Assembly: GCA_030390025.1 (NCBI GenBank)
Contig: CM059432.1
Coordinates: 14,510,001 to 14,574,000 of the forward strand
DNA: 64,000 nucleotides
Reading direction: 5' to 3'
Source of the DNA: Squalus acanthias
Taxonomy: Eukaryota
Below the pieces are notes generated by a model that saw nothing but the letters and a program-made list of their open reading frames with translations, did no database searches and had not been told where the DNA came from. How positions within the stretch are numbered: position 1 is the first letter of the stretch; each line of letters opens with the position of its first letter. This document shows positions 1-64,000 of the stretch, piece by piece. The position numbers and the translations under genes were made by a program.

Positions 1-400
1 CTTCACCTTCCCTTTTGAACGCAACTCACAAATCTGTCATTCATGCCACCTGATGAAAGTTACTCTCTGCACGAACAACAAATACAATGCAACCATATTT
101 TTAGTCTCCAAACACTGTCTACTGTTTTCTACCACAGTGCTTCCCTTTGGTGATGTTGTGTGAAGTACGTCCTCATAACCCTAATCTGGTGATGTAGCTA
201 GGTGCTACCTCAGTGGCAGGAGTGCATGAGGTTACTGGCTGCTCTGTGTTATTGGAATTGAGCTGGGCCTCACCTCAAGATAGCTGAGTCTTGAGATGGA
301 CCTTCTGTAGGCTGCAATACATCTACTACTGCCTGGGCAGCCTAGGCCTGCTTTCTTTCCGTTACCTGAGCGGGCATCGGAGGAGGTTGATGGGAAAGAA

Positions 401-863
401 AAAGAAAGACTTGCATTTATATAGCGCCTTTCACGACCATCGGACGTCCCAAAGTGCATTACAGCCAATGAAGTACTTTTTGAAGTGTAGTCACTGTTGT
501 AATGTGGGAAACACAGCAGCTAATTTGCACACAGCAAGCTCCCACAAACAACAATGTGATAATGACCAGATAATCTGTTTTTTAGATGTTGGTTGAGGGA
601 TAAATATTGGCCAGGACAACAGGGATAACTCCCCTGCTCTTCTTCGAAATAGTGCCATGGGATCTTTTACGTCCAGCTGAGAGAGCAGACGGGGCCTCGG
701 TTTAACGTCTCATCCAAAAGACCTCTAACAGTGCAACACTCCCTCAGTACTGCATTGGAGAGTCAGCCTAGATTTTTGTGCTCAAGTCTCTGTGAGTGGG
801 ACCTGAACTACACAACCTTTTGACTCAGAGGCAAGAGTGCTACCAACTGAGCCACAGCTGACA
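401..863 (-). mobile_element. tRNA-derived Deu-domain SINE (SacSINE1-like), full length
   Basis: A/B-box-like head (TGGCTCAGTTGG...GTTCAGGTCC), Deu-like core (GATGAGACGTTAAACCGAGGCC), L2-like tail GGCGCTATATAAATGCAAGT. Confidence 0.8.
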
Positions 864-1276
864 TTGATGTGTTGTCATACTGAGAGACAGTGTAATCATC
901 TGCATACATTTTAGCCATACCTCTACTACTGGGCACCTCTTCGCCATGACCACTGATTAGCATGATAGCGGACTTATTGACACCAATTAAATCAGAGAAG
1001 CCCTATCTCTAACCAATGCCCAAACCTGTCGGGAGATAGAAAATTGTCCACTCTGGAACTCGAGCCTCCATGGCTGCAGTTTGAGCATTCGCAGGAGAAA
1101 CCCCAACTACCCTCATGGCCTTTGTCATGTGGAGGGGGGGGGGGGGGGGGGGCGGCACGGGGCTGCACTGCTGTAGATCATCTTGGAGTTGCTCCATGGT
1201 GAACTGCAGTGCTGAGAATCCATCCAGTATGATACTGATGATGTGAATAGTGGACTACTCCTCGTCCTTAGCCTCC

Positions 1277-2226
1277 ATGTAGTGTATATGGACTTTAGCA
1301 AGGCTTTTGATAAGGTTCCACATGGCAGGGAATACACGTTAAATGGTAGGACATTGAGTAGTGTAGAGGAACAAAGGGACCTTGGAGTGCATGTCCACAG
1401 ATCCCTGAAGGTAGCAGGCCAGGTAGATAAGGTGGTTAAGAAGGCATACGGAATGCTTGCCTTTATTAACCGTGGCATAGAATACAAGAGTTCTGACGAA
1501 AGGTCTTCGACCTGAAACGTTAACTCTGTTTCTCTCTCCACGGATGCTGCCTGGCCTGCTGAGTTTTTCCAGCATTTTCTGTTGCTTTTTCCAGCATCCG
1601 CAGTATTTTGCTATTGTACAAGAGCAGGGGGGTTATGCTTCAACTGTATAAAACAACTAGTTAGGCCTCAGCTAGAGTACTGCGTGCAGTTCTGGTCACC
1701 ACATTATAGGAAATATGTGATTGCACTAGAGAGGGTACAGAGGAGATTTACAAGGATGTTGCCGGGAGTAGAGAATCTTAGCTATGAGGAAAGACTGGAT
1801 AGGCTGGGTCTGTTTTCCTTGGAACAGAGGAGGCTGAGGGGAGACCTTATTGAGGTGTATAAAATTATGAGGGGCACAGATAAAGTGGATAGAAAGGATC
1901 TATTTCCCTTAGCAGAGGGGTCAAAAACCAGGGGGCACAGATTTAAAGTAATTGGGGGAAGGTTTAGAGGGGATTTGAGGGGAAATTTCTTCACCCAGAG
2001 GGTTGTGGGGGTCTGGAACTCACTGCCTGAAAGGGTGGTAGAGGCAGGAACCCTAACCACATTTAAAAAGTACTTGGATGTGCACTTGGGATGCTCTAAC
2101 CTGCAGGGCTACGGACCAAGAGCTGGGAAGTGGGATTAGGCTGGATAGCTCTTTGTTCGCCAGCGCGGACACGATGGGCTGAAATGGCCTCCTTCCGTGC
2201 TGTAACTTTCTATCATTCTATGATTC
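1277..2226 (+). mobile_element. CR1-type LINE 3' fragment (internally deleted)
   Basis: [33 protein letters not shown] motifs; (ATTCTATG)n-like tail. Confidence 0.9.
1491..1616 (+). mobile_element. Penelope pLTR fragment (family 1) inserted in a CR1; hammerhead motif at 1487-1527
   Basis: Matches the 3' end of the 38-39.5 kb PLE; TSD TACAAGAG (1483-1490 / 1617-1624); CTGACGA...GAAACGTT. Confidence 0.85.
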
Positions 2227-2379
2227 ATGTTTGGCATGGCCCCAAATGCCTGAAACTAAACTTGATACTCACAAAGCATCCTTCTTCTAAAATCTGGTCT
2301 GTGAGATCCAGCTCCCCAGGCCCATCGACTGAGGAGCAAGGCAAGCTATCCTTCTGGACAGCACCACCAGTTATTCCTG

Positions 2380-3315
2380 CTATACCTATATTTAAGAAGA
2401 GGGATAGAACATGTCCAGGGAATTATAGACCAGTCAGCTTAACATCGGTGGTAGGAAAAATAATGGAATCTCTACTAAAGGAGAAAATAGAAGAACATCT
2501 AGAAACCAAAAACATAGTAACGAATAGTCAGCATGGATTTCAAAAGGGAAAGTCTTGCTTGACCAACCTTATTGAATTTTTTGAAGAGGTAACAGAGAGA
2601 ATAGACCGGGGTAATGCAGTACATGTAATTTATCTAGATTTACAAAAGGCCTTCGATAAGGTATCCCATAATAGACTGATGAACAAGGTCAGAGAATGCG
2701 TTGTCAGGGGACAAGTAGCAGAATGGATTGCTGGCTGGTTTCAAGACAGAAAGCAGAGAGTGGGAGTAAAGGGTAGCTATTCACAGTGGCAGAAGGTGGG
2801 TAGTGGTGTTCCAAAAGGATCAGTGCTGGGACCACTGTTGTTCACAATTTATATTAACGATTTAGACTTTGGAATCAAAAACACAATTTCTAAATTTGTG
2901 GATGACTCCAAATTGGGGGGATAGTCAATACTGAGGAGGACTGCAACAAATTACAGGAGGACATTAATAAAATTGCAGAATGGGCATATAATTGACAAAT
3001 GAAGTTTAACACAGATAAATGTGAGGTATTACATTTTGGTAGGAAGAATAGGGAGGTCACTTATTACTTGGAGGGCGCGAGTCTAGGTGGGGTAGAGGAA
3101 CAAAGGGATCTCGGAGTACAAATACACAAATCACTAAAAGTTTTGACACAGGCTAGACAAGCATATGAGGGAGAAGGGAATAGAGGGTTATGCTGATAGA
3201 TTTAGATGAGGAAAGACGGGAGGAGGCTCGAGTGGAGCATAAATGCCGACATGGGCTGGTTGGGCCGAATGGCCTGTTTCTGTGCCGTATATCCTATGCA
3301 ATCTGTAATCCTATG
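2380..3315 (+). mobile_element. CR1 RT fragment plus 3' tail
   Basis: [36 protein letters not shown]; in-frame stops. Confidence 0.9.
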
Positions 3316-5945
3316 CTCACTGGTGTTGAGTATCCCACCCAGTGTAATCACACTCTACATCCCTGGTATGAATGTCTCTGCGCTGGTGCTTGTGAGAAAT
3401 TGTTAGAGTAAAAGACAGAGTATGGTGTGAAATACTGGCATAAGGGAAACATTTGCAGGGCTATGGGGAAAGAGCGGTGAAGTGGGACGAATTGGATCGC
3501 TCTTTCAAAGAGCCGGAACAGGCACAAAAGCCTCCTTCTGTATGATTCTATAATAAACAGATGTACTGGAGCTGGCTCTTCAACAGGCACATGTAGATAA
3601 AGAAAAGAGGAGGATGTTACATTGGTGTGCTGAGGAGCAGACTTCACATCTAACATGCAGAGCAGGAGTGACACTGCTGTGCTGTGCTGAGGGGTACAGT
3701 AGGATAAGAAGAAAGAAAAGCAGAAATTCTTCATGAACCCAGAGCTGGCTCATCTCCAGACTTTAATATCACCAGAACTTCAATAGAGCTCCCCAGAGTT
3801 TATAGGTTTGTGGGGCTGCCACTTGTCACTGCTCTTTCTTTCTGTAAATGGATAGATGCACAGATCCTTGGGGCACCGCCTTACCCGCATTCCACTAATC
3901 CAAAAAACATCCATTTACTCCTTTGTTTTCTGTCTCCTCACCATCTCTCTATCCAGGGAGCTACATTCTTTTTATACAACGTGCCTTCATTTTCATAACA
4001 AGTCTCTTATACGGCATTCATCATATTCCCTTTATCTATACACTCTTGCCAGATAAGTATCTGAAGGAAAGAAATTTGCAGGGCTACGGGGAAAGGGCGG
4101 GGGAGTGGGACTAGCTGAAGTGCTCTTGCAGAGAGCCGGCATGGGCTCGACGGGCCGAATGGCCTTCTTCCGTGCTGTAACCATTCTATGATTCTATGCT
4201 ACGATGATTCTAATTTCTTCGAGGGTTCTCCTGATCTCCCATCATAACTTTGGTGAAGGAGTGGAAGAAACCCTTGAGAAACAGTGTAAATGGTGAGTTG
4301 CTGCAGTGCATCCTGTAGATTGTACAAACTGCAGCCAAAGTGTGGCGGTGGAAGGTGGTGGGTATTGAGTCCAGTGAGAGGGGTGTTGATCAAGCAAAAT
4401 GCTTTATACTGGATGGCATTTTCCTTTTTGAGTGTTGTGTGGCTGCATCCATCCAGGCGAATATTACCTACCACTTTTTCAACCCAAGCCTGGATGATGT
4501 CCAAGTCCTGCTGTAGGCTGAAATGGGCAGCTTCATTATTGGAGGGGTTGTGAATGGAGCTAAACACTGTGGCGTTGTCAGCAAACAGCCCCACTCCTGA
4601 CCTTATGATGGAGGAAAGGTCATTGATGAAGCAGCTGAAGATGCTAAAAATGCTTCCCTGAGTAAGTCCTGCAGCAATGTCCTGGGCTGTGATGTTTGGC
4701 CTCCGGCAACTACGACCATCTTCCTTTGTGTCAAATATGACTCCAGGCACCGGAGAGTTTTCTCTGACCCCCATTAACCTCAGTTTTACTGGCGGCAAGC
4801 AGGATCACAGGCAGAAGAGGCCCAGGTAAGTTCTTTTTCGTAAAAAAACATTTAACGTTTCCTTGTGGCCCAGGAGCAGTGGCACCGAGGAGTGCTTCTC
4901 CTGGCCCCACAAGCAAACCTTGGGCCTCCTCTGCCCTGGGCTTCCCTCACTCTTGACCGCGATCATGAGGCACCCGCCTCCTCCTTACTTACCTTGCCAG
5001 GGACCGTTTCCTGGGGCTCCCAGTGGCAGCCTGCAGCCGCGCGATTTCCCAGCACCCTCTATGTCATCCCCGCCGGCTTCGGGCGGGAGTCAGGGTGAAG
5101 AAATTAAAATCAGACCCGGGAGTTAAAATGGCCCAGGCCTCACTTGTGTTAAAAATGTTTGGCTGTATCCCTTTGAGGACACAGTTTTTACAGCTAAGAG
5201 TCTAGAAATTCCTATAAAGCTGCAATGGCAGCTTATATTCAGTGGGGAGAGATTTCTAGAAGCTAGTCTGAAGTGCCTCTGATCCTGTCCCAGATCCTGG
5301 GATCAGGGGCGTTTGCATAAGGTGCCCACACTATTTTTGGTGCTACTGGAATGCTTAGTCTCAATGAGGGCACAGAATGTCGGAGTGGCACCTTGCTCAA
5401 TGATAAGGGGGCCAAAGAAGATGCCCCAAACTTGACAAGATATTCACAAGTTCAAACTTGCTGTTGGGCAACTTGCATTTCACACAGTCAGGGGGTCCCA
5501 CTTCCACTATGATCTGATCCTGGCATTCTATGTACTCCGGTATCGAGAATGCACATTGCAAGTGGTGCTCACTCTGCAGTTCGGGAGGAACAGTGAGGCA
5601 GAGGGAGGGAAGTAGGCGGTGATTGGTCAGGGAAGAAGGAGAACTCAGGTAGAGTCAGTGCAAGCAATTCCTGTGAATCTGAAATTGTTTGAAAGATATG
5701 CAGCGTTTAGGTAGCTATGATGCAGACAAGGACGGCAACACAAAGGAGGGAAATCACAAGCAACTCCATGGCACTGTGCGATGGAATAAGTGGCTGCCCA
5801 AAGAGAAAGAAGTGTTAATATCAAGAAAAGACAAGTGGTAGCTATGGGGGATCCTATCATTGGAGGGGTAGAAAGCCAAAACTGTTTGTGGCATCCAGGT
5901 ACCAGGTTAAGGGACACGATGGGAAAGGTTAGAGAACATTCCGGA

Positions 5946-6726
5946 AACATAGAAACATAGAAGATAGGAGCAGGAGTAGGCCATTTGGCCCCTCGAGCCT
6001 GCTCCGCCATTCGATGAGATCATGGCTGATCATCCAAATTCAGTACCCTGTCCCTGCTTTCTCCCCATATCCCTTGATCCCTTTAGCCTTAAGAAATATA
6101 TCTAACTCATTCTTGAATATATTTAATGACTTGGCCTCAACTACCTTCTGTGGTAGAGAATTCCACAGGTTCACCACTCTCTGGGTGAAGAAATTCTTCC
6201 TCATTTCTGTCCTAAGTGGCTTACCCCTTATCCTTAGATTATGACCCCTGGTTCTGGACTCTCCGACCATCGGGAACATTCTTCCTGCATCTAGTTTGTC
6301 CAGACCTGTCAGAATTTTATATGTTTCGATGAGATCCCCTCTCATTCTTCTATACTCCAGCGAGTATAAGCCCAATCGACCCAATCTCTCCTCATATGTC
6401 ATTCCTGCCATCACAGGTATCAGCCTTGTGAATCTTCGCTGAACTCCTTCCATGGCAAGAACATCCTTCCTCAGATAAGGCGACCAAAACTGCACACAGT
6501 ACCCAAGGTGTGGTCTCACCAAGGCCCTGTACAACTGCAGCAGGACATCCCTGTTCCTATACTCAAACCCTTTCGCTATGAAGGCCAACATACCATTTGC
6601 CTTCTTCACCGCCTGCTGCAACTGGTGCACAAGGACACCCAGGTCTCGTTGCACTTCCCCTTCTCCCAATCTATTGCCATTCAGATAACAGTCTGCCTTT
6701 CTGTTTTTGACACCAAGGGTGGGTGA
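5946..6726 (-). mobile_element. CR1 3' fragment
   Basis: ORF 6040-6759 carries the CR1 ORF2 C-terminus. Confidence 0.9.
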
Positions 6727-7121
6727 TCTACCTAAAATTATGATTGACCTTGGAAACAACGACTTAGGGAAGAACAGGTTTGTATGTATTGGAAAGGGTG
6801 ATTGGTTAGTTAAATGATAGTCTCAAGATTACTCCTGGTGCCGCAGACTAGGCCAGTTAGGGAGGAGCAGATCAAACACCAACATGTGGCTTGACAGGCA
6901 CGCCTATAATTTCTGCTGAAGTTCTCCGGTGGGAGATTGAAGAATGCCTGAGAAATGGCACAAATGGCTAAAAACAGGCATTCATGCCATTTCTATGGGG
7001 TTTCTGCTGCTCTGCCGCCAAAGTTATGGCATGAGATCAGGAGAACCCAGGGAATTTCAACCCAAGGTGCAGAAGGGAGGATTTCCAATTTCTAGGGCAT
7101 TAGGATCTATTCTGAGAAGCT

Positions 7122-7325
7122 CTTCCTCAAATAGTGCCATGGGATCTTTTACATCCACCCAAGAGGGCAGACACAGCCTTGGTTTAACATCTCATTTGAA
7201 AGACAGCATCGCAGCACTCCCTCAGGGTGGCATTGAAGTGTCAGCCTGGATTATGTGCTTAAGTCCTGAATCCACAACCTCCTGACTCAGAGGCGAGAGT
7301 GCTACCGCTAAGCCAAGGCTGACAA
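7122..7325 (-). mobile_element. Deu-domain SINE, 5' half
   Basis: Matches 640-863. Confidence 0.7.
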
Positions 7326-7554
7326 CTATCATTAGATACACACAATTCTGATGCTCCACTCGGCTAGTGGAAGTGAATCAGAGCAGGCCGTAAGTCTGCT
7401 GATGTTAGGAGACCTGGACAACCATGTCAAATTGTGGGAATCCTTGCATAGTCATGATAGGTGGCCTTTGCCTGCAAGGACGCTTCAGTGGCAGCCACCC
7501 TCATCTGATGTTGGTGAGCAGAACTAGGAGGACCAAAGCCCTTCCCAGGCCAAA

Positions 7555-10545
7555 GGTTAAAATAGTTAAAGATAATTTAGCAGGGGGATGGGCACCAGGA
7601 TGTAGCATTAGAAAGGAGAAACATGGTGCACAATAGAGTGGGAGATACAGTCAGCACTAGAGTAAGAGATATTACGGTATTAGGTGGGGTCAGGCTACGA
7701 GAAACTACAAGAAGATCTAAGATAGGCTTACAGTGCATGTGTGTAAACGCACGAAGCGTGGCAAATAAGGTTGGTGAGCAGCAGGTGCAAATAGCCACAT
7801 GGGAATATGATGTGGCGATAACGGAGACCTGGCTCAAAAAAGGGCAGGATTGGGTACTAAATATTCCTGGATATAAGGTGTTCAGGAAAGATAGGGAAGG
7901 AAAGAAAGGAGGTGGGGTGGCAGTATTGATTAAGGAGAATGTTACAGTGCTGGAGAGAGAGGATGTCCTGGAGGGGTCAAGGACAGCATCTATTTGGTTA
8001 GAGTCAAGAAACAATAGAGTGGCCATTACACTACTAGATGTATTCTATAGGCCTCCAACTAGTGGGAAGGATATAGAGAAGCAAATTTGCAGGGAAATTA
8101 CAGAGAGGTGCAAGAGCTATAGAGTAGTGATAATGGGGAACTTCAATTATCCTAATATAGACTGGGATAGTAATAGTGTAAAGGTCAGAGAGGGGGAAGA
8201 TTTTCTGGTGTGTTCAGGAGAACTTTCTTGCTCATTACGTTTCTGGCCCAACGAGGAAGGAATGAGGTGGGTCAGGTGGATCAAGTTTCAGTAGGGGAAC
8301 ATTTAGGGAACAGTGATTATAGCATCATAAGGTTTAGGTTAGCTATGGAAAAGGACAAAGAGTAATCTAGAGTCAAAATACTTAATAGGAGGAAGGCCAA
8401 TTTCAGTGGGTTGAGAACGGACCTGGCCTGGGTAAATTGGAATCAAAGAATGTCAGGCAAAATTGTAACTGAACAATGGGCTGCCTTTAAAGAGGAGATG
8501 GTGTGGGTACAGTCGAGGCACATTCCCACGAGGGGGAAAGGTATGGCAACCAAAGCCAGAGCTCCCTGGATGATGAAAGAGATAGAGTATATGATAAAGC
8601 AGAAAAAAGGGACGTATGACAGATGTCAGGTTGAGAATACAAGTGCGAACTAGGCTGAATACAGAAAGTTCAGAGAAGAAGTGAAAAAAGGAAATAAGAG
8701 GGGCAAAGAGGGAGTATGAGAATAGACTGGCAGCTAATATAAAAAGGAATCCAAAAGTCTCCTATAGGCATATAAATATTAAATGTGAAGTAAGAGGAGG
8801 GGTGGGGCCGATTAGGGACCAAAAAGGAGACCTACGCATGGAGGCAGAGGACATGGTTTAGGTACTAAATGAGTACTTTGCATCTGTCTTTACCAAGGAA
8901 GATGATGCTGCCAAAGTCATAGTGAAAGGCAGTAGTTGAGATATTCGATGGGATAAAAATTGATAAAAAGGAGGTACTAGAAAGGCTGGCTGTACTTAAA
9001 GTAGATAAGTCACCAGGACCTGATGGGATGCATCCTAGGATGCTGAGGAAAGCAAAGGTGGAAATTGCGGAGGTACTGGCCATAATCTTCCAATCCTCCT
9101 TGGATACAGGGGGTGGTGCCAGAGGACTGGAGAATTGCAAATGTTACACCCTTGTTCAAAAAAGGCTCTAAGGATAAACCCAGCAACTACAGGCCAGTCA
9201 GCTTAACCTCGGTGGTAGGGAAGCTTTTCGAAACGATAATCCGGGACAAAATTAACAGTCACTTGGACAAGTGTGGATTAATTAAGGGAAACCAGCACGG
9301 ATTTGTTAAAGGCAAATCGTGTTTAACTAAATTGATTGAATTTTTTGATGAGGTATCAGAGAGGGTTGATGAGGGCAATGCGGTTGACGGGGACATGGAC
9401 TTCCAAAAGGCATTTGATAAAGTGCCACATAATAGGCTTGCCAGCAAAGTTGAAGCCCATGGAATAAAAGGGACAGTGGCAGCATGGATACAAAATTGGC
9501 TAAGTGATAGGAAACAGAGAGTAATGGTGAGTGGTTGTTTTTTGGACTGGAGGAAGGTAGTGGTGTTCCCCAAGGTTCGGTACTAGGACCACTGCTTTTC
9601 TTGATATATATTAATGATTTGGACTTAGGTGTACAGGGCACAATTTCAAAATGTGCGGATGACACAAAATTTGAAAGTACTGTATAGTGAACAGTGAGGA
9701 GGACAGTGATAGACTTCAAGAGGACATAGACAGGCTGGTGGAATGGGCGGACACGTGGCAGATGAAATTGAATGCAGAAAAGTGCAAAGTGATACATTTT
9801 GGTAGAAAAATGAGGAAAGGCAATATAAACTAAAGGGTACAATTCTAAAGGGGGTGCATGAACAGAGAGAACAGGGAGTATATATGCACAAATCGTTGAA
9901 GGTGGAAGGACAAGCATATGGGAACCTGGGCTTTATAAATAGAGCAAGGAAGTTATGATGAACCTTTATAAAACTCTGGTTCGGCCACAACTGGAGTATT
10001 GTGTCCAATTCTGGGCACCGCACTTTAGGAATGATGTGAAGGCTTTAGAGAGGGTGCGGAAAAGATTTACAAGAATGGTTCCAGGGATGAGGGACTTCAG
10101 TTACGTGGATAGACTGGAAAAGCTGGGGTTGTTCTCCTTAGAGCAGAGAAGATTGAGAGGAAATTTAATAGAGGTGTTCAAAATCATGAGGGGTCTAGAC
10201 AGAGTAGATAGAGAGAAACTGTTCCCATTGGCAGAAGGGTCGAGAACCAGAGGACACAAATTTAAGGTGATTGGCAGAAGATCCAAAGACCGACATAAGG
10301 AAAAACATTTTTATGCAGCGAGTGCTTATGATCTGGAATGCACTGCCTGAAAGGGTGGTGGAGGCAGATTCAATTGTGGCTTTCAAAAGGGAATTGGATA
10401 AGTACCTGAAGGAAAAAAAATTGCAGGACTACGGGCAAAGGGCGGGGGAGTGGACTAGCTGAGGTGCTCTTGCAGAGAGCCGGCACAGGCTCGACGGGCC
10501 AAATGGCCTCTTTCTGTGCTGTAACAATTCTACGATTCTATGATA
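7555..10545 (+). mobile_element. Long degraded CR1 ORF2 (APE endonuclease + RT + tail)
   Basis: NARS, ITETW, YRPP, GNFN endonuclease motifs then RT motifs; many stops and frameshifts. Confidence 0.92.
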
Positions 10546-11589
10546 TCTTCAGCTCTGAAGGGAGCCCTTAGGTGTCTTTCTTATCTGTGTAAGGTCTGGG
10601 GCCTTTCCTGGGACCATCATGAAATTCATGCAAGCTTTCAGCTAGTGAGAGTGCAGTTAAAGGGCATGCTAGGTGAATTCCTAGCATAGCTTGGGAAATC
10701 CCCCAGACACACCCACTTTACATGGTGGGGAAATAAGGTGTAGGACTTGCTTAATCCTCCCCTGCCGGAATTTAAAGTGGTACTCGGAATGAGGTGGAAT
10801 CCTCGTGGAACCGGGTTCCATCCCAAATTCTGACCCCATTGCCTATCCGCCCAAGTTGCACCATTGAACCCCAGTGGAATTTAGGCACAGAAGAATTGAC
10901 ATTGCATAGGTCATCATTCAGCTCCCAGCAGTTCAGTTGGCAAAGTACTTCAAATTCTATTGTACTGTGCAAGAGGCCAGCCACACTGTTAAAACCTTTG
11001 CTCCTTGCACGATAATGGAGGCTCATTCAATGGTTATTGCCCTTCGCCTTGCAGAAGAAGTTGGCCCTTATTAGGAGAGAGCAGCTCAGGACAGTTAGGG
11101 GCACACCGTAGATAAAATCAATTGCATAGTTCAGGGAGACCCTAATAGAGATCATAGGCTGGGAAGCCTTAGTCATTGACTTGCGCTACCTTTTTTTACC
11201 TGCGATTACAAACTGCCCTGTTAATGAACATCATGGGATTTCATGCAGGGTGCGTGAATGGGCCCAGCCGATGATGCCCTATACTAAAGCAATCTACACC
11301 TTTGCCAGAACTGGGCCTGCTTCTCCTCGGCTGCTTCAGTCCAGTGCCTAATTTAATGTAGCCACAGGCATATCGAAACAGGGGCTTGGTGACCTCCCCA
11401 GTTTAGTGGTGAACTGTGAACTGGCTGTTCCCTTTTAAAGTCTTCCGCAGGTGCCTGAAGGACCCTGTAACAGAAAAGTTTACTGTCGTCAACACGGTTA
11501 CCACGACTAGATACCAAATGACATCTCTGGTGAGGTGTACAGCATTTCTTGCTGAGGTTGAGTTACCTCTGCCACCTACGATAGACATA

Positions 11590-12362
11590 GGGCTGGATTT
11601 TGATACTGGGGCGGGTTGGGGTCGTGTCATCCGCATTTCGTGTTATCCACCCGACTGGAATTGGATGTGGGAGATTGATGCAATTTTCACCTAATTGGGC
11701 AATTGAGTTCCAGCATGTGGGAACCCAGGAACCAATTAGTGGTTTCAGTCTGAAAGTCGCCTCTGATGATGTCATCATTGCTGCTGCATTGCAGGTCAGA
11801 GACTGCCTGGCCTCAGAGACTGCCTGACCTTTGCTGTGAGAGGACCTGGATGCAAAATCAGAGAGAGAGAGAGAGACAGAGACAGAGAGAGAGAGAGAGA
11901 ATTTTTTTTTGCATCCAGGTCCTCTCACAGCAAGGCCAGGCAATCTCTGAAGACATTCAATGCAGCAGCATCAGAGGCGACTTTCAGACCTAATACTACT
12001 ACTACCTTCATCACATCTCCGTTGTAATAGTGGACCTGCAGCTGATAGTCAGCTATCCACTTGTGCTCCCGCCAGGTTTCACTGGCGTGTTTCACATCAG
12101 GCGTGCTTCACGTCGGAAAAGGGTTAAACTAGCTAAAATGTTTCAAAATGGCATTACAGAGCCAATTTAGGGCTTGTTAAGGGCTTTAATGGCCTCTCCC
12201 GCCTCTTGGAGGCGGGACGGAGTCGGGAACACCGCGACCGATTTTGTCAAAATTGCGTGGAGGCGGAATGGAGTCGGGATCAGGTCCGCCCACCACTTTT
12301 CGCTATTTTAACCCCCCACACGCCTCCAAACCCGACTCCACGGGTCATTGAAAATCCAGCCC
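11590..12362. mobile_element. Non-autonomous PIF/Harbinger-like DNA transposon (MITE)
   Basis: 12-bp TIR GGGCTGGATTTT...AAAATCCAGCCC with 3-bp flanking duplication ATA. Confidence 0.7.
11860..11900. repeat. (GA)n microsatellite forming the loop of a hairpin
   Basis: Seen directly. Confidence 0.9.
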
Positions 12363-13145
12363 ATACTGTCTGAGTAATAGTAAGCCATGGTGGCTCTGGT
12401 CTCTAACCTCCTCTCCTGCTACTCCTCCTCCAATATGTTTAGCAAAGTGAGACTTGCTGTTGCTCCCATTCTGTAATATGCAACAAAACTAGTTCACTAG
12501 TTCCATAGATGTCTCCTACTTTGCTCACTGCTAAACCCCTGGCAGCTCCCTCTGCTTCTTGAATGCCTGGTTTTTATTGGTCAGTGACATGAAATGTGTG
12601 TGAAGTGCAACTTTGCAAGAACCACATTCATTGCTATATAACAGGTCCTGAACAAGCAAAGAAAAATCCTGTTAATGATGTGTTTGTGTGTCAGCGTTTT
12701 CCAGAATTGTTTATGCATGGGAGCAATTTCAGGGGTAATAGTCAGAGCCTCACTGTTAGTGTTACTATACAAATTACTACATCTAAATGCACTTAAAGCA
12801 AACGCAGCTCTAATGCACAGAACAACTTGCCCCCATTAATCTTTTCATAGTAAATGACTTGCCCATAAATTGAAACCATACTGCTGATGGCAATTGATGT
12901 TCTCGTTGGAGATTTTGGAAATAGAGGTGAAGCAGAAAGGTCAGCTTCAGGCTAAACATCTCAGAGACGTTGCAGATGACTGTCCCAAGTTCTCTTGTTT
13001 AAGGCTGCATAGACCCTACAAGGTGCTGAATAATAAGCAGCAGATGTGTGGTTAACACACATGGAATCCATTCGCTCTGTCAGTTCAGCTACAGGATTGA
13101 GAAGAAATGTTATACACCCAAAGTAACAGATAATCATTATAAAAG

Positions 13146-14762
13146 ACAACAACAACAACTTGTATTTATATAGCGCCTTTAACGTAGTAAAACATCCCAA
13201 GGCGTTTCACAGCAGTATTAAAAGACAAAAAAATTTGACACCGAGCCACATAAAGGAGAAATTAGGGCAGGGAGCCAAAAGCTTGGTCAAAGAGGTAGAT
13301 TTTAAGGAGCGTCTTAAAGGAGGAGAGAGAGGTCGCGAGGCGGAGAGGTTTAGGCAGGGAATTCCAGAGTTTAGGGCCTAGGCAAAAGAAGGCACGGCCA
13401 CCAATGGTGGAGCGATTATAATCAGGATGCTCAAGAGGGCAGAATTAGAGGAGCGCAGATATCTCAGGGGGTTGTGGGGCTGAAGGAGATTACAGAGATA
13501 GGAAGGGGCGAGGCCATGGAGAGATTTGAAAACAAGAATAAGAATTTTGAAATTGAGGCGTTACTTAACCGGGAGCCAATGTAGGTCAGCAAGCACAGGG
13601 GTGATGGGCGAACGGGACTTGGTGCGAGTTAGGACAAGGGCAGCCGAGTTTTGGATGACCTCAAGTTTACGTAGGGTAGTATGTGGGAGGCCAGCCAGGA
13701 GCGCATTGGAATAGTCAAGTCTAGAGGTAACAAAGGCATGGATGAGGGTTTCAGCAGCAGATGAGCTGAGGCAAGGCCGGAGACGGGCGATGTTACGGAG
13801 GTGGAAATAGGTGGTTTTAGTTATGCTGCGGATATGTGGTCGGAAGCTCATTTCAGGGTCAAATATGACACCAAGGTTGAGAACAGTGTGGTTTAGCATC
13901 AGACAGATGTTAGGGAGAGGGATGGAGTCAGTGGCTAGGGAACGGAGTTTGTGGCGGGGACCTGAAAACAATGGCTTCGGTCTTCCCAATATTTAATTGG
14001 AGAAAATTTCTGCTCATCCAGAACTGGATGTTGGACAAGCAGTCTGACAATCTAGACACCGTGGAGGGGTCGAGAGAAGAGGTAGTGAGGTAGAGCTGGG
14101 TGTCGTCAGCGTACATGTGGAAACTGACGCTATGTTTTCGGATGATGTCGCCGAGGGCATCATGTAGATGAGAAATAGGAGGGGGCCAAGGATAGATCCT
14201 TGGGGGACACCAGAGGTAACGATGCGGGAGCGGGAAGAGAAGCCGTTGCAGGTGATTCTCTGGCTACGATTAGATAGATAAGAATGGAACCAGGCGAGTG
14301 CAGTCCCACCCAGCTGGACGACGGTGGAGAGGTGTTGGAGAAGGATGGAGCGGTCAACCGTGTCAAAGGCTGCAGACAAGTCAAGAAGGACGAGGAGGGA
14401 TAGTTTACCTTTGTCACAGTCACAAAGGATGTCATTTGTGACTTTGATGAGAGCCATTTCGGTACTGTGACGGGCGGAAACCTGATTGGAGGGATTCACA
14501 CATGGGGTTGAGGGAATGATGGGCATGGATTTCGGAGGCGACAACACGTTCAAGGACATTGGAGAGGAAAGGGAGGTTGGAGATGGGGCAGTAGTTTGCA
14601 AGGACGAAGGGGTCAAGGGTTGTTTTTTTGAGGAGAGGGGTGATGACAGCAGATTTGAGGGAGAGGGGGACAGTACCTGAGGAGAGAGAACCTTTAACAA
14701 TGTCAGCTAACATGGGAGCCAGAAAAGGAAGTTGAGTGGTCAGCAGTTTGGTGGGAATAGGG
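13146..14762 (-). mobile_element. L2-clade LINE, 5'-truncated
   Basis: [47 protein letters not shown]; (TTG)n tail. Confidence 0.9.
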
Positions 14763-15087
14763 TCGACATACAGTTGTATTAGAAGATATCGGGCAACAAA
14801 AAGAGAAAAGGTAATGGGTGAGCATTCCTTGGATCATCTGTAGTGAGATAGAAGGACAAGTGTTGCTGAGCCAATGAAGGTAGGGGTACTATAGGGGGAA
14901 CTTTTACCAGCCATAAAGATATTGCTTGTCTGGACTGTGTCAATTTTTAACCATCATTAAATCTGCAAGCTATTCATGCAGATCCCAATCCTGGAAAACC
15001 CAAATTGACAGAGGCTTTTGTTTTTGCATTTTAATTCTATTAGCTGTAAGCTTTGTGCTTTGAGTGAGCTGGGGAGAGGTGGGATGG

Positions 15088-15826
15088 TTTAAATGTTGGT
15101 GTTCAGAGAGATTTAGGTGTCCTCGTACAGGAAACACAGAGAGTTAGCATGCAGGTACAGCAAGCAATTAGGAAGGCAAATGGCATGTTGGGTTTTATTG
15201 CAAGGAGGTTAGAGTATAAGAATAAGGAAGTTTTGCTGCAATTGTACAGGGCCTTGGTGAGACCACACCTGGAGTACTGTGCACAGTTTGGGTCTCCTTA
15301 TCTAAGGAAGGATATACTTGCATTAGAGGCGTTGCAATGAAGGTTCACTAGATTGATTCCTGGGATGAGAGAGTTATCCTATAAGGAGGGATTGAGTAGA
15401 TTGGGCCTATACTCTCTGGAGTTTAGAAGAATGAGAGGTGAGCTCATTGAAACATATAAGATTCTGAGGGGGATTGACAGGGTAGATGCTGAGAGGTTGT
15501 TTCCCCTGGCTGGAGAGTCTAGAACTAGGGGGCATAGTCTCAGGATAGGGGGTCGGCCATTTAAGACTGAGATGAGGAGGAATTTCTTCACTCAGAGGGT
15601 TATGAATCTTTGGAATTCTCTGCCCCAAAGGGCTATGGATGCTGAATTGTTGAGTATATTCAAGGCTGAGATAGATAGATTTTTGGACTCTAGGGGAATC
15701 GAGGGATATGGAGATCGGGCGGGAAAGTGGAGTTGAGGTCGATGATCAGCCATGATCTCATTGAGTGGTGGAGCAGGCTCGAGGGACCGTATGGCCCACG
15801 CCTGCTCCTAATTCTTATGTTCTTAT
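15088..15826 (+). mobile_element. CR1 3' fragment
   Basis: ORF2 C-terminus and TTCTTATG tail. Confidence 0.9.
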
Positions 15827-18424
15827 AAACTGAGTGGTTAGCTGTAGTCTGTGGAGCAGTGTGTTTACCACAAGGCCGGTTTGTGATTTTACTCTACACT
15901 AGGAGTGTTTAATGACTCATAAGAAACATTTCAACAAAAAAAATGTCATTGCTCTGTTCCAAATACCTTTTCTTTCTGAGACTGTCATTCAGAATGTTAA
16001 CTTCCGAATTCTGTAGTGCAGGTAAACAAACTGAGCCCTGGAGAAAATGTTGGTCCCGATGACATATACTTAGGAGCCAAGCACACAATTGCTGAATTGG
16101 CTGCCTCAGAGAAATCCAATCCAAGACTCAAGCTCTGCTTTGGACTGTAACCACTGAGCAGACTCATCTTGATTTCCCTGACCTCTGTTCCCATCCCTGG
16201 TGAGTCACACAAATGTCAAGGAAACTCCGAGATTGGTAGCACGCATTTCCAGTCCTGTGGAAAGATGAGACATCAGCAAAGGATACTACTGCAATACTGT
16301 AGATAGTGCCCAACTTGGAGCCAAATAGTAAGAGATGCTTCAAAGTGGCAGCAGTTTCTCTTTATTCTATTTATTTATGTATAGTATGGAGAAGAATTGC
16401 TGTGATTGTTACTTGTAACCACAGCATAAATGCATTGAACAAAGGTACAGGAGGAGGCCATTGAGCCCCTCGAGCATGCTCCACCATTCGATGAGATCAT
16501 GGCTGATCTGCGACCTAACTCCATATACCTGCCTTGGGCCCATATCCCTTAATACCTTTGGTTAACAGAAATCTATCAATCTCCGATTTAAAATTAACAA
16601 TTCATCCAGCATCAATTGCCGTTTGCGGAAGAGAGTCCCAAACTTCTACCACCCTTTGTGTGTAGAAGTGTTTCTGGCTCTAATTTTTAGGCTATGCCCC
16701 CTAGTCTTAGACTTCCCAACCAGCGGAAATAGTTTCTCTTTATCTACCCTATCTGTTCCCCTTAATATTGAAAAGGAAAGTGTTTACTGTTTCACTGCAC
16801 ATAGTGACCTGAAGATTTCTTCCTCCATATATTTTTTCTTAAGCAGCTTAGTGTTACTGGGTTAGGGGTCTTGCTTTCCTGTGATGACCACCCACTCTGG
16901 TTGACAACACTGTAGTCCATCTTCAATGAAAATGATTTGACAACGAACCTGATCTGCTCAGGATAGTAGCAGGAAGTGCACTAAGACATTAATATCAGAT
17001 GAACTGGTCCACAAATCACAAACACAATGTAATCTTGGATCCAAATTGTTCTTTGAAGTGTTCAATACCGCGCATCATCTCGTATTGAAAGCTTACAGAT
17101 GGTTCAGACTCCAAGGTGCGAGTCGCAGTGCCCTCTTGTGTTATCCTTTGCCAAAGGCTTCTCTAACTCCCATGTTATTCTCCTGGATGAGGCCTTAGAA
17201 TGGCCGTATGTTTGAATATTAGTGTGAACAGTATAGCCTTGAGTTTAGTTAATATACAGATGTCATTTATAAATGAAAAGTCATTCTTTTCACCTCACAG
17301 GGTGGTTAGCCTTGCAATTGGACTTCTTGCGACCATCTTCTTGACGTTGTAGAGGCTATGTGTGGAGCATGATGGCATTTGTGGGTTAGTCTTGTCTATC
17401 AGCAGCCCCTGCTGCTCATTGCTGCTTGACTAAGTTACTAAGCAGCAGCAATGCTGGAACTCGTTAGTGTCACAAAGGAACTGAAAATATACCATAAACT
17501 TGAGCAGGAGGACAGGAATCAAATGTGGGTTTATTTTTTTCCGCAGCCTTTTAATATTTAGCATAACAATCCGTAGAGTATGTTATAAAGAGTTATGCGG
17601 CAACTTTCTTTATATTTTAAGGGTTATTTTCCTCTGTGCACCATTTAATTTGAAGTCAATGGCAAATAAAAATCAAGAGAGATGTTAAAACGGGCTGATT
17701 CACTGTCACCCATTTTACACTATCGCACAAAGTCAAAATTACCCTCAGTAACATTAAAATAAACAGGTTAACAACTGCATTGTAAGATCATAGAATTTTA
17801 CAATACAGAAGGAGGCCATTTGGTACATTGTGCCTGTGCTGGCTCTCTGAAAGAAGTATCCAAATAGTCCCATTTCCCCATATACCCTATCAATATTTTT
17901 TCCTTTTCCAATTCTTATCCACTTCCCTTTCAAAAATGATGATGGATTCTGCTACCACCATTGTTTCTGGTAGGCCATTCTCTGTCCTTGCAACTCTCTA
18001 TGTTGAAAAAAATTCTTCCAAACTCAACCTTTGTTCATTTGGTGAGGACCTTAAATTTACGCCCTCTAGTTACCAAATCACCAACCAGTGGAAACAGCTT
18101 TTCTCAATTTACCATCTCCGCAGCGAAACACCATACACATTAACCAGTACACCAAAAATAGCTCGCAGAGAAAAATCATCCTCTTAGAGCATGCCGAGAA
18201 TTAATAAGCAAATTTTATTAATCGTAGTCATATGATGAAGAGGACTCACCTACTGGGAAAATAAATAAGCAAGTAAATAATTTATGATGTGCATGAAAGC
18301 TTATTTCATTGGAAAATCAACATACATAAAGATTCAGTGGAAATACCTCATAAATTTATTTTATGGAGGAGAATGAATTAGTGTAACTCACTGCTAAAAA
18401 TAACTTGAGAGCTCCTATATCTTG

Positions 18425-19005
18425 AACGTAAGAACATAAGAAATAGGAGCAGGAGTCGGCCATTCGACCCATCGAGTCTGTTCTGCCATTCAATATGATC
18501 ATGGCTGATCTTCTACCTCAACTCCACTTTCCTGCACTATCCCCATATCCCTTGATTCCCTTAATATCAAAAAATCTATCGATCCCAGTCTTGAATATAC
18601 TCAATGACTGAGCCTCCACAGCCCTCTGGGGTAGAGAATTCCAAAGATTCACCACCCTCTGAGTGAAGAAATTTCTCCTCATCTCAGTCCTAAATGGCTG
18701 ACCCCTTATTCTGAGACTGTGGCCCCCTGGTTCTAAAGTGAGAAGTCGCACAACACCAGGTTATAGTCCAACAGCTTTATTTGAAATCACAAGCTTTCGG
18801 AGCGCTGCTCCTTCTTCAGGCACTTCACCTGACGAAGGAGCAGCGCTCCGAAAGCTTGCGATTTCAAATAAAACTGTTGGACTATAACCTGGTGTTGTGC
18901 GACTTCTCACTTTTGTCCACCCCAGTCCAACACCGGCATCTCCACATCATGGCCCCTGGTTCTAGACTCCCCAGCCAGGGGAAACATCCTCCCTGCATCT
19001 ACCCT
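18425..19005 (-). mobile_element. CR1 3' fragment hosting the 18736-18949 insertion
   Basis: ORF 18518-18751; sequence resumes after the TSD. Confidence 0.85.
18736..18949. mobile_element. Fold-back Penelope-type element (family 2) with a hammerhead motif in each arm
   Basis: Near-perfect inverted arms ~18736-18822 / ~18826-18912 plus ~37-nt unpaired tail; ~15-bp TSD TGGCCCC(C)TGGTTCTA in a CR1 tail; CTGA(C/A)GA-A-GGAGC-AGC-GCTCC-GAAAG-CTT on both strands. Confidence 0.8.
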
Positions 19006-21910
19006 GAAGCTCATATTTTATGAGGTGGTGCATTATGCAGACTTGTTTTCATGATGCTGTCTTTGATACTAAATGAACCAACCCCCATCAGTGCCGTTTG
19101 TTGGGTTTAGTCCTCATTCCGAGCCTAGTTTACAGATATCAGCAGACACAGTGACAGGGAACTCAGTGTCCCTGGGATAGGGAGGGGAAAAATCAGCCAA
19201 GGTTCCCAATTCCAGATCACATTTCAGTGATCCCTGCTGAACTGTGGTGAGGACAGATTTGAGCCTGGCTATGATACGCTTCACCCCTCCACCCGCCCCA
19301 GGTTCAAACTCACTATCAAGGCTCACACATGAATAATGGCCACTTAGGTGAAATACTTAAGGCTCTTCACCACCCACAGAACTGTACACCAACAAGCAGT
19401 TAATGTTTTCAGAGGACAAAGGGAGGGGAGAAAACTGGCAAAGGTAAAAGGATTGTCTTTTAAATATGTTATAAATAATACATCCAGTACTTAGACTGCA
19501 GGGCTTGGATGAAAAATGCAAACTATTATTCTTGTGGCCTATGGTATCACCTGATTAGATTGTAAGACAATCCAATCGAGATGGTTGAGGGGTGATTTCA
19601 ATGAGGTGTTTAAAATGATAACGGGGTTCAATAAGGTGGATACAGGGAAACTATTTCTTCTGCTGGGAGAATTCAGAACAAGAAGGCATAATCTGAAAAT
19701 CAGAGCTAATCCTTTTAGGAGTGAAATCAGGAAGCACTTTTTCCCCACACAAAGGGTCGTGGAAATCTGGAACTCACTCCCCCAAAAAGCTATGGAGGCT
19801 GGGGGGCAATAGAAAATTTCAAAACGGAGATCGATAGATTTTTGTTAGGCAAGGGTATTACGGGTTGCAGATTTCCATGATCCTCTGGATGCTGGGTCAA
19901 TTGAAATGCGAGAGACTGAGATCAATAAACATGAGACATCCTGGTGTTAAAGAGTGAAATCCGAGTAATAATCACCTTTGATGGAGGCCTAAGGTATTGT
20001 CTCTTTATTTTGAGTGCCATGCTGCCCTGCTTTGTTACTGCTGTGCTTAGCTGTAATTTCACAAACAGTCTTACTTACATCGAATGCCTCGCAGCATTTT
20101 AAAGACCTGGATTCGGCTTCCCCGAGCATCATCCTTCCAGTGAAAACAAGTCCAACTCTCAGTCTCTCCTCATGACTGAGAGGCCGTGACCAGAATTATC
20201 CTTATGTTCTCTGTTCTGAACCTTCATTAATGCATCTTTCGAAGGTAGGGTCTCCAAAATTTTAAATGTTGCTCAACATAAATTTAGAATAACTCATTTT
20301 GATATACGGGTACGGTCAAATGTTTCTGAGATGCAGCCTGGTATGTAATCAGATTGATTTGTTAATTAACAGCTTCTAGAAGCTTTCAGTAAATGATCAA
20401 TAATCGTCGTCAATCCATTTTCTTCCCACTTGTACTAATGGTCAGTACCTGTACTAAATGAATTTCCAGTGATTAAGGTTTAAATCCAAAGGTCTTTTTG
20501 CACACACGTTGGAATTGTCTTCATACCCAGTCGCTGTGAAAGTGATTTGTTTTCTAAATTCAGCATGTATGTTTGAAATGTCCTGCTCCAGTACACTTTA
20601 CCGTAAATTTATCTATATTAAATTCTATTTGTAATTCCCTAGCCATACATTTAATTGTTCCAGATCTCTTTAAATGCATTTTCTCCTTTAAATGTGTCAC
20701 CCGGTCCCATAGCCTGATACGATAAGCAGACTTGGCAATATTGCAATAAACACTGTCTGCCACATAGTTTATAAATAAGGTGAACAGCAGGCAGGAGACC
20801 AAAAACACACCCTTGATCGTCACTGCCTCCTCAGATTCAGCGTATGCATTGTTTGGAACAGGAAACGTTACATTTGCACAATGAAAAAGTCCTCTTTTGA
20901 AAAAAAAAGGATCACTTTTTGTAAATATTTCCATTTTGGGCCAAGCAGCATCAGTATCAAGCGTTCCCCAGATCACAGTTCATGCTGAGTAATGCTCCCT
21001 CCACTCTGCCCAAACAATATGCATCAGCCCAAATTTCAAGGGCAACAGTGTGTTATTCTGTAATTTCCCACATCAGTATCTGAGTGTCAAGCTTTCATTA
21101 TCGCCTACCTCTCGCTGCCCTGCAAAAACATTTTTTTTTTGGTGCGCGGTCCCTTTAACGGGCTTGCGCGGCCCATTTTTGCACATGTGCAGATTCTTGC
21201 ATTGAAAGGCCGGTGAGCGGCCTCCAGACCACCGTGCAGCCACACAGCTCAGCCGGAACGTCGGTGCCGAGTCCTCTCTTTGAACTGGCGCAGTCCTGGT
21301 GGCAATGGTACTCCCACAATAGAGTTATGTAGGGAATTCCAGGATATTGGACCCAGCGACAATGAAGGGAATGGTGTGTTCCCACACATTGCTGCTCTTG
21401 TCCTTTTTGGTGGTAAAGGGCACAGGGGAGGGAGTGGACACAAGGATGTCTGATATGTGAAATGGAAACATTCCACTGTGCAGGGAGGGGCGCTCCTCGA
21501 GTTTGGAGTTGTGGGATGTCGCTGGCTAGAGTAGAAGGAGCTTCATTCTACACTAATTTTACTAGATCTGTCCGGGGAGTGTTGGAAATATACAGCAGAC
21601 CCTATAAAAGAGAAAATACAGATGCTGACAAACCTGTTGAGCGTTTCCATCAGTTTCTGTTTTGATTTCAGGTTTCCAGCATTCAGTTTTAAAACAAATT
21701 AGAACGATTGATTATAACACTTGATGCAAAGGTTAAAAACCCGTTGTTCCCCAACACGAATAACCTTCGCCTTCAGAAACAAACAAAAAAATCACCTCCC
21801 CACCCCCCCAAAAAAAGATGATGGAGAATATATAACCAGGCAGCTTGATGCTGGTAAATCAGACTTTTCTGCTACTTAGCCCAGAGATATTGCTGAGTAA
21901 CTTGTCCTAT

Positions 21911-21944
21911 AGCGACACCTGGTGGCTATTCTATATTTCTGCAA
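21911..21944 (-). promoter_or_regulatory. Candidate CTCF site with upstream module
   Basis: Minus strand reads TGCAG-13nt-CCACCAGGTGTCGCT: close match to the CTCF core plus the TGCAG upstream (ZF9-11) module at the expected spacing. Confidence 0.65.
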
Positions 21945-23165
21945 CTTCACCGACATGAGCCGTGAGAAATTACACTTGTGAATTATGTTGTATATCCTAT
22001 TTAGTTCTTAGTTAAATAGCAATTGGGAAATATATGGAACAAAAGAATCCTTCATCCTTCACTCACCACACACATTCACCTTAAATTTCTACCATACTCT
22101 TCAAAAGAATTAAAAATGTTTACCTGGGCAATGGTAATTCTCCAAAGGCCGTTTCACTGAACCCACTGCACCATTTTAACTAGTTTAGCTAATTAGCTAG
22201 AAAGAGAGCTACCAATTTGGGGATCAGTAAAGAAAAACTTGCATTTATATAGCGCCTTTCACGACCACCAGACGTCTCAAAGCGCTTTACAGCGAATGAA
22301 GTACTTTTGAAGTAAGGAAATAGGTACCAATAAAATCGGTTTTAAAATACTTTAATTAGTTTAGTTATCAGGGTAGTTATTCCTGCACAATAAATAGTTC
22401 ATACCATAAAGTTTTCAATCAGTTTTGGTCAGAATTAACTAAATGCTTTTTAAAAAAAAGTATTACAGCTAAGAGTCTTTATCTGTTCATTAAGTTGTGA
22501 CAAGGTACAAGTGGCAGTTATTTAAGCTTCTTGAATATAAAGTCTTATGGCTAGTGCGCCCATTACAGCTAAAATTGAGACATCCGAGTCTCACCAGTGA
22601 AAGTGCACATCAGACCTGCACCTGATTTTATTTCAAATACAAGTGTTATTTCAACTGAATAGGTACAGAATGTAATAATCAATAAATAGTGAGCTAGAAA
22701 AAGCTACCAATTTAGAAATCAGTTAGGAAACAGCTACCAATAAAAGGGTAACCAATAAAATCATTTAAAAATATTTTTTGAAGATCATTTCAGCTGAGGA
22801 CATGGTAGCGAAATAAGCTTTCGAACATAATGACATAAAAGATTACTTACTTCGCAACAAAGTCTAATTTAGAGAGAGATATGCATTACATAAAGCCTCC
22901 TCGCAATATCAGGATGTCCCACAGTAATAGGTTACTTTTTGAAGTATATTTGTGGCAGTCAGTGTGCACACAGCAAAGTCCTATGAACAGCGAATCATTG
23001 GTTTGATGTTGGTTGAGGAATGAATGTTGGCCAGGGAGATCTCCTTATTCTTCTTTGAATAGTGCATGGGATCTATAATTCCAAAGTAGGCAGGTCATCT
23101 AACATTTCATCCAAAAGATGGCACCTTCAATAATGCAGTAGTGCATTGCAATGCCAACCTAAAAT

Positions 23166-23439
23166 ATGAGAAGTCGCACAACACCAGGTTATAGTCCAAC
23201 GGTTTTATTTGAAATTACGAGCTTTCGGAGCGCTGCTCCTTCGTCGGGTAAAGTGAGGGAATACAAATCAGTTACAAGGCATATATAGACAGAGAACAAT
23301 GTGTTCCCTCACTTTACCTGACGAAAGAGCAGTGCTCCGAAAGCTTGTAATTTTAAATAAATCTGTTGGACTATAACCTGGTGTTGTGCGACTTCTCATT
23401 TTTGTCCACCCCAGTCCAACACCGACATCTCCACATCAT
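23166..23439. mobile_element. Fold-back Penelope-type element (family 2), second copy
   Basis: Same arms and tail as 18736-18949 with a longer loop; TSD AACCTAAAATATG (23156-23168 / 23440-23452); hammerhead motifs at 23215-23251 (-) and 23314-23350 (+). Confidence 0.8.
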
Positions 23440-23589
23440 AACCTAAAATATGCACGCGAGTTCAAAGCCCACCTCGGCAACTGTGGAATTTAAATTCAGT
23501 TAATTAAATAAATCTGGAATAAAAAACTAGCATCAGTAATGGTGACCATGAAACTTTACGACCATGATTGTCGTAAAAACCCATCTGAT

Positions 23590-25000
23590 GGAAAACAATG
23601 TGGAAAACTACCCAGATATGTCATGTCCACAAAAAGCAGGACAAATCCAATCCGGCTAATTACCGCCCCATCAGTCTACTCTAAATCATCAGCAAAGTGA
23701 TGGAAGGTGTCGTCGACAGTGCTATCAAGCGGCACTTATTCACCAATAACTTGCTTACCGATGCTCAGTTTGGGTTCCACCAAGATAACTCTGCTCCAGA
23801 CCTCATGACAGCATTGGTCCAAACATGGACACAAGAGCTGAATTTCAGGAGGTGAGGTGAGAGTGACTGCCCTTGACATCAAGGAGCCCCAGTAAAACTG
23901 AAGTCAATGGGAATCAGGGGGAAACCTTTCCACTGGCTGGAGTCATATATAACACAAAGGAAGATAGTTGTGGTTGTTGGAGGTCAATCATCTCAGCCCC
24001 AGGACATCAATGCAGGAGTTACTCAGGGCAGTGTCCAAGGCCAAACCATCTTCAGCTGCTTCATCAATGACCTTCCTGCTATCATAAGGTCAGACGTGGG
24101 GATGTTCGCTGATGACTGCACAGTGTTCAGCGCCATTCACAACTCCTCAGATAATGAAGCAGTCCATGGCCGCATGCAACAAGACCTGGACGACGTTCAG
24201 GCTTGGGCCGATAAGTGGCAGGTAATATTCACGCCACAGAAGTGCCAGAAAATGACTTACTCCAACAAGCGAGAGTCTAACCACCACCCCATGACATTCA
24301 ACGGCATTATCATCGCCGAATCCCCCACCATCAACATCCTGGGGGGTCACCATTGACCAGAACTTAACTGGAGCCAGCCACATAAATACTGTGGCAACAA
24401 GAGCAGGTCAGAGGTTGGGTATTCTGCGGTGAGTGTCTCACCTCCTGACTCCCCAAAATCTTTCCACCATCTACAAGGCACAAGTCAGGAGTGCGATGGA
24501 ATACTCTCCACTTGCCTGGATGAGTGCAGCTCCAACAACACTCAAGAAGCTCGACACCATCCAGGACAAAGCAGCTCGCTTGATTGGCACCCCATCCACC
24601 ACCGTAAACATTCACTCCCTCCATCACCAGTGCACCGTGGCTGCAGTGTGTACCATCTACAAGATGCACTGCAGCAACTCGCCAAGGCTCCTTCGGCAGC
24701 ACCTCCCAAACCCACGACCTCTACCACCTAGAAGGACAAGGGCAGCTGACGCATGGGAACACCATCACCTCCAAGTTCCCCTCCAAGTTTCACACCATCC
24801 TGACTTGGAAATATATTGCCATTCCTTTATCGTCACTGGGTCAAAATCCTGGAACTCCCTCCCTAACAGCACTGTGGGAGTACCTTCACCACACGGACTG
24901 CAGCGGTTCAAGATGGTGGCTCACCACCACCTTCTCAAGGGCAATTAGGGATGGGCAATAAATGCTGGCCTTGCCAGCAACGCCCACATCCCAGGAATGA
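23590..25000 (+). mobile_element. Third LINE family (CR1/Jockey-group RT), 5'-truncated
   Basis: NYRPISL, GVTQGSV, FADD, IYKAQVRSAMEYSPLAW; distinct tail GGGATGGGCAATAAATGCTGGCCTTGCC. Related pieces at ~4280-4790 (-), ~28148-28382 (+), ~46870-47880 (+). Confidence 0.85.
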
Positions 25001-25244
25001 AATTTTAAAAAATCTCCAGCATTGGCATGGAGTCTCCAGGAATTAAGATTAATCTTCAGAACACTGCTGCGAGCAACCCTGGAGAAAAATCATAAGAGCA
25101 TTTAAAAAAGTGTGTTTTTCATTTTGTTTGACCACTTCTGTTTATTAGTTATAAAAAATATTGGAGATGGGGGAAAAAAGGCTATATGACTGACAATCAA
25201 GATTCAATTGGGTAATGAGTCTTTGCACTTTCTGGCATTTTTAA

Positions 25245-25960
25245 AATTAGTTTATGGGATCAGGGCGTCGCTGGCAATGCCAGCATTTATTGCCCATCCC
25301 TAGTTGTCTTTGAGAAGGTGGTGGTGAGCCACCTTCTTGAACCGCTGCAGTCCGTGTGGTGACGGTACTCCCACAGTGCTGTTAAGTAGGGAGTTCCAGG
25401 ATTTTGACCCAGCAACAATGAAGGATCAGCGATATACTTCTAAGTCAGGATGGTGTGTGACTTGGAGGGGAACTTGCAGGTGATGGTGTTCCCATGTGCC
25501 TGCTGCCCTTGTCCTTCTAGGTGGAAGAGGTCGCGGGTTTAGGAGGTGCTGCCGAAGAAGCCTTGACGAGTTGTTGCAGTGCATCTTGCAGATGGTACAC
25601 ACTGCAGCCACGGTACGCCGGTGGTGGAGGGAGTGAATGTTTAAGCTGGTGGATGGGGTGCCAATCAAGCGGGCTGCTTTGTCCTGGGTGGTGTCGAGCT
25701 TCTAGTGTTGTTGGAGCTGCACTCATCCAGGCAAGTGGAGAGTATTCCATCACACTCCTGACTTGTGCCTTGTAGATAGTGGAAAGGCTTTGGGGAGTCA
25801 GGAGGTGAGACACTCGCCGCAGAATACCTAGCCTCTGCCCTGCTCTTGTTGCCACAGTATTTATGTGGCTGGTCCAGTTAAGTTTCTGGTCAATGGTGAC
25901 CCCCCAGGATGTTGATAGTGGGGGATTCAGCGATGGTAATGCCATTGAATGTCAAGGGGC
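25245..25960 (-). mobile_element. Third LINE family 3' fragment, inverted relative to 23590-25000
   Basis: ORF 25517-25945 is nearly identical in translation to 24433-24948. Confidence 0.88.
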
Positions 25961-26482
25961 GGTGGGCATGGAAAGGCAGTGCACCATGAGGATGGACGTG
26001 TTAGGAGACCAATGGCGAGAGCGTGGGGGCGGGGCAGTGGAGGCTGGAGGTCATGTGAGGAAACCTCCAGGAACACATTGAACCAAAGTTGCGAACTCTA
26101 CTTACAGCCTCCTGCCAGAGGGAAGCGTGGTGCCAAATGAGTCAATACCTAAAATTATCTACAGAGCTGCCATGTGTGTGCATGGAATGTCAAAAAACAT
26201 TTTTTTTGGAGTTGTGTTCCTCGACATGAGGCCCAATGCTTGAATTCATCAGGCTTCCCAGAGCTCAGACTGACTGCAAACTCTCAGAAGACACCAGTCA
26301 CTGTACAATCAATCTGTGCATTACAATTCCCAGAATACCCACCTGCATTGAAACCATAGAAGCAATTGTTAGGACCATTAGTGAATACTTGAAAGTAACT
26401 GAATTGCTTTTGCATAAAAAGAAGAAAACACAATAAAGCATCAATTTATGAACTTTACCTGTGATAACAGACAGCAAGAGGG

Positions 26483-26918
26483 GTCAGCTGTGGCTGAGTG
26501 GTAGCACCCTCGCCAAGGTTGTGGGTTCAAGTCCTACTCCAGAGACTGGAGCACAAAATCGTGGCAGACACTTCAGTGCAGTACTGAGGGAGTGCTGCAC
26601 TGTCGGAGGTGCCGCCTTTCAGATGAGACGCTAAACCGAGGCCCTGTCGGCCCACTCAGGCAGACGTAAAAGATCCCATGGCACTATTCAAAGAGCAGGG
26701 GAGCTATCCCCGGTGTCCTGAGCGATATTTATTTCTCAACCAATATCACTAAAACAGGTCATGATCACGTTTTTGCTTGTGGGAGCTTGCTGTGTGGAAA
26801 TTGGCTGCCACGTTTCCCACATTACAACAGTGACTGCAGTTCAAAAATACTTCATTGGCTGTAAAGCGCTTTGGGATGTCCTGGGGTCACGAAAGGCGCT
26901 ATATAAATGCAAGTCTTT
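26483..26918 (+). mobile_element. Deu-domain SINE, full length
   Basis: Same family as 401-863, opposite strand; GGTTCAAGTCC B box. Confidence 0.8.
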
Positions 26919-27369
26919 CCTTTAAAATAAAATGTAGGTAACTATACTTGAGGGTTAAAGATAAAAAAAAGCTGCAAATGTAAGTGATCTCAACTAAAAG
27001 CAGCATTTCTATTTTTATTTTAGAAGCGCGTACATACACGACGTTTTGTAATACATAAAAAAGTGCATAATTGCTCTTTGTTATTACATACCTGAACCTG
27101 CTGCTCCCTCCAGCCTCAGTCCCAGGAACCTGGTGCCCATGGCCTCGAACACTGGAACGATTCCATACACACGCTCAACCCCAGGGAAGACAACATACCT
27201 GGCTCCAGTCCCTGGGACCACTGTGTCCTGGCCTCGGTCCCAGGAATGCTTCTGCACCTGGCCTTGGTCCAGGAATGACTCCACAATTAGCCTTATGCCC
27301 CAGGAACACCGGCGCTCTTGGCCCGAGACACCCCCCCTACCTCTACCCCGTAACGCTTGATCTCCTCAC

Positions 27370-29870
27370 CTTTGCCCGGGTTATCCATGAGCAGTGCGTT
27401 GGGAGATCTTGCATATATAGCATGCCTTCATCACACCTTAAAAAGTCTTCAGCTGTTAACGATTGCACATCTCAAAGGCATTCCATTTGAAAGTGCACAC
27501 TTGCACCCGAACACCTGATCAGCTCCACTATCGACACCTAAAAATCACGATCGAACATTTAGGACTGTACCAATCAACTATTCCAAAATTCAACAAATGA
27601 GCAATCCAGAATCAGCAAACAGCTCCCGATAACAAGGGGCAAAAGGGGAAATCAAACAAATCATGCCAAGTACTTTTGAAAATCTCTTCAGCTACTATCT
27701 TCTCACTCAGCTGTGGACAGAGTGCTAAATAACATTTCTAACATAAAAACTGTAAAATTCACAACCCTGCCTATAGAATTGAGTCTTAAACATGGGTTTA
27801 TTTCAGGGGCCTTTCCCTTTCCTAAAAGCCTAGGCCTCTAGTTAATAGGGCTACCCGGAGCCATCACTCTGCTAAATTAGGAAGCTCAACCAGGTAGCAG
27901 AATATAACTCAAAATGCACCAATGTCCCTGGGCTAGCTATCTGCACTAAGACTTCCAGAAATCATTTTAAGGCTTCCTTTCTTCTGAATCTGATGACCAC
28001 CACATTTTAGATCTTGGGGGTGGGAGAAAGGAGCACGTATATCAGATCACCATTTATTTTTCCAATGATTGACATTAAGGTTGGTTATTCTCAATGCATG
28101 TCAAGATTTTCTGTTTGCAAGTCTTATCCCTTCCCCATCTGTCAAGTGGTAACACCATCACCTCCAAGTTACACACCACCCCGACTTGGAAATATATCGC
28201 CGGTCTTTCATCGTTGCTGCGTCAAAATCCTGGAACTCCCTTCCGAACAGCACTGTGGGAGTACCTTCACCACACAGACTGCAGCGGTTCAAGGCGGCTC
28301 ACCACCACCTTCTCAAGGGCAATTAGTGATGGGCAATAAATGCTGGCCTTGCCAGCGACACCCACATCCCGTAAATGAATAAAAATAGCTGAGCACAGAC
28401 AGCACGATAAGCCAGGAAGCCATTGTTAGACGGTGAAGGCAATACTGATTTTGTTTTGTATGAAAACATTAAAATGTAAAAACACAAATTTTTGAATTCT
28501 GAGGTAATTTGGATTTGAAGAAAAACCAACTATATTCAAAGGGTTGTTCACTTATGCAAATACAGCATGTTACTTGCAGATTTTATTTATGCAACTGGTA
28601 TGGGAAGGAAACCAATTTATTTCTTTATATGTGAAGGAATAAGCCATATTCAGAAAAATACACCATTCGATGAAAGAATTCTAGCCTTATTAAAACATGA
28701 CAAACTGGGTTTGGAAATCTGGAAGCCTCGACAATCTAAAGCTGTAAACAGCATACAGGCTATTGAGATAAGATAAGTTGCTGACACTGAATCAATAACC
28801 TTATTGAAACAGGAGGTTGGAAGCTCCTGAAGTCTGAAGCTTTGGAAAGAACACAATGGTACACCCTGTTAAGGTGTCCTAAATTACATTTCGGAAAGAA
28901 ACACAGAAAATTAAGAAACATATGCCTTCGTAAAAATGACATTAAATGAAACACAGGAGACACGATTCTGTGTTGCAACCAGCTGAGGTAACTAAGAATT
29001 GCATAGATCACTCTGGTTGAGGCGTTTTAATTTACACGTCGTAAAAAGACACAAACAGAAGACCTTGGTAAGAATGACATCAAATAGATGCACTTGCTGT
29101 TACACCATTTTTTATGATAAGCTCCGAACACCTGGGGTAGAGACACAATTCTTAATACTACCAGCTGAACTGACTAAGAATAGCAGGGGTCAGCAGAAAA
29201 ATGATAGAGATAATTAGCTTACATCAGCAGAAAACTTCAAAGAAAATACCAGAGAAAGGCTATAAATATTGAACTTTCAAATGGGATGATAGATTCGCTG
29301 TAAAGGGGCAAAGCGATTCTCGGCTTCAGAGGCAAGCTCTGTAAGTCTACAACTCTTTGTACCTCGGGGATCAAGGTATTGTACTGTATTTGATTTTGGT
29401 GGATATCCTGGAATAAGACCAAGAACTGTAAAAATGTAACGAAGTTAAGATTTGAGAATAAGGATCTCCGATAATAGAATTGTAAGATTTGTTTTTGGAA
29501 CTGTTAATGTTGCGATTGAATCACCAACTGTAATTACATGTCGGTTCTTCAATAAATCTATATATTTTTAGAATTGTCTCACATAATACTTCTGTATCAA
29601 ACTCGCGAACTCAATCTCTGTACGCCCTTTGGTGAGGAGTTGCAGAATTCTGGGGGAGTTTTCCAGACCCTCATAATATCCGGAACGCTACAGTCTAGCT
29701 AAACTTATTAAAAGTGCTATCTGGAGGACGGTAACATCTTCAGGTTGTTCCTTTCCTTTAGGGAGAGATAGTCTGGACCTTTAAACCCAATTAAGCGTCT
29801 TTAGGATTCGGCTACCTCAAACTTTAGTTGAAAGTGAACGTCTGAGGAATACGCCTGATCCGGGGTAGCC
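27370..29870. pseudogene. Decayed coding-like block of unknown origin (candidate endogenous viral element)
   Basis: Long frames with scattered stops, protein-like composition, ILDLGGG motif at 28004-28024, no resemblance to the local repeat families. Confidence 0.35.
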
Positions 29871-30388
29871 CTAAAGGGGCCAGGGCTAGTAATTATCCCT
29901 TCATATATACCTACCCTCAATGGGTGAGGAAAACACTGTGCACTCAATTTAACATCCATGAGCAATACTACAATATATAAACTCTTGCATCTATTATATA
30001 TTGTCATATGCCAAGTGCATGTCAACAAAAAATCTTTACTGTATCTGATTTCCCCAAGAAACAATAACAAAAAAAAAACCTTAACTGAACTCTGATCACA
30101 TCTCAAGTTTCTTTCCAAATTCAGTCAGTGGGCTTAAGCACACCTTCCGACCTGCATTGGTGTAATCTCTAACTCACCATGAGGTCTTTAAATAAATGTG
30201 GTTTCTATTCTAATAAAATGGGTCACATGAACCCTGTGCTGCAGACATTTTCTACCCTTATGGCTGCATCCAACTTGTAGTTATTCTTAGATCGCCAGTT
30301 TATTCTTTCTTAAAGAAAAAGTAAATTTACAAGATAAATTTACTTTCCAGGGCAATGCATTGGCCAAGTTCATCAAGAGTATCACTGA

Positions 30389-30803
30389 AATAAACACAGA
30401 AAATGCTGGAAATACTCAGCAGGTCAGGCAGCATCTGTGGAGAGAGAAACAGAGTCAACGTTTCAGGTCGATGACGTTTGATCAGAACTGGAAAAAGTTA
30501 GAGACGTAACAGGTTTTAAGCAAGTACAGAGGCAGGGAAAGGACAAAAGGGAAGGTCTGTGATAGGGTGGAAGGCAGGAGTGATTAAATGACAAAAGGGA
30601 TGATGGTGCAAGGTGAAAGGAGATGGTAATGCGACAAGTAAAGAAACAAAAGATGGATCTAGAGGTGTAAATGGGAATCAGAAACAGCAACAGCTGAAAC
30701 GTTCACTCTGTTTCTCTCTTCACAGATGCTGCCTGACCTGCTGAGTATTTCCAGCATTTTGTTTTTATTTCAGATTTCCAGCACCTGCAGTATTTTGCAT
30801 TTG
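30389..30803. mobile_element. Penelope family 1 insertion with inverted pLTRs
   Basis: Minus-strand pLTR (30389-~30690) followed by plus-strand partial pLTR (~30694-30803); 15-bp TSD CAAGAGTATCACTGA (30374-30388 / 30804-30818); mutated hammerhead core (CTGATCA) at 30453-30489 (-). Confidence 0.88.
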
Positions 30804-31355
30804 CAAGAGTATCACTGACGACTGCCACAGCAATAGAAGACCGAGGTTCAATATGCCTTAGAGTTCCTAATTACAGCTGTGCTGCCACAGGAAGGTACCA
30901 AGTATCTTCCTCTGCATTAGGCGTTTGCAGGATTCACTGAAGGCTGGAAAAAGGCTGTCCGTCTGCCCTAACTCTATGGAGAATAGAGACCCTTTGTACC
31001 CTGTACCTGAAGAGAATAGAAGTGATCAGAATCGGTTTAGAACGGTGACCAAAAGGTTCTTTGCAGCTAGAGTGCGGGGGGGGGGGAGGGGGAGGGTTGT
31101 CTATTTGGTGGTAATGAAAACCATGGGCTGTTTCCCCCTGTGTTAAGTTCTAATCTTATTTGGCCACAGAAAATTAAATTATAGAGCATTTTGTGTTACT
31201 TCCACTTTCTCCTTTAAAAAGGAGACTATTGGAAGATTTCCAAGAAGATGCAATACTTAGACTGAAGGAAAGATCAAAATTATATATAGCGCCTTATGTT
31301 TCTCAAATGTCTTAGTATTACACTAAGAATGATTTCCTTTGATGCACAGTGATGA

Positions 31356-31770
31356 AAAAGACTTGCATTTATATAGCACCTTTCACATCCACTGGACATC
31401 CCAAAGCCAATGAAGTACTTTGGAAGTGTAGTCACAGCAAGCTGTCACAAACAGCAATGTGATAATGACCAGATTTTTTTTTTTTTTAGTGATGTTGATT
31501 GAGGGATATTGGCCGGGACACCAGGGATAATTCCCCTGCTCTTCTTCGAAATAGTGCCATAGGATCTTGTACATCCACCTGAAAGAGCAGACGAGGCCTC
31601 GGTTTAATGTCTCATCCGAAGGACGGCACCTCCGACAGTGCAGCACTCCCTCAGTACTGCACTGGAGCGTCAGCCTAGATTTTTGTGCTCAAGTCTCTGG
31701 AGTGGGACTTGAAACCCATAACCTTCTGACTCAGAAGGTGAGTGTGCTTCCCACTGAGCCACAGCGGACA
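31356..31770 (-). mobile_element. Deu-domain SINE
   Basis: Same family, with an internal deletion. Confidence 0.8.
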
Positions 31771-32514
31771 CTGATGGTGACATGGGCACAGCGAGATCAC
31801 TATCTGGAAGTACACATCCTTTGGAGGTCCTAATCATGCAAGAAACTATGGATGCAGTAACCTATTAGCAAACTAGTCAGTACTGAAGCTGAAGTAATGG
31901 AGATAACTTCTCAAGTATGAGGACAGACAGAGCAGCCATGTGCACCACTGGTGAGCTTGCCTGGTTCACCCAAATAAAAGCCACAACCTAGAAAAAGACG
32001 CCACACGTTGTAAAGCAGGGCAGATATCCTTTGAAGGCCTGGAATTACCTCACGATGGGCCCTGCTGAAGGCCTAAAATCAATAAAAATTGGTCCACAAA
32101 ACATAAACCCCACCCCTATGATCCTAAGTCAGCATTAATTTTAGGCATCATGAAGGCCAAAACTTGGAACAATAAAAATTCCAAATCTTCACAAAAGCTT
32201 CTTTTTCTGGAGAAAAGTACATATCGTATATAGCTGTTAATCATGCGCAATAACTTTAAATTTCTGTATGCATGGCACCAAGGTGCAGCTGTCTCTAAAA
32301 GAGCGAAGGAATGATTTAGAACAATGCCCACCTGTACTGCGGAGAAAACCAGGCATTTCCTCACATGGACAAGAGTCTCATATAAAGATATAAAGATGTG
32401 AGGACATAGCAGAACTTCACACCTGTGTATCCTAACTGCAATTTCCACATTCTCCTGTGTGGATCTGATCATCTCCAATGTTGCCATGTTTTAAAAAAAA
32501 AGTAAGAGCTCAGT

Positions 32515-34611
32515 AGTTTATGTATATATAGTTTTAATAGGTCACAATTTTACATACCATGCTTACATTTTAATCCATCAAAAAAAATCAGCTACACCAA
32601 CAAAGAGACTTCACTTCTTAAATAACACATGCACTAATGGGTCGGAAGACCTACTTCATACTCTACGTAAAGCAATGTCTTCGAGCACAATCTGGAATCA
32701 ATAGCTGTACAGGTGCAGAGTGAATCTGCCCTGTTGTGGGTTCCACGATACATAATGTTCTTTAAGTTATCAAAATTACTTCCTTGAGCATTAATATAAA
32801 CAAAATGAATACTTTACTCTTATTTCACATATTTCTACAACAATCTGTAATACTGGGTATGGAAGCTACTCTGTTGCTCGTATTACGAGCCATGTCTGGA
32901 GTGGGTTTTCTTCAAGTAAAAACACACCCATTTTACAATGTGCTTGGCACCTGAAATTGAAAGCTAACAACGTTATGAGGGAGTGCTGCTCATTGTTATA
33001 ATGCAAGTGTGAGGTGCAGTCATTTGCACAATCAAAATGGTTTTGAACAGACCAAAATTTAAATATTTGATCTTAAGGCAACTTTTATAAAATGCCCACT
33101 TGAAATTTCATGTTATAAAATACCCACCTAAAACTTTATCCCATACCACCTCCAGCTTTTAGTGTATGTGCGTCCAAAGTGAGCACAAAGTGTCTTTTTT
33201 CAACAGTCAACTTTTTGATTAGTACTGAAGCAGGAGGATTATCTTTTGCTCCTACCACTATATAGTGTTATGTCTTTGAAACAAAGTAAATTAAGATTTA
33301 AATTGCATGACCCTGTTCTGCTACTGTGCATTGAATATTCTTTGCAGAACACTTCAGGGACAATTCCTTTATTTTACAAATATTGTACACTAGGTTTTCT
33401 CCAAATGACTGAAATCGCAATTTAGTGTTTCCTTTTAGCTCCCAACACTTGAGGGCTGTACTTCCTGGGAGGAAAAGTACATATTCGCAATTTCTGAACC
33501 AACATACAAACCCACAAAACTAGAACCATGCACCTAATGGGATTCTCTTACATGTACGAGTTATTCAGACTTTCAAAACCTCCCAAAATATATTCAGAAT
33601 CCGGTTCGTTTGCTCAGCGGTTCTCAGACTGGGGTCCGTAGAGACTTTGAGGGTCCGCGAAATAATGAGAAAGTGCGACCGGAGGCGGGCTTGGTGCGAG
33701 CCGGGAGCAGAGTGCGGTTGACACATGTGCAGCGCAGAGTCGGCTAGCTGTCTCACCTAGGAGGGGAGCGCACATGGAGAAGCGCCGAGAGCGGCGCGAA
33801 GATTGCCAGAAGAGGCGTTGATGGAACTAACCTGTAACCGTGCACGCTAACTTTCTTCCCAACACCATCTGTTGATCCCCTATTTCAGGGACACTTTCCC
33901 TCCCTCACCTGGGGAAAAAACATCACACCAAGGATAGACAGACTCTGCAGTAAGAAGCAGGCACACCCATCTCACTGATATCTGTAAGTAAATACCTGTT
34001 TCCTTAAAAGCATTATTAAAACACTCTTTACATGCAGCACTTTCATATTATGAGTATTATAATTTAGATTGGGGGGGGGGGTCGGTGATTATTAACCCAT
34101 TTGAAAAAGGGGTTCTTCAACCAAAAAAGTTGAGAGAAACACTGCATTAGTTTCTCTAGAACGTGCCTATCTTGCACTATTCAGGAAAGGAAGGCAGCAT
34201 TAACGTTGCGATACTACAGGCAACTGTAGCATTGTACTAGTACAATCAGACAGCCCTTTTCAGCTGGCTGATTTACTTTAGAGTACCAAAAAAACCTGTC
34301 CCTTTCGAACTCATTAGAAACACCTGGTACTGCACGCCAACAATAAATACAGTACTAGAATAGAAAACATTAATTTTGCCATCAGAGATCAGAGGATATT
34401 TAAAAAAAATAAAAACATGTGCAGTTATTCCGAACAGTGTCATTTGATCCTATATCATTTTAAAATCTCACACATATACAAAGTTAGTCGGAGCTCCTCT
34501 CTGATCATTCATACAAAGTGCAACGATGACAATGGCGAGACTGATTGTATTGCAGCAACGTACAGACATGGGTACGAGCGCAGTATGGCGTAGGGGGAGG
34601 AGAAGCACTGG
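32515..34611 (-). other. RAB12: Probable RAB12 3' UTR (end point uncertain)
   Basis: AT-rich, repeat-poor stretch after the stop; minus-strand ATTAAA near 32533-32538 with upstream UGUA; an AATAAA near 33368-33373 is an alternative. Confidence 0.4.
33615..34144. mobile_element. hAT-like MITE in the probable RAB12 3' UTR
   Basis: Ends CAGCGGTTCTCA... / ...TGAGAGAAACACTG; 8-bp flanks match at 5 of 8 positions. Confidence 0.5.
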
Positions 34612-34722
34612 TCAGCAGCAGCGAATGTTTGGCCGAAGTGGTGGGAGTTCCGGAGGGATTTCAGGCTCCGGCTGCAGCGATAGGATGCTGTTCGATAATT
34701 CGTGTCTGGGCACATCAGGCAT
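34612..34722 (-). CDS. RAB12: RAB12 exon 6 coding part ([36 protein letters not shown])
   Basis: Acceptor ttgcAG; ends CC then TGA. Confidence 0.96.
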
Positions 34723-37700
34723 CTGCAATTAGGGTGGGGATAAAACAATACATTTCTTGAAGTTTCAAAATCGATTACAAGAGAATCCAGATAAAGATTC
34801 AGATACAATTCAGATAAGAAAACTGCAACTTCATACAATAATAAATTTTGCCATAATACCGTAATTTTCCACGCTAATGGTTCATCGCTTAACATTCTAG
34901 AATGTTCCAGCACAGAAATAGATAATTCAGTCCATCATAGATGCATTTAAGAGGAAGTTAGATAAGCACGTAAGGGAGAAAGTAACAGAAGGTTATGCTG
35001 ATGGGGTTAGAGGACGAGGGGCGGGAGGAGGCTCGTGTGGAGCATAATCACCAGCGGGGAGGCTGCTCGTCTTGTGGAATCCACGCTGTTTATCAATGTA
35101 CAAGATTGCACCTGGCACGGAGTATCGAAAGTCACAATCTGCAACGATTGTGGCCGCTGGCCATTCTCCAGTGAATGAGGTTGTCCATTTAGATCAGCAA
35201 GTGATAGTAGCCACTTGCTCCGCTGCTAGCGTTTATGCTCAATATCCCAGAGAGAGCAGCCCTGAAATTGGGTGTGCTGTTGTCAGTAGTAGCACTGTGA
35301 AGGGGCCACTCAAAAATAGCTAGCCTTCAAGAAATAACTTGAACTAGGAATTTTGCATTCATTTTGCTCTGTTTGCTATGAAATAAATTGCGAGCACTAT
35401 ACATCATTGGGCAATGTACAACAGCAATACCAGTCACTAGCACTCAACAACCTGATGCATCATCCGTTAGATCGGATTTCCTTGGAAATAGAAAGAAAGG
35501 GAAAAAGATAAAGGGAGAGATGAAACCAATAGTGTTTTGAAGTTGCTGCCATGTATAGGAACACCACCAGAGGAGCATGACAATGCTTCAAAACCATGTT
35601 GGAGTTGGTCTAAGTATACACCACTTTTGGACTGATATTTGTAATGCGGCATTGTTAGTTTCCAAAGTAACACAAACTCAATTGCCCCTGAATCATACAT
35701 AACGAAAACACAAATGTTACAGTAGACCCTTACGTTCTAAATCTTCGTTCTTTAATTAATGAACTTGCCTTATTTAAGATGTCATCCACAAGCTTCAAAA
35801 ATATCTCATTGACATTATAGTTGTCTTTTGCACTGGCTTCACAGAAACGCATCCCAGTTATCTGCAGGGCAAACTAAGGAAAAGAAAGAGCAAATATATT
35901 TAGACACGCATTTGCAACCAGAGGTTCATTTTTATTTTAAATTCCAAATTTCACGAAAAGTGGCAACAAGTCCATTTCAATTAGAAAAGGCACTATAGGC
36001 AACTTGTTAAGGAATACACACAAATCTAGTCGGACAAAAATCAGGAGGAAAGTATGAATCACAGAAGAGTCTTTTGCAAGTTTATTGCGCTTCACTAGGA
36101 CCCGGTTAAAGCAGATCCTTAACAAAAACAGCATTAAAAGTAATTGAAGCCGCTCTCCCATCATATTCTACAAACAACCAGCCTTGAACCAGCCTTTAAC
36201 CAGGTTTGCTGAACATGGGGTTGATCACATCACAAAGTGTCATATCTCAGAAATTTCTTTAAGACTTCTGCAGCCAATCTTACATTTCATGAATAGAAGT
36301 TTTAGCTAGTTAAATGGAGAATTCCAAGTGACCTGGACTGAGAAACTCAATGCAAAGTGGTCAAACTTGCAGATAACACCAAACTATGAGGGGCACTGGA
36401 TTCAGAGGAGGCAGCTCAGAAAAATATATAAAGTGGGCAGAACAATGCCAGACAAAATTTAATGCAGAGAACTGTAATGCATTGCGTACAAGAAGAAATA
36501 ATGGACAGATGTACGCCATGAATGGTGCTGAAATAGCCACGGATGAAGCTGACTAAGACCTAGGAGTCTTAGTAGACTCAACACACAATATGTTGAATCA
36601 ATGGAAAGCAGCAATCAACAAAGCTAATAGAACATTGAACTACAGTCAGAACAGTAAAATACAAGTCAGAGAAAGTCATGATCAGATTGCATAATGCATA
36701 CGAGAAGTGGTATCATCGAGGTATATAAAATAGTTAAAGGAATGAATATGGTTAGTCTAGAATATTACTTAAAATTAAAATGTGAGTAGGAGAAGAGTAC
36801 ACATATTCTAGATCGTAAAAGATAAATTGAGGACTGATGTTAGAAAGTTCCTCTTCACACTAAGTGTGATCAATATACAGAAGAGACATCCAGGAAGGAT
36901 AGTGGAGGTGAAAATCCTAGAATCTTAACAACTGGATCTCTCTGCACGGATAGATTAAAATGGGCCAAACAGCCTCCCTATCTGTAATTATATTGTGATC
37001 ACTGTGGCCAACTCCAGCTCTTCCCCACCCACCAAGTATCTCGTTGTCTATGACAATGGTAAACGCTAGGATTAACTCCTTCCAGTTACAGTTTGAGCAA
37101 GAGTTTTAAACAAGTACTTTGTGAGCAGAGTTGCTGTTGGAAGTCCCATTTCACGACAGTGAGCCTTATTTCAGGTTTGTTTCTTACCTTTTCTCCCTGC
37201 TGACGAGAGATCGCACGGTCAACTTCACAGTCTAGCTTATTTCCCACTAATAGAAGCTCTGCGTCTTCTGAAGCGTACTGTGTTTCAGAAAACAAGTGAA
37301 TGAACATTTGTTAGGAATAAAAAGTAGTGCGATGCACAGAAGGACTGTACTACTAACCCGAATAAGACATTTTGTTGAGCAGCTCCAATAACTTCCAAAA
37401 TGAGAAACATTAGGACCTTGCTAACGTGGTTTGTGTGTGTTAGCTTTTCTTTTTCCATGGAATGGATTTTCTGCTCATCCAGGCAATGATTGCCAATACT
37501 GCAGGTACAGGGCATAGCTATAAAACCATCACTGACCACTCCCTAGTCAGCTAAAAAAAATCTGGCCTTTTTCCCCGCCCATTTTAGTTTCCTTAACCAA
37601 CAGAAGTTGTCCTAAAGAAAGAAGACTTGCATTCATATTATACCTATCCTGAGGAAATCCCAAAACACCTTACAGCCAATTCATTACTTGTTCAAGTGTA

Positions 37701-40700
37701 GTAGGCATAGTCTCAGGATAAGGGGTCGGCCACTTAAGACTGAGATGAGAAGGAATTTCTTCACTCAGGAGGGTTGTGAATCTTTGGAATTCTCTGCCCC
37801 AGAGGGCTGTGAACGTTGAGTCGTTGAGTATATTCAAGGCTGAGATAGATTGATTTTTGGACTCTAGGGGAATCAAGGGATATGGAGATCGGGCGGGAAA
37901 GTGGAGTTGAGGTCGATGATCAGCCATGATCTTATTGAATGGCGGAGCAGGCTCGAGGGGCCGTATGGCCCACTCCTGCTCTTATTTCATATGTTCTTAT
38001 GACTTATGTAGGCAAAACCAGCAGTCATTTTGTGTACAGCAACAAAGAAAAATGACCAGTTCACCTCTTTTTCCGGTACATTGATGACTGTATCGGTGCC
38101 GTCTCCTGCTCTCGCCCTGAACTAGAACATTTCATTCACTATGCTTCCAATTTCCACCCTTCCCTCACCTTCACATGGTCCATCTCCGACTCTTCCCTTC
38201 CCTTCCTCGACTTCTCCATCTCCATCTCTGGGGATAGGTTATTGACTAACATTCACTACAAGCCCACCGACTCCCACAGCTACCTGGACTACACTTCCTC
38301 CCACCCCGCCTCCTGTAAGGACTCTATTCCATTCTCCCAGTTTCTCCGTCTCCGCCGCATCTGCTCTGATGATGCCACCTTCCATACCAGTGCTTCCGAC
38401 ATGTCTTCCTTTTTCCTCAACCGAGGATTCCCCTCTACCGTGGTCGACACGGCCCTCGACCGTGTCCGTTCTATCTCCCGCACATCTGCCCTCACCCCTG
38501 CCCCTCCCTCCCGGAACCACGATAGGGTTCCCCTTGTCCTCACCTTTCACCCCACCAGCCTCCACATTCAACGGATCATCCTCCGCCATTTCCGCCACCT
38601 CCAGCGTGATCCCACCACCAAACACATCTTCCCCTCACCTCCCCTTTCAGCATTCCGTAGGGACCGCTCCCTCCGCGACACCCTAGTCCACTCCTCTACC
38701 ACCCCCAGCACCCCTTCCCCTTCGCCCGGCACCTTCCCGTGCACGCGCAGGAGATGCAACACATGCCCTTATACCTCCCCTCTTCCCACTGTCCAGGGCC
38801 CCAAACACCCCTTCCAGGTGAAACAGCGATTTACTTGTACTTCCTGCAATTTAGTATACTGTATTCGCTGCTCACGATGTGGACTCCTCTACATTGGGGA
38901 GACCAAACGCAGATTGGGTGACCGCTTTGCGGAACACCTCCGTTCAGTCCGTAAGGGGGACCCCGAGCTCCCGGTGGCCTGTCACTTTAATTCTCCGCTC
39001 CACTCCCACTCTGACCTCACCGTTCTCGGCCTATTACACTGTTCCACGGAAACTCAGCGTAAGCTCGAGGAACAGCACCTCATTTTTCGTTTAGGCACGC
39101 TACAGCCCTCTGGACTCAATATCGAGTTCAACAATTTTAGATCATAACCTCAGCTCTAATCACATTTATATTTTATTTTATCCACCCTTTTATTTGTCCC
39201 CCCCCACCTTTTTTTCCTCCTAGAAGCTGGCAGCTGTCCTTCATTCTGCCAGTGGATTTCACACTTCATTCAGCCTTAATCTGTCACATTAACACCACCT
39301 CTAGCCTTGCATATCTCTTAATGTCTCTTAATCTCCTCCTTTGTTCCTTTATCCCCTCCCCTTTTCCCAGCTTTACCCTGGCCTTAAATCTATTTGATTT
39401 CCGGCTCTTCCCAGTTCTGATGAAAGGTCATCGACCTGAAACGTCAACTCTCTTTCTCTCTCCACGGATGCTGCCTGGCCTGCTGAGTTTTTCCAGCGTT
39501 TTCTGTTGTTATTTCGGATTTCCAGCATCCGCAGTATTTTGCTATCGGACCAGTTAATCTGTTTAGGTGGCGCTGGTTAAGAGCTGAATGTTGGCCAGGA
39601 CATCGGAAGAACGACCTGCTCTTTTAAAAAGTGCCACGGGATCTTTTACCTCCACTTGAACAGGCAGATGGAGCCACAGTAGAACATCTCATCCAAAAGA
39701 TGGCACCTCTGGCATTGCACTGAAGTATCATCCTGAATAATGTGCTCAGGTCCTGAAGTGAGGATTGAACCCACATCCTTCTAATTCCGAGGAGAGAGTG
39801 CTACCACTGAACCAAGCTAGCATTGTATGGCAGTAATTATATCAAGTCATTAGTTACTGCACTGGGTGCTGTACCTAACTGCTGTATTACAGAGGGGTAC
39901 AAACCAAGAAACAGAAGAGTTAGCCCACCATCCTTTTAAGTTAGCTCGGACTGTTAGGTTGAAAGTCTGATTCCGTCAAAGAATTTCAAAACCAGTGGTT
40001 GCAAGTATACCATACAAAACTGCCAATTACTCCTGAATTAACAGCAATTTGACTTGGCTCACAACGATGGCTGGTATGGTAAATAAAAAAAAAAGTGTAA
40101 CATTTCTGCAATACAAACTTGCCCCATGAAGTTTGGGTCAAGATACACTGTAGAACATGGCACATGAAGAAAATGGAGAGAGAAAAATAAAGAATTTTGC
40201 AATGCTGAAAATCCTGGCACTGTCCAGAGAGACAACAATTTCAATTCTGCACGCAATACAATAGTATTCTAACAACGCTCAGACCCAGAATATATTTTAA
40301 GTGTGTTGGGGGGGGGGGGTCAAAAAAAATTAAACTAGTTGTATTAGAACTTGGAAACATTTGCTGCCGTTTCTCTTCTTATAAGAAAGATAGACTTGCA
40401 TTTGTATACTGCCTTTCACAACCTCAGGACATCCCAAAGCACTTTACATCCAATGAAGTACTTTTTGCAGTGTAGTCACTGTTGTAATGTAGGAAATGCA
40501 GCAGAAATATGCGCACAGCAAACTCCCACAAACAGCAATGTCATAATGACTAGATAATCTGTGTTTTGTGATGTTGATTGAGGGATAAATATTGTCCAGG
40601 ACACAGGGATAACTCCCCTGCTCTTCCTCGAAATAGTGCTGTGGGATCTTTTACGTCCACCTGAGAGGGCAGACAGGGCCTTGGTTTCCAGTCTCATCTG

Positions 40701-43700
40701 AAAGACGGCACCTCCGACACTGCAGCGCTCCCTCAGCACTGCACTGGAGTGTCAGCCTAGATTTTTGTGCTCAAGTCTCTGGAGTGGGACTTGAACCCAC
40801 AACCTTCTGACTCAGAGGCAAGAGTGCTAACCACTGAGTCACAGCTGACACTGTTATGCTGATAAGTGTGAGTCTACCAGTCTGGCCATGTGCTGCAGAA
40901 TGTTGGGAGGGGGAAAAAAAAAACCGAGAACTCCAAACTTCAGACAGTCTCCACATACCCAAACCGTACGGTAATAATCACACACGAGCTTTCCTCCTTT
41001 GAGACTAATCAGCACTGGCCTTAATTTAGCAAATCCTCTATGGTTATGATGGTGAGGCTAGTACTGCACCAGTCACTGTGTAAAAAAAAAAGGCAGTAAA
41101 GATTACGCACACCACTGTGGTCCCATCATAAAAACATGGGTCAACACTACATTTTATTGCTCGACTCAAAAGGGGAAATATTTGCTAATCCAGACTTAAA
41201 AGACACTCCAGCCCAGCTTTTATTTTTTTAAATACCAGCTAATATCAAAGGAAAATATTAATGGGAGATGTGGGCCATATAGGTCCTGCAATTTTACAAA
41301 TCAGGAAAGTTCCAATCTATTGGCATAGTAATACAAAATGGTATAAATTTTTAAGAGGCTTAAAACACTTTTCATTCATTTAAGAACATAAGAACATAAG
41401 AAATAGGAGCAGGAGTAGGCCAATCGGCCCCTCGAGCCTGCTCCGCCATTCAATAAGATCATGGCTGATCTGATCCTAACCGCCAATCTACTATCACAGA
41501 ACCATCTCCTGCATCTAACAGAATTGCACACACGAAATAGGAGCAGAATCAGGCTACACAGTCCCTGGGCCCGCTCCACTACCCACAGGGCCATGACCGA
41601 TCCGAACCTAGACTCATGTCCAAATTCCTGCCCGCTCCCCGTAACCCTTAATGCCCTTTACTTCTAGGAAACTGTCTATTTCTGTTTTAAATTTATTTAA
41701 TGATGTAGCTTCTGCAGCTTTTTGTGGCAGCATATTCCATGGACCTACCACCCTCTGAGTGAAGTAGTTCCGCCTCATCTCAGTTTTGAAAGAGCAGCCC
41801 CTTATTCTAAGACTATGTCCCCTAGTTCTCGTCTCACCCATCATCGGGAACATCCTCCCCGCATCCACCCGATCCAACCCCTTCACAATCTTATATGTTT
41901 CAATAAGATCGCCTCTCATTCTTCTGAACTCCAATGAGTAGAGTCCCAATCTACCCAACCTCTCCTCATATGACCACCCCCTCATCCCCGGGATTAACCG
42001 AGTGAACCTTTTTTGCACTGCCTCGAGAGCAAGGATGTCTTTCCTTAAGTAAGGACACCAAAACTGTATGCAGTATTCCAGGTGCGGTCTCACCAATACC
42101 TTGTACAACTGAAGCAATACCTCCCTATTTTTATATTCTATCCCCCTAGCAATGAAAGCCAACATTCCATTTGCCTTCTTAATCACTTGCTGCACCTGCA
42201 TACTAACCTTTTGAGTTTCGTGCACCAGGACCCCCAGATCCCTTTGCACTTCAGTACTCTCCAGTTTCTTGCCATTAAGATAATAAATTGCTCTAGGATT
42301 TTTCCTGCCAAAGTGCATCACCTCACACTTTCCAGTGTTGTATTCCATCTGCCAAATCTCTGCCCACTTACTTAGCCTGTCTATGTCCCCTTGCAGGTTT
42401 TTTATGTCCTCCTCACTCACTACTTTCCCTCCCATCTTTGTATCATCTGCAAATTTTGATATGTTACACTTGGTCCCTTCCTCAAAATCGTTAATATAGA
42501 TTGTAAAGAGTTGGGGACCCAGCACTGACCCCTGTGGAACACCACTAGTTACTGATTGCCAGTCTGAGAATGAACCATTTATCCCAACTCTTTGCTTTCT
42601 GTTAGACAGCCAATCCTCTATCCATGCCAGAATATTACCCCCAATCCCGTGATTTTTTACCTTAAGCAATAATCTTTTATGTGGCACCTTGTCAAATGCC
42701 TTTTGGAAGTCTAAATACACTACGTCCACTGGTTCCCCTTTATCCACTCTATATGTTACTTCCTCAAAGAACTCCAGCAAATTTGTCAAACATTACTTCC
42801 CCTTCGTAAAACCATGCTGACTTTGTCCTATTAAATTATGATTATCCAAATGTCCTGTTACTGTTTCCTTAATAATGGACTCCAAAATTTTACCTACCAC
42901 AGATGTTAGGCTAACCGGTCTATAGTTACCAGCCTTCTGTCTACTGCCCTTTTTAAATAAGGGTGTTACATTAGCAGTTTTCCAGTCTGCCGGGACCTTA
43001 GCGGAATCCAGGGAGTTTTGAAAAATTATTTAAATTATTTGGACTTGCACTTCGATGAACGTACACAACTACATCTTCATTACCTTGTCAATCATTTTCA
43101 TCCATTTCGGTACATCTTCAAATGTTTCTTTTTTAGTAATGTCATACACTAAGACAATTCCCTTGGCACTCCTGTAGTATGCTGAAGTAATGCTGTTGAA
43201 TCTCTCCTGCCCGGCAGTATCCCTGAAGACAAATGCGATTGAAAAAGTCATAAGAACATTTACAGTTGGGTACATTTTAAGACGCATATCCATTCTGGTA
43301 TATTGGCCAGTTGGTTGTTTTCTCCCTGCCACCACCCTAATCAAAACATTTTGGAGTTCTGCAGTCATGTCACTAATCCAGGACACTGCAATACAAAGAT
43401 TCTTGTAGTTCTCTCAGTATTAAGGCCCACAAGATCTCTGGTTTATTAAAATAATCCTGGTCAGAACAGTACTTCAACCAGATACTCAGCACCTGGTAAA
43501 TGCCAGTCTGTTAAGTGCGGAGAAAAATAAAACGGGGGGCTAAATGAATACATAAAACGTTACCGTCGAATATTAGAAGCGCAGATTTCCTTTAGATGAA
43601 TCATTACAGCACTGATGACCAATACTGTTTAACTTTAAATATGTTAGAAAAGGGCTGCAATGTTATTCATTAATTTTTTAAAATAGCCTGATAGTAAAGA

Positions 43701-46700
43701 ATCCAAAAGAGATTTACTAAGTTCAGTAACTTTATTTTGACCTGGATGGGGTAGAAGGATAAACACAAGTGATCAGTAATATCAAACTCACAATACAGCT
43801 TGAATAAAGTAGTACATTTTACCTCCATAAGCTCCTGTAGATACAGTGCTATTATTTGCCAGCCTCTTGCAGCCAGATCTTAAGAGTCACACAGATGAGG
43901 GATGAGAACACACAGACAGTTAGAAATTAGACTACTGTTAACTGGAGACTATGGATGAGTAAGGAATCTCAGAGTGGCGCAGCATTCCGAAGCCAAAGTC
44001 CTGCTGGGAAGTGGGGGGGGGCGGAGTGTTAGTAAGCTTTTTATAACCGTTCACAAGAGTTCATGAAAACAAAGACAACTGACAACAAACCATGTGTCAC
44101 ACAAACTTTATCTGCCAGAATATCTGCATTACTCATTCTCACGGACGGGGTGGTATGGCAGCCAGATGTCATTTAGGAATACTGGAATCCTACGTACCAT
44201 GTATTAGTGCACACAGCAGCAGCGGTCCTACAGGCTTATTAAATGCTTTGTTTAAACAAGACTGAAGAAAATTTGCTGGAACACTCAACATTGGCACGGG
44301 TGGTTTATACTCAGACAGTTAGCTTTTTTTGTTTTCTAATGTTTGCAAATTCTTCAATTTTGAATATGATTTACTTCTGATAAGTGGAAGTAATTCTTTG
44401 CACAAAAAAAAAATTGCATTATCCAATAATTTGAATTGCGTGACTTTGAATTAAGACTGTGTTACAGCTTAGTAAAAAGAATAAAGACAGCACCTTAATT
44501 AGCGGGAAGAATTGAGACTAATTGAACACAGACTATTTTACATTTTAAGCTGCTATCTCAGGTTCTCATGCTATAGGCTTCCGCCTGTTCTGCTTCAGTA
44601 GAAATGCCACATGTTTCGCAGACAGAAGGCGCAGTTTCTGCTACAAAAGGCAAGTCATGATAATATTTTCTTTTCCTCCCACAACACAGGCAAACGTATA
44701 GGAAATATCCCACTCTTCACCTAGGGGGCCAGAAGGAGGTTGGCCTCGCAGTGGCTGATTAGAGATGCAGTCGGGCCGGCTTGAAAACAATTCACCCGCT
44801 GCACTCTCTGTCTGGGGACGATAAGCGTTGGGGCAGAGGTACAATGTGAAATGACCACTAAAGGAATGGTAAGAATGCGCTGAACAGAACACAACACGAC
44901 TGGACTCTGTCCAGGACACCTTCACTATTCCTGTGCCTCAGATCTTTAAGATGGCATAAATGTAGCCAGTGTGATGCAGACTGGTTAAGGAGAGGTGGAA
45001 ATAAAACCTCAGTTTGAAAGATCCAGGATAATCATAAAAAGAACTAAGCCATTTGCCGTAGTTAAAATACAAGTAAAAATCCATCTTAAGTCAGTGTTTT
45101 TTTTTTAGAAATCTACAGTGGATGCACAATGTATTGATATCCCATTGGTCTCACATTTTTAGGTCAGTATTGGATAATATATTGCCACAAAACATTACTG
45201 CGCAGCACCTCATCAGAAGTGGAAAACTAGCCCGTGCCAAGGATGAGATTGTAAGAGAAATTTCATCAGTCAGAAGTAGTGGGAGAGGAATATGTACAAG
45301 TCAACAGCTGGAAACATGTAGTCACTTACCAGATTTGTAATCTAATTTTCTTTCCTCTTAGCTCTACTGTTTTGATTTTAAAATCAACACCTATAAACAA
45401 AATACAGTAAAAGGAAAAGGAGGAATAAGAAGCAAAAGCAAACACAAGGTTGAATTCAAAAGCAAAAAGAAAACAAAATTACCATTTCCAACAGGATACA
45501 TAGCACTCTGTAAAAGCACACTATCGTATCACAGGAAAGGAGGATAGAAAAAGGTAGGCCACCCAACACATTAGGAGAGATACTGTAACTTTCTGCACAC
45601 GTACGAAATGCACGCATTCTATTTTGGACCATGATATTGTACGGCAGTGTTTATGTTAATGGGCTGGAGTAATGATCCGTGACAGGAGCTCAAATCCCAC
45701 CACGACAGCTGGGGAGTTTAAATTCAGTTCATCAAATGGGGAATCAAGGGGTATGGGGATCGGGCGGGAAAGTGCAGTTGAGGTCGAAGATCAGCCATGA
45801 TCTTACTGAATGGCGGAGCAGGCTTGAGTTGCCCTATGGCCTACTCCTGCTCCTATTTCTTATGTTGTTGTGTTCTTATACAATAAATATTTTAGTAACA
45901 TTTTCCAAACAATTTACACTATACCACCAGTATGGTATTTTAAATGTACCAGAAGTGAAATACCAGTGCAGTAAATGAAAGAAAATATACAGCGCATCAA
46001 CAGGCCAGGATATGTTACAATAGTCACATATCAGGGCCGAAACCAGGGCACTCCATCACTTTTTGACTGGAATAACTCAATCCAGTTCTCAGAGCACTGC
46101 ATGCCCTGCTGCTGTATGGATGGGATGATTTAGCAGACATCTTTTCATTTACTTTTAAATTTAAACACACAGAATAAGTGGCTTAAAATCGGAGTTTTAT
46201 CTCCATGGCGTGGAGTTGAGTTCGGAGAGCTGGCTGGCCTTTTATCACCAGTAAAACAAAGACTTTTCCCCCTCTGATTCTGGTCACTTGCCCTTGGACC
46301 AGCTTGACCCTCAATTGGTTTATCATGACTGCATCCAGCAGATACCGTATGTGAGAACAGCAGCATGTCCGTTTTGGAAGAAAAGGTTTGTATGTAGCAT
46401 ATGCTCAGTTGTGAATGTGCTCGAGAACTTCAGGTGCAATTACAAAATGGTGCATGTTCTGTGGAAAGTAATTACAGTATCCCTTGGAGGTAAATGAACA
46501 CAGGAGAGATCCACACCCAACAGAAACCCAGAACGCAATGACGTGCAGCTGTCGGAAGGCGGCCCAGAAATGAAGCTTAGCCAGAAACAAAATGGACTAT
46601 GTATCAAAGTTTTAGTGCTTAAATGTAGTAGCCGGTTTTAAGAAAAAAGTGCTGACTTTATATTACACAAGATCTAGGTTTCTAACTATCCTCAGCACCT

Positions 46701-49700
46701 GTTATTGATATCATAAATGCATTAGGTCAGGGAGAAAAATTAGGGAAGGAAAATACCCGATTAATCTCCAAATACTTTATTTAAAATCTGGACAAACTAG
46801 CAATGCAAAACACCTGTCCTAAAGTTAATACTTTACAAATTAAAGCACTTTCATACAGTAACTATCAACATCAAGGCAGCATTCAACTAAATCTGGCACC
46901 AAGGAACCCTAGAAAAATTGAGGTCAATGGGAAAACCCGCCAACGGTCAGAGTCATGCCTGACACACAGGAAGGTGGTTGTGGTTGTCAAAGGCCAACCC
47001 ATCACAGCCCCAGGATGTTTCTATAGGAGTTCCTTGGCTCAGCCTATTTCAGCAGTTTCATCAATGATGTTCCCTCCATTATTAGGCTAGGAGTGGGGCT
47101 GTTCGCTAACTATTTTAGAGGTTCATTTGGCTCTATTTAAACTCCTCCAACAATAGAGCACCTCATGTTAAGCTCCTAGACAACAACCAGGCTTGAAGCT
47201 GGTTCATTCAAGCCATGCAAGTGTCAGGCAAAGACCATCTCCAAGAGAGAAAAGGTCCAACCAACTTCGACAGTATCACCATCGCTAAATCAACATCCTG
47301 GGGTTGAACAATAACCAGAAGATAAACTGGAACACCCATATCAACCTCGTGGTTACAAAAGCAGGACAGAGGCTGGGTACTCTCAAGTGGCTCACCTCCT
47401 GACCCTGCAATGCTTCACCAACATCTTCAAGGCTCAAGTCAAGAATGTGATGGGATACTCATCACCCATCTGGGTGGGTGGGTGCAGCTGTAATAATACC
47501 ATCCAAGACAAAGCAGTCTGCTTGATCAGCACCTCTGCCATGGAACTCAACATCCCACCCTCTCTGGTGCTGGTGCACCATGGTTGCAGTATGTGCTATC
47601 GACAGGATGCACTGCAGCAACTCACCAAGGTTACTTCAACAGCACATCCAATCCCCAACACCTCGTCCACTAAAAAGGACAAGAGGGTCAGTGTCACGGG
47701 AACACCACGACCCGCAAGTTCTTTTCTAAGTCACATACTGTCCTGACAAAAATTCCTCCATCGTTGCCGAGTCAGCATCCTGTAATTCCCTACTTAACAC
47801 TATTGTGGAATCACCATCATCAGAGCATAGGGATGAGCAATAAAGTACAGCATGGCTTGCATTGCCCACATTCCAAGACATTTTTTTTTAAAGTACCTTA
47901 TCTAAGAAAAACAGAGAACCAAAGACATAAATAAAATACTTACTGTAACATACAGCATAGTCAAGAGGCAGTGAGATTGACATGTATAGCTGGCAGTCAA
48001 ATACAATAAATCTCTCCAAGTGATAACACCAATGTGCATACTACCCTGTGGCATTAATCGCAACCAGTTTGGAGAATGGACAGTGCAAAGAATCTTCTCT
48101 TTCTCCCTGTCCCCCTCAAAAAGTGGTTTGAAAGTTCAAGTTCCTTTAAACAGCTCGGAGGATTCCCACTAATACTTAACCATATTCAAGACATCTGAAT
48201 TTGCTCCTTTCATTCGTATTCATTTAAATAGCACCCATTTCTGCACACACAAGCAATCTGTTTCCTCTATCATTATTTTTGTCTGTCAAATTTTCACCTC
48301 TTTCATTGATTTAAATTTTCCAACAGTGTCTTTTAAGAACATAAGAAATAGGAGCAGGAGTAGGCCATGCGGTCCCTCGAGCCTGCTCCGCCATTCAATA
48401 AGATCATGGCTGATCTTCGACCTCAACTCCACTTTCCCGCCCAATCTCCATATCCCTTGATCCCCCTAGAGTCCAAAAATCTATCGATCTCAGCCTTGAA
48501 TATACTCAAAGACATAAGAACATAAGAACATAAGAAATAGGAGCAGGAGTAGGCCAATCGGCCCCTCGAGCCTGCTCCGCCATTCAATAAGATCATGGCT
48601 GATCTGATCCTAACCGCCAATCTACTATCTATCACAGAACCATCTCCTGCATCTAACAGAATTGCACACACGAAATAGGAGCAGAATCAGGCTACACAGT
48701 CCCTGGGCCCGCTCCACTACCCACAGGGCCATGACCGATCCGAACCTAGACTCATGTCCAAATTCCTGCCCGCTCCCCGTAACCCTTAATGCCCTTTACT
48801 TCTAGGAAACTGTCTATTTCTGTTTTAAATTTAATTAATGTTGTAGCTTCTACAGCTTTTTGTGGCAGCATATTCCATGGACCTACCACCCTCTGAGTGA
48901 AGTAGTTCCTCCTCATCTCAGTTTTGAAAGAGCAGCCCCTTATTCTAAGACTATGTCCCCTAGTTCTCGTCTCACCCGTCATCGGGAACATCCTCCCCGC
49001 ATCCACCCGATCCAACCCCTTCACAATCTTATATGTTTCAATAAGATCGCCTCTCATTCTTCTGAACTCCAATGAGTAGAGTCCCAATCTACCCAACCTC
49101 TCCTCATATGACCACCCCCTCATCCCCGGGATTAACCGAGTGAACCTTTTTTGCACTGCCTCGAGAGCAAGGATGTCTTTCCTTAAGTAAGGACACCAAA
49201 ACTGTATGCAGTATTCCAGGTGCGGTCTCACCAATACCTTGTACAACTGAAGCAATACCTCCCTATTTTTATATTCTATCCCCCTAGCAATGAAAGCCAA
49301 CATTCCATTTGCCTTCTTAATCACTTGCTGCACCTGCATACTAACCTTTTGAGTTTCGTGCACCAGGACCCCCAGATCCCTTTGCACTTCAGTACTCTCC
49401 AGTTTCTTGCCATTAAGATAATAAATTGCTCTAGGATTTTTCCTGCCAAAGTGCATCACCTCACACTTTCCAGTGTTGTATTCCATCTGCCAAATCTCTG
49501 CCCACTTACTTAGCCTGTCTATGTCCCCTTGCAGGTTTTTTATGTCCTCCTCACTCACTACTTTCCCTCCCATCTTAGTATCATCTGCAAATTTTGATAT
49601 GTTACACTTGGTCCCTTCCTCCAAATCGTTAATATAGATTGTAAAGAGTTGGGGACCCAGCACTGACCCCTGTGGAACACCACTAGTTACTGATTGCCAG

Positions 49701-52700
49701 TCTGAGAATGACTCAGCATTCACAGTCCTCTGGGGCAGAGAATTCCAAAGAATCACAACCCTCAGTGAAGAAATTCCTCCTCATCTCAGTCTTAAATGGC
49801 CTACCCCGTATTCGGAGACTATGCCCCCGAGTTCTAGACACTCCAGCCAGGGGAAACAACTCCTCAGCATCTACCTTTTACTTACTCTTCTATATAGTTT
49901 GGTGCTTTTTAGCTTTTAAAAAAAATTCAGTCTGATCTGATGTTTCTGCTGCCACGCCCATTCAACAGTCATGCATTTGCAGGTATGTGGAGGCTCAACT
50001 GTGGGTTATGGAATCTACAAAAAGGTGTGCCTCCGATGCCAGGTTCCTGGAGACCCCTCCAACTTTATAATGGAGAATGCCGCCAATGGGAAGAGACATC
50101 GGACATTGCCGGCACACTCAGCGTAAAAATGCTTCTTTCTGTCCCATAACACAGTCTCACTTCTCATTTTTTCCTATCCTTATCCGGTCATTAAAGACCT
50201 GCTAGTTGTAAGAGATGCAATGAACAGAAAACATGCAAGTGGATCACTTGAATTTGGAGGCCACAGGAGGAGCGATGGAGTAGAAATAAATTCGTTAAAA
50301 TTTATCAGTCAATGTTCTTTGCACACCATGACCTGAAGTGTGACTTTATACGCACAGTATCTTATTGCCCTTGTTACTGCAATAGCTTACGGAGTGGGGA
50401 CAACTCGCCTCCTGTTCCCCATGTCTTCGGATAGGAGAACAAACACACCACCAGACCAAGGCTGTAAACTCGGAGCCCGATTTAATAAAGATTAAAGTTA
50501 AACAACAACAGAGCGTGTATTGGGCCTGTCTTTTGGGAAAATTGGAGACATTCTTGGAAAAGTAAGAATTTCCAATCAACGCCCATTCTTGCAACAAAAA
50601 AAAATCAGGATTGGGAGCAGAGAGGGAGATTTGGTAACTCCTGGAGTAGTATTATAAATGTTTTCAGCTCACCATAACTGAAAATTATAAAGGACGTTCT
50701 ACTCATTCTGTTCCAATTATAGTTGCTGAGGTTTTTAAAAAAAGAACAAGCCCATCCAGAAAAAAAAATTCCAAATGTTCCAGAAAGTGGAAATTGTTGA
50801 AGACTCGATTCTTAATCAACTGGGGGAGCAGGGGGTGGGTGAACAAGTTGGATGCCTAGCAGCAAACAAACCAGGTTACCAGTGCTAAAAGACACAGTAG
50901 AATTGAGGGATTTCAGTACAGGTGACCAGGCAGTGAAACATTATGGGTAGAGTTAAGGAACAGCAAAGTGAGGAAGTGATGCTTCAGTTATACAGATCCT
51001 TGGGCAGGCCCCATCTGAAGTACTGTGTTCAGTTTTGGGCACTGAACCTCAGGAAAGATATGTTGGCCTTGGAGGGGGTACAGTGCAGATTCACCAGGGC
51101 TTGTTATGGGGGCAGGTTTCATAAACTTGGCTTATATTCCCTTGAGTTTAGAAGATCGAGGGGCGATCTAATCGAGGTGTTTCAAATGATAAAGGGATTC
51201 GATAGGGTAGATACAGTGAAACCATTTCCTCTGGTGAAGAAATCCAGAACAAGGGAGCATAATCCTAAAATTAGAGCTAAGCCTTTTAAGTGAAATCGGG
51301 AAGCACATTTTCACACAGGGTAGTGGAAATCGGTCACTCTCTCCCTCAAAAGGCTGTGAATGCTGGGTCAATTGAATTTTGAAGATGGAGATCGATAGCT
51401 CGCACCTCGTTAAGGTGCAATTACTTTGTATACTTAGTCCCCTTTTAAGTGGAAAGGGTTTATTGAAGCACTGAAGCTTTTCTTGAAATATGAAGCAGTG
51501 AATTTGCAAGTACAGTGGAATCTTGTTACATTTAATAGTTCGGGGCAAACAAAAATGTCAAACATAACTAAACTCATAAATCATCCAACATGTATAACTG
51601 GCAAATTATGTTAGCACGGACATGCCTGCTATATGCGGTGGGGAGTCTAAGTACTTCCTGCCTGCACCACTGTCGTCATGTTTTTGCCTCCCCTCTTCCA
51701 CCCACCGTACATCCAAACTCTGCTGCCTGTATTCTAACTCTCACCAAGTCCCGTTCACCCATCACCCTTGTGCTCGCTGACCTATAATGGCTCCTGGTCC
51801 ACCAACACCTATATTTGAAAATTCACATCGTCGTGTTGAAATCCCTTCATTGCCTCGCCCTTCCCCATCTCTAACCTCCTGCAGCCCCACAACTCACCGA
51901 GAACTCTGCGTTTTTCCAACTCTGGCCTCTTGTATATCCCCCATTTCCTTCGCCCCAGCATTGGTGTCCATGCCTTCAGCTGTCTAGGCCCCAAGCTCTG
52001 GAATTTCTAAACCTCCCTGCTTCTCTCCTCCTTTAAGACGTTCCTTAGAACCTACCTGTTTGACCAAGCTTTTAGTCACCCATCCTAATATCTCCTTTGG
52101 CTCAGCCTCAATTTTTGTCCAATTACACTCTTGTGAAGCACCTTGGGACATTTTACTACGTTGGTGTCATACTTTGTGCGGAAACTTTTTCCATTCGAAT
52201 TTTCTGTGTTCACATAGTGGAAATGCCTAGGTGACCACGTCACCTGATTACACAATCTGACCACTGGGTTGCCACAATTACTCAACATTAATTTCAAGAA
52301 TTTCAGATCATAACCACTGCTCCCATTTTTTTTTCCCGGACAGCAGGTGCTGGCAATGGTTCTGCTGTTGCTATTTACAGCTCCTCTAAACCCATAGGAA
52401 GGCAAATGGAATGTTGGCCTTTATTTCAAGGGGGATAGAGTATAAAAGTAGGGAAGTCTTGCTACAACTGTATAGGGCGCTGGCGAGACCACACCTAGAG
52501 TACTGCTTTTGGTCCCCTTATTTAAGGAGGGATATACTTGCATTGGAGGCAGTTCAGAGAAGGTTCACTAGGTTGATTCCTGGGATGGAAGGGTTGTCTT
52601 ATGAGGAAAGGTTGAGCCTATACTCATTGGAGTTTAGAAGAACGAGGTGATCTTATTGAAACATACAAGATGCTGAGGGGGTTGGACAGGGTAGATGCAG

Positions 52701-55700
52701 AGAGGATGTTTCCCCTCGTCAGGGAATCTAGAACGAGGGGGCATAATCTCAGAATAAGGGGTCGCCCATTTAAGACGGCGATGAGGAGGAATTTCTTCTC
52801 TGAGGGTTGTGAATCTCTGGAATTCTTTTCCCCAGAGAGCTGTGGAAGCTGAGTCACTGAATATATTCAAGGCGGAGATAGACAGATTTTTGAGCAACTG
52901 GGGGAGTCACGGGTTATGGGGAGCGGGCAGGAAAGTGGAGTTGAGGCCAAAATCGGATCAGCCATGATCTCATTAAATGGCGGAGCAGGCTCAAGGGGCC
53001 AAATGGCCTGCTCCTGCTCCTATTTCTTATGTTCTTTGTTTCTTTACTTGTCCCATTATCATTCCCTTTTGCTCGCACCATCATCCCTTTTGTCATTTAA
53101 TCACTCCTTCCTTTCACCCTCTCAGACCTACCCTTTTGTTCTTTTCTCACCTTGCCCTGCTTTCCCTGCCTCTGTACTTGCTTAAAACCTGTCGCATCTC
53201 TAACCTAGCTAGTCAGGAGGCTGGGAACCTAAGTGTGGGCCCAGAACAGAGAGAAACAAAGCTGGAAGTGCAAGTTAGAAAAGTAGTCAGCAAAACTAGT
53301 AGGGAGCAGAAACAAAGGCCAACAATAAAGAGGGACAAAGTGCAGAAAAATATTAAACAGGCAAAGTTGAAGGCACTTTATCTAAATGCACGTTGCATTC
53401 GCAACAAGGTGGATGAATTAATGGCACTAATAGAAGTAAATGGGTATGATGTAATTGCCATTATAGAGACATGGTTGCAGGGTAACCAAAGCTGGGAACT
53501 GAATGTTCCAGGGTACTCAACATTTAGGAAGGACAAAAAGGAAAAGGAGGTGGCGTAGCACTGTTAATAAGGGATGAGAATGGTACGGTAGAGATAAAAG
53601 ATCTTGGCTTGGCAGATCGTGATGCAGAACTGGAATCAGTTTGGGTGGAGCTAAGAAACAGCAAAGGGCGGAAAACATTGGTGGGAGTTGTGTATAGGCC
53701 ACCAAACAGTAGTGGTAATGTAGGGCACAGTATCAATCAAGAGATTAGAAGTGCATGTAACAAGGGCAATACGGTAATCATGGGGGACTTTAATCTACAT
53801 ATTGACTGGGCAAATCAAATTACCACTAATGGTGTGGAGGACGAATTCTTGGAATGCATGCGAGATGGTTTCCTGAATCAGTATGTGGTGGAACCAACCA
53901 GGGAACATGCTATTCTGGATCTGGTACTGTGTAATGAGAAAGGGCTAATCAATAATCTTGTGGTAAAGGGGCCTTTAGGGACAAGTGACCATAATATGAT
54001 TGAATTTACATCAAGTTTGAGAGTGATGTAGTCCAATCTGAAACTAAAGTCTTCAATCTAAACAGAGGAAACTACAAGGGTATGAGGGACAAGTTGGCCA
54101 TGGTAGATTGGGAGACTACACTAAAAGGTATGAAGGGGGACATACAATGGCTAACATTCAAGGAAATAATGCATAATTTGCAACAAACATATATTCCTCT
54201 AGGGCATAAAAACCCAAAAGGAAAAGTGATCCAACCATGGCTAACAAAAGAAATTAAAGCTAGTATTAAGTCAAAGGAGGAAGCTTATAAAGTTGCCAGA
54301 AAAAGCAGTCAGCCTGAGGATTGGGATCTTTTTAGAAATCAGCAAAGGGGGAACCAAGAAATTGATAAAGAAAGGGAAAATGGAATATGAGCACAAACTA
54401 GCGAAAAATATAAAAACGTATTGTAAAAGCTTCTATAGGTATGTGAAAAGGAAAAGACTGGCGAAGGTAAATGTAGGTCCTTTACAGTCAGAGACGGGAG
54501 TTAGCCTAACATCTGTGGTGGGTAAAATTTTGGAGTCTATTATTAAGGAGACAGTAACGGAACATTTAGATAAACAATAGGACAAAGTCAGCATGGCTTT
54601 ATGAAGGGGAAGTCATGTCTGACAAATTTGCTTGAGTTCTTTGCGGACATAACGTACAGGGTGGATAAAGGGGAACCAGTGGACGTAGTGTATTTAGACT
54701 TCCAGAAGGCATTCGACAAGGTGCCACATAAAAGATTATTGCTCAAGATAAAAAATCACTGGATTGGGGGTAATATTCTGGCATGGGTGGAGGATTGGTT
54801 ATCTAACAGGAAGCAGAGAGTTGGGATAAATGGTTCATTCTCGGACTGGCAACCAGTAGCCAGTGGTGTTCCGCAGGGGTCGGTGCTGGGTCCCCAACTC
54901 TTTACAATCTATATTAACGATTTGGAGGAGGGGACCGAGTGTAACATATCAAAGTTTGCAGATGATACAAAGATGGGAGGGAAAGTAGAAAGTGAGGAGG
55001 ACATAAAAAACCTGCAAGGGGATATAGACAGGCTGGGTGAGTGGGCAGAGATTTGGCAGATGCAATACAATATTGGAAAATGTGAGGTTATGCACTTTGG
55101 CAGGAAAAATCAGAGAGCAAGTTATTATCTTAATGGCGAGAAACTGGAAAGTACTGCAGTACAAAGGGATCTGGGGGTCCTAGTGCAAGAAAATCAAAAA
55201 GTTAGTATGCAGGTGCAGCAGGTGATCAAGAAGGCCAACAGAATGTTGGCTTTTATTGCTAGGGGGATAGGGGATAGATTATAAAAACAGGGAGGTATTG
55301 CTGCAGTTATATAAGGTATTGGTGAGACCGCACCTGGAATACTGCATACAGTTTTGGTGTCCATACTTAAGAAAAGACATACTTGCTCTCGAGGCAGTAC
55401 AAAGAAGGTTCACTCAGTTAATCCCGGGGATGAGGGGGTGGACATATGAGGAGAGGTTGAGTAGATTGGGACTCTACTCATTGGAGTTCAGAAGAATGAG
55501 AGGCGATCTTATTGAAACATATAAGATTGTGAAGGGGCTTGATCGGGTGGATGCGGTAAGGATGTTCCCAAGGATGGGTGAAACTAGAACTAGGGGGCAT
55601 AATCTTAGAATAAGGGGCTGCTCTTTCAAAACTGAGATGAGGAGAAACTTCTTCACTCAGAGGGTAGTAGGTCTGTGGAATTTGCTGCCCCAGGAAGCTG

Positions 55701-58700
55701 TGGAAGCTACATCATTAAATTAATTTAAAACAGAAAGAGATAGTTTCCTAGAGGTAAAGGGAATTAGGGGTTACGGTGAGCGGGCAGGAAATTGGACATG
55801 AGGCTGAGTTCGGATCGGTCAAGGCCCTGTGGGTGGCGGAGCGGGCCCAGGGGCTGATTTGCCGGGTCCTGCTCCTACTTCTTGTGTTCTTTAGATTTGA
55901 GGTTAGGATCAGATCAGTCATGATCTTATTGAATGGCGGAGCAGGCTCGAGGGGCCGATTGGCCTACTCCTGCTCCTATTTCTTATGTAATTTATAATGG
56001 GGAATGAGGAAACGGCAGAGAAATTAAATAAATACTTTGATTCTGTCTTCACGGAGGAAGACACAAAAAACCTCCCAGAAATACGATAAAACCAAGGGTG
56101 TGGTGAGAATGAGGAACTTAAAGAAATTAGTAAAAAAACAGCACTAGCAAAACTAATGGGACTAAAAGTTAATAAATCCCAAGGACCGGATGACCTACAT
56201 CCAAGGGTTTTGAAAGAGGTGGCCATTGGGATAGTGGACGCATTGGTTGTCATCTTCCAAAATTCTATAGATTCTGGAACGGTTCCTGCAGATTGGAGGA
56301 CAGCAAATGTAACCCCGCTATTTAAGAAAGGAGGGAGAGAGAGAAAACGGTTAGCCTCACAGTAGTTGGAAAATGCTGGAATCTATTATAAAGGATGCAA
56401 TAACTGGGCACTTAGAAACTAATAGTAAGATTGGGCAGAGTCAACATGGATTTATGAAAGGGAAGTCCTGTTTGACAAACCTACTGGACTTCTTTGTGGA
56501 TGTAACTAGTGGAGTAGACAAAGGGGAACAGGTAGATGCGGTGTATTTGGATTTTCAGAAGGCCTTCGATAAGGTCCCACACAAGAGTGTGGTGAACAGA
56601 ATTAGGGCACATGGAATTGGTTGTAATATACTAGCATGGATTGAGAATTGGTTAACAGACAGAAAACAAAGAGTAGGGATAAACGGGTCTTTTGCAAGAT
56701 GGCAGGCTGTGACTAGTGGGGTACCACAAGGATCGGTGCTTGGGCCCCAGCTATTCACAATCTATATCAATGATTTGGATGAGGGGACTAAATGTAACAT
56801 TTCCAAATTTGCTGATGACACAAAGCTAGGTGGCAGTGTCAGTTGCAAAGAGGCTTCAAGGGGATCTCGACAGGCTCAGTGAGAGGGCGAGAACATGGCA
56901 GATGGATTATAATGTGGATAAATGTGAAGTTATCCACTTTGGTAGAAAAAACAGAAAGGCAGAGTATTTCCTAAATGGTGAAAGATTGGGGAATGCAGAT
57001 GCTCAAAGAGACCTGGGTGTCCTTGTACATGAGTCACTGAAAGTGAATGTGCAGGTGCAGCAAGCCATTAGGAAGGCAAATGGTATGCTGGCCTTCATTA
57101 CAAGAGGATTTGAGTACAGGAGTAAAGAAGTCTTACTCCAATTATATCAGGCCTTAGTGAGACCACACCTGGAGTACTGTGTACAACTTTGGTCTCCTTA
57201 CCTAAGGAAGGATATACTTGCCATAGAGGAAGTACAACGAAGGTTCACGAGATTGATTCCTGGGATGGCGGGACTGTGGTATGAGAAGAGATTGAGTAAA
57301 CTAGGACTGTATTCTCTTGAATTCAGAAGAATGAGAGGGGATCTCATTGAAGCATACAAAATTATTACAGGGCTTGATAGGATGGATGCTGGGAGATGTT
57401 TCCCTTGGCTGGGGATTGTAGAACCAGGGGCCACAGCCTCAGGATAAAGGGTAGGCCATTCAGAACTGAGATGAGAAGAAATTTCTTCACACAGAGGGTG
57501 GTGAATCTTGGGAATTCTCTACCCCAGAGGGCTGTGGAGGCTCAGTCATTGGGTATATTCAAAACAGAAGTCGATAGATTTCTGACTAGTAAGGGCATCA
57601 AGGGATATGGCGATAGGGCCGGTGAATGGAATTGAGGCAGAAGATCAGCCATGATTTCATTGAACGGCGGAGCAGGCTCGAAGGGCCTACTCCTGCTCCT
57701 ATTTCTAATGTTCTTAGCCAGCTCGGACGAAAGGCCAACGACCTGAAACGTCAACTCTGTTTCTCTCGCTAAAGATGCTGCCTGACCTGCTGAGTATTTT
57801 CAGCATTTTCTGTTTTTATTCCACAATTATTTTTACTGGGGAATAAAATGCCCCCAAGTAAATCAAATGTCTAATGTCCAAAATGAGATATGGTATTAAT
57901 CAAGTTAAAATAATTAAATTACATATTTCACAATAAGATTACATTTAACCATTGAATTCTCTTTTTTTTTTTAACGTTTTCAATGCCTCGAAGGCTTCAG
58001 CCTCGCCAAAGTCCTGGACTTGAAGTTCTCGTTACTGCCGAGTGTTGTGACATTGTGAGCACAATTTGTATTGTGTAGTCTGAGCATAACCAACGTATCT
58101 CATTTTCCAGGATGCATCAGTGCCGTTCAATCTGCTGTACTGGATAGCAAATGTTCTACTTCACTTGTTAGGTTTTAATTATACAGTGTGATTTTGTAGG
58201 TGGCAGGTGTAAAAAGTTCTAATGCAACCATGTTATATTAAGAATATAAGAAATAGGAGCAGGAGTCGGCCATTCGAGCCTGCTCCGCCATTCAATGAGA
58301 TCATGGCTGATCTTCTGCCTCAACTCCATTCACCGGCCCTATCGCCATATCCCTTGATGCCCTTACTAGTCAAAAATCTATCGACTTCTGTTTTGAATAT
58401 ACCCAATGACTGAGCCTCCACAGCCCTCTGGGGTAGAGAATTCCAAAGATTCACCACCCTCTGTGTGAAGAAATTTCTTCTCATCTCAGTCCTGAATGGC
58501 CTACCCTTTATCCTGAGGCTGTGGTCCCTGGTTCTAGACTCCCCAGCCAAGGGAAACATTCTCCCAGCATCCATCCTATCAAGCCCTGTAATAATTTTGT
58601 ATGCTTCAATGAGATCCCCTCTCATTCTTCTGAATTCAAAAGAATACAGGCCTAGTTTACTCAATCTCTTCTCATACCAGTCCCGCCATCCCAGGAATCA

Positions 58701-61700
58701 ATCTCGTGAACCTTCGTTGCACTCCCTCTATGGCAAGTATATCCTTCCTTAGAGACCAAAATTGTACACAGTACTCCAGGTGTGGTCTCACTAAGGCCCT
58801 ATATAATTGGAGTAAGACTTCTTTACTCCTGTACTCAAGCCAGCATACCATTTGCCTTCCTAATGGCTTGCTGCACCTGCACATTCACTTTCAGTGACTC
58901 ATGTACAAGGACACCCAGGTCCCTTTGAGCATCTGCATTCCCCAATCTTTCACCATTTAGGAAATACTCTGCCTTTGTTTTTTTCTACCAAAGTGGATAA
59001 CTTCACATTTATCCACATTATATTCCATCTGCCATGTTCTCGCCCACTCACTGAGCCTGTCGAGATCCCCTTGAAGCCTCTTCACATCCTCCTCGCAACC
59101 GACACTGCCACCTAGCTTTGTATCATCAGCAAATTTGGAAATGTTACATTTAGTTCCCTCATCCAAATCATTGATATAGATTGTGAATAGCTGGGGCCCA
59201 AGCACCGATCCTTGTGGTACCCCACTAGTCACAGCCTGCCATCCTGCAAAAGACCCATTTATCCCTACTCTTTGTTTTCTGTCTGTTAACCAATTCTCAA
59301 TCCATGCTAGTATATTGCCCCCAATTCCATTCGACCAGCTCAGGAAATCAGATGATTTGAAAAGCTGAAGTTCAGGTGGCCCTAGATGGTGACAGACCGG
59401 GCAACCTGAACCTGACCCGCTATTACTACAAAAAAAAATCCTGAGTTGATAGTCATGTTGATCTCACAGATGGACATATCAATTCTTGGGATTGCAGCCC
59501 TAGCTTGGGCTACTTGTGTGGAATAAACACCTGCTACATCATAGCTTGCCATATCCAGAAAGGGGTGCAAAAACCTCTATTATGCAAGACAGTCTATGTT
59601 GCTTCCATATACTCAATGCAGCTTCTGGTCCCACTCCATGAGCTGTTACAAAGAACTGTGTTGTCAATCAAAAATGTCTTTGATCCACAAGGGAGTGGCA
59701 GGCACTCAACATCATTTAGGTAAACTAATTTACAGAACAGATAATTGTCATACAACTTCAGACTTTTAAAATCAAAGCTTGGCTTCACCTAACCACTAAT
59801 TCTTCATTTTGATCTTTCGCTCCTTTCCTCCTCCTTTCAACCATAATCATTTTCCCCTTGAGGTTTCACGACAGTAAAAAAAAAATAATCTACATTAACT
59901 GGTCTAAACCGTTTGCATAGTACTCTTCCCAAGTCGAACTCATTATCCACATTCTAGTGACATTGGTTTGATTACTCCAACTGAACTTTTCACCTAGTAT
60001 TCCAAGATAATCGTAAATTCACAATCAACTTTGTGGTTAACCTTTATATGTAGAGAATATGGTAATACAGAAGCAACAGAACTTTGATATCCCAGAATTG
60101 GTCACAGACTCGAATATTTATCACATTAAATTCAGGAGTGCACAAATTAAATGCAATGAAATTGTGACAATAATTCCATGCCAGATTACCCAAATGTAAG
60201 CAAGTTATAACTTTACAATAGGGCTCGTAGATACCTTTATTACATGTGGGTGGTTGCAAATAGATTCACAACAACAACAACTTACATTTATATAGTCCCT
60301 TTAACATAGTAAAAGGTCCCAAGGTGCATCACAGGAGAGTGAACAAAATTTGACATCAAGCCACATAAGGAGATATTAGGGTAGATGCTTGGTCAAAGAG
60401 GTAGGTTTTAAGAAGCATATTAAATGAAGGAAAGAGGTTTAGGGAGAGAATTCCAGAGTTTAAGATCTCAGCAGCAGAAGGCACGGCCACCAATGGTAGA
60501 GCGATTAAAACAAAAAAAATCGACATGGAGTCAAGTCCTTGGAGAAAGTAATGGAAAGATGCTACTGTCTATTATCCCCTTCCCACTTCTAGTATTGCCA
60601 CTAAGCTTATCTAATACCACAGGGAAATAAAAATCCGAGGCCAAGCAAGTGCACCGTGTTGACACTCTCCTGCGGCACATCACTGCTGCTGTAGTTCCCA
60701 AATGTTTTTTTGCAGACACACGAGCCGGTGTTTTGACGGGTGAAATCTGTTAATTGTTCCACTGGGAGTTCAGTGCAGTGTGAAAACTGACAGGAGCCTG
60801 GCAAGGTTGAAATGCGTGTCCCCGACGGGTGGTGGTGCACAGACCGTGGGTATGTGTTTGCGCGTGAGTGAACTCGGGTCACAGGCCAGGGGGGCACGGG
60901 GGGGCACAGGAGGGTCAGACCCCTGGCCAGTGAAAGACTTGCATTTATATAGCACCTTTCACGACCACCGGACGTCCTGAAGTGCTTTACAGCCAACAAA
61001 GTACTTTTTGAAGTGTAGTCACTGTTATAATGTAGGGAAACGCGGCAGCCAATTTGCGCACAGCAAGCTCCCACAAACAGCAATGATAATGACCAAATAA
61101 TCTGGTTTTTTTTTTAAAGTGATGTTGATTGAGGGATAAATATTGGCCAGGACACCGGGGATAACTCCCCATCTCTTCGAAATAGTGCAATGGATCTTTT
61201 ACGTCCACCCGACAGAAAGTAGACAGGGACTTGATTTAATGCCTCCTCCGAAAGACAGCACCTCCGACAGTGCAGCATTCCCTCAGCACTGCAGTGGAGT
61301 GTCATAAAATCATAAAATGATAACAGCACAGGAGGCCATTTCGCCCATCAAGCCCGTGCCGGCTCTCTGCAAGAGCACTTCAGCTAGTCCCACCCCGCCG
61401 CCCTGCAAATTTTTTTCCTTCAGGTACTTGTCCAATTCCCTTTTAAAAGTCATGATTGAATCTGCCTCCACCACCTTCTCAAGCAGTGCATTCCAGGTCC
61501 TAACCACTCGCTGCGTAAAAAAGTCGCCTTTGGTTCTTTTGCCAATCACCTTGAATCTGTGTCCTCTGGTTCTCGACCCTTCTGCCAATGGGAACAGTTT
61601 CTCTCTATCTACTCAGTCTAGACCCCCTCATGATTTTGAATATCTCTATCAAATCTCCTTTCAACCTTCTCTGCTCCAAGGAGAATAACCCCAGCTTCTC

Positions 61701-62561
61701 CAGTCTGTCCAGGTAACTGAAGTCCCTCATCCCTGGAACCATTCTTTTAAATCTTTTCCGCACCCTCTCAAAAGGTCTTCACATCCTTCCTAAAGTGCGG
61801 TGCCCAGAATTGGACACAATACTAGAGTTGAGGTCAGACCAGTGTTTTATAAAAAAGGTTCATCATAACTTCTTTGCCTTTGTACTCTATACCTCTATTT
61901 ATGAAGCCCAGGATCCCGTATGCTTTTGTAACTGCTTGGTCAACCTGCCCTGCCACCGTTAATGATTTGTGCACATACACCCCCAGGTCTCTCTGTTCAT
62001 GCACCCCCTTTAGGATTGTACCCTTTAGTTTATATTGTTAGCTTAGATTTTTTTTTTGTGCTCAAGTCGATGGAATGGGACTTGAACCCATAACCTTCTA
62101 ACTGAGTGTCGAGAGCGCGACCCACTGGCTGACATCTTTTATCAGACCTTTCCCCCCAGTCCCAGACCAACATAAACCCGGGAATAAACAGAGAGCGCGC
62201 CCCCACCCCTCCGGAGTACAGCCGGGGCCTGGGGCCTCCTCCCTCGGTCAAGCCGCTCTCCCCCTTGCACAGACACGCACGTACCGACGGTGGATTTGCA
62301 GGCCTCGCTGAACGTGTCGTCCGTGAAGCGCTCCATCAGGCTGGTCTTGCCCACGCCGCGGCTGCCGATGATGATGACCTGCAGCTTGTAGTCGGCCGGC
62401 CGGGGCGGCGGCCTCCGGCGCCGGGAGTTGGCGGGGCTGCGGCCGGGGCTCGGCGGGGCCCCGCCGGTGGAGAGGCTGTTGGCCGAAACCGACCTGGAGT
62501 TGGAGCTCAGGCCGCCACCGCCGCCGGCCCCTCTCCTCTTCGGTACGGCTGTCCGATCCAT
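34612..62561 (-). CDS. RAB12: Ras-related protein Rab-12, spliced CDS of 6 exons (783 nt, 260 aa)
   Basis: Exons of 277+61+139+90+105+111 nt join in frame. Product has G1 GSRGVGKT, G3 WDTAGQ, G4 GNKLD, G5 EASAK, C-terminal CC prenylation motif and RAB12-specific segments ([36 protein letters not shown]). All introns end AG; donors are GT except intron 5 (GC). Confidence 0.97.
35769..35873 (-). CDS. RAB12: RAB12 exon 5 ([35 protein letters not shown])
   Basis: 105 nt, acceptor ccttAG, donor AAG|GCAAGT (GC type); SAK motif. Confidence 0.95.
37188..37277 (-). CDS. RAB12: RAB12 exon 4 ([30 protein letters not shown])
   Basis: 90 nt, acceptor acacAG, donor GTAAGA; NKxD motif. Confidence 0.97.
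38062..39547 (+). mobile_element. Penelope-like element, 5'-truncated: RT C-terminus + GIY-YIG endonuclease + pLTR
   Basis: Open frame ~38062-39147 with FRYIDD, thumb ([18 protein letters not shown]), CxxxxCxx[18 protein letters not shown]...RFAEH and GLN motifs; 3' terminal repeat; 8-bp TSD GACCAGTT (38054-38061 / 39548-39555). Confidence 0.93.
39413..39449 (+). ncRNA. Minimal hammerhead ribozyme motif (PLE family 1), canonical GUC site
   Basis: AGTT-CTGATGA-A-AGGTC(ATC)GACCT-GAAA-C-GTC-AACT: stem I, core, stem II, GAAA and loopless stem III. Confidence 0.8.
40385..40850 (-). mobile_element. Deu-domain SINE, full length
   Basis: Same family. Confidence 0.82.
41381..43028 (-). mobile_element. 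Young CR1, 5'-truncated, with an open 391-aa RT C-terminal frame
   Basis: ORF 41614-42789 is uninterrupted; one nonsense codon just upstream (GK*CLTN). Confidence 0.93.
43084..43222 (-). CDS. RAB12: RAB12 exon 3 ([46 protein letters not shown])
   Basis: 139 nt, acceptor cttcAG, donor GTAATG; switch II region. Confidence 0.97.
45330..45390 (-). CDS. RAB12: RAB12 exon 2 ([21 protein letters not shown])
   Basis: 61-nt exon, acceptor ttatAG, donor GTAAGT; not in the ORF track, translated by hand. Confidence 0.96.
48335..49876 (-). mobile_element. Young CR1 (~48510-49710) nested in an older CR1 tail
   Basis: Insert is nearly identical to 41381-42570; host tail resumes at AATGACTCAGC. Confidence 0.9.
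50960..53035 (+). mobile_element. Cluster: CR1 fragment (~50960-51400), L2 3' end (~51705-52165), CR1 3' fragment (~52395-53035)
   Basis: Family peptides in ORFs 50943, 51590, 52411 and 52670. Confidence 0.8.
53036..53205 (+). mobile_element. Penelope family 1 pLTR-internal fragment
   Basis: Matches the reverse complement of 30500-30650. Confidence 0.6.
53210..57715 (+). mobile_element. Long degraded CR1 ORF2 with a nested younger CR1 (~54501-55988)
   Basis: Endonuclease (53340-54030) and RT (56150-57635) of the host are separated by an insert ending in its own tail; host text GAGACGGGAG|AATTTATAATGGGG rejoins. Confidence 0.9.
57716..57822 (+). mobile_element. Penelope pLTR fragment (family 1), degenerate hammerhead (CGGACGA)
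   Basis: Similar to 39411-39520; abuts a CR1 3' end. Confidence 0.75.
58237..59330 (-). mobile_element. CR1 3' fragment, inverted close relative of 56610-57715
   Basis: Shared diagnostic peptides ([44 protein letters not shown]). Confidence 0.9.
60933..62134 (-). mobile_element. Deu-domain SINE split by a CR1 3' fragment (61304-62035, minus)
   Basis: SINE body 60933-61303 resumes at 62036-62134; the insert encodes a CR1 ORF2 C-terminus (RTRGHRFKV). Confidence 0.8.
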
Positions 62562-62690
62562 CGGCCTCGCTCAATCGCCGCCGTCTCCTTCCTCACACCA
62601 ACAACAAGCAGCAGCCTCGGTCAGGCTGAGCCAGCTGACTCCTCCAGTATCCCACATGGCACTGCGAGGGCCGCCTGACGTCATGGCCAA
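62170..62690 (-). promoter_or_regulatory. CpG island / RAB12 promoter with full CRE palindrome TGACGTCA at 62676-62683
   Basis: Sharp rise in GC and CpG over exon 1 and its upstream region; perfect CRE ~115 nt upstream of the ATG. Confidence 0.8.
62285..62561 (-). CDS. RAB12: RAB12 coding exon 1 ([10 protein letters not shown]...ACKSTV G)
   Basis: Contains the P-loop GSRGVGKTS; donor G|GTACGT at 62284; phase 1 matches exon 2. Confidence 0.95.
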
Positions 62691-63815
62691 CAACAACAAC
62701 AACTTGTATTTATAGAGCGCCTTTAAATATTTTTATTCAAATACAATAACACCCGTACAACTCATCAATTACATAGTAAATCATTACATTCATCCATCAC
62801 AGTAAAAAATAAAGCCTTGAAAAGAGCCTTATAGTTAATATAAATGCAATGATTAATTTTACAAATAATCAATAATGTTTACAGTACAAATACCCTTAAA
62901 CAATACCACACAACTTTTTAGATTTAAAATAATAAATCTCAAAGTTAACTCCACAAAAAACAAAAACCATTTCTACACCACAGTGTACAAACACATAGCA
63001 CCATCATAATCCAATTAAATGCGACATAACATTTATTCCAATAAACCAAGAAAAAACCCGTTTTACGCCAGTCCTACTGGCATTGTTCGTTCGATCATTC
63101 GATCATTCATTCAAGCGTTCGTTCGTTCGATCGAGCGTATATAGAGCGCCTTTAACGTAGTAAAACGTCCCAAGGCGCTTCACGGGAGTGTTTTAAGACA
63201 AAAAAATTGACACAGAGCCACATAAGAATAAATTAGGGCAGGTGACAGGTAGGTTTCCCTGCCTCTGCACTTGCTTATAAACCTGTTCCATCTCCATTTT
63301 TTCCAGTTCTGACGAAGGGTCATCGACCTGAAACGTTAACTCTGTTTCTCTCTCTCCACTAGATGCTGCCTGACCTGCTGAGTATTTCCAGCATTTTCTG
63401 TTTTTGTTTCGGATTTCCAGCATCCGCAGTATTGTGTTTTTGTAGTAGGTTTTAAGGAGCGTCTTAAAGGAGGAAAGCGAGGCGGAGAGGTTTAGGCTGG
63501 GAATTCCAGAGCTTAGGGCCTCGGCAACAAAAGGCACGGCCACCAAAGATTGAGCGATTATAATCAAGGATGCTCAAGAGGGCAGAATTAGAGGAGCGCA
63601 GATATCTCGGGAGGTTGTGGGGCTGAAGGAGATCACAGAGATAGGGAGGGGCGAGGCCATGGAGGGATTTGAAAACAAGGATGAGAATTTTGAAAACGAG
63701 GCGCTGCTTAACCGGGAGCCAATGTAGGTCAGCGAGCTCAGGGGCGATGGGCGAACGGGACTTGGTGCGGGTTAGGACACGGGCAGCCGAGTTTTGGATG
63801 ACCTCAAGTTTACAT
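62688..63815 (-). mobile_element. L2 3' fragment with two nested insertions (62727-63139; 63257-63444)
   Basis: Collinear with 13146-13672 after removing the inserts. Confidence 0.85.
63257..63444 (+). mobile_element. Penelope pLTR fragment (family 1) inserted in L2; hammerhead motif at 63305-63341
   Basis: TSD GTAGGTTT (63249-63256 / 63445-63452); AGTT-CTGACGA-A-GGGTC-ATC-GACCT-GAAAC-GTT-AACT. Confidence 0.85.
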
Positions 63816-64000
63816 GAATATGAATATTAAATAGCACCCCCCACCTCCCCACCTTTCAACCAAAGTTGTCCAAACTTGGGTGGAGAACCAGATGACACAG
63901 ATTTAAGGTGATCGGCAGAAGGACCAAAGGCGACGTGAGGAAAAACCTTTTTACGCAGCGAGTGGTTATGATCTGGAATGCACCGCCTGAGAGGGTGGTG

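What the first reader, a model, noticed from the sequence alone, without database searches (positions are those of the whole stretch)
18736..23439. Second hammerhead-bearing family: fold-back mini-elements with a ribozyme motif in both polarities
Seen: two copies (18736-18949, 23166-23439) with ~85-95 bp inverted arms, a shared ~37-nt unpaired 3' tail and 13-15 bp TSDs; each arm holds CTGANGA-A-GGAGC-loop-GCTCC-GAAAG-CT(T/C), one arm mutated to CCGACGA. Stem I is TCAC/GTGA in one copy (read across its two arms) and TTAC/GTAA in the other, a compensatory change. The sequence is unrelated to family 1 outside the core, yet the architecture is the same. Inference: non-coding products of a second Penelope lineage (inverted pLTR plus tail) that look like MITEs but are retrotransposed; they could yield hairpin, small or circular RNAs.
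Basis: partly seen in the sequence, partly recalled or inferred. Interest (0 to 1): 0.75.

Follow-up and report, generated by a model that had tools for sequence, protein, structure and literature searches.

The report
Mirror-image stubs of shark Penelope retrotransposon
These two hairpin-shaped repeats are short, decayed end-pieces of a very abundant Penelope-type jumping gene, a known kind of element, and because the short tail sits on one arm only, whichever arm is longer, each was likely written by two separate copying starts, one from each cut DNA strand.

Summary
In detail: two fold-backs (arms 85 and about 102 bp), a one-sided 37-38 nt tail, 15 and 13 bp target duplications and a minimal hammerhead core in each arm. 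This is the published insertion shape of endonuclease-bearing Penelope-like elements (inverted 5'-truncated pLTR, one-sided 30-40 bp tail). Opposite-strand hammerhead pairs were reported in 2014. The family is huge: 4,000-28,000 contigs per genome-sized run in three organisms, with 3' ends at two fixed points (about +81 and +119), like the two priming sites of the anole element PAc. Corrections: the TCAC/GTGA pair was read across opposite strands. None of four motifs is intact, and the hairpin masks the ribozyme fold by 52-62 kcal/mol. Junctions differ between copies, so this is not a mini-element moving as a unit. Likely mechanism: priming from both target nicks, then head-to-head joining. 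In 2 of 3 fold-backs in the window the tailless arm is the longer, which rules out simple snap-back of one cDNA. The coding partner was not found. The scan has noted this structure before on other DNA (294 notes, at least 26 genomes). Ordinary in kind; modest mechanistic value.

The parts
18720..18735 (+). Copy 1 left target-site duplication (15 bp plus one extra C), inside a CR1-type repeat
18736..18820 (-). Copy 1 inverted, tailless pLTR copy; 5' end 1 nt before the hammerhead core, so it lacks its own stem I 5' strand; 3' end at +81 (counted from the A of the core's ANG)
18821..18912 (+). Copy 1 direct pLTR copy; begins 1 nt before the A (18822) of an initiator-like TCACT motif
18825..18861 (+). 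Minimal type I hammerhead motif (stem I TCAC/GCGA with a private mismatch, extra A after A9, stem II GGAGC/GCTCC, palindromic AAGCTT); predicted cut 18857|18858, 26 nt after the core ANG
18913..18949 (+). Copy 1 tail, 37 nt, AC-rich; holds the 3' strand (18924-18931) of a possible 8-bp helix with 18876-18883
18950..18964 (+). Copy 1 right target-site duplication (first 2 nt also fit the family's continuation)
23156..23168 (+). Copy 2 left target-site duplication, 13 bp (last 3 nt shared with the arm end)
23166..23299 (-). Copy 2 inverted, tailless pLTR copy, the longer of the two; the unpaired centre 23268-23299 is upstream pLTR sequence with a TATA-like TATATAT 33 nt before the initiator-like A; core mutated to CCGACGA
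   Evidence: (loose ends before 23300)
23300..23401 (+). Copy 2 direct pLTR copy with hammerhead 23314-23350 (stem I TTAC/GTAA; first pair of stem II broken by G>A)
23402..23439 (+). Copy 2 tail, 38 nt
23440..23452 (+). Copy 2 right target-site duplication
30374..30818 (.). Comparison: family 1 fold-back with 15-bp duplication, tail on the right only, tailless left arm much the longer
38054..39555 (+). Comparison: family 1 5'-truncated coding copy (RT C-terminal part, Cx4CxxC linker, GIY-YIG at E 4e-4 below Pfam cut-off) plus pLTR with hammerhead at 39417; 8-bp duplication

Best explanation
Each hairpin is a single insertion, flanked by one target duplication, of two short head-to-head copies of the terminal repeat (pLTR) of a very abundant Penelope-like retrotransposon, likely made when the element's protein primed copying from both nicked target strands at two start points 37-38 nt apart. 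Shown: one duplication around each unit, two fixed 3' ends across many family contigs, variable inner junctions, and a tail on one arm only. Inferred from PAc biochemistry (PMC11167929): the GIY-YIG domain nicks both strands 13-15 bp apart. One nick primes at about +118/119 (arm with tail), the other at about +81 (arm without). Both cDNAs stop early and are joined at their ends. Neither template was self-cleaved, since all four arms run 5' past the cut site. After insertion the arms decay neutrally. The hammerhead is a passenger of the pLTR, structurally conserved between families, but dead in these copies.
For: The anatomy matches published PLE insertions: inverted 5'-truncated copy, 30-40 bp tail at one end, inverted pLTR with tail and 8-10 bp duplications, 34-37 bp repeat. 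The motif has all four min-HHR hallmarks of PMC4209133. Cut at +26 and distal end at +118/119 equal the PAc numbers (+26; 111-118). Listed 3' loose ends fall at 23398-23408 and 23439-23441 (X1: 165 and 127 contigs in the rows shown), followed by unrelated flanks (agreement about 0.4). The same two clusters appear in organisms B and D (X9: 325 and 238). 3 of 3 fold-backs in the window carry the tail on one side; in 2 of 3 the tailless arm reaches further 5', which neither direction of one-cDNA snap-back can give. The arms of each copy share two subfamily-diagnostic bases, so each is one event from one template type. Family 1, which has a coding copy in the window, builds the same unit. A marine metagenome contig (L002) carries a hammerhead 32 of 37 identical, about 750 nt behind a PLE-type endonuclease ORF on the same strand.
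Against: No RT/endonuclease ORF was linked to family 2: no genome is held, and protein searches found only an 80-aa non-RT look-alike. The L002 link is interrupted by a rearranged antisense piece. Two-end priming rests on three fold-backs and on PAc in vitro data; contigs cannot pair left and right ends of the same copy, and only 24 of 330 and 24 of 379 loose-end rows were shown. The numerical position of PAc's proximal start site is not in the text I read. The 8-bp helix near the tail appears in the minimum-energy fold of copy 2 but not of copy 1.
Confidence: 0.8

Rival explanations
1. Same Penelope-like origin, but the mirror image comes from self-priming on an antisense RNA or snap-back of one cDNA (the model proposed in PMC3846280), followed by trimming of one end.
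For: Published proposal based on palindromes at inverted junctions. The arms of one copy share diagnostic bases.
Against: A copy cannot contain more than its template. In copy 2 and the family 1 fold-back the tailless arm is longer at its 5' end while the shorter arm has the tail. Copy 1 has a blunt junction with no overlap. Tailless ends cluster at a fixed point, which random trimming would not give.
Confidence: 0.12
2. A non-autonomous hairpin mini-element that is itself transcribed and retrotransposed as a unit, yielding functional hairpin, small or circular RNAs with ribozymes in both polarities.
For: Family sequence is present in contigs of runs guessed to be RNA, though these may be DNA. 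One X5 joint has depth 135, several times that of the other joints listed. Perfect 85-100 bp hairpins could be Dicer substrates (established knowledge).
Against: The two copies have different junctions. Every opposite-strand joint listed has its own position and rests on one or two contigs. The ribozyme fold is 52-62 kcal/mol less favourable in the whole hairpin, against 2.6-4.8 in three single arms and 11 in the fourth. 0 of 4 motifs are intact. The motifs are on opposite strands, so the dimer needed by min-HHRs cannot form within one transcript.
Confidence: 0.05
3. A MITE or foldback DNA transposon that carries a hammerhead-like sequence by chance.
For: Short, non-coding, long inverted repeats, high copy number.
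Against: 37-38 nt tail outside the inverted repeat; duplications of 13 and 15 bp; variable inner junctions; hammerhead helices kept by two-sided changes in 7 of 9 pairs across families; same unit built by family 1, which has an RT/GIY-YIG copy.
Confidence: 0.02

Closest known systems
Inverted-pLTR-plus-tail insertions of EN+ Penelope-like elements (Penelope of D. virilis, Adineta Pen2a_Av; PMC8557442, PMC3846280, PMC2377424; passages read)
   Same: Head-to-head inverted 5'-truncated copy, 30-40 bp tail on one end, one duplication of variable length around the unit, TATA-like plus TCACT initiator-like motif in the pLTR (also described for Pen2a_Av).
   Different: Here both copies are cut down to 85-140 nt, so no ORF lies between; duplications are longer (13-15 against 8-10 bp in the Adineta examples); the family was not found in the papers searched.
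Poseidon_Ac (PAc) of Anolis (PMC11167929; parts 1-2 of 4 and the text of Figs S1-S2 read)
   Same: Hammerhead cut 26 nt after the core's ANG; distal end near +118; tail between two fixed ends; uncleaved RNA used as template; AC-rich end.
   Different: In PAc the ORF starts at the core ATG. Here the core reads ACG, and the family-majority stem I puts a stop at codon 10; an in-frame ATG lies at the tail end instead (candidate start, not shown). Clade of family 2 is undetermined.
Minimal hammerheads (min-HHR) of metazoan PLEs (PMC4209133; parts 1-2 of 4 read)
   Same: Extra nucleotide between 9 and 10.1, G10.1-C11.1 pair, palindromic 15.2-16.2, 4-bp helix I; dual motifs 100-700 bp apart on opposite strands were reported there in Schistosoma.
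   Different: Helix II is 5 bp (7-8 bp in Schistosoma); sharks were not named in the parts or in the 2 of 3 supplements searched.
Animal non-LTR retrozymes (bioRxiv 10.64898/2026.07.22.740005; parts 1-3 of 5 read)
   Same: Non-coding, pLTR-derived, type I hammerhead; one chondrichthyan genome was positive.
   Different: Retrozymes are head-to-tail tandem units with two or more same-strand motifs; these are head-to-head pairs.

Membership tests
EN+ Penelope-like element insertion | Inverted 5'-truncated pLTR copy adjoining the direct copy | tested here: met
EN+ Penelope-like element insertion | 30-40 bp tail at one end; two fixed 3' ends in the family | tested here: met
   37 and 38 nt; two end clusters in 3 organisms
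EN+ Penelope-like element insertion | Target duplication of variable length | tested here: met
   15 and 13 bp; copy 1 verified against 11 empty paralogues
EN+ Penelope-like element insertion | Hammerhead motif in the pLTR | tested here: met
EN+ Penelope-like element insertion | Partner ORF with telomerase-like RT and GIY-YIG domain linked to this pLTR | tested here: inconclusive
   Not found; indirect only via L002 and family 1
Minimal type I hammerhead (min-HHR) | Core CUGANGA / GAAA / UH, extra base after A9, G10.1-C11.1, palindromic 15.2-16.2 | tested here: met
   Met by the family pattern
Minimal type I hammerhead (min-HHR) | Helices kept by compensatory change | tested here: met
   Between families 7 of 9 pairs, 94% of 72 cells paired against 8-41% when slid (8 sequences from three lineages, so few independent events); within family 2 one event only
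Minimal type I hammerhead (min-HHR) | Intact, accessible motif in these two copies | tested here: not met
   0 of 4 intact; fold masked by 52-62 kcal/mol in the whole hairpin
Minimal type I hammerhead (min-HHR) | Self-cleavage | not testable with these tools
   needs an assay
MITE / foldback DNA transposon | Inverted repeats at both termini | tested here: not met
   tail lies outside the repeat
MITE / foldback DNA transposon | Fixed-length duplication and uniform structure among copies | tested here: not met
   13 versus 15 bp; different junctions
Non-LTR retrozyme | Two or more tandem units with complete same-strand hammerheads | tested here: not met
   head-to-head arrangement
Rfam MIR821 microRNA | Gathering score 249 bits | tested here: not met
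   106 bits, a generic long-hairpin match

The most novel reading that the evidence does not exclude
The tiny fold-backs are a genomic record of an unresolved step of Penelope transposition. A protein dimer primes from both target nicks at two sites 37-38 nt apart on one RNA. When it does so on the promoter-proximal pLTR, it runs off the RNA's 5' end after only 90-130 nt, at a TATA/initiator start a few bases before the hammerhead. That would explain the inverted pLTR, the one-sided tail and the mass of mini-copies at once. In the window, copy 1's direct arm starts 1 nt before the initiator-like A and a family 1 copy (1489) within 0-2 nt of it. One X5 contig joins that same A to position +82. 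Against it, both arms of copy 2 start upstream of that point (11 and about 45 nt).
Probability: 0.35. Interest if true: 0.5.

Novelty: new member of a known kind. Interest (0 to 1): 0.22.

Why it matters
As an object it is ordinary: a known insertion shape of a known retroelement class, abundant in this genome and its relatives. Its value is indirect. How Penelope-like elements make their inverted pLTR and one-sided tail is stated to be unresolved (PMC8557442, PMC11167929), and a very high-copy family with two fixed 3' ends allows a statistical test of two-end priming from an assembly alone. Practically, such stubs can mislead annotation as MITEs or microRNA hairpins (the only Rfam match in the window), and Rfam found none of the window's hammerhead motifs.

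Tried and rejected
No whole genome is held. Exact DNA patterns from the arm found nothing in metagenome or viral contigs. The hammerhead pattern found 2 metagenome loci and none in viral or prokaryote genomes. Searching for the partner protein with the 44-codon open frame of copy 1: no hit among 14 candidates; 3 hits among representatives, of which one 80-aa look-alike without RT and two unrelated repeat proteins. None of the other RT/endonuclease proteins fetched matched the pLTR frames. That open frame is a private mutation, as the family majority has a stop at codon 10, so 'ORF starts in the hammerhead core as in PAc' is rejected for family 2. Family 1 ORF found no relative in viral contigs. 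Expression: no RNA holder listed; four runs guessed as RNA were laid as contigs and show neither strand, ends nor level. Within-family covariation could not be tested from contigs, since paired positions are 34 nt apart and near the reference edge; absence of listed variants in the core is a power artefact. 5' ends at the predicted cut site: not among the best-supported loose-end rows; all four arms here pass it. Summed depth was not used as copy number. A Pfam scan of L001/L002 frames failed on a coordinate slip and was not repeated. Literature: 9 searches showed no paper on this shark family or stating two-end priming; Repbase, Dfam and subscription journals were not searchable, so the family may already be catalogued. 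Supplements: no motif match in 1 file of PMC8557442 and 2 of 3 files of PMC4209133; the GenBank file of PAc and the preprint's supplements could not be read and may bear on clade and on shark families.
Full report
Setting. The window is repeat-rich animal DNA with many CR1/L2-type LINE fragments (the CR1/L2 labels are from my recall of these protein types, not from a call) and a RAB12 first exon near 62270-62400. The closest named relative of the window's Penelope-type ORF is a bamboo shark protein (69% over 58% of the query), so the host is likely a cartilaginous fish. No whole genome is held.

Observation. Both copies are as described. Copy 1 has 85-bp arms, a 7-nt loop, a 37-nt tail and a 15-bp duplication with one extra C on the left; the rebuilt empty site aligns unbroken to 11 paralogous repeats. 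Copy 2 has arms of about 102 bp, a 32-nt unpaired centre, a 38-nt tail and an exact 13-bp duplication. Such a duplication arose in 0 of 3000 random windows. The centre of copy 2 is not foreign: read on the minus strand it resembles the letters that family contigs carry before 23300, so the left copy is simply longer. The copies are about 93% alike. Over 83 nt the arms differ at 3 sites in copy 1 and 7 in copy 2, and the arms of each copy share two bases that tell copy 1 from copy 2.

The hammerhead. The motif is a minimal type I hammerhead with the four hallmarks listed in PMC4209133. Across 8 sequences (3 of the 4 family 2 arms, leaving out the chimeric left arm of copy 1; 4 family 1 copies; L002), 7 of 9 pairs change on both sides and 94% of 72 cells pair, against 8-41% for slid controls. 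These are three lineages, so few independent events. Within family 2 the majority stem I 3' strand is GTGA (97-99% T at 18859), GTAA is a minority (0.2-8% of depth; higher when copy 2 is the reference), and linkage of TTAC with GTAA is shown only by copy 2. No arm is intact: stem I mismatch; missing stem I; broken G10.1-C11.1; U4 changed to C. In either whole-hairpin transcript the ribozyme fold costs 52-62 kcal/mol, against 2.6-11 in single arms and 3.3-5.3 in family 1 monomers. Two copies of a single arm can pair through the palindrome in a cofold, as expected for min-HHRs, but a fold-back offers no same-strand partner. Rfam found none of these motifs.

The family. 11,291 and 9,439 contigs of two DNA runs of organism A lay on 199 bases; 10,709, 4,275 and 27,922 contigs of organisms A, B and D lay on 132 bases. 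Among the loose-end rows shown (24 of 330; 24 of 379), nearly all 3' ends fall at about +76 to +88 or +115 to +121, counted from the A of the core's ANG, and go on into unrelated flanks; the exceptions are rows of 2 and 3 contigs. Opposite-strand joints are few and each has its own position. After the tail end the loose consensus begins GACTA in 4 of 4 runs, making an in-frame ATG a candidate start of the partner ORF; this is not shown.

Comparison with what is known. PMC8557442 describes an adjacent inverted 5'-truncated copy and a 30-40 bp tail often at one end only (passages). PMC3846280 shows the same unit with 8-10 bp duplications and a TATA plus TCACT motif, and proposes self-priming on an antisense template (passages). 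PMC4209133 reports dual min-HHRs 100-700 bp apart on opposite strands. PMC11167929 shows that PAc nicks and extends both strands, starts at two internal sites that bound the tail (the main one 111-118 nt into the ORF), cuts its hammerhead 26 nt after the start codon, and uses uncleaved RNA. Family 2 and family 1 both give +26, and family 2 ends at +118/119. By eye, the PAc RNA printed in Fig. S1B also has a 7-bp long-range helix before an AC-rich end, like the 8-bp helix 18876-18883/18924-18931 here. Family 1 has a coding copy with a Cx4CxxC linker, the Neptune/Nematis trait. Family 2's clade is open.

Mechanism. Shown: one duplication per unit, one tailed arm in 3 of 3 fold-backs in the window, two fixed family ends, variable junctions, all four arms passing the cut site. 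Inferred: two priming events, one per nick, at the two start sites, then head-to-head joining. The deciding argument is that in copy 2 and in the family 1 fold-back at 30374-30818 the tailless arm reaches further 5'. A tailed first strand that snaps back cannot make a longer copy, and a tailless first strand cannot make a tail. I give 0.93 to PLE origin and about 0.8 to the whole statement. The further idea that stubs end at the RNA's start came to me from earlier notes of this scan. My check is mixed. A TATA-like plus initiator-like pair precedes the core in both families; a strict version of such a pair occurs 10 times in 128 kb of both strands, and family 1's boxes pass only a relaxed pattern. 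1 of 4 family 2 arms starts within 1 nt of it, one 6 nt after, and two 11 and about 45 nt before; one family 1 copy (1489) starts within 0-2 nt.

What is missing. The partner ORF was not found. The nearest evidence is L002, whose hammerhead is 32 of 37 identical to copy 1's and lies behind a PLE-type endonuclease ORF, with a rearranged piece between. Expression, small RNAs and cleavage were not testable.

Verdict. Real, retrotransposed, and a textbook Penelope-like insertion shape in its shortest form. Not a separate mini-element, and not a working two-polarity ribozyme. New member of a known kind; interest 0.22. The scan's index holds 294 notes with these words in at least 26 genomes; they are not counted as evidence.

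Noticed in passing
window 30374-30818: Family 1 fold-back with a 15-bp duplication; tail on the right only; tailless left arm about 290 nt against about 110 nt on the right.
   Followed up: yes
window 38054-39555: 5'-truncated coding Penelope-like copy (363-codon open frame, Cx4CxxC linker, GIY-YIG) with pLTR, hammerhead and 8-bp duplication; other family 1 copies at 1489 and 63257 also have 8-bp duplications and no inverted arm.
   Followed up: partly
window 18822 and 18913 (run X5): One contig (depth 135) joins, on opposite strands, the initiator-like A to position +82 with about 38 letters on the short side: possibly a tail-only piece joined to a copy ending at the predicted start.
   Followed up: no
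window 18860-18907 (run X9): Several joints go back from 18893-18907 to 18860-18868, i.e. short tandem duplications of about 30-50 nt; some start next to the predicted cut site, but an imperfect 8-nt direct repeat explains them equally well.
   Followed up: no
window 18858 (run X21): Two contigs of a run guessed to be RNA leave the family sequence just behind 18858, one base from the predicted cut, into an A-rich stretch; likely one locus.
   Followed up: no
window 18858-18925: Possible 68-nt intron in the sense strand (GTRATT at the cut site; CTCAC branch-like motif, pyrimidine tract and CAG at the arm/tail border), resembling in size and place the 75-bp intron of D. virilis Penelope; no skipping joint was listed in the runs laid.
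   Followed up: partly
window 23158-23407: Copy 2 gives the window's only Rfam match (MIR821, 106 bits, far below gathering): fold-back stubs mimic microRNA hairpins.
   Followed up: yes
L001 and L002: Two marine metagenome contigs with a near-identical hammerhead, a divergent tail, and rearranged PLE-type RT and endonuclease pieces in both orientations.
   Followed up: partly
window 62270-62400, minus strand: First coding exon of a RAB12 gene.
   Followed up: partly
window 24281-25965 and 56611-59330: Long inverted pairs of LINE fragments (about 730 bp; and nested pairs of 321 and 243 bp, 89-96% complementary), without hammerheads.
   Followed up: no
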